Assembly: GCF_900199515.1 (NCBI RefSeq)
Contig: NZ_LT963434.1
Coordinates: 903,272-935,271 of the forward strand
From: Massilicoli timonensis
Lineage (GTDB): Bacteria; Bacillota_I; Bacilli_A; Erysipelotrichales; Erysipelotrichaceae
Direction of reading: 5' to 3'
DNA: 32,000 bases
In this document: in pieces, positions 1 to 32,000 of the stretch
How the letters are laid out: the number at the start of each line of letters is the position of its first letter
Numbering within the stretch: position 1 is the stretch's first letter
Notes under the pieces: model-generated
Databases searched by the model: none
What the model was told of the DNA's origin: nothing
The model's input: the letters and a program-made list of their open reading frames with translations, nothing else
Made by a program: the position numbers and the translations under genes

Positions 1-105
1 GAGCCATACAAACACTCAAATGATGCTCTATAACGGAATATCAAAACGAATGTATTGTGATAACTTTCTTAAATATAGGATATACTGCAATGCTCAAACA
101 GTCAA

Positions 106-133
106 GTTTTTTTGCCTATTTTTCATTGAATTA
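106..133. repeat. Left copy of a 28-bp direct repeat (target-site duplication) flanking the IS: GTTTTTTTGCCTATTTTTCATTGAATTA
   Basis: Identical 28-mer at 106-133 and 1660-1687 (29 bp if the preceding A is included). It directly abuts the imperfect terminal inverted repeats of the element. Confidence 0.85.
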
Positions 134-1659
134 TATGAATCGAAAATGATAATGTCTTAATGAAACGGAATTGAATTTGTCCCAAAAGTGATATATGATA
201 AACCTTTCGTGAAAGAGAGGTTAATATGAGAGAGGTTGTATTAAGAATGAAAGAACAATATAAATATGAAATTATTAAAAAATTAGTTGATACCAACGGA
301 AACAAGAAAAACGCTGCTTTGAAATTGCATTGCACGATCCGTACCGTGAATCGTTTGATTCTGTTATATCAGAATGAAGGAAAAGAAGGTTTTATCCATA
401 AGAATAGAAACAGGAAACCTTCTACTACTATTCCTGAAGATACAAGACGTAAAGTGATCGATCTGTATCGTACTAAATATCACGATGCCAATTTTACTCA
501 TTTTTCTGAACTCCTTTTGAAGAATGAGAATATTTCTGTTAGTGATTCTACTATTAAGAAATGGTTATTTGATGAAGGGATCCTTTCTCCTAAAGCAAGA
601 AAGAAAACGATCAAAAAAATGAAATCTATCTTGAGCGAACATAAGAAACGATCAAATTCTAAAAAAGAACTGGTTAAGATCGAGGAAAAACTTGAACGCT
701 TAGATAGATCTGATGCTCATCCTCGCCGTCCTCGTTGTGCTTACTTTGGTGAATTGATTCAGATGGATGCCTCTCCTCACCTTTGGTTTGGTGATACCAT
801 CTCTCATCTTCATTTAGCGATCGATGATGCCACCGGTATGATCGTGGGTGCTTATTTTGATCGTCAGGAAACATTAAATGCTTATTATCAAATTACCTAC
901 CAGATACTCACTGCTTATGGCATCCCTGCTAAGTTCTTCACAGACCGTCGTACTGTTTTTGAATACAAAAGAAAAAACGCATCTTCTGATGAAGAAGACA
1001 CGTTTACACAGTTCTCTTATGCCTGTCATCAATTAGGGATCGAATTAGAATGTTCAAGCGTTCCGCAAGCAAAAGGGCGTGTAGAACGCTTGAACCAAAC
1101 CCTGCAATCTCGTTTGCCTATTGAGCTTAGACTTGCAGGTATTTCCACCATAGAGGAAGCCAACGAGTTCTTAAACTCCTACATAAAAGAATTCAATGAC
1201 ATGTTCTCTCTACCCTTAAATAATACTAAAACAGTATTTGAAAAGCAACCAGAGAACACAAAAATCAATCAAATCTTAGCTGTATTGAGTACACGTAAAA
1301 TAGACAACGGTCACTGTATACGCTATAAGAACAAGTATTACATACCTGTTACAAAAAATGGAATCAGGACATACTTGAAAAAAGGTACTACAGCCATGGT
1401 CATCGAATCCTTTGAAGGAAGTTTATATGTCAATATTCTTGATCAGCTTTTCGTTATGGTAGAAATTCCTGAACATGAAGAACTATCTAAAACTTTTGAT
1501 GTACAATATGAGAAACCTAAACAAAGAAAGTACTATATACCGCCTATGTCACATCCTTGGAAACATGCTTCTTATCTCAATTATGTGGCAAAACAAAAGC
1601 ACCGAATGAACGGTGCTAATGTTTGACTTTTTTTGGGACATTTTCATTTTCGCTTGACA
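134..1659 (+). mobile_element. Intact insertion sequence, ISNCY family (IS1202-like group), about 1.53 kb, single transposase ORF
   Basis: Terminal inverted repeats: left TATGAATCGAAAATGATAATGTC versus reverse complement of the right end TGTCAAGCGAAAATGAAAATGTC (18/23 match). It is flanked by a 28-bp direct repeat, and the transposase stop lies inside the right IR. The element is visibly more AT-rich than the neighbouring genes. Confidence 0.85.
226..1626 (+). CDS. DDE transposase (N-terminal HTH plus rve/integrase core), ISNCY/IS1202-type
   Basis: ATG preceded by AGAGAGG. HTH-like N-terminus (NAALKLHCTIRTVNRLI). DDE core motifs are LIQMDASPH, FFTDRRTVF and AKGRVERLNQTLQ. The 466-aa length and architecture match proteins I recall being annotated as ISNCY family transposase in Firmicutes. 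Confidence 0.9.
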   Translation: MREVVLRMKEQYKYEIIKKLVDTNGNKKNAALKLHCTIRTVNRLILLYQNEGKEGFIHKNRNRKPSTTIPEDTRRKVIDLYRTKYHDANFTHFSELLLKNENISVSDSTIKKWLFDEGILSPKARKKTIKKMKSILSEHKKRSNSKKELVKIEEKLERLDRSDAHPRRPRCAYFGELIQMDASPHLWFGDTISHLHLAIDDATGMIVGAYFDRQETLNAYYQITYQILTAYGIPAKFFTDRRTVFEYKRKNASSDEEDTFTQFSYACHQLGIELECSSVPQAKGRVERLNQTLQSRLPIELRLAGISTIEEANEFLNSYIKEFNDMFSLPLNNTKTVFEKQPENTKINQILAVLSTRKIDNGHCIRYKNKYYIPVTKNGIRTYLKKGTTAMVIESFEGSLYVNILDQLFVMVEIPEHEELSKTFDVQYEKPKQRKYYIPPMSHPWKHASYLNYVAKQKHRMNGANV

Positions 1660-1687
1660 GTTTTTTTGCCTATTTTTCATTGAATTA
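1660..1687. repeat. Right copy of the 28-bp target-site duplication
   Basis: Perfect identity with 106-133. Confidence 0.85.
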
Positions 1688-1761
1688 CAGTCATTTTTTA
1701 CGTTTTTATCCGATTTGCAGTATTTTGTGTCATCTAATTTTTCACTTATAAACACAGGCTT

Positions 1762-4542
1762 TCATCGATTCTTTTTCAGATGTGTCACTTTCCTATGATA
1801 CAGCCGACGCCCTTTGCGATAGCGAAATGCCAGGATCACTGCCCCAACCAACACGGCAATCAGTGCCGCCGCAATCGCATAAGGCAGCCAAGGATAAGCC
1901 GGGTCCTCACTGATCGCAGTAAACTCCGCAATGTCTTCTCCTGCTTTGACATCGTTTTGTTTCTGCTTCACAATGGCAAAGCTGCCCGCATATTTCGTCT
2001 TCCATTTGATCTGATTTTGGGTCTGCGTCGTTTCCAGACGGATCACTTCCCCATCGACATATGCGTACACCTGATAAACGTCCTGATCACTTGCTTTTTC
2101 CGGCTTTGGCAAAGACAAGATCAGCGGCACGTCCAGTGTTTCATAGACCCGATCCTCTTCCTTGATCACAAGACGATAATACGCCTCTGCTTCATAACCA
2201 TTGTTTTTAGCAGTTGTCTTTAACAGCAGCTGCTGCTTGGATTTCACATTTTCATCGATCTCCATCTGAATGGTGCGTGTTTCTTCCGCTGATGGAAAAG
2301 CAAGCGTCGCTCCGGATATACCGGCCGTTTCTTTTGATGCGTGCAAGGTGATCGTACTGTTTTGATCGACACGAGAAACGATTTTCTCAAATTCGCGGAT
2401 CTCCCACATGCTCAAATTAGGCTTGCTTTCATAATAAGCATCACGCGCTGCCAAGATCCGTTTTTTCTCAGCACCGGTAAAAATCACATTTCGCTTCGCA
2501 AAGTCCGCAATGATCGCATTGATCTCTGTCTGTGTTTCCTGCTGTTTGATCCGTTTTTTGTTTTCCTTTACTTCGATCGTATAAGTATAGGTATTGCCCA
2601 GCACATGGATCTGTAATTTCTGCTTGCCTAATTTCTCCATATCATAGCCGGATACCATCTCACTTGTGAGCGGTACTTTTTGGCGTGTGCCGTTTTTAGC
2701 GGTAAAGGTAAAGACACAGCCATTTACATCCAGCGTATCGCCATAGCCATACGATGTTTTCGGTTCTTCCCACTCAACTGACTGTATTTTCGTATAAGTC
2801 GCCCGATAGGTCGTTTTCTTTTTGGCAGCAGTGATCTCTTTGTCCCAGCCCGCAAACAGATAGCCTTTTCGCTGCGGTGCTTCCACTGCCGGCAGATCTC
2901 CTTTCTGCACGTCCATTACCAGCTTTTTTTCGCCGTTTTCAAAGCGCCCTTTTCCCGCGTCAAATGTCATGCGTGCATACTCTGCCTGCTTTTTCAGCGC
3001 CGATGCGTTAAGCACTGTATCGACCGCTTCACATTCAATATAACCGATATTATCTTGAAAACGGTAATAATGTTCCTCTGTATCCTCCAGCAGCGGATCA
3101 CACTGGATCTGATAATAATCCTGTGCGCTCGTTTCCACTTTCCCTAAGATCAGGAAACTGTATTGGGGCAGATGATCGACTTCATATAGGACCTTCTGCT
3201 TTTTCTTCTTGGTCGAATCATATACCGGTATTTTCGCCGCCATATTCACGATTCCAAGCGCATATGCCTCTTTCTGCTTGCCACCCAGCGCATCGTCCAT
3301 GCGGTAAAAATAAGAAGCCGCTTTCTCTCCCCAGTAAGGATCAGAAGCATAACTGACATTCATACCGCTTTGTTTATTGCCGAAATAAGCGCCATGATAC
3401 ATATACGCACTTGGATCGGCATAGCTTCTCGATACATAAGCGTCCGCATGCACCTTGATGCTTTCTCCTGTATGCAAATAGCGTGATGCACTTTCCGCCG
3501 CACTGCTGTCATACGCCGCATGACCGAATAAATTATTTTTCAGATAGCTGAGATTGCTTCTTCCCATCGCACTTTCATTCATCGACACCGCCAGCATCAT
3601 CAAGGCATTGCTTCCATAAAGGTTCTGATTTTGAAGCAAGGCAGTTGCGCTGCCGCTTAACAAAGACTGGGTCAATACATCATGGATCCCATCTTGATCA
3701 TCGTCCAAAAAATGGGTGAGCGAAGCATAAGCGCCGCGCTGTTCTTTCAGATAATCCTCGATTTCTTCCGCACTGTAAACACTGCTGCTGCGATGAGATA
3801 CATACTGATAATAATTATAATATGGTGAAGAAGCATTGACCGCATGACGATGATCCATTGCCCGCGCATCTTCGATCATCTCTTTGATCGCATCTTCCTG
3901 ATAGAAGTAAATGCCGTCATAGCTGTAATAGGTCGTCTGCTCTTCCATAAAGGAAGGCGCTTCGTCTAAACGGATGCTGGCAGAAGATCCGCTTTCACGG
4001 ATCCCGTTCGATAAATCATGGATCAAGTGCCCTTTGGAGATCCGATAAGATGATAAATTGTCCGCCTCCTGCAATGGAATGATCTCGACATCCGCTAACG
4101 CCGCCCACGCATTGACCCCGGATATTTGAAATTTTACCTGTACGCCGTCGCTGTATGTATCCAAAAATAAGCCGTCCTTGGCATAGCAGCCGTTGAGATA
4201 GCCGTTTTCTCTCGTATCGGCATTCGTGTATTCCACATTGTAATCACAAAGATCACTGCTGCGAAAGCTCACAAAGCCATACCGCACCAAAATCAGTTTT
4301 CCCTGATGCACGATCGCCGGATTGTTTTTTTCCTCCAATACGGCATCATACATCGTGCGCGCCTCCTCATAACTGTCAAAAGAGGCAAATTCCTCTACCT
4401 TTCCGCTTTCCAAATAATCGACGATATGATAGCGTGCATCGGCTGGAAGCGTTTCTTCTTCGGCATAAACGCCATATGGAGAAAACAGCGTAAAGATGAT
4501 CGATAGGACAAGCATGACGGCGATGCGTTCAAACTTTTTCAT
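1762..4542 (-). CDS. Large secreted, membrane-anchored cell-wall hydrolase: GH73 N-acetylglucosaminidase domain plus Listeria-Bacteroides-type repeat plus Ig-like domain plus C-terminal TM anchor
   Basis: Start re-called at the internal ATG (MKKFERIAVMLVLSIIFTLFSPYGVYAEE, a signal peptide) with GGAGGT 6 nt upstream. GH73 motifs are LAVSMNESAMGRS (catalytic Glu region) and YASDPYWGEKAA. GYLFAGWDKE is the repeat motif. The C-terminus has a hydrophobic helix followed by RYRKGRR and no LPXTG. Confidence 0.85.
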   Translation of the reverse strand: MKKFERIAVMLVLSIIFTLFSPYGVYAEEETLPADARYHIVDYLESGKVEEFASFDSYEEARTMYDAVLEEKNNPAIVHQGKLILVRYGFVSFRSSDLCDYNVEYTNADTRENGYLNGCYAKDGLFLDTYSDGVQVKFQISGVNAWAALADVEIIPLQEADNLSSYRISKGHLIHDLSNGIRESGSSASIRLDEAPSFMEEQTTYYSYDGIYFYQEDAIKEMIEDARAMDHRHAVNASSPYYNYYQYVSHRSSSVYSAEEIEDYLKEQRGAYASLTHFLDDDQDGIHDVLTQSLLSGSATALLQNQNLYGSNALMMLAVSMNESAMGRSNLSYLKNNLFGHAAYDSSAAESASRYLHTGESIKVHADAYVSRSYADPSAYMYHGAYFGNKQSGMNVSYASDPYWGEKAASYFYRMDDALGGKQKEAYALGIVNMAAKIPVYDSTKKKKQKVLYEVDHLPQYSFLILGKVETSAQDYYQIQCDPLLEDTEEHYYRFQDNIGYIECEAVDTVLNASALKKQAEYARMTFDAGKGRFENGEKKLVMDVQKGDLPAVEAPQRKGYLFAGWDKEITAAKKKTTYRATYTKIQSVEWEEPKTSYGYGDTLDVNGCVFTFTAKNGTRQKVPLTSEMVSGYDMEKLGKQKLQIHVLGNTYTYTIEVKENKKRIKQQETQTEINAIIADFAKRNVIFTGAEKKRILAARDAYYESKPNLSMWEIREFEKIVSRVDQNSTITLHASKETAGISGATLAFPSAEETRTIQMEIDENVKSKQQLLLKTTAKNNGYEAEAYYRLVIKEEDRVYETLDVPLILSLPKPEKASDQDVYQVYAYVDGEVIRLETTQTQNQIKWKTKYAGSFAIVKQKQNDVKAGEDIAEFTAISEDPAYPWLPYAIAAALIAVLVGAVILAFRYRKGRRLYHRKVTHLKKNR

Positions 4543-4620
4543 GGCGTACCTCCAAGTAATTGCTATTATCTGTATTATATCATACAATGTAAGCTTTTTT
4601 TCGCTTAGTTCAAGCCCTGT

Positions 4621-4662
4621 AAAAAAAGACAGAAGGGAATGAAGCAAACATTCCTTTCTGTC
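4621..4662 (-). terminator. Rho-independent terminator after the GNAT gene
   Basis: 13-bp stem (GACAGAAAGGAAU / AUUCCCUUCUGUC, one A-C mismatch) followed by a run of 7 U on the minus strand, immediately after the stop at 4665. Confidence 0.75.
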
Positions 4663-4664
4663 CA

Positions 4665-5108
4665 TTAAACCTGCGGTTTCCCGCTTCCATACCAGTAATA
4701 AATATTTTTATTATGCGCATGCAGCTCACCGCCTGCCTTTTGATACAAAGCATTGGCTGCTTCGTTGTCGTCCTGTGTGATCAAAAACATATAGTGCAGA
4801 TGCTCCGCTTTTGCTTCTTCCAGCACGATCTTCATCAGCGTTTCACCGATATGACGGCGCTGATAAGCTTCTTCTACAAACAGGTGGTAGATCAAAAGCA
4901 TCGCGTTGCCGTTGTCGATGCGCGGCAATACATAAGCAAGCGTATAAGCGCAGACTGTATCCGCTTCATAAGCGATATACACCCGGATCTTTCTGTCCTG
5001 CAGCACTGCTTCCGCCTTTTCCTCGCTGATCTGACAGCCGCGAAAGGTTTGATTCACTTTGGTCAGCCATCGTTCATCGCCGCTTTCTAATTTTTTATAT
5101 GCGATCAT
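4665..5108 (-). CDS. GNAT family N-acetyltransferase
   Basis: 147 aa. Acetyl-CoA binding region LFVEEAYQRRHIGETLM and C-terminal NALYQKAGG. GGAGAGGA SD upstream of the ATG. Confidence 0.85.
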   Translation of the reverse strand: MIAYKKLESGDERWLTKVNQTFRGCQISEEKAEAVLQDRKIRVYIAYEADTVCAYTLAYVLPRIDNGNAMLLIYHLFVEEAYQRRHIGETLMKIVLEEAKAEHLHYMFLITQDDNEAANALYQKAGGELHAHNKNIYYWYGSGKPQV

Positions 5109-5142
5109 GGTATCCTCTCCTCACTGATCATGATGTTTGATC

Positions 5143-6003
5143 TTACATTTCTTCCAGGTAGCTGAAGCCATATCCCTGCACCTCATTGGCATCCATCACG
5201 ATGACAAACGCCTCAGGATCGATGCGGCTGATTTCATGGCTCAGCAGCGGGTACTGTTTCTTTGATACGCAAACCATCAGCACAGGACGGTTTTCACTGG
5301 TATAGCTGCCTTTTGCCTCCAAGATCGTCGCACCTCTGCCCAGATCCTGATAGATGACCTGCAAGATCTCTTCCTGATGCTTGGAAATGATCATGACATT
5401 CTTGGTCGCCTGCCCGCCGAACATCATCGTTTTATCGATCACATAAGAGCTCAGCCAAACCGAGATGATACCGATGAGCGCAGCTTCGACACCATACACC
5501 AATGCCCCCAGCAATACGGTCAATCCATCGGTTACCAGCACCAAGGTCGGCAGCGGCCACTTTGTGATCTTATTGACGATGAGCGGCGGAATATCCATAC
5601 CGCCGGTACTGGCACCGGTACGAAAGACAAGACCGACGCCCGCCCCCATCAACACACCGCCGTAAATAGAAGCCAGCAGCTGATTGTCGGTAATCTCGAT
5701 CGCATGCACAGAACTGCTTAACACGGAAATAAACACCGGATAACAGATGGTGCTCAATAATGTCTTAATGGCAAACTGTTTACCTAACGTCAAAGCGCCC
5801 AGAACAAATAGAGCAATCGTCAAAGCATTGATCATGAGATCGGTCGGAATATGGAATATTGGAAACAGCGCCACCGCAATACCGGCTACTCCGCCGGTCA
5901 GTACATCATTAGGCAAAATGAACAATACGACGCCGGCCGCCAGCAGGAAATTGCCGATGATCACGATTCCATAATCCCATACCAATTCTTTTACATTACG
6001 CAT
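5143..6003 (-). CDS. YitT family membrane protein (UPF0750 N-terminal TM domain plus C-terminal DUF2179), paralog 1
   Basis: Multi-TM N-terminal region with GASTGGMDIPPLI. The C-terminal soluble domain is GATILEAKGSYT...FVIVMDANEVQGYGF. The ORF-track start is GTG; the ATG one codon in has AGAGGTGA 6 nt upstream. Confidence 0.85.
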   Translation of the reverse strand: MRNVKELVWDYGIVIIGNFLLAAGVVLFILPNDVLTGGVAGIAVALFPIFHIPTDLMINALTIALFVLGALTLGKQFAIKTLLSTICYPVFISVLSSSVHAIEITDNQLLASIYGGVLMGAGVGLVFRTGASTGGMDIPPLIVNKITKWPLPTLVLVTDGLTVLLGALVYGVEAALIGIISVWLSSYVIDKTMMFGGQATKNVMIISKHQEEILQVIYQDLGRGATILEAKGSYTSENRPVLMVCVSKKQYPLLSHEISRIDPEAFVIVMDANEVQGYGFSYLEEM

Positions 6004-6082
6004 CACGCATCACCTCTTTTCCATCTTACTATATCACTTGAAATAGGGCTTCGTCAAATAAATCTATATGAGAAAAAATGTT

Positions 6083-6106
6083 AAAAAAGTGCATAGTTAT
6101 GCACTT
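6083..6106 (-). terminator. Rho-independent terminator after the DUF1836 gene
   Basis: 8-bp stem AAGUGCAU / AUGCACUU with a 4-nt loop, followed by UUUUUU on the minus strand. Confidence 0.65.
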
Positions 6107-6137
6107 ATTCACTATTTGTAATTACAATATGATAAAA

Positions 6138-6707
6138 CTACTCGATAGAATCAGCACATCCCTGCTCGCCAAGTCGCTTCAACTGCATGCTCTTTGCCAC
6201 CATCTTGCGTGTGATCAGCTTGCTGATGAGCGAAAACGTGCAGAGCTTCATCGCCATCTTATCGGAAGCGATCACCAGTTCCTCAAAGGGAAGCGTACCG
6301 CTCTTCAATGCTTTGGCTACCGTACTGGTCGCTAATTCCAGTTCATCACAAAAAATATGATAGGCACCCTTTAAGCCGGAACGCTCTGACTGGATCTCAA
6401 TACCGTCGCGAATCTCTGAAATCGTCAGCACTTCTTTCAAAATGGTAATGGCCAGCGCATATGCGATATGCACTTTATTATATTTCTTTTTGAGGGGTCT
6501 TGGCATGATTTTCGCCTTGACATAGTTATTGATCATGGAAGCAGTGATCATGCTTCCCTCTTTATCCTGAAAGATAGCGACGTATTGGGAAACGATCGTA
6601 ATCAGCTGATCCATATAGATCTCAAAATCGGGCAGTTCCTCCCACCTCGGCAGATGAAACTGCTCTAATGAAGTGATCCATTCCTGTGAGATGATCGGAT
6701 CTTCCAT
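6138..6707 (-). CDS. DUF1836 domain protein (probable MerR-like HTH, function unknown)
   Basis: Motif LPRWEELPDFEIYMDQLI ... ITASMINNYVKAKIMPRPLKKKYNKVHIAYALAITILK is typical of DUF1836 proteins found next to DegV genes. Start re-called: the ORF-track GTG abuts the SD with no spacer, whereas the ATG at 6707 is 9 nt from AAAGGAA. Confidence 0.8.
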   Translation of the reverse strand: MEDPIISQEWITSLEQFHLPRWEELPDFEIYMDQLITIVSQYVAIFQDKEGSMITASMINNYVKAKIMPRPLKKKYNKVHIAYALAITILKEVLTISEIRDGIEIQSERSGLKGAYHIFCDELELATSTVAKALKSGTLPFEELVIASDKMAMKLCTFSLISKLITRKMVAKSMQLKRLGEQGCADSIE

Positions 6708-6735
6708 GATCTGCACTTCCTTTCTTTCTTTTTAT

Positions 6736-6764
6736 AGTATAGCGGAAATGCTTAAAATTGGCAA
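6736..6764 (-). promoter_or_regulatory. Sigma-A type promoter for the DUF1836 gene
   Basis: On the minus strand, TTGCCA (6764-6759), 17-nt spacer, TATACT (6741-6736). Confidence 0.5.
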
Positions 6765-6766
6765 AT

Positions 6767-6788
6767 ATTATGTGAATAATCACATAAT
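6767..6788. promoter_or_regulatory. Perfect 9-4-9 palindrome ATTATGTGA-ATAA-TCACATAAT (candidate regulator binding site)
   Basis: Read directly from the sequence. It lies just upstream of the -35 of the DUF1836 promoter, in the divergent intergenic region. Confidence 0.5.
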
Positions 6789-6805
6789 CTAGTTTTTAAT
6801 ACTAT
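6789..6805. promoter_or_regulatory. Degenerate copy of the TAGTA-N5-TACTA operator (CTAGTTTTTAATACTAT)
   Basis: It shares both half-sites (TAGT / TACTA) with the perfect palindrome at 6844-6860 and lies immediately upstream of the degV -35. Confidence 0.4.
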
Positions 6806-6810
6806 TTATA

Positions 6811-6839
6811 TTGACAGTGAAGCAATCTCGTGCTATCTT
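6811..6839 (+). promoter_or_regulatory. Sigma-A type promoter for degV
   Basis: TTGACA (6811-6816), 17-nt spacer, TATCTT (6834-6839), with an extended -10 TG at 6831-6832. Confidence 0.55.
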
Positions 6840-6843
6840 TTAC

Positions 6844-6860
6844 CTAGTATTCAATACTAG
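6844..6860. promoter_or_regulatory. Perfect 17-bp palindrome CTAGTATT-C-AATACTAG (candidate operator overlapping the degV transcription start)
   Basis: Perfect 8-1-8 inverted repeat starting 5 nt after the -10 hexamer. Confidence 0.55.
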
Positions 6861-6902
6861 ATAGAATTATGGAGAACTATTACAGAAAGGATCGATTACA
6901 CG

Positions 6903-7742
6903 ATGATACGAATGATCAGCGACACTTCTACTTTATATGCGCCTAAGGATGCAGAGGCGATCGGCGCAGCCGTTACCCCGCTTTCCGTCAATATCAACGG
7001 CAATACTTATCGCGAGTATGCCGATATCAACGCCGCCGATTTCATCAAACTGATACAGGACGGCGGCATTCCTTCTTCCTCTCAGCCTTCTATCGGCGAA
7101 AAGATGGAATTATATGAGCGTTATCCAAATGACGATATTATCGATCTGGCGATGGCGGACGGTCTGTCCGGTACTTATCAAAGCGCATGCGGGGCAAGGG
7201 AAAACAGTGCGCATAAAGAAAAGATCCATGTCGTCAATACCAAAACACTGTGTGGGCCACATCGCTATCTGCTGGAAAAAGCCATTCGTTTAACTAAGGA
7301 AAGTGATGATGTGCATGCGGTATTAAATCAGTTGCAAAAAAGCATCGACAACAGTTATTCATATTTGATGCCGCAGGACTTCGCTTTCTTAAAAAGAGGA
7401 GGACGTTTGACACCGATGGCCGCAACGATTGGCGGACTTTTGAAAATGGTGCCGATCATGACCCTTACGGAAGGCGATGTCAAGAAACTGGAAAAGCTGG
7501 GGATCAAGCGTACCTTACGCGGTGCTTTTCAGATGGTAGCGGAGGATCTGAAAGTAAAAGGTGTCGACGGTAATCATTTGATCACCATTTCCCATGCGCT
7601 CTGTCCTGAAAAAGCCATGATCGCCAAAGAGGTCATACAGGAAGCATTTCCGGATTGTGAGATCTGGATGTTAGAATTATCCCCGGTCTTTATTACCCAG
7701 GGTGGACCGGACTGCATTGCCATTCAAAGCATCTTAAAGTAA
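6903..7742 (+). CDS. DegV family fatty-acid-binding protein (FakB-like)
   Basis: 279 aa. N-terminal ISDTSTLY and the SSSQPSIGE motif characteristic of DegV, with the typical length. Confidence 0.9.
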   Translation: MIRMISDTSTLYAPKDAEAIGAAVTPLSVNINGNTYREYADINAADFIKLIQDGGIPSSSQPSIGEKMELYERYPNDDIIDLAMADGLSGTYQSACGARENSAHKEKIHVVNTKTLCGPHRYLLEKAIRLTKESDDVHAVLNQLQKSIDNSYSYLMPQDFAFLKRGGRLTPMAATIGGLLKMVPIMTLTEGDVKKLEKLGIKRTLRGAFQMVAEDLKVKGVDGNHLITISHALCPEKAMIAKEVIQEAFPDCEIWMLELSPVFITQGGPDCIAIQSILK

Positions 7743-7771
7743 AAAAGCGTGTGCAGCCACGCTTTTATTTT
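7743..7771. terminator. Bidirectional rho-independent terminator between convergent degV and the HAD gene
   Basis: 9-bp stem AAAAGCGUG / CACGCUUUU with a 6-nt loop, an A-run on the 5' side and a U-run on the 3' side. It overlaps the HAD stop codon. Confidence 0.75.
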
Positions 7772-8550
7772 GGCTCGATCCAGTTAAAATGCACGCAGGC
7801 ATTCCAAATGCCGTCATGATCGCTGTCATCGCTCACATAATCGGCAAGCATCTTTAACTGGGGGATCGCATTGCCCATCGCAATGGAAAAGGGCGCCTGT
7901 TCAAACATCTTGCGGTCATTGAGACCATCTCCGAATACTACGATGTCCTGCGGATCACCGCCTGCTTCCTTTACCATACGCAGGATCCCTTTGTATTTAT
8001 CATCCGGTTCCACAATGACAAAACTATCATCATAGCGCATCATACCGATCTGCTTGATTTCCGGCAGTTTTGCTTCTTCATCCGGCCGCATGGCGATCAT
8101 AAAACGACGAATGTGATGCAGTGCATCAAGATCCAGGTGTGGCTCGACCTGTAATTCCACAAATCCTTGCGCACCGGGACACTGTTTGACAAAACGCTCG
8201 TCTTTGGTCAGACGGATCCGATCATCTGTCAATGATACAGCGAGCGGGAACCCCAGTGCCTCGGCTTTTTTCATGATGGCGATCGCCAGATCATCGGCTA
8301 ATGGTTCATAGGCGATCAGCTTACCGCCGAAGTATAATCCATTCCCACCTTCACACACCATGTTTTGAATGCCATGTTCCTGCGCGAACTCCTTGGCTCG
8401 AAAATGGGCCCGTCCGGTTGCGATCGCCACAAAATGTCCCTGCGCTTCCAATGCGCATAAGGCGCGCTTTGTACTTTCCGGCACCAGATTAAACACCTTG
8501 GAACTAGTAAGCGTACCGTCAATATCGAAAAAGAAATACTTGCGTTTCAT
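7765..8550 (-). CDS. Cof-type HAD-IIB family hydrolase (sugar-phosphate phosphatase-like)
   Basis: Motifs FFFDIDGTLT (motif I), ATGR and FGDGLNDRKMF (motif IV). Start re-called at MKRKYFFFD, with GAGGGA 6 nt upstream. The ORF-track ATG at 8574 overlaps the upstream gene and lacks an SD. Confidence 0.85.
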   Translation of the reverse strand: MKRKYFFFDIDGTLTSSKVFNLVPESTKRALCALEAQGHFVAIATGRAHFRAKEFAQEHGIQNMVCEGGNGLYFGGKLIAYEPLADDLAIAIMKKAEALGFPLAVSLTDDRIRLTKDERFVKQCPGAQGFVELQVEPHLDLDALHHIRRFMIAMRPDEEAKLPEIKQIGMMRYDDSFVIVEPDDKYKGILRMVKEAGGDPQDIVVFGDGLNDRKMFEQAPFSIAMGNAIPQLKMLADYVSDDSDHDGIWNACVHFNWIEPK

Positions 8551-8566
8551 GACTGTTCCCTCTTTC

Positions 8567-9415
8567 TTACTCATAGTGTTTGGCCATGGTGAAACCGCGC
8601 CCCTTTACTTCATTGACCTGATGAATGATCATAAAAGCATCGGCATCGATCTCATGTACCCGATCACATAAAAGGGTAAGCTCTCTGGGACTCACAACAC
8701 TTAGAATTACCGGATATGCGCTGTGCTTAAAGCCGGTTTCTGCATGCATCAGCGTCGTACCGCGATCTAACTGATGGATGATCATCTCATTGATGTGCTC
8801 ATATTCTTTGCTGATGATCTTTACTTGTATCTGGGATTTGCCTATGACCAATACCTTATCTAAGACCACCGTATAGATCAGCACTAACAAAATGCCGTAC
8901 AGCACCATTTCCCGTTCACGAATGACCATCTGTCCAAGCAGGATCACAAAATCAAACGCATACATGCTGAGCGATACCGAGATGCCCATTTTCTTGTGCA
9001 GAACAAGCGGCGGAATATCCATGCCGCCGGTACTGGCACCGCAGCGGATCACGATGCCGATTGCCGCACCGATCATCAGTCCCGCCAAAATACAGGACAG
9101 CAAACGATCCTGCGTCATGACTTCATTTCCCAAAAAGCCTTGCAAGATACTTAAAATAAACGGATAATAAAAAGAACTGATCAAAGTCGTCAGCGCAAAC
9201 TGTTTGCCCAGTACCCAAAAGCCCAGCAAAAACATCGCAATATTAAAAAGCGATACAAACAGCGTTAACGGCACACCTAACACCTGTTCAAACAGCAGCC
9301 CCATTCCGGTCGTTCCTCCGGTAATCAGCTCATTGGGCACGATAAACAACACAACGGCCAGCGCATATAATGTATTGCCGGCTAAGATGCCGACGATATT
9401 TTTTACTTGATTCAA
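8567..9415 (-). CDS. YitT family membrane protein (DUF2179), paralog 2
   Basis: Same architecture as 5143-6003 (GASTGGMDIPPLV; C-terminal GTTLMHAETGF...FMIIHQVNEVKGRGF). Start proposed at TTG 9415 (GAAAGGGTG SD, 6-nt spacer), giving 282 aa against 286 aa for paralog 1. The longer ORF to 9556 would run through a terminator and overlap the ABC permease. The ATGs at 9532 and 9556 cannot be fully excluded. Confidence 0.8.
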   Translation of the reverse strand: MNQVKNIVGILAGNTLYALAVVLFIVPNELITGGTTGMGLLFEQVLGVPLTLFVSLFNIAMFLLGFWVLGKQFALTTLISSFYYPFILSILQGFLGNEVMTQDRLLSCILAGLMIGAAIGIVIRCGASTGGMDIPPLVLHKKMGISVSLSMYAFDFVILLGQMVIREREMVLYGILLVLIYTVVLDKVLVIGKSQIQVKIISKEYEHINEMIIHQLDRGTTLMHAETGFKHSAYPVILSVVSPRELTLLCDRVHEIDADAFMIIHQVNEVKGRGFTMAKHYE

Positions 9416-9470
9416 ACCAAACACCCTTTCTGATGAAACATTACCAGTCCTATTATAGAGGAAAGCACAT

Positions 9471-9523
9471 AAAAAAGAAAGAACAAAGCGCCTGATGAAA
9501 TGAACAAAGCGTTTGTTCTTTCT
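9471..9523 (-). terminator. Rho-independent terminator after the ABC-2 permease gene (with a competing smaller hairpin)
   Basis: On the minus strand, AGAAAGAACAAACG pairs with CG(C)UUUGUUCUUUCU (14 bp, one bulge) and is followed by UUUUU. The 5' arm can alternatively fold locally (GAACAAA-cgc-UUUGUUC, 9502-9518). A consensus TATAAT (9457-9452) follows, upstream of the YitT2 SD. Confidence 0.6.
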
Positions 9524-9537
9524 GTTTCCCATAAACT

Positions 9538-10431
9538 CTATTTCTGTTTCTTGCATTTATTTAACAGCACATACAACATGATCAACACCACAACGGCAAT
9601 CCCAACGATCAGATACATCACCGGCAGATCGACCTGATGCCCGAAAAAATAAAGATTACAGTCAAGTAGATCCCTTAGTTCTTTCATGCCTGCTTCCGGG
9701 ATGCCCTGCGCCTTCATTTCCGCAAGTACCCCCTGCATAGTATGATTGCGGATCAGTGATGTGCCATAAGTGCCGGGCAGAAAAGAGATGATCTTTTGTA
9801 ATGTCTCGCCAAATGAGTAAATCGGCATATAAGCGCCGCAGATAAAGCCATACCCTGCACTGATGATCGTACCGACTGCGGAAATCTGACCTTGCGTCGA
9901 TAAGAAAAAATTGATGATCGAAGACAGTGCCGTACCAAACAAAACAAGCAGCACAATATCTAAGAATAAAAAGCAAACATCCGCAAACGACAGATACCAT
10001 CCTACCACAGCCAAATAACCAAGACAGATGCCCATTGCAATCAAACAAATGATCAGCGTGGAGAGCAAGGTTGCCATATAATAGCTTAAAGAAAGCACAG
10101 ATGACTTGATCGGTGCTATCCGGAAATCTTTGATCGCGCCGCTCACCTTATCCTGCACCATCAGGAAATTAGAACAGAACGCAACCGTCACGCAGGAAAC
10201 AGCAAGGATCGAAGAAACGAGCTGACCGCCCACCAAACCATCGATCAACCCGCTTGAAAGCTGCAACGTATCCGGCAAAAGTGATGTGAAATTATCACGA
10301 TATACATTTCCAAGAAAAGTAACATATAGTACAAGCAGGATCAGTGGGGTGATCAAAGAGGTAAAGAACATACCTTTATCTTTGAAAAACAATTTTATAT
10401 TTCGTTTTACTAATATCAAAAATGCACTCAT
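9538..10431 (-). CDS. ABC-2 type transporter permease
   Basis: 297 aa with about 6 predicted TM helices. The start overlaps the ATPase stop (TGATG), which suggests translational coupling. Confidence 0.8.
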   Translation of the reverse strand: MSAFLILVKRNIKLFFKDKGMFFTSLITPLILLVLYVTFLGNVYRDNFTSLLPDTLQLSSGLIDGLVGGQLVSSILAVSCVTVAFCSNFLMVQDKVSGAIKDFRIAPIKSSVLSLSYYMATLLSTLIICLIAMGICLGYLAVVGWYLSFADVCFLFLDIVLLVLFGTALSSIINFFLSTQGQISAVGTIISAGYGFICGAYMPIYSFGETLQKIISFLPGTYGTSLIRNHTMQGVLAEMKAQGIPEAGMKELRDLLDCNLYFFGHQVDLPVMYLIVGIAVVVLIMLYVLLNKCKKQK

Positions 10432-11342
10432 CAGTTTGCTCCTTCCACCAGTGTTTTTCCGGTTACCGCAAGGAAAATATCATCCATTTTCCCTTTTGTG
10501 ATCTCATAATCCTGAAACAACTGCGGATGATGCAGGATCAGTTCAGTGGCAGCTTTTGGATTTGCGAGCGTCAGCCGATAGCCGTTTGGCACCTGCTCAT
10601 ATGGCAGACCAAGACTTCTTACAGCATCTTCCTCTATGCCATAAATCGTAACATGATCATCCGCATATTTGTTTTTTAATGCGAGCGGCGTGCCTTCCGC
10701 AATGATCTTGCCATCATCAATAATCACGACATGGTCCGCTTCCGCAGCTTCTTCCATATAGTGCGTTGTCAAAAATACCGTCATATTTTCATTTTTGCGA
10801 AGACCGGCTATGACATTCCAAAGGGTCTTGCGCGTCTGCGGATCAAGACCTGTGGTCGGTTCATCTAAGATCAAGATCTTAGGCTTATGAAAGAGCGCTC
10901 TGGCAATATCGATCCTGCGACGCTGTCCGCCTGATAATTTACCGACACTGCGTTTCAACAGATCTTCAAAATCAAGCAGTTTTGCCAATTCCGCAAGTCT
11001 TTGCTTAAATTCGGTCTTGCTCATGCCATATAAAGCGGCGCGGCTTTCTAAATTATCATAAACCGAAAGCGCCGCATCTAAAACAGAATACTGAAAAACG
11101 ACACCGAAATCCCGCTTGATCTGTGCACTGTCTCGGTCTAAATCATGGCCGTTGATCAAGACACGTCCGCTGTCTTTTGCCAGCTGTCCGCACATGATAT
11201 TGATTGTCGTTGATTTCCCGGCGCCATTGATTCCCAAAAAGGCAAATAGACTGCCCTCTTTTACCCGAAAACTTAAATCTTGAACTGCTTTGACTGATGC
11301 AAAGCTTTTATTCAGATGATCAATTTGAATGATATTGCTCAT
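10431..11342 (-). CDS. ABC transporter ATP-binding protein (DrrA/ABC-2 exporter type)
   Basis: Walker A GINGAGKST, signature LSGGQRRR, Walker B ILILDEPTTGLD. Start re-called at MSNIIQIDHL, with AAAGGAGG upstream. Confidence 0.9.
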   Translation of the reverse strand: MSNIIQIDHLNKSFASVKAVQDLSFRVKEGSLFAFLGINGAGKSTTINIMCGQLAKDSGRVLINGHDLDRDSAQIKRDFGVVFQYSVLDAALSVYDNLESRAALYGMSKTEFKQRLAELAKLLDFEDLLKRSVGKLSGGQRRRIDIARALFHKPKILILDEPTTGLDPQTRKTLWNVIAGLRKNENMTVFLTTHYMEEAAEADHVVIIDDGKIIAEGTPLALKNKYADDHVTIYGIEEDAVRSLGLPYEQVPNGYRLTLANPKAATELILHHPQLFQDYEITKGKMDDIFLAVTGKTLVEGAN

Positions 11343-11476
11343 TTCTTTCCTCCTTTGTACGCTTATCAATTATAACTCATACGGATGCACAATGTACCAG
11401 ATCCTTTTTACATAGATCAGAAGTAATCCGGACATATCTTTTTCAAGAAGATCATAAATCGTACAAATCTTTTATT

Positions 11477-11495
11477 ATTGATACTCGTTATCAAT
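11477..11495. promoter_or_regulatory. 7-5-7 palindrome ATTGATA-CTCGT-TATCAAT, candidate operator of the ABC-2 operon
   Basis: Perfect inverted repeat immediately downstream of the -10 hexamer of the predicted promoter. An 11-nt segment TTATCAATTAT recurs at 11363-11373 next to the SD. Confidence 0.45.
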
Positions 11496-11496
11496 T

Positions 11497-11524
11497 ATTA
11501 TAATGAAATTACTATGAATGTCAA
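11497..11524 (-). promoter_or_regulatory. Near-consensus sigma-A promoter for the ABC-2 exporter operon
   Basis: On the minus strand, TTGACA (11524-11519), 16-nt spacer, TATAAT (11502-11497). This implies a leader of about 150 nt. Confidence 0.6.
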
Positions 11525-11740
11525 ACTAAAATAATACCTTCTCTGTCCTGGCTGTTGAAAACAGCTGCAAATAGTGGTATTCGCTTACTGATCCTAGATC
11601 ATCAGATTCATCTGGTGCTTATTTTATGCCTTATGATCTTCCATGCATCGGCATCGTTTCTGTCAAATGGCAGGAAAAGAAAATGATTGCCTGCTAAATC
11701 TTTCTCTTCCCTGCACCGTTTGCTTTCCATGCAGGATAGG

Positions 11741-11768
11741 AAAAAGCAGACTTTGCCCGGTCTGCTTT
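11741..11768 (-). terminator. Rho-independent terminator after MATE gene 1
   Basis: 9-bp stem AAAGCAGAC / GUCUGCUUU with an 8-nt loop and trailing U residues on the minus strand, 19 nt after the stop. Confidence 0.7.
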
Positions 11769-11786
11769 CTTTATCTTATTGCTCCT

Positions 11787-13136
11787 TTACGCATGCTGCG
11801 TTAAGTTGCGGATCCATTTTTCTTTGCGATAAAACATCGTTGCGATACATACCTTTACAAGTCCCATCGCTTCCACGGCAATATAAAGAAACAGGAAGTC
11901 GATCGGAAAAATACGGGAAAAGATCGTTGAAGTCAATACCGGTCCCAGCCAGGTAAACAGCCCGTCGATGATCAGCACCGATTTGGTGTCGCCGCCGGAA
12001 CGCAGAATATAATAAATGGTATTGGAATAGCCCTGCGTCCACGAAAGCAATGATTTTACGATCAGCAGCAGCGTTGCCAAATGCAGGCTGTCAGCGCGAA
12101 GCGAAAAGGCTTTTGGCGTGATACCGGAAGTAATCAAGATCAAAGCACTGCCGATCGCATAAGTAAGCAGCGCCATCCAGATCATGTTTTTCGCATTTTC
12201 CTTGGCTTTGTCAATGCGGTTGGCGCCTAATTCACTGCCGACCATCACACCGATCGCTACGCCGCACCCGCTGAATAACACATAAACAAGATTATTGATA
12301 TTGTCTACAACGGTAAGCGCCGGGATCGAGCTTTCGCTCATAAAACTGAAGTTCAAGAAAACGATGCTTAATCCCAATGAATACATCACTTCATTGCACA
12401 TCAGCGGAATTGCTTTGGCAATGATGTCTTTCTTCAATGAGAAAGGCAATTTTCCATAAGCGACATGCATACGGATGCGGCTGTCTTTGCGATTGACGAT
12501 CACAAGCAGCAGGATCATTTCCACCCAGCGGGAAATACAGGTTGCGATCGCCGCACCTGCCACGCCCAGCTGTGGAAAGCCGAAATTCCCCATGATCAGC
12601 AGATAATTCAGCACGACGTTTGTAATAAATGCCACAAGCCCCGATACCATCGGGATCTGCGGATGCCCCATAACGCGGAATGCGACCGAGCACATACCGG
12701 CAATCGCAAAAGGGATGAAGCACCAACGCAGCACTTCGACATATTCTACGCCCATGGCAATGACACGCGGATTTTTCACAAAGATCGAAATCGTAATTTC
12801 CGGGTTCACAAATAAAAATACGCTTACCAGAGCGCCGACGATGATGCAAAGCACATTGCCATAGCGAAATACCCGGTTATAACTCGTTTGATCATTTGCC
12901 CCATAGTATTGAGAAATATATAAGCCGACACCGTTGGTAAGGCCGAAGATCGCCAGCGAATAAATAAAGAAAAACTTATTGGCGACTGCCACCGCACTGA
13001 TCGCATCTTCCCCTACTGATGAAATCATCAATGTATCACACATACTGACAAGATTGACCAGCAGCTGTTGGATCATGACCGGAAGTGTCAGCTTAAAGTA
13101 ATAGCGCAAAAAATCTCTGTTCTTCAAAATATGCAT
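11787..13136 (-). CDS. MATE family efflux transporter
   Basis: 449 aa, about 12 TM. N-terminal MATE signature region (LTLPVMIQQLLVNLVSMCDTLMISSVGEDAISAVAVA). AGGAGGG SD. Confidence 0.9.
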   Translation of the reverse strand: MHILKNRDFLRYYFKLTLPVMIQQLLVNLVSMCDTLMISSVGEDAISAVAVANKFFFIYSLAIFGLTNGVGLYISQYYGANDQTSYNRVFRYGNVLCIIVGALVSVFLFVNPEITISIFVKNPRVIAMGVEYVEVLRWCFIPFAIAGMCSVAFRVMGHPQIPMVSGLVAFITNVVLNYLLIMGNFGFPQLGVAGAAIATCISRWVEMILLLVIVNRKDSRIRMHVAYGKLPFSLKKDIIAKAIPLMCNEVMYSLGLSIVFLNFSFMSESSIPALTVVDNINNLVYVLFSGCGVAIGVMVGSELGANRIDKAKENAKNMIWMALLTYAIGSALILITSGITPKAFSLRADSLHLATLLLIVKSLLSWTQGYSNTIYYILRSGGDTKSVLIIDGLFTWLGPVLTSTIFSRIFPIDFLFLYIAVEAMGLVKVCIATMFYRKEKWIRNLTQHA

Positions 13137-13173
13137 ACGATCCCTCCTCTATACTATACCAATTACAGAATTT

Positions 13174-13203
13174 ACTATACCAAACAACAGATAGGTAAGT
13201 CAA
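13174..13203 (-). promoter_or_regulatory. Candidate promoter for MATE gene 1
   Basis: On the minus strand, TTGACT (13203-13198), 18-nt spacer, TATAGT (13179-13174), with TG at the extended -10 position. The -10 block is one copy of the 11-bp direct repeat TTGGTATAGTA. Confidence 0.45.
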
Positions 13204-13256
13204 TCGTCAAATTTTCTTTTCCGTATTTGATGGCCAAAAGAAAAACAGCGCTTTCA

Positions 13257-13285
13257 TTGACAAGCATTTCGTTCCTCTTTATAAT
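13257..13285 (+). promoter_or_regulatory. Consensus sigma-A promoter for MATE gene 2
   Basis: TTGACA (13257-13262), 17-nt spacer, TATAAT (13280-13285). Confidence 0.7.
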
Positions 13286-13313
13286 AGTGTGAGTTTGAGA
13301 AAAGAGGGATCTT

Positions 13314-14648
13314 ATGGAATGGGATGATTTATCCTTGCATCATCTGAAAAAGATGTTTTTTCACTATGTAAGCAACAGTGTCATCGGTATGGCAGGATTG
13401 TCCTTCAATGTGTTTACCGATACCTTTTTTATTGCGAACGGCATCGGTTCTCATGCGCTGGCGCCTTTGAATGTGGCGCTGCCGATGTTTTCCTTTGTCA
13501 GTGCAATGGCGATCATGAGCGCCATGGGATGTGCGACCCGCTATGCTTTGTTAAAGGCGGGAAAACATGACAAGGAAGCGGATGCGGTGTTTGCCCATGG
13601 ACTAGTAGCGGCGTTATTACAATCCCTTCTCTTATTGGTAGCCGGGCTTTTTTTCACTCGTCCCCTCGCTGTTTTACTGGGCGCCAATGAAGCGATCGCA
13701 ACAGATACGGCGCAATACCTGTTTCCTTTGCTTACGCTCGGCTTTTTATTTCAGTTCAACCAGTTGTTTATCTGCATGATCCGCAATGACAACGCGCCGG
13801 CATTGGCCATGAAAGCAATGGTGATCGGCAATCTGGTCAACATCGTATTGGACTATGTATTCATCTATCATTTTCACTGGGGACTATTCGGCGCCAGCCT
13901 TGCTTCCTGCTTTTCCCCGCTTACCTCGCTATTGATCTTATCGACCCACAAACTGCGCCATCGCAATCATTTTCACTGGCACAAGCCGAAATGGACGCTG
14001 GCTTTGCTGGGATCGATCTATCGCATAGGTATTCCCTCTTTCATCAATGAGATTTCTTCCGGTATCGTTATGCTTGCCTTTAACTATCTGCTTTTGAAGT
14101 ATGGCGGAAATACGGCGATCGCCGCTTATGGTATCATCGCCAATCTGGCGCTCATCATTCAGGCGATCTATTCCGGCATCGGACAGGGCATCCAGCCGAT
14201 CATTTCTCATCTTTACGGCAGCGGACAGATTTCTCTTTCTTTTCAGACTGCCCGCTATGCTGTTGTGACTGCGGCAAGCTTAGGGATCTTGTTCGTCGGC
14301 ATCGGTTTTCTGTTTCCGACACAGCTGATCGCGATCTTTAATTCCGATCACAATGCGGCATTGGAAGCGATTGCCAAGACCGGTATTCAGCTCTATTTCC
14401 CGGCCTTTTTGGTAGCGGGCATCAGTGTTTCGCTCACTTCTTTTTTCAGCAGCATTCATGCGGTCAACGAAAGTACGATCCTTTCACTTGGCCGAGGCAT
14501 TATCTTTGTTTTATGCTTTTTACTGCTCCTGCCGCCGTTCTTTGAACAAAACGGTGTATGGTTATCCATACCGGCCGCCGAATGGCTTAGTTTTTTCATC
14601 GCCTGCTTTTTCTTGATCCGCATCTATCGCCGGCTTTATCAGAAATAG
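13314..14648 (+). CDS. MATE family efflux transporter (second, divergent copy)
   Basis: 444 aa, about 12 TM, with MATE-like N-terminal region. AAGAGGGA SD. Confidence 0.85.
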   Translation: MEWDDLSLHHLKKMFFHYVSNSVIGMAGLSFNVFTDTFFIANGIGSHALAPLNVALPMFSFVSAMAIMSAMGCATRYALLKAGKHDKEADAVFAHGLVAALLQSLLLLVAGLFFTRPLAVLLGANEAIATDTAQYLFPLLTLGFLFQFNQLFICMIRNDNAPALAMKAMVIGNLVNIVLDYVFIYHFHWGLFGASLASCFSPLTSLLILSTHKLRHRNHFHWHKPKWTLALLGSIYRIGIPSFINEISSGIVMLAFNYLLLKYGGNTAIAAYGIIANLALIIQAIYSGIGQGIQPIISHLYGSGQISLSFQTARYAVVTAASLGILFVGIGFLFPTQLIAIFNSDHNAALEAIAKTGIQLYFPAFLVAGISVSLTSFFSSIHAVNESTILSLGRGIIFVLCFLLLLPPFFEQNGVWLSIPAAEWLSFFIACFFLIRIYRRLYQK

Positions 14649-14672
14649 TTTGCGAAGTTCTATCCTAAAGAT

Positions 14673-14709
14673 AAAAAAGTATTTGACGTTCATTGCCAAA
14701 TACTTTTTT
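14673..14709. terminator. Bidirectional rho-independent terminator between convergent MATE gene 2 and deoC
   Basis: 13-bp stem AAAAAAGUAUUUG / CAAAUACUUUUUU with an 11-nt loop. The A and U runs serve both strands. Confidence 0.8.
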
Positions 14710-14718
14710 TACATCGAA

Positions 14719-15384
14719 TCAATAACTTTCTTCGCTGCTTTCTCCCTGCATGAGCGCAACGCCGGCACTGCATCCGATCCGAGTTGCCCCTGCCGCTACC
14801 ATCGCATCCATATCTGCTTTACAACGTACACCGCCGGCTGCTTTTACCTCACATGCCTCTTTTACCGTATCCTTCATGAGCTTTACATGGTGGACCGTTG
14901 CACCTGCACTGGAAAAGCCGGTGGAAGTCTTTACGAAGGTCGCCTTGGCATCCATGCATAAGCGGCAAGCGGTTACGATTTCCGCATCGCTCAACAGGCA
15001 TGTTTCCAAAATAACTTTGACACATCTGCCCTGCGCCGCTTCTACCACCGCTTCGATATCCTTACGCACCGCTTCTTCATTTCCCGCTTTTAATTCCCCG
15101 ATATTGATCACCATATCGATTTCATCAGCGCCGTTGGCGATCGCATCTCTGGTTTCAAAGGCCTTGACCGCCGTCGTATTGGCACCAAGCGGGAAGCCGA
15201 TTACCGTACATACCTTGACATCGCTGCCTTTTAACAGCGCGGCACAGGTGGATACCCAGTATGGATTGACGCAGACCGAAGCGAAATCATAAGTTTTTGC
15301 TTCTTCACACAAGGTTTCGATCTGTTCCTTGACAGACTGCGGTTTTAATAAAGTATGATCGATCAGTTTATTTGGTTTCATCAT
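14719..15384 (-). CDS. deoC: Deoxyribose-phosphate aldolase
   Basis: 221 aa. Motifs [39 protein letters not shown] (Schiff-base Lys) and VKAAGGVR. Confidence 0.95.
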
Positions 15385-15481
15385 TGGTTCCTCTCTTTCT
15401 TTCCTGTCCAGTATATCATGAAAGCGTCCATTGAGAAAGAGTGCAAAACCATTTCATACCTGCTTTTGTACTTTGCATTTC

Positions 15482-16522
15482 TCAGTCATGTTCATCTTCT
15501 GTTTCTTTTACCTCTGAAAATGCCTGATCCTGATAAGGAAACTGTTTCTTTCTCCAGATGTCCAGCTTTTTTTGTTTCGCTTTCTCTAACAAGGCGTCAA
15601 AATCATGCGCCGCCAAATGCGCATTGATTTCCTCTTCGCCATATAAAGCCGTCGGGGCATTTTTCTGTAACCGTAAATAGTCCTCGTAAGATACCGGAAT
15701 GCGGCTTTTTTTATGATTACGGTCATAAAGCAAAATCGATTCTTTAGAATAACAGGCCCAGACGATCCTAGCATAAGGCAAAACATGGATCGCCCCCTTT
15801 TCTTTACAGCGGTAGTACAACAGATGTGCACCGAATAACAGGTCTTTTACCTGCGCCAAATGACAGACCTCCCGATCCGCTTCGCGGCGGTTTTGTACTG
15901 ATAGGAGACGATAAGCGCGATAGGCCTTGGCTTCATCATTGAACCGGATCAAAATAAGCATGATCACACCGCCGATCACAACAGCTATGATCCAAATACA
16001 AAATCCCCAGAAAAGCGGCTTTGAAAGATTGCCGACATATCCCTGATGCAGCACATACGCGGCAATATGATAGGAAAACTGCAATTCTTCCTCTACTAAT
16101 CCCTGCTCTTCCACGTATCGATCAATTTCTTCCCGCATCTTTTGATCCATCTGTGTATGAATGCCTCCGACCGTTTCCTCACTGTTTCCATCTGCGATCA
16201 TCGCCGCAAAATAAGCGTCATCCATTTTGATCAGGTACACCTTTTCCCCGTTTATGGCAATCGGGCCATACAATTCCTGCTTGCGCCAGTCCATTCGCTG
16301 ATTATACAGACAGTCGCTTTGAAAAAGGCATTGCAAAGCATCTGTATCCGTTTCTCTGCGCAGCGCTTCATAAAAATAACTGATCCTGACCGGTGCATTG
16401 TAATATTTCACTTTCTGTGCGATCAGCACAAAGGCCGGCATCGCCAAAAGCAGCGTGAATAGGACCACCACGACACGTTTGATCAGATTATGGATTCGAT
16501 AAGTATGTATGATCTGTTTCAT
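15482..16522 (-). CDS. Hypothetical 2-TM membrane protein (unknown function)
   Basis: TM1 is VVVVLFTLLLAMPAFVLIAQ and TM2 is LFWGFCIWIIAVVIGGVIMLILI. There is an external domain of about 150 aa and a cytoplasmic domain of about 150 aa ending in an acidic tail. I recognise no family. Start re-called at the second ATG (MKQII), 6 nt from AAGGAAGG. Confidence 0.65.
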   Translation of the reverse strand: MKQIIHTYRIHNLIKRVVVVLFTLLLAMPAFVLIAQKVKYYNAPVRISYFYEALRRETDTDALQCLFQSDCLYNQRMDWRKQELYGPIAINGEKVYLIKMDDAYFAAMIADGNSEETVGGIHTQMDQKMREEIDRYVEEQGLVEEELQFSYHIAAYVLHQGYVGNLSKPLFWGFCIWIIAVVIGGVIMLILIRFNDEAKAYRAYRLLSVQNRREADREVCHLAQVKDLLFGAHLLYYRCKEKGAIHVLPYARIVWACYSKESILLYDRNHKKSRIPVSYEDYLRLQKNAPTALYGEEEINAHLAAHDFDALLEKAKQKKLDIWRKKQFPYQDQAFSEVKETEDEHD

Positions 16523-16560
16523 CGGCATCCTTCCTTTGTCACATTATAGCGAATCTAAGC

Positions 16561-16596
16561 GAAAAAGAAAAGACACACATGTCGCCATGTGTATCT
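16561..16596 (-). terminator. Rho-independent terminator after the 96-aa gene
   Basis: On the minus strand, an 11-bp stem AGAUACACAUG / CAUGUGUGUCU (one G-U pair) with a 4-nt loop, followed by UUUCUUUUUC. It overlaps the stop codon. Confidence 0.8.
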
Positions 16597-16886
16597 TATG
16601 CGTGTTTGACCCGATCTCTTTCTTCCGCTGCTTTCGCATCATTGAAGCGATCCAGCGTACCTACCAAATAACCGGTGATTCTTCTGATCTTCTCAAATTT
16701 CATCGGCGCCAAATAATAGCCGACACCGACCTCCTCACCGTCAAAATCCAAAGAGATCGATTCGATATCACGTCCCGGATTTTTCTCTTTTACATAACGG
16801 ATGTAGTTATGCAGTTCACTTTCCTCTACATCTAAATTATAAGAAATTTCAATACCGTCGATCGTTTTGTTATATACCATGCTCAT
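16596..16886 (-). CDS. Small protein with an NrdD-type (class III RNR) glycyl-radical C-terminal motif; stand-alone
   Basis: AGGAGG SD. The C-terminus KIRRITGYLVGTLDRFNDAKAAEERDRVKHA matches the extreme C-terminus of anaerobic RNR NrdD (RxxGYL ... N..K..E...RVKH). The protein contains no Cys and has no NrdD catalytic barrel. The ATG at 16880 is an alternative start. Confidence 0.7.
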   Translation of the reverse strand: MSMVYNKTIDGIEISYNLDVEESELHNYIRYVKEKNPGRDIESISLDFDGEEVGVGYYLAPMKFEKIRRITGYLVGTLDRFNDAKAAEERDRVKHA

Positions 16887-16943
16887 CAGCCTCCTATTTA
16901 AGGTTATTATAACGCGAATTGCGCATAGAAGAAACTGAAATGC

Positions 16944-18266
16944 TTATTTTTTCAACGATTTCGTTAAAATATAGTCATCCATGACATAACCGTTCCCGAT
17001 ATCGCTTACCACCGCATCACAAATGACAAAGCCCTTATGCCGATAAACATCTAAAGAATGTGTGTTGTACTTATTGCAGGTAAGCGTGATGGAAGGCAGA
17101 TCGTATTGTTTCGCCGTCTGTTCCGCCTGTTTTAACATCATGTTCGCATATCCTTTGCCTCGGTATGCTTTCTTTAGATACAGCTTGCTTAAAAACAAAG
17201 TATCCGCTTTGGGGCAAACCCCCAGATAACCGATTGCTTCTTTTCCCAAATAGGCGATCCAATATTGATAGGCGTCTTGTTTGATCGCTTTGTGGAGCGC
17301 CGTTTCACTTTGAAAGCGATCCACCATATAATCGATCTGATCAGCGCTTAACAAAGCGACAAAGTATTCATGCCAGATTCCATCAGCCAGCTTTGCCAAA
17401 GCCTTGATCTGCGCATTTGTTTCACAGCATACAAGCTGTACCTCTTTCTTTGCGGGCAGGGCAAACTCCCAAATGACTTCCGCGACCGCCCCGTGCAAAG
17501 CATCATTTTTCGTAATATGATCGGCAACTTGCTTAACGGCTTCCTGTCCATTGGCAACACATACGCCAAGTCCCGCATAAGCGATCATCGAGGCATCATT
17601 GGCATTATCGCCGATGGCAATGATATCCTCTCGCGCAATATGCAATAGCTCTGCCAGCTGTGCTAATGCTTTGCCTTTGTCGATCGAGCGATCATTTAAT
17701 TCCATATAGCGATTGCTGGAATAAGAGAGCGAAAGTGCGTCCTTCCATTCCTTCGGCATCTGTTTTTCTATTTCATACAAATAATCCATATCGTTATTTT
17801 GATACATCATCTTGATGATCTCCACGCCCGCTAACGCATCAAATGATTCGATTTCCTGATAATGCGTTGCCTCAAAATATTCCAAACGCATTTTTTCATC
17901 ATCATTGATCCGATAGATATACAAGGTATCTTCACTGAACACCTGTATGCAGACGGAAAACTGCTGACCAAACGCAAACAGCTCCCGCGCCAGATCAAAA
18001 GACATCGCACTTTTCTTCACACAGTGCAGGTCAGCACATGACAGGATCAAGGCACCGTTGTTGACCAACAGATATTCATCAGGGTTTTGCCAAAGGTGCA
18101 GTTGTCTTAACATCGGCTCTAACGTAAATCCCGGACGCCCCGTCGCCAATACAAAGCGGCCTCCCTGTTTGATAAAAGCGTCGATTGCCGCTATGTTTTC
18201 CGGCGCGATCTTGCCTGCTTCATACAATGTTTCATCAATATCACATGCAATCAGTCGATACATCAT
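16944..18266 (-). CDS. Fusion protein: N-terminal Cof-type HAD-IIB hydrolase plus C-terminal GNAT N-acetyltransferase
   Basis: The HAD domain has IACDIDETLY (motif I), ATGRP and IGDNANDASM (motif IV). The GNAT domain starts at about residue 275 (LYLKKAYRGKGYANMMLKQAE...LDVYRHKGF). GGGAGGAAG SD. Confidence 0.85.
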   Translation of the reverse strand: MMYRLIACDIDETLYEAGKIAPENIAAIDAFIKQGGRFVLATGRPGFTLEPMLRQLHLWQNPDEYLLVNNGALILSCADLHCVKKSAMSFDLARELFAFGQQFSVCIQVFSEDTLYIYRINDDEKMRLEYFEATHYQEIESFDALAGVEIIKMMYQNNDMDYLYEIEKQMPKEWKDALSLSYSSNRYMELNDRSIDKGKALAQLAELLHIAREDIIAIGDNANDASMIAYAGLGVCVANGQEAVKQVADHITKNDALHGAVAEVIWEFALPAKKEVQLVCCETNAQIKALAKLADGIWHEYFVALLSADQIDYMVDRFQSETALHKAIKQDAYQYWIAYLGKEAIGYLGVCPKADTLFLSKLYLKKAYRGKGYANMMLKQAEQTAKQYDLPSITLTCNKYNTHSLDVYRHKGFVICDAVVSDIGNGYVMDDYILTKSLKK

Positions 18267-18420
18267 TTCTTCCTCCCATCCGCACCGATTCCTTTATCAT
18301 TGATCGGTTTGCTTCCTGCTGTCATTACAACATACAGTATAACTCTAGCATAGAACAAACCGCCAGTCAATTTCTCTCAAACATAGCCGCTCATATCCTG
18401 ATTTATCACTGATTCGCCAT

Positions 18421-18445
18421 CAAAAAAGGCAGATTATCCTGCCTG
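18421..18445 (-). terminator. Rho-independent terminator after nrdB
   Basis: On the minus strand, AGGCAG-gauaau-CUGCCU followed by UUUUUU, starting directly after the stop codon. Confidence 0.7.
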
Positions 18446-19489
18446 TTACAGATCATCTACCAGCGCCGTGCTTTTCGCATAGGCGGTGGACTTTGCTTCA
18501 AAGAAATCAGTTTTGATCAGATTCGCATTGGAATACATGGATACCCATTCCATTGATTTCGGCTCTTTTTCATATCCTTCATAAAGAACCCCAAAGCCAA
18601 GTGAGGTACTGCGCAGATTTCCCAAATAGTAAATATATGCCGATACCATTTCCATCGTCAATCCTTCGATCTCATCGCCGATCACATAGGCAGCCCAGCG
18701 GATTTCTTCCTCTACGCCCTGCTTCAGCATCTTTCGATATTCTTCGATACGCTCTTTCGTAAACAACTGCGGTTCCTCTTTCTGCAATTCTAAGATCATG
18801 GAGCGAAACAGCCATAAATGCGTGTTTTCATCACGGTTGATATAGCGGATCTCCTGCACCGAACCGGGCATTTTCCCCATTCTTCCCAGATTGTAGAAAA
18901 ACATAAAGCCGGAATAAAAGTAAATGCCTTCTAAAATATAATTGGCCATCATCGTCTTCATTAAGTGATAGCTGTCACGATGAAGCTGAAAATCATTGTA
19001 GAGATCACCGATAAACTTATTTCTTGCGAGCAGATGTGCATCATCTTTCCACTGGTATAAAATATCGTTTCTTTCCTGTGGTGAACAGATCGAATCCAAC
19101 ATATAGCTGTAGCTTTGTGAATGCACCGCTTCCTGAAATGCCTGAATCGTCAAACAGAGATTGACTTCATTGGCGGTAATGTATTCACCCACATTAGGCA
19201 GATTGGCTGTCTGTATGGAATCCAGAAAGATCAAAAAGGATAAGGTCTTGTCATATGCCGTTTTTTCTGCCTTGCTTAACTTTCGATAATCTTTCACATC
19301 CTGATTCAAATTGATTTCCTCGGGGATCCAAAAATTATTCATCGCCTGTCGGTACCAGTCTGATACCCAGCTGTATTTCATATTGTTAAAATCATTCAGA
19401 TTGGTCGTATTGCCGTTGATCATGCGACGTTTTCCTACCTCGCAATCACCGCTTTCATTAAACAGCGGTTTCCGTTTCAAATCGTTCAT
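18446..19489 (-). CDS. nrdB: Class I ribonucleoside-diphosphate reductase, beta (small) subunit
   Basis: 347 aa. Di-metal ligand motifs EAVHSQSYSYM and RDENTHL, plus FWIPEEI and EGIYFYSGF. AAAGGAG SD. Confidence 0.92.
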   Translation of the reverse strand: MNDLKRKPLFNESGDCEVGKRRMINGNTTNLNDFNNMKYSWVSDWYRQAMNNFWIPEEINLNQDVKDYRKLSKAEKTAYDKTLSFLIFLDSIQTANLPNVGEYITANEVNLCLTIQAFQEAVHSQSYSYMLDSICSPQERNDILYQWKDDAHLLARNKFIGDLYNDFQLHRDSYHLMKTMMANYILEGIYFYSGFMFFYNLGRMGKMPGSVQEIRYINRDENTHLWLFRSMILELQKEEPQLFTKERIEEYRKMLKQGVEEEIRWAAYVIGDEIEGLTMEMVSAYIYYLGNLRSTSLGFGVLYEGYEKEPKSMEWVSMYSNANLIKTDFFEAKSTAYAKSTALVDDL

Positions 19490-19502
19490 AGCTGCTCCTT
19501 TC

Positions 19503-22019
19503 CTAAGATGCGCATGATTCGCATTCTTCTACTTCTAATGCCTTGCTGCGAACATAATACAGTGTTTTTACCCCACATTCCCATGCGTGGATCAGTAACT
19601 GCAATACCTGGCGAAGTGTAAATTCATTGGTAATATACAGATTGACCGATTGGGCCTGATCGATGTGGCGCTGACGGATGCCGGCAGAACGAACGATCCA
19701 GTTCTGGTCGATCGTATGTGCGTTTTTATACAGCCAGAAGGTCTTTGCATTCAGATCCGGCGCTACTCTGGCGATCATGCTGCCTTTTTTCTCTTCCAAG
19801 AAATATTTATTCATGATCGGATCGATGCCGGCCGTCGTACCGGCAATGATCGAAGTAGAACTGGTCGGTGCGATCGCCATGATCCACGCGTTGCGCAGTC
19901 CATCGGCTGCGACTTGTTCGGCAAGTTGGTTCCATGCTTCGCTGTGATAACCGCGTTTGGTAAAATAAGCTCCGCTCTGCCAGTCGCTTCCTTCAAACTG
20001 TGCATAACGTCCCTTTTCCTTTGCCAATGCATGACTTGCGGAAATCGCATGATAGTTGATCTTTTCAAACAGCTCGTCAACAAAGTGCAAATGCTCCTCA
20101 GACTCAAAACGGATTCCCTGCTTGCAGAGCATATGGTGATACCCGCTGACCCCAAGACCGATCGGACGATACATCTGGTTGGTGATCTTTGCATAGGGAA
20201 TCGGATAATAGTTGAGATCAATGACATTATCCAAAGCGCGTACCACGACTTTGATGATATGGGCGAGCGCTTCTTCATCTTCGACGGCGATATTGCCCAA
20301 TGACAGACTGGCGAGGTTACATACCACAAAATCCCCCGGCTTGCTTTGATTGACTACGATTTTCTCATTGCCGACTTCCACGATCCGGCTTTCCATCAAT
20401 TCGATCGCTTTCATGTTCTGTGCGATTTCCGTACATAGATTGCTGCAATAGATCATGCCTTTATGCGGATTGGGATTCATGCGGTTGACATGATCGCGGT
20501 TAAAGGTAAACGGCGTTCCGGTTTCTACTGCCGATTTCAATATCAGCCGCACGACATCTTTTAATACCATGGCACGTTTAGGGATCCTGGCATCCTGCAC
20601 ACATTCAAAATAGCGTTTCTCCCACTCTGCTCCATAATAATCTTCTAAGTGATAACCTTTGATCTTGTGGATCTCATGCGGACACATCAAATACCATGTC
20701 GCATTCAGATCTTCCTTTGCCATTTTCCAGAACAAGTCCGGATAGCAGATGGCAGGAAATACATCATGTGCTTTCATGCGGTCATCGCCATTGTTGGTTC
20801 TAAGACTTAAAAACTCCGGCAGATCTTTATGCCATGCGTCTAAGTACACGGCTACCGCGCCTTGTCGTACACCTAGCTGATCGACTGCGGTTGCCGTATC
20901 ATTGACGAGCTTGATCCAGCGGATGACTCCGCCGGCAGCTCCTTCAAAGCCACGAATATCACTGCCGTTGGCGCGTACTTTGCCAAAATATAATCCCATC
21001 CCGCCGCCATACTTTGACACTTGTGCGAAATTATCGATGCTTTTATAAATATTGCTGAGCGTATCTGCCACGGTGTCAATAAAACAGCTGGATAGCTGGT
21101 GGTATGGTTTGCGGGCATTGGCCATCGTCGGCGTCGCCATCGTTACCTGTAATTTGCTTAGAATATCATAGATTTCCTTTGCCCAGTGCACCCGATCGTT
21201 TTCTTTCATTGCCAAATGCATGGCAATTCCCATAAACATCTCCTGCGGTGTTTCTAAAACCTCATGGGAGTGAGAACAGATCAGATATCGCTTCTTGATC
21301 AGTTCCAATCCGCTGAAGGTAAGCAAAGCATCTCTTTCATCTTGCATATATGCTTCTAATGCGTCGATTTCTTCCTTCTGATAATGCGCTAGGATGTAAC
21401 TGCCGTAATAGCCCTCTGCTTCCAGATAGCGGATCTTCTCATAAAAAGAGGAAATTGCCAGTTTCTGCATCCGTGCGTCGATCTGTGCATGCAGTTCATA
21501 CGCATAAAACAAAGAAGCGATGTACTCCCATTTCGGCGCTTCCTTGCTGATGAGCTCCACACAGGCTTTGATCAACATCTGTAAGCGTGCATCGGCATTC
21601 ATATCCGCTTTTATGAATGATTGAAACTTTGCATGCAAATGACGAAGATCGTAAACATCTTCCTGGTAATCCTTTTGGATCTTTATCATGATCTTGCGCA
21701 AGGCCTCATTATGCGTTAACGCTAACAGTTCATTTATGATTTGGCGATGTTCCGCCTGTTTCTGCCGATATAAAATATAACGCTTTGCCTCTTGGTAAAA
21801 GCGGTGGTGCATCAGCTGTTCTTCCACCAGATCCTGTATCTTTTCTACACGCAATAAAGAGGCATCTGCTTCTGCCTGTCTTGTAATTTCCCGTACGATC
21901 TCTTGCAGTATTGCAGGACTGATTTCCGTATCGCCGCTTTGAAACGCTTTTTGGATCGCTGTGGCGATCTTTTGCCCGTTAAACTCCTGAAAGGATCCAT
22001 CTCTTTTCTGTATTTTCAT
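19503..22019 (-). CDS. nrdA: Class Ia ribonucleoside-diphosphate reductase, alpha subunit (with N-terminal ATP-cone)
   Basis: ATP-cone MKIQKRDGSFQEFNGQKIATAIQKAF, active-site CSNLCTEI and C-terminal redox pair CESCAS. The ORF-track start is a TTG with no spacer after the SD; the ATG at 22019 is 9 nt from AAGGTGG. Confidence 0.93.
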   Translation of the reverse strand: MKIQKRDGSFQEFNGQKIATAIQKAFQSGDTEISPAILQEIVREITRQAEADASLLRVEKIQDLVEEQLMHHRFYQEAKRYILYRQKQAEHRQIINELLALTHNEALRKIMIKIQKDYQEDVYDLRHLHAKFQSFIKADMNADARLQMLIKACVELISKEAPKWEYIASLFYAYELHAQIDARMQKLAISSFYEKIRYLEAEGYYGSYILAHYQKEEIDALEAYMQDERDALLTFSGLELIKKRYLICSHSHEVLETPQEMFMGIAMHLAMKENDRVHWAKEIYDILSKLQVTMATPTMANARKPYHQLSSCFIDTVADTLSNIYKSIDNFAQVSKYGGGMGLYFGKVRANGSDIRGFEGAAGGVIRWIKLVNDTATAVDQLGVRQGAVAVYLDAWHKDLPEFLSLRTNNGDDRMKAHDVFPAICYPDLFWKMAKEDLNATWYLMCPHEIHKIKGYHLEDYYGAEWEKRYFECVQDARIPKRAMVLKDVVRLILKSAVETGTPFTFNRDHVNRMNPNPHKGMIYCSNLCTEIAQNMKAIELMESRIVEVGNEKIVVNQSKPGDFVVCNLASLSLGNIAVEDEEALAHIIKVVVRALDNVIDLNYYPIPYAKITNQMYRPIGLGVSGYHHMLCKQGIRFESEEHLHFVDELFEKINYHAISASHALAKEKGRYAQFEGSDWQSGAYFTKRGYHSEAWNQLAEQVAADGLRNAWIMAIAPTSSTSIIAGTTAGIDPIMNKYFLEEKKGSMIARVAPDLNAKTFWLYKNAHTIDQNWIVRSAGIRQRHIDQAQSVNLYITNEFTLRQVLQLLIHAWECGVKTLYYVRSKALEVEECESCAS

Positions 22020-22306
22020 GATAGCCAACCACCTTTTTTATCAGTATAGATGAAATGAGCGGTTCTTCGCAACTGAGATGACTGAAAGAAAACAGGCATG
22101 CTATTTACAATCCTTTTCAGTGTGATTTCTGCAACATCTTTTCAATTGTGCTTACGGAACTGTGTTTTCCTTTATAATCGTCTAAGCGGCAATAGTCTAT
22201 TTTTTGTATATTTGAACGAAAAAAGCGACATTTTTTGTACCATTATTTTGTTGTAAGCCTCCCTTTTTCTTTAGTAAAATGAAAATGCAAGGAGGACAAT
22301 GCAACT

Positions 22307-22945
22307 ATGATCATGAAAAAAATGAAGACGACTGCGCGCATGTATGAAGTCGGCGCACTGGCAATCGTGCGTGCGGAAACACTGGAGCGTGCCTGTGAAA
22401 TTGCCGATGGCTGTATCAAGGGCGGCGTGCCGGTCATGGAAATGAGCTATACCTTAAATAATGCCGGTACGATCATTGAAGGATTAAAGCAGAAATACGG
22501 TGATGCGCTTTGTGTAGGTGCAGGGACGGTGCTGGATCGGGAAACGGCGCGGCATGCGATCTTGCACGGCGCACAGTTCATCATCGCTCCTAATTTTGAC
22601 AAAGGTGTCGCGGAAATGTGCAATCGCTATCAGATTCCTTATGCACCGGGCTGTACGACATTGAGCGAAGCGATCGAAGGGCTGAGCAGCGGAGCGGCTT
22701 TCATCAAAGCCTTCCCCATCTCCGATTTCTATGGTCCAAAGCTGGTAAAGGTATTCAAAACACCGATTCCTGATATGCCGATCCTCGCATCCGGCGGCAT
22801 CCATTTGGATAATCTGCAAAACTGGCTGGAAAATGGAGTCGATGTCTGTGGATTCGGCGGCTTGCTCACAAAGGGAAGCAGTGATGAGATTGCGGAAAAT
22901 GCCGCTAAGATCAAAGCGATCATTGCCGCTTATCGTAATCAGTAA
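22307..22945 (+). CDS. eda: 2-dehydro-3-deoxyphosphogluconate / 4-hydroxy-2-oxoglutarate aldolase (KDPG/KHG aldolase)
   Basis: 212 aa. Motifs IVRAETLE, GGVPVMEMSYT, GAGTVLD, PGCTTLSE and FIKAFP (Schiff-base Lys region). AAGGAGGA SD. Confidence 0.85.
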   Translation: MIMKKMKTTARMYEVGALAIVRAETLERACEIADGCIKGGVPVMEMSYTLNNAGTIIEGLKQKYGDALCVGAGTVLDRETARHAILHGAQFIIAPNFDKGVAEMCNRYQIPYAPGCTTLSEAIEGLSSGAAFIKAFPISDFYGPKLVKVFKTPIPDMPILASGGIHLDNLQNWLENGVDVCGFGGLLTKGSSDEIAENAAKIKAIIAAYRNQ

Positions 22946-23018
22946 ACAGTATTTCTTTTCTCAAAACCTCTCTTCTAAAAGAACACACTATTACAGCTTG
23001 TAATAAGCAAACCCATAT

Positions 23019-23086
23019 AAAAAACTCGCCTATGGCAAGATTCTGCAAAGCAATCGCAGATCCTATTCGCCTGATGCGAGTTTTTT
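23019..23086. terminator. Long-loop hairpin with A-run and U-run flanks between convergent eda and the ZIP gene (probable bidirectional terminator)
   Basis: Outer 11-bp stem AAAAAACTCGC / GCGAGTTTTTT encloses 46 nt, which contain an inner 5-bp hairpin (TCTGC...GCAGA). Confidence 0.4.
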
Positions 23087-23197
23087 CTATTCTGTTTCTA
23101 TATTCCTATTTCCCCATTCGCGTCCTCCCTTATTTGAAAGTACGCACATGGAAATTTTATTATTTGTGCTCTCGCTTTACAGCGATTCGCAAAGCCA

Positions 23198-23986
23198 TCA
23201 GCCAAGCGCAACATCCAATATCATCATCAGCACAAAGCCGAACGCTACACCGACCGTTGCAATGTTGGTGTGCTCTCCATGCTGTGCCTCCGGAATCAAT
23301 TCCTCTACCACGACATAAATCATCGCCCCGGCCGCAAATGAAAGCAAATACGGCAAGATCGGTACGACAAAGTTGGTGAGCAGGATCGTGAAAGCAGCTG
23401 CCAGCGGTTCTACAATGCCCGTCATCATGCCATAGAAAAAGGATTTGCTTTTGGAATGCGATGCACTTTTTAAGGGCATGGAAATGATGGCGCCCTCGGG
23501 AAAATTTTGAATGGCGATCCCGATCGTCAAAGCAAACGCTCCCGCTAGTGACAAATTGACATTACCGGCTAAAAAACCGGCAAACACGACGCCCACCGCC
23601 ATTCCTTCCGGAATGTTATGCAAAGTAACCGCCAATACCAGCATCGTATTCTTTTTCAGATGGGATTTCACCCCTTCCGGCTGATCACTATCTAAATGCA
23701 AATGCGGGATCACACTGTCTAATAAGAGCAGAAATCCCATACCGGCAAGAAAACCGACTGCCGCAGGTACAAACGACCATTTTTCTAAATGTGCAGAGGC
23801 ATCCAAAGAAGGAATCAGCAGCGACCAAACACTGGCAGCGACCATGACCCCTGATGCAAAGCCAAGCAAGATCTTCTGCACCCATTCTTTCATCTCATTG
23901 CGCATAAAAAAGACCATGGCACTGCCTAGTGTCGTGCCGACAAAAGGAATCAACAAACCGATAACCACACTTGTAAATTCAGACAT
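23198..23986 (-). CDS. ZIP family metal (zinc/iron) transporter, ZupT-like
   Basis: Motifs HNIPEGMAVG, AIQNFPEGAI and HGEH. Start re-called at MSEFTSVVIG, with AAGGAG 8 nt upstream. Confidence 0.88.
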   Translation of the reverse strand: MSEFTSVVIGLLIPFVGTTLGSAMVFFMRNEMKEWVQKILLGFASGVMVAASVWSLLIPSLDASAHLEKWSFVPAAVGFLAGMGFLLLLDSVIPHLHLDSDQPEGVKSHLKKNTMLVLAVTLHNIPEGMAVGVVFAGFLAGNVNLSLAGAFALTIGIAIQNFPEGAIISMPLKSASHSKSKSFFYGMMTGIVEPLAAAFTILLTNFVVPILPYLLSFAAGAMIYVVVEELIPEAQHGEHTNIATVGVAFGFVLMMILDVALG

Positions 23987-24109
23987 GTCATCACTCCTTT
24001 CCATATCAGTATTCGTTGTTATGGCTATTATATACAGAACCAAAGAAAAAGAAAAGAGCCTTGCTTCTTATGTTATAATAGTAAAAACGTATGAAAATAG
24101 GAGAAACAT

Positions 24110-25672
24110 ATGAAAAGCAGGAAAGAGACAACAGCTTTATTGCATGCACGCAGTCACTTGAAATATATTTTGATCTTAGAGGGATCGATCGTCGGTCTGC
24201 TGGCAGGGATCGTCAGCATCATTTATCGAATCTTATTAGGAAAAAGTGAATCATTTGTATATCAGATCGCAAAGTTGGTAAAAGAGGATGGGATCTATCT
24301 GATTGCGCTGTTCTTATTTTTATTTGTTTTAGGCTTTATTATTTCACAAGCATTAAAAAAAGAACCCTTTATCAGCGGTAGCGGGATCCCACAAGTAGAA
24401 GCAGAAGTGCAAAATCAAATCGATCAGTGCTGGTATCGCGTGCTGATCGCCAAGATCATCGGCGGTACATGTGCGGTGCTGGGCGGCTTGTCATTAGGAC
24501 GAGAAGGGCCGAGCATTCAGTTAGGTGCAATGTGTGGAAAAGGCTTTTCTAAGATCTTTCGGCGCATCAAAGTCGAGCAGCGTTATTTGATCACATGCGG
24601 TGCGGCCGCCGGTTTATCTGCGGCCTTTAACGCTCCCTTAGCGGGAATCTTGTTTGCATTGGAGGAAATCCACAAAATTTTTTCGATGTCCGCCATCGTT
24701 TCGGTCATGTGTGCTTCGATCATGGGTGATTTTCTATCACAGTACGTATTTGGATTGGAACCGGCATTGGCTTTTCAAGTAGAAGCGGTACTGCCGCTTT
24801 CCTGTTATGGGTTGATCATCGTGCTCGGTATAGTATGCGGCGTTTTAGGAGCTGGCTATAATGCGGCCATTTTACAAGGGCAGCGTCTCTATGAGAAAAT
24901 CCCCTTTCTGAAATCACATCAACGTGTTTATATCCCGCTGCTCTTATCCGGGTTCCTGTTTTTCGTATTTCCGGAGGTGCTTTGCGGCGGACATCATATG
25001 ACCTCACTGTTGGATGAGTCAATGCTGTTATCTTCTCTGTTTTTCCTGCTCATCGTTAAATTTTTATTTTCTTTGTGCAGCTTCGCTTCCGGTGCGCCGG
25101 GCGGCATCTTTTTTCCTTTGCTGGTGCTGGGCTGTTATATCGGCGCTATTTTCGGTAAGATTTCTTTATCGGTATGGATGATCGATCCGATTTATTTCAC
25201 TAATTTCGTCATCATCGCAATGGCCGGCTTTTTTGCGGGTATCGTAAGAGCACCGATTACCGGCATCGTACTGATTGCGGAAATGACCGGATCTCTGCAT
25301 CATTTACTATCATTGGCGCTTGTTTCTATCGTTGCCTACGTAACGGCTCATTTTATGAAAAGCAAGCCGATCTATGAAAGTCTGCTCGATCGGCTGTTAC
25401 GCCGTCAGGGAGTGGATTTAGAGCATGGAAGCGAACAGAAGCGTCTGGTAGAAGTAATCGTGGAAATCGGTTCCGTCATTGAAAATCGGCAGGTCAAAGA
25501 CATTGCATGGCCTTCTAAATGCTTATTGGTAGGTATCCATAGGGGCGTAGAGGAAGTATTGCCGAAAGGCACAACCACGATCAACAGCGGCGATACGATC
25601 ATTGCCTTATTAGAAATTCCCGGTGCTACTATGGCAGAAGCGGAACTGGAAGAACTATGCAAGTCCGGCTGA
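24110..25672 (+). CDS. ClC family H+/Cl- exchange transporter with C-terminal TrkA-C (RCK_C) domain
   Basis: ClC selectivity motifs GSGIPQ, GREGPSIQLG and GGIFFPLL. The C-terminal 80 aa (VEVIVEIGSVIENRQVKDI...GDTIIALLE) are TrkA-C like. AGGAGA SD. Confidence 0.9.
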   Translation: MKSRKETTALLHARSHLKYILILEGSIVGLLAGIVSIIYRILLGKSESFVYQIAKLVKEDGIYLIALFLFLFVLGFIISQALKKEPFISGSGIPQVEAEVQNQIDQCWYRVLIAKIIGGTCAVLGGLSLGREGPSIQLGAMCGKGFSKIFRRIKVEQRYLITCGAAAGLSAAFNAPLAGILFALEEIHKIFSMSAIVSVMCASIMGDFLSQYVFGLEPALAFQVEAVLPLSCYGLIIVLGIVCGVLGAGYNAAILQGQRLYEKIPFLKSHQRVYIPLLLSGFLFFVFPEVLCGGHHMTSLLDESMLLSSLFFLLIVKFLFSLCSFASGAPGGIFFPLLVLGCYIGAIFGKISLSVWMIDPIYFTNFVIIAMAGFFAGIVRAPITGIVLIAEMTGSLHHLLSLALVSIVAYVTAHFMKSKPIYESLLDRLLRRQGVDLEHGSEQKRLVEVIVEIGSVIENRQVKDIAWPSKCLLVGIHRGVEEVLPKGTTTINSGDTIIALLEIPGATMAEAELEELCKSG

Positions 25673-25741
25673 TTGTTTCAGATCTAAAAGCACTCTGTCA
25701 TTTATCGTATTACTCTTAAAAAACAGGAAGGAATGAAACAA

Positions 25742-26275
25742 ATGCGAGAAGTCATTTTATATGTTTGTCAAAGTTTAGATGGTTATATCAGCGATGAAGC
25801 GGAAAAGATGGACTGGATGTATGGAGATGATCCGACCTTGCCGGATCTGGATTATGACACTTTCATTGAAAACGTAGATACAGTCTTGATGGGGAAACGT
25901 ACTTATGACATCATTTGTCAATTATCCGACGAATGGCCTTATGCCAAGCAGCACACCTATGTGTTTACCCACCAAACAAATCTGAAGCAGGAAGGTATTA
26001 CCTTTCTTGCACAACCAATCAAAGATGTGATCGATGCACTTAAAAAGCAAGAGGGCAAACAAATTTGGCTCTGCGGCGGCGCATCGCTGATCCAGCAATG
26101 TATCGAACAAGATCTCATTGATGCATATGAACTCTTTATGATCCCGGTTATCCTTGGAAAAGGCATTCCGCTATTTTCTTCCTGCCCTTTGAAACGTTTG
26201 AAACTTCGCACATGTCAGGCAAAAAACGGCATCGTCCGCTTATCTTATCGCCGCCATTCATACGATGCTGCGTAA
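25742..26275 (+). CDS. Dihydrofolate reductase family protein (RibD C-terminal domain type)
   Basis: Motifs ILYVCQSLDGYIS, VLMGKRTYD and IWLCGGASLIQQ. The ATG at 25733 abuts the SD AGGAAGGA, so the ATG at 25742 (9-nt spacer) is preferred. The start remains uncertain by 3 codons. Confidence 0.8.
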   Translation: MREVILYVCQSLDGYISDEAEKMDWMYGDDPTLPDLDYDTFIENVDTVLMGKRTYDIICQLSDEWPYAKQHTYVFTHQTNLKQEGITFLAQPIKDVIDALKKQEGKQIWLCGGASLIQQCIEQDLIDAYELFMIPVILGKGIPLFSSCPLKRLKLRTCQAKNGIVRLSYRRHSYDAA

Positions 26276-26360
26276 AGCGGAAAGAAGCTTTCCCGCCAGT
26301 GGTCCATTTGAATTTTCCTTTTCGATTATGTTATGATTAAATTATAAAGGAGTGGTAGGT

Positions 26361-26909
26361 ATGCAAGCCTATGATAAGACTAAGTATCGTTTCGCCCATG
26401 CCATCATTGAAGTGATGAAACATGAACCACTTGAAAAAATCACCGTAAAGGATATTGTGAAAAAGGCCGGTCTTACCCGGCAGACCTTTTACCGCTACTT
26501 CAAAGACAAATATGATCTGGTAAACTGGTATTTTGATGTACTGGCACAGAAATCTTTCAAACAGATGGGTGTGCAGTGCACCTTACAGGAGGGACTGGAA
26601 AAACAGTTTACTTTTATCAAGGAAGAAAAACTGTTTTTTACCCAAGCTTTCCTCTATGGTAAACAAAACTCTCTGTTTAATTATGCCTATGACTGTATTC
26701 TGCATTTTTATGAAGGAATCATCGTTAAAAAAAGCGGACAGCCACTGGACGGTAATCTACGATTTTTGCTTCGTATGTACTGTCATGCCAGCATCTATAT
26801 GACGGCGGAATGGGTACGCAGCGGGATGAGGATGTCCTGCAAGGAGCTCAGTTCCCTGCTGATCGAGGCTTTGCCAACGGCGTTAGCAGCGATATTGCTG
26901 GAAGGATGA
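26361..26909 (+). CDS. TetR/AcrR family transcriptional regulator (DhaS-like subgroup)
   Basis: HTH ITVKDIVKKAGLTRQTFYRYFKDKYDLVNWYF. The ORF-track start is GTG; the ATG at 26361 lies 9 nt after AAGGAG. Confidence 0.88.
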   Translation: MQAYDKTKYRFAHAIIEVMKHEPLEKITVKDIVKKAGLTRQTFYRYFKDKYDLVNWYFDVLAQKSFKQMGVQCTLQEGLEKQFTFIKEEKLFFTQAFLYGKQNSLFNYAYDCILHFYEGIIVKKSGQPLDGNLRFLLRMYCHASIYMTAEWVRSGMRMSCKELSSLLIEALPTALAAILLEG

Positions 26910-26916
26910 TCATTTA

Positions 26917-26942
26917 GAAAAGGCGCATGCGCGTCTTTTTTA
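26917..26942 (+). terminator. Probable rho-independent terminator after the TetR gene
   Basis: GC-rich palindromic core GGCGCATGCGCG with flanking A-run and U-run pairing and a trailing run of 6 U. The stem is imperfect. Confidence 0.4.
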
Positions 26943-27116
26943 TCAAACACCGCATTTTATTTGACTTATATAAGGAGAACATCTGTTTATCACTGTACCA
27001 AGCGACTTTTACAACGATACGAAAGAGCGCGCATGCTCTTTTGATCAAGCAGAAATCCTTTTCAGATAGTGCATTTTGGGTGTTTCTCATAATTTTATAA
27101 AATAAACAAAAATATA

Positions 27117-27145
27117 TTGACAATAAAAAAAGAACATGGTAATAT
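27117..27145 (+). promoter_or_regulatory. Strong sigma-A promoter for the tRNA-Ile/tRNA-Ala operon
   Basis: TTGACA (27117-27122), 17-nt spacer, TAATAT (27140-27145), with extended -10 TG and an AT-rich UP-like tract upstream. Confidence 0.7.
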
Positions 27146-27165
27146 AACAAAGCATTCGATGACAA

Positions 27166-27242
<77 letters not shown>

Positions 27243-27262
27243 TCATCGAATTTGATATACAT

Positions 27263-27338
27263 GGGGTTATAGCTCAGCTGGGAGAGCACCTGTTTTGCAC
27301 GCAGGGGGTCAGGGGTTCGAATCCCCTTAGCTCCACCA
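27263..27338 (+). tRNA. tRNA-Ala (anticodon UGC), CCA encoded
   Basis: Manual cloverleaf: acceptor GGGGTTA/TAGCTCC with the G3-U70 identity pair, anticodon loop TTTGCAC, T-arm AGGGG-TTCGAAT-CCCCT. Confidence 0.92.
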
Positions 27339-27352
27339 AATTTTTAACAAAA

Positions 27353-27383
27353 CGCATAGGTTTGATTCCTATGCGCTTTTTTT
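27353..27383 (+). terminator. Rho-independent terminator after the tRNA pair
   Basis: 8-bp stem CGCAUAGG / CCUAUGCG with a 7-nt loop, followed by UUUUUUU. Confidence 0.8.
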
Positions 27384-27436
27384 ATATATTTACACGATTG
27401 CCCTTTTGATGAAACATTCATTCTCTTCACGCCCGT

Positions 27437-28111
27437 TCACTGTAATGCAACAAAATACGCTTCTATCCCGGAAACGATCGCCTGCGCCAATTCTAACTGA
27501 TAATCCTCCTCTTGAAGCAGCTTTTGTTCTTGTGGATTTGACAGGAATCCACATTCGATCAATAATCCCGTCGATCTTGTTTCATTCAGTATATAATAAT
27601 CTCCTGCCTTGTTATGCATCACATGATCACTGACCGAATCCATCGCTTCCGCAATATAGGATGCCAGCAGTTCACCATCTGTATTTCCTTTCTGATAAAA
27701 GATCTGTACGCCATGCACATCAGCCGAAGGATAAGCATTCAGATGGATACTGATGAAAAGATCGATACGATTCTGATTGATCATCTCCACCCGTTTACGC
27801 ATATCTTCCTTTTTACGCGAAGTGGCATTTTCACTTGCCAAATCATAATCGCCGGTTCTCGTCATCACGACTCCTGCACCTTTCTCCCTTAACGCTTTTC
27901 TCACTTTTTTCGCGATTAGTAAATTGATCTCATCTTCATTCGCCTCATTTGCCATTGCCCCATTGTCTTTGCCGCCATGTCCGCTGTCAATGACGATCAT
28001 TACCCCTGACAGGGTAGCATCCTGTATCTTTTTTCCACCTGCCTCAGTCATGATCAGCATCGCAGCTATCATCACCAGCGCTATACAGCCATACTTCCAT
28101 TTTTGCTTCAT
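27437..28111 (-). CDS. N-acetylmuramoyl-L-alanine amidase (Amidase_3; CwlD-like) with N-terminal membrane anchor or signal
   Basis: Motifs VIDSGHGGKDNGA, DLFISIHLNA and IECGFLSNPQE. Start re-called at MKQKWKYGCIALVMIAAMLIM, with AAGGGGTG 6 nt upstream; the ORF-track start is GTG. Confidence 0.88.
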   Translation of the reverse strand: MKQKWKYGCIALVMIAAMLIMTEAGGKKIQDATLSGVMIVIDSGHGGKDNGAMANEANEDEINLLIAKKVRKALREKGAGVVMTRTGDYDLASENATSRKKEDMRKRVEMINQNRIDLFISIHLNAYPSADVHGVQIFYQKGNTDGELLASYIAEAMDSVSDHVMHNKAGDYYILNETRSTGLLIECGFLSNPQEQKLLQEEDYQLELAQAIVSGIEAYFVALQ

Positions 28112-28192
28112 CGCATCCACCCCTTTCAGTATATGTTTCTAAACAGAAAAAAAGCCCGATCGGACTTTATTCATGATATGACTTATCTCTTA

Positions 28193-28690
28193 TCAGGCTC
28201 CATTTGCCACATAAATCTGTTCCAAGGTCTGTTCCAATAACGCCTTGCAGGAATCAATCGTCTGATGCCGCACAAACGAATAGATCGTTGCCAGTTTTTC
28301 CAATACATACTCATAATACTGACTCTGCTTCTGATTAAAGCGTTTCCCATGCTCTAACGCATTACAGCGGTTGCGATAAAGCGTCTTTAATAAGGCACAC
28401 CAATCCCGTAGATCGACCGAGTTCAAGATATTTTGATAATATTGAAAGCCGGGATTACGCGGTATTTCAAAACATACCAGATCCGCCATCTCATCTAAAT
28501 AGTGTTCCAATGTTTGTTTGCTTGGAAGTGATTGCAGATGTCCGCCGGCATTATCACACGGCACCTTAAATTCGCAATACTCCGATCCAAGCGAATACAA
28601 TAAATAAAATGTTCGATCCTTTTCCTGTTTGATTTGTTTGATTTGAGATACATCCAGTCGATACAGCACAATATCGCCGCTGCGAAACAT
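28193..28690 (-). CDS. CarD_CdnL_TRCF-like family protein (YdeB-like putative RNAP-interacting regulator)
   Basis: N-terminal MFRSGDIVLYRL...YLLYSL...KVP resembles the CarD/TRCF RNAP-interacting Tudor-like domain, followed by a helical C-terminal half. Size is 165 aa. AAGGAGGG SD sits before the internal ATG. The family call is from pattern recall only. Confidence 0.6.
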   Translation of the reverse strand: MFRSGDIVLYRLDVSQIKQIKQEKDRTFYLLYSLGSEYCEFKVPCDNAGGHLQSLPSKQTLEHYLDEMADLVCFEIPRNPGFQYYQNILNSVDLRDWCALLKTLYRNRCNALEHGKRFNQKQSQYYEYVLEKLATIYSFVRHQTIDSCKALLEQTLEQIYVANGA

Positions 28691-28842
28691 ATACAACCCT
28701 CCTTTGAAAAGAAAAAGCAGACACTGCATGATCCATCCATTTGTGAAACTACTGTGTACTGCTTTGTTACGTTCTTATTATAGCATGTATTTTTTTATTT
28801 CGTAAGTGCAAAATAGTATATATTTTTGCTTTTAGATGTTGC

Positions 28843-29295
28843 TTATGCGCCTCTTTTCATCACATCGACCGTCAGTGTGATGCTTTCATTTCCCGGCATC
28901 CGGCCGCTTTTTACTTCACTTACATAGAATCCGAATTTTTTATAAAGCCGTTTTGCCTGTTCATTGCCCTGTATCACTTCCAGTTCCATCTCAGATGTTC
29001 CATGCGCAAGCGCAAACGCCACCAAAGCACTGCCGATGCCTTCTTTTTGCCGTGTAACATCGACATACAGCCAGCCAATCTCATCCTCATGAAAAGCGAT
29101 AAAGCCGACGACTTTCTGATCCTTTTGCGCAACATAAACCTGATAAGCAAACAGCTTTTCTCTTTTTGAAGCAATGATAAAAGGCACAAATGCACAGGAC
29201 AGGGAAGCAGCTGCCAATTCCTGCCGCCGCGCCGCATCATGTATTTCTGCTAAACGATTGAAATCCGGTTCTTGATAGGGACGAATCTCGATCAT
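28843..29295 (-). CDS. GNAT family N-acetyltransferase
   Basis: 150 aa. Motifs VVGFIAFHEDEIGWLYVDVTRQKEGIGSALV and AKRLYKKFGF. It starts 30 nt downstream of the DUF885 gene, so it is probably co-transcribed. Confidence 0.85.
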   Translation of the reverse strand: MIEIRPYQEPDFNRLAEIHDAARRQELAAASLSCAFVPFIIASKREKLFAYQVYVAQKDQKVVGFIAFHEDEIGWLYVDVTRQKEGIGSALVAFALAHGTSEMELEVIQGNEQAKRLYKKFGFYVSEVKSGRMPGNESITLTVDVMKRGA

Positions 29296-29325
29296 TGTCC
29301 TCTCACACCTCCATTTCTTGCTATT

Positions 29326-31098
29326 TTACTTCGCTGTGTCAATATAAGCGGATATCTCCTCACGGATCTGTTCAAACGGCAAAGCGCCGCATGCCAGGAT
29401 TGCCTCATGGAACGCTTTTTCATCGAAATCATCGCCTAATGCCGATTCTGCCTGTTCCCGCAGCTCCATGATTTCAAGATAACCGATATAATAAGGTTCA
29501 AACATGACCGGATTATTTTGCAGCTGCATATATTGTGCACGCATCTCTTCTTCACTCAGGCTAAGCATATTTTCTTCCATGAAATCCCCAAATGTTTCCA
29601 GATCCCATCCCTTATAATGAATACCGATATCTGCCAAGATGATGACCGCATAACTGATCTCCTCATTGGCGATATAGGCTTTCTGATAAGCCGCCGAAAC
29701 ATCATCTAAATAAGCGAGCGCCTGATAGCTGGCATAGATCGCATAGCCTTCAGAATATGCTTGATTTCTACCTAAGGTCGTCAGATAAGGATGTTGGTTT
29801 TGTTCCAGTGCATAGGTAAACTGATACATATGGCCCGGGTATCCTTCATGTGCTACCGTTACAAAGTTAGAGACGCTGCCGACATCGCCGTACAGCGGAT
29901 TTACCCGAAGCTGATGCGGTTGTGTTGAATCAAAAGCAGGCAGATTGAAATAAGCGGCAATACCTGAATCTGAGCCAAGTTCTTCACTGAGCGCAATGAT
30001 TTCATATTTCGTATCGCTGATTTCAGGAAAATCCGCAAACATATGGCCTTTCAGATATTCCATGATGCTTTCATAATCGCCAAAGCCGGTGCTTGTTTCT
30101 CCCAACAGCTGATCCATTACCTCTGGATCGCTCATCAATGCCTCATAAAGATCGTTAAAGCCGTTCTCAAATTCCTGTGTCATCCATTCTTCGATTTCAT
30201 CGATCGAACGATCAGAACCGATCCCCGCCTGAAACAGCAGTTCATAGTATTCTTTGCCATGTTCAAACTGTGCCAGCCCTTCCATATGATTATCGCCATC
30301 TGTTTGAAATTCGATCATGGCTGCACGAATATCCTCGTAAGCAGGAATAAACGATTCATCAAAGGCCGCTTTCAACTCTTCTTTGTAAGCCTGTGTTTGT
30401 TCAGCGCTTAACCCCAGCGCATCTAAACGCGCATAGATAGAAGCCAAGACCGCGCTGTTCTCCCGGTTTTCCAAAATACCGTCACAATGTTCGATGATGC
30501 TTTCCAGATCCAGCATCAACAAACCTTTTTCTTCCTGCCGTTTGGTATAATCCAGTGCACTGTCTACATATGGTTTTGTATCACGCAGGATCACGATCAG
30601 ATCCTGTACATCTTTTTCATCGCGCAGTTCCCAATCCGCAAAGGTCGTAGCCAAAGCATAGTGTAACCCGCCGGCACTGGAAAACAGGCATTCATAATAA
30701 TCAAAACGATCTTCCAACAGTTTTTCTTCGATCGCAAAATTAAATGCATAAAGATCATAAAGCTGACGCTGTTTTTCATTCAGCAGCGATCGATCAAACT
30801 CCCCAAAGGCATCGATCGTCTTTTTTCTTTCCGCTTTTCCCGCAGCTAAGGTTTCTTCATCATACCGCGCGCCTAGGCTTACCTCCACTTGTTCCTCATC
30901 TACACCAAATTTTTCCGGCTGTTCCATCAGCTGATGCATGGTGGCATAGTCTGACTCCATCGTATTGATAAAATCCTGTTCTACGAACGCATCAAACTTC
31001 TTCTGCTCTTCTTTCGGGTCTTTCCCTCCACAGCCTTGTAATGTGCCGATGAGAAGTGCCGCTGCCAGAAACAGTGTGCTTTTTCTTAGTCGTTTCAT
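29326..31098 (-). CDS. DUF885 family lipoprotein (putative metallopeptidase-like)
   Basis: Lipoprotein signal with lipobox LQGC. It carries the HEGYPGHMYQ motif typical of DUF885. GGGAGGAA SD. Confidence 0.85.
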   Translation of the reverse strand: MKRLRKSTLFLAAALLIGTLQGCGGKDPKEEQKKFDAFVEQDFINTMESDYATMHQLMEQPEKFGVDEEQVEVSLGARYDEETLAAGKAERKKTIDAFGEFDRSLLNEKQRQLYDLYAFNFAIEEKLLEDRFDYYECLFSSAGGLHYALATTFADWELRDEKDVQDLIVILRDTKPYVDSALDYTKRQEEKGLLMLDLESIIEHCDGILENRENSAVLASIYARLDALGLSAEQTQAYKEELKAAFDESFIPAYEDIRAAMIEFQTDGDNHMEGLAQFEHGKEYYELLFQAGIGSDRSIDEIEEWMTQEFENGFNDLYEALMSDPEVMDQLLGETSTGFGDYESIMEYLKGHMFADFPEISDTKYEIIALSEELGSDSGIAAYFNLPAFDSTQPHQLRVNPLYGDVGSVSNFVTVAHEGYPGHMYQFTYALEQNQHPYLTTLGRNQAYSEGYAIYASYQALAYLDDVSAAYQKAYIANEEISYAVIILADIGIHYKGWDLETFGDFMEENMLSLSEEEMRAQYMQLQNNPVMFEPYYIGYLEIMELREQAESALGDDFDEKAFHEAILACGALPFEQIREEISAYIDTAK

Positions 31099-31310
31099 AT
31101 GATTCCTCCCATAGATGCAATTTTACTTTTGTATTGCTTTATCCATAGTATAACATGATTCGCATGAAATTATCGCTATGTTTGGCATAAATCCTATTTT
31201 TTGATCAGCCAAGCGCAAAAAAGCGCATAAAGCTATCACGGTCTTTCTTTATTACTTTCTGCACCTGGTTTTACCTGATGCATAGGATAATTTAGGAAAG
31301 AGGTGAAATT

Positions 31311-31877
31311 TTGGCAGTAAAGATCTTTATCGATCAGGGTCATAATCCCGGTTCTATCAACGGCGGAGCGGCTGCCAACGGTTTAGAGGAAGCGACGATC
31401 AATTATCAGGTCGGCATCTATCTGATGAATTTCTTACAGAATGATACACGTTTCGCAGTCATGAGCAGCCGTGTTTCCTCCACTCAGGTATTAGGTACCA
31501 ATTCCGCTACCTCTTTGCAAGAGCGGGTAGCGATGGCCAATACTTGGAGAGCCGACTACTTTATCAGCATTCACTGCAATGCCAACGCCAATCCGCTCAT
31601 TCGCGGCAGTGAAGTATATGTATATCAGATTCCTTCCACTGCTGCTATGCTGGCAAGAGCGGTATTAGATGCCATTACGAGCGAGATCGCGATCCCTGAC
31701 AATCAGGTGCGGGCCAATCCCAATCTGCTGGTGTTAAGAGCAACGGCCATGCCGGCAATCTTAGTAGAACTTGGCTATTTGACCAACAGTGAAGATGCGG
31801 CACTGCTGCGTACAAAACAGTTTCAATTTGCTTATGCGATCTATCAGGGTATCCTGCACTATCTAAATCTGCCATGA
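31311..31877 (+). CDS. N-acetylmuramoyl-L-alanine amidase (Amidase_3 catalytic domain only, no signal peptide)
   Basis: Motifs IFIDQGHNPG, DYFISIHCNA and VELGYLTNSEDA. TTG start with AGAGGTG 5 nt upstream. Confidence 0.8.
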   Translation: MAVKIFIDQGHNPGSINGGAAANGLEEATINYQVGIYLMNFLQNDTRFAVMSSRVSSTQVLGTNSATSLQERVAMANTWRADYFISIHCNANANPLIRGSEVYVYQIPSTAAMLARAVLDAITSEIAIPDNQVRANPNLLVLRATAMPAILVELGYLTNSEDAALLRTKQFQFAYAIYQGILHYLNLP

Positions 31878-32000
31878 TAAAAAAGGAAATCTGCTTGCCA
31901 TTGCTTTTTGAGAAAACGATACGCTCGCTGTTCTCATATGGCACGATTTCCTTATTTTTATCAAGAAGCAACTATTTCTTTATTCTTCTTCCACATGCTC

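Follow-up and report, generated by a model that had tools for sequence, protein, structure and literature searches.

Most strict anaerobes rely on the anaerobic ribonucleotide reductase for DNA synthesis. Oxygen cleaves glycyl-radical enzymes at the radical glycine, and in the case of pyruvate formate-lyase (PFL) the cleaved domain is replaced by the small protein GrcA/YfiD, which is activated by PFL-AE (PMC13450708, PMC8683613). According to a review of June 2026, formate lyases alone among the classes of glycyl-radical enzymes have spare-part proteins, their existence in other classes being still to be established. In NrdD, the class III ribonucleotide reductase (RNR), of Prevotella copri, the residues that bear the radical and connect the glycyl-radical domain with the NxN flap are Gly711, Tyr712 and Arg719; this flap is among the elements touching the domain (PMC11226230). 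An RNR catalytic chain encoded by two adjacent genes has a precedent in the split class II enzyme NrdJa/NrdJb of Pseudomonas aeruginosa (PMC9669993, PMC4520616).

A small gene was analysed in a stretch of 32,000 nt of the Massilicoli timonensis genome, the whole of which is referred to as the window. Judged from its sequence and from the genomes of other bacteria, the product of this gene most probably serves class III RNR as a glycyl-radical module acting in trans. The preliminary description of the locus knew of no such module for RNR, and full-text literature searches agree with it: no RNR spare part, no autonomous NrdD glycyl-radical protein and no split NrdD was found.

The small gene and its expression signals

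The small gene was located on the minus strand as an open reading frame (ORF) of 96 amino acids (positions 16596..16886, stop codon at 16596-16598), which includes two extra N-terminal residues. Its translation contains no cysteine, and the predicted radical glycine, Gly72, is encoded by ggt at 16671-16673. Upstream, a gap of 57 nt separates the ORF from the HAD-GNAT gene, whose end is at 16944. The ORF without cysteine, its glycine and the gap had all been given in the preliminary description and were reproduced from the sequence.

A Shine-Dalgarno sequence, AGGAGG, was read from the sequence at 16890-16895 (minus strand), 9 nt before an ATG at 16880 and 3 nt before the ATG at 16886. Because of this spacing, and because the RefSeq form of the protein (WP_102267870.1, M. 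timonensis) and its close homologues begin at the second Met with MVYNK..., the real product is probably 94 amino acids long and encoded by 16596-16880 on the same strand; in its numbering Gly72 becomes Gly70. The RefSeq name of this 94-residue form is ‘anaerobic ribonucleoside-triphosphate reductase’. In the 57-nt spacer a possible −10 hexamer, TATAAT (16906-16911, minus strand), was read directly, with a weak −35 element, and suggests that the small gene has its own promoter; this hexamer was not called by a promoter consensus scan. Comparable TATAAT elements were seen just 5′ of Erysipelotrichaceae homologues. At the other end of the gene, a hairpin resembling an intrinsic terminator (16570-16597, minus strand) consists of 12 pairs and is followed by the T-run TTCTTTTT. 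Both the strong Shine-Dalgarno sequence and the terminator that had been attributed to the gene are present, but the spacing of the former favours the ATG at 16880 over the start noted at first, 16886.

Similarity to the C-terminus of NrdD

In residues 63-96 (KFEKIRRITGYLVGTLDRFNDAKAAEERDRVKHA, encoded by 16599..16700, minus strand) the small protein has a glycyl-radical loop and a C-terminal tail of the NrdD type. Residues 64-95 matched positions 533-562 of the 562 positions of the Pfam profile NRDD (PF13597) with an E-value of 1.3e-6 and a score of 27.8 bits, the gathering cut-off being 26.2. The NCBIfam NrdD equivalogs NF005497 (E = 2e-11) and NF011292 (E = 3e-11) were matched as well, restricted to their last 33 positions. 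The scores lie below the cut-offs for a whole NrdD protein, with 27.9 bits versus 326 for TIGR02487 and 42.9 versus 764 for NF005497. Among known structures, P. copri NrdD (PDB 8p23) was matched over chain residues 707-738 (E = 2e-6), the pattern ritgylvgt.dr.n..k.ae..drv.h being common to both proteins, and alignment of the family profile with full-length NrdD by hhalign gave a probability of 99.3 over the tail alone. Gly72, Tyr73 and Arg80 align with Gly711, Tyr712 and Arg719 of the P. copri enzyme. The motif around Gly72 is RRITGYL, and both the RxxGY loop and the ...RVKH tail of NrdD are present in the small protein. The preliminary description had claimed this match, including the radical glycine, and had named a profile search as its check; PF13597 was matched above its gathering cut-off and the PF13597, NF005497, NF011292, 8p23 and hhalign results agree, well above chance.

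The four-cysteine Zn-ribbon that precedes the radical loop in NrdD is missing from the small protein, where the 60 residues ahead of the loop belong to another domain, one without cysteine. The ten-stranded alpha/beta barrel of NrdD with its catalytic cysteine loop and the ATP-cone are missing too. That neither Zn-ribbon nor barrel is present had been noticed before, and is borne out by the lack of any cysteine and by the match of just the last ~30 profile positions of the NrdD models.

The N-terminal domain

Residues 1-62 (16701..16886, minus strand) form a domain that is specific to the family and without counterpart in NrdD, since hhalign aligns the tail only. A compact beta-beta-alpha-beta-beta fold was predicted by AlphaFold2, with a pLDDT of about 95 across residues 1-60. 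The tail was predicted with low confidence when modelled alone, which fits a segment that would become ordered on binding. The domain had no match in Pfam or NCBIfam, and its fold had no significant match in PDB or BFVD. In close relatives it is under strong purifying selection, with a dN/dS of about 0.02-0.2, and the tail likewise (0.02-0.2).

Size, spread and conservation of the family

A word-indexed search retrieved more than 100 clusters of proteins of 86-113 amino acids, with a query coverage of ~98% and 51-93% identity. When a family profile was searched against 1.84 billion cluster representatives, 1617 representatives (50% identity clusters) were found at E≤1e-10, and the best 150 were nearly all 77-160 amino acids long. 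In a scan of one genome per species at least 600 stretches matched, and 592 of the 600 listed encode relatives. The best 80 of these at least 600 loci contain almost exclusively stand-alone ORFs of about 87-125 amino acids, with hosts in the Erysipelotrichaceae, Eggerthellaceae, Oscillospiraceae/Ruminococcus, Selenomonadales, Christensenellales and other groups. The family ranges over the Firmicutes and the Coriobacteriia. It is abundant in gut and rumen bacteria.

In alignments of 26 and 76 sequences the tail is almost invariant and reads F-E-[KR]-I-R-R-I-T-G-Y-L-V-G-T-x-D-R-[FW]-N-x-x-K-x-x-E-x-x-D-R-V-K-H. Gly72 and Tyr73 are invariant in these alignments and Arg80 is kept in at least 90% of the members. 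The N-terminal ~60 residues are more variable yet can be aligned, with Tyr28, Gly50, Val53, Tyr57 and Pro61 conserved. Conservation among homologues had been put forward as a check of the original proposal, and across the family alignments the glycine is invariant and the RVKH tail nearly so. Compared with 75 homologues, the window protein has the family architecture over its full length, with the N-terminal domain directly joined to the NrdD tail. On the strength of these alignments the small proteins are a large family, not previously described, of ~90 amino acids with an N-terminal domain of their own and the tail of NrdD.

A functionless leftover of the 3′ end of a disrupted nrdD would equally resemble NrdD in no more than its last ~33 residues, and the RefSeq name of the 94-residue form is simply that of the reductase. 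Against such a remnant, the 60-residue N-terminal domain is not NrdD sequence, is conserved across orders and has a dN/dS of 0.02-0.2, the gene has its own Shine-Dalgarno sequence and terminator, no nrdD debris flanks it and the family counts ~1,600 representatives. This explanation has next to no probability and was rejected, being refuted by the conservation throughout the family. The view that the gene is not a trivial pseudogene, already taken in the preliminary description, stands, with dN/dS low in both halves of the protein.

Longer members of the family (135-236 amino acids) carry unannotated extensions only, and informative domain fusions were not among them. In the phage collection, NrdD tails encoded by the nrdD genes of the phages themselves accounted for most matches. 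Two unannotated faecal contigs named ‘Bacteriophage sp.’ cover 80% of the query (residues 20-96). A group I intron was considered as the cause of the separated tail in Eggerthella phage EL753P1, and none was found by Rfam.

Tail-less NrdDs and the order of their operons

The NrdDs of L020 (Megamonas), L080 and L083 (Schwartzia) stop right after the Zn-ribbon (...CPRCGRTEEEHHQRIIIPRMCCSNA) and have no radical glycine. This is a trait of the lineage: with the Megamonas protein as query, 118 of the 120 nearest NrdD clusters are without the glycine; they belong to the Selenomonadales and are 76-87% identical to the query. With a Clostridia NrdD as query, 24 of the 120 nearest clusters are without the glycine and 96 are full-length; the decayed ends of these Clostridia proteins include GFERIRRISCASCKTVYDV and SERLKRFVTHGEC... 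The tail-less NrdDs retain the NxN flap and the HIHD, TPAEG and Zn-ribbon motifs.

Nine tail-less operons were inspected (L020, L080, L083, L086, L091, L093, L095, L097 and L099), and in every one the gene order is nrdD without the glycine, small gene, nrdG, often followed by nrdR. L086 is from the complete genome of Selenomonas sp. TAMA-11512 (AP029018.1, 765,626-775,920). The small proteins encoded in these operons align with the window protein over its full length. Among the best 80 loci, neighbour clustering combined with tblastn placed nrdG directly 3′ of the small gene in seven and nrdD directly 5′ in four. Overall, 15 of the loci that were inspected have nrdG directly downstream of the small gene; linkage with nrdG in the absence of nrdD was seen in L037, L045 and L060.

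A fusion of tail-less nrdD with the small ORF by recoding or frameshift was considered and rejected: the small ORF is offset from the frame of nrdD by 0, 1 or 2, in-frame stops occur in three of the spacers, and the small genes have their own Shine-Dalgarno sequences. Since the frame of the small gene relative to nrdD varies and every small gene in these operons has a Shine-Dalgarno sequence of its own, no conserved recoding joins the two genes.

In a sister lineage, represented by a Selenomonad with a tailed NrdD (P0325) and the same synteny of MS channel gene, nrdD and nrdG, no small gene is present. Three Clostridia loci (L055, L101 and L103) contain full-length nrdD together with nrdG, the small gene being located between the two. 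Comparison of the cis and the trans tail of the same genome gave 32/32, 30/32 and 32/32 identities for L055, L101 and L103, respectively, versus 27-29/32 for non-cognate pairs.

The simplest history for these arrangements has two steps. A copy of the NrdD tail would have been fused to a new N-terminal domain, creating a second source of the radical site. The cis tail, made dispensable because the trans copy can replace it, would then have been lost several times.

Small genes without an adjacent nrdD

At most loci, including the window and its Erysipelotrichaceae relatives, the small gene is solitary and lies in varied neighbourhoods. Palindromes resembling the NrdR box (≤2 mismatches, within 300 nt upstream) were found for 18 of the 75 small genes not preceded by nrdD and for 13 of 2000 random windows drawn from the same loci (Fisher p = 2e-19). 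The same pattern also detects boxes upstream of nrdD operons.

A small protein under such control may be a regulator or decoy that competes for NrdG, or fills the NrdD barrel without catalysis, and so tunes class III RNR: it contains the loop recognised by NrdG, its gene shares a transcript with nrdG in many operons, and many family members appear to be controlled by NrdR. A decoy would, however, leave the activity of the conserved glycine-less NrdDs (118 clusters, 76-87% identity, motifs intact) without an explanation. These proteins need a glycyl radical, for which their operon offers no candidate other than the small protein; this speaks against a decoy, as does the invariance of the radical glycine and its neighbours. 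We consider this role very unlikely.

The recurrent functional neighbours of the small gene are nrdD, nrdG and nrdR only, and no other glycyl-radical enzyme was recurrent in the neighbourhoods. A module that merely borrowed the NrdD tail to serve another glycyl-radical enzyme or acceptor would suit the location of the small gene away from nrdD and nrdG at most loci. Such a partner is nevertheless highly improbable, given the restriction of recurrent neighbours to nrdD, nrdG and nrdR, the NrdR boxes, the near identity of the trans tail with the NrdD tail of the same genome, and the lack of any other glycyl-radical enzyme that recurs nearby.

In six Ruminococcus loci the small gene lies between a divergent Crp/Fnr-type regulator gene and a rubrerythrin gene. 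These neighbours hint, if only weakly, at a context of oxygen stress.

The neighbourhood in the window

The class I genes nrdB (18446-19489) and nrdA (19503-22028) lie on the minus strand, as does the small gene. This closeness on the same strand, offered as context in the preliminary description, is real, but a conserved linkage with the small gene was not borne out. A terminator-like hairpin directly after nrdB (18444-18427, minus strand) separates nrdAB from the small gene and linkage was absent from every other locus examined, so the proximity is probably incidental. Synteny of the small gene with nrdAB, HAD-GNAT, DUF6709 and DeoC was considered as well and is not conserved outside M. timonensis.

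Neither nrdD nor nrdG was found within the 32,000 nt of the window. A search for NrdR boxes at ≤3 mismatches returned none anywhere in the window, upstream of nrdA included, and at the Erysipelotrichaceae small-gene loci neither an NrdR box nor a conserved neighbourhood was found. For the window and the Erysipelotrichaceae, the link with RNR is therefore drawn from homologous members of the family in other bacteria.

The role of the small protein in M. timonensis depends on the NrdD of this species. If that NrdD were tail-less, the small protein would be its sole glycyl-radical site in a two-piece class III RNR. Tail-less NrdDs are indeed frequent (118/120 Selenomonadales and 24/120 Clostridia clusters), and the small genes apart from nrdD in L037, L045 and L060 make an unlinked tail-less NrdD conceivable. 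Against this, the nine tail-less NrdDs inspected all have the small gene immediately downstream, whereas the window copy is solitary with no nrdD or nrdG nearby, and full-length NrdD is the majority (96/120) in the one non-Selenomonad clade sampled. An obligate subunit is thus rather unlikely in this species. A role as spare part is more likely there, because every tail-less NrdD inspected adjoins a small gene and the window copy stands by itself.

Proposed mechanism and implications

As a trans-acting radical module, the small protein would first be activated by NrdG, the radical-SAM activase, through abstraction of a hydrogen from Gly72, which lies in the flexible tail ...RRITGYLVG...RVKH. 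The tail would then insert into the barrel of NrdD where the enzyme's own glycyl-radical loop normally sits, placing the radical beside the catalytic cysteine loop. The folded N-terminal domain may be a handle by which the small protein docks on NrdD or is presented to NrdG. We infer the activation of Gly72 by NrdG and the insertion into NrdD, both purely from gene context, and also the link with oxygen damage. Where the tail of NrdD is lost, the small protein would be an obligate radical subunit; next to a complete NrdD it would provide a second, replaceable radical site, most plausibly restoring NrdD cleaved by O2 as GrcA does PFL.

The term ‘spare’, used in the preliminary description, suits the genomes in which full-length NrdD and the small gene occur together (L055, L101 and L103), but not the lineages in which the small protein carries the sole glycyl-radical tail.

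It seems likely that the family represents the first autonomous glycyl-radical protein outside PFL, forming a two-component class III RNR in which a subunit of ~10 kDa, activated by NrdG, plugs into NrdD. The tail of NrdD would thereby have become dispensable and have been lost repeatedly (in the Selenomonadales and several lineages of Clostridia), and next to a tailed NrdD the small protein would be a replaceable cartridge after oxygen damage. If true, the family would answer for NrdD whether spare-part proteins exist beyond PFL. Tail-less NrdD, small protein and NrdG would offer a ready experimental system for studying how one polypeptide receives a glycyl radical that another uses. Genome surveys in which the large gene by itself counts as a functional NrdD would be mistaken about entire orders, the Selenomonadales for example. 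For annotation, the proteins of 90 amino acids currently named ‘anaerobic ribonucleoside-triphosphate reductase’ in RefSeq are concerned.

Comparison with known systems

GrcA/YfiD of E. coli (family IPR011140), Y06I of phage T4 and the small protein are all small and stand-alone, with a glycyl-radical loop at the C-terminus that corresponds to that of a large enzyme. The parent enzyme is PFL for GrcA/YfiD and Y06I and class III RNR for the small protein. The borrowed segment is a loop and tail of ~33 residues in the small protein versus a radical domain of ~60 residues in GrcA/YfiD. The N-terminal half, confidently folded in the prediction for the small protein, is disordered in YfiD, so that folded and flexible parts follow each other in the opposite order to GrcA. 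Parent enzymes naturally without their own glycine are known here for NrdD; we know of no equivalent glycine-less parent enzyme for PFL. Searches in Pfam and NCBIfam gave no match of the small protein to PF01228 or to a GrcA model even at E≤10. Homology with GrcA was rejected on this result and on the folded N-terminal domain, and the small protein appears to be an analogue rather than a homologue. Of the GrcA-like spare part proposed in the preliminary description, an autonomous NrdD-tail protein standing in for the cis tail is supported by comparative genomics; the homology with GrcA is not.

With the glycyl-radical domain of NrdD itself (P. copri 8p23 and T4 NrdD) the small protein shares the radical loop, the tail and the terminal RVKH at residues 64-95, and it differs from NrdD in having no Zn-ribbon, catalytic barrel or ATP-cone. 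The split of NrdJ detaches a C-terminal IscU-like/Zn-finger region, whereas the small protein carries the radical glycine plus an added domain. The beta subunit of class I RNR (NrdB/NrdF) is likewise a separate polypeptide that holds a stable radical for the catalytic subunit. This is a likeness of logic only, the fold, the radical (metallo-tyrosyl versus glycyl) and the transfer mechanism being unrelated. The concept of a spare part is known; what is new is the enzyme concerned, together with the family and its architecture.

Start codon and neighbourhood of the small gene

The start region of the small gene in the window (16880-16895) is ambiguous, with the AGGAGG motif spaced 3 nt from the ATG at 16886 vs 9 nt from the ATG at 16880. 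The second ATG (16880) is the start used in RefSeq and in the homologues, giving a protein of 94 aa. Directly upstream on the (-) strand lies a gene of 440 aa (16944-18266) encoding a Cof-type HAD-IIB phosphatase fused to a GNAT acetyltransferase. Since no terminator was detected between the two genes, they may be co-transcribed. A scan of the whole window allowing up to three mismatches found no NrdR-box-like palindrome, even in front of the class Ia nrdAB operon (22029-22330); with the same pattern, boxes were readily detected ahead of the nrdD operons of other taxa. In M. timonensis, control by NrdR may be missing, or it may act through a divergent box.

At six Ruminococcus loci (L038:9200-10871 and likewise L057, L062, L064, L073 and L081), the small gene is flanked on one side by a divergently transcribed Crp/Fnr-type regulator and followed after about 80 nt by a co-directional rubrerythrin gene, a setting which may reflect oxidative stress. 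A common Clostridia lineage of the gut carries an ORF of 217-244 aa (L101:5833-6486 and L102:5833-6567) with full-length nrdD on one side and the small gene on the other; the L101 ORF had no Pfam match.

Cysteine-rich C-termini

At the C-terminus of many small proteins and many NrdDs, both full-length and tail-less, RVKH or the Zn-ribbon is followed by a short cysteine-rich extension, such as SCSCSLEEIA, CDCCH, ECNCD, PRMCCSNA or ISCASC. Such extensions were seen in the small proteins of loci L041, L051, L052, L056, L066, L076, L024, L016 and L055 and in the NrdD tails of L055, L020, L095 and L099. The small protein of the window has no such extension.

NrdD proteins with a separated or absent tail

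The nrdD of Eggerthella phage EL753P1 (L104:29-2584; OP172808.1 3741-7178) ends after the Zn-ribbon, and its translation suggests that it carries an intein-like insert. Some 450 nt further downstream, beyond an unknown 102-aa ORF, there is a short, separate ORF for ...GVGFERIRRI, after which the frame shifts to TTGYLTGSADRWNDAKKAELRDRVKHGK; the apparent cause is an insertion of 5 nt (TGACC) at the Gly codon. A search with Rfam revealed no group I intron in this separated-tail region. The gene may be split, subject to recoding or decaying, or the sequence may contain an error.

In nine loci (L020:7644-9959, L080:7680-9956, L083:508-2778, L086:4001-6295, L091:4001-6259, L093:3501-6008, L095:2611-5088, L097:3501-5822 and L099:3501-5789), the Zn-ribbon is the last element of a conserved NrdD and the radical glycine is absent. 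Among the closest 120 clusters examined for each group, glycine-less NrdD is the rule in Selenomonadales (118/120) and occurs in about 20% of a Clostridia clade (24/120). Some of the Clostridia tail-less NrdDs still have FERIRRI, with the divergence starting precisely at the Gly position, and in this they resemble O2-cleaved NrdD.
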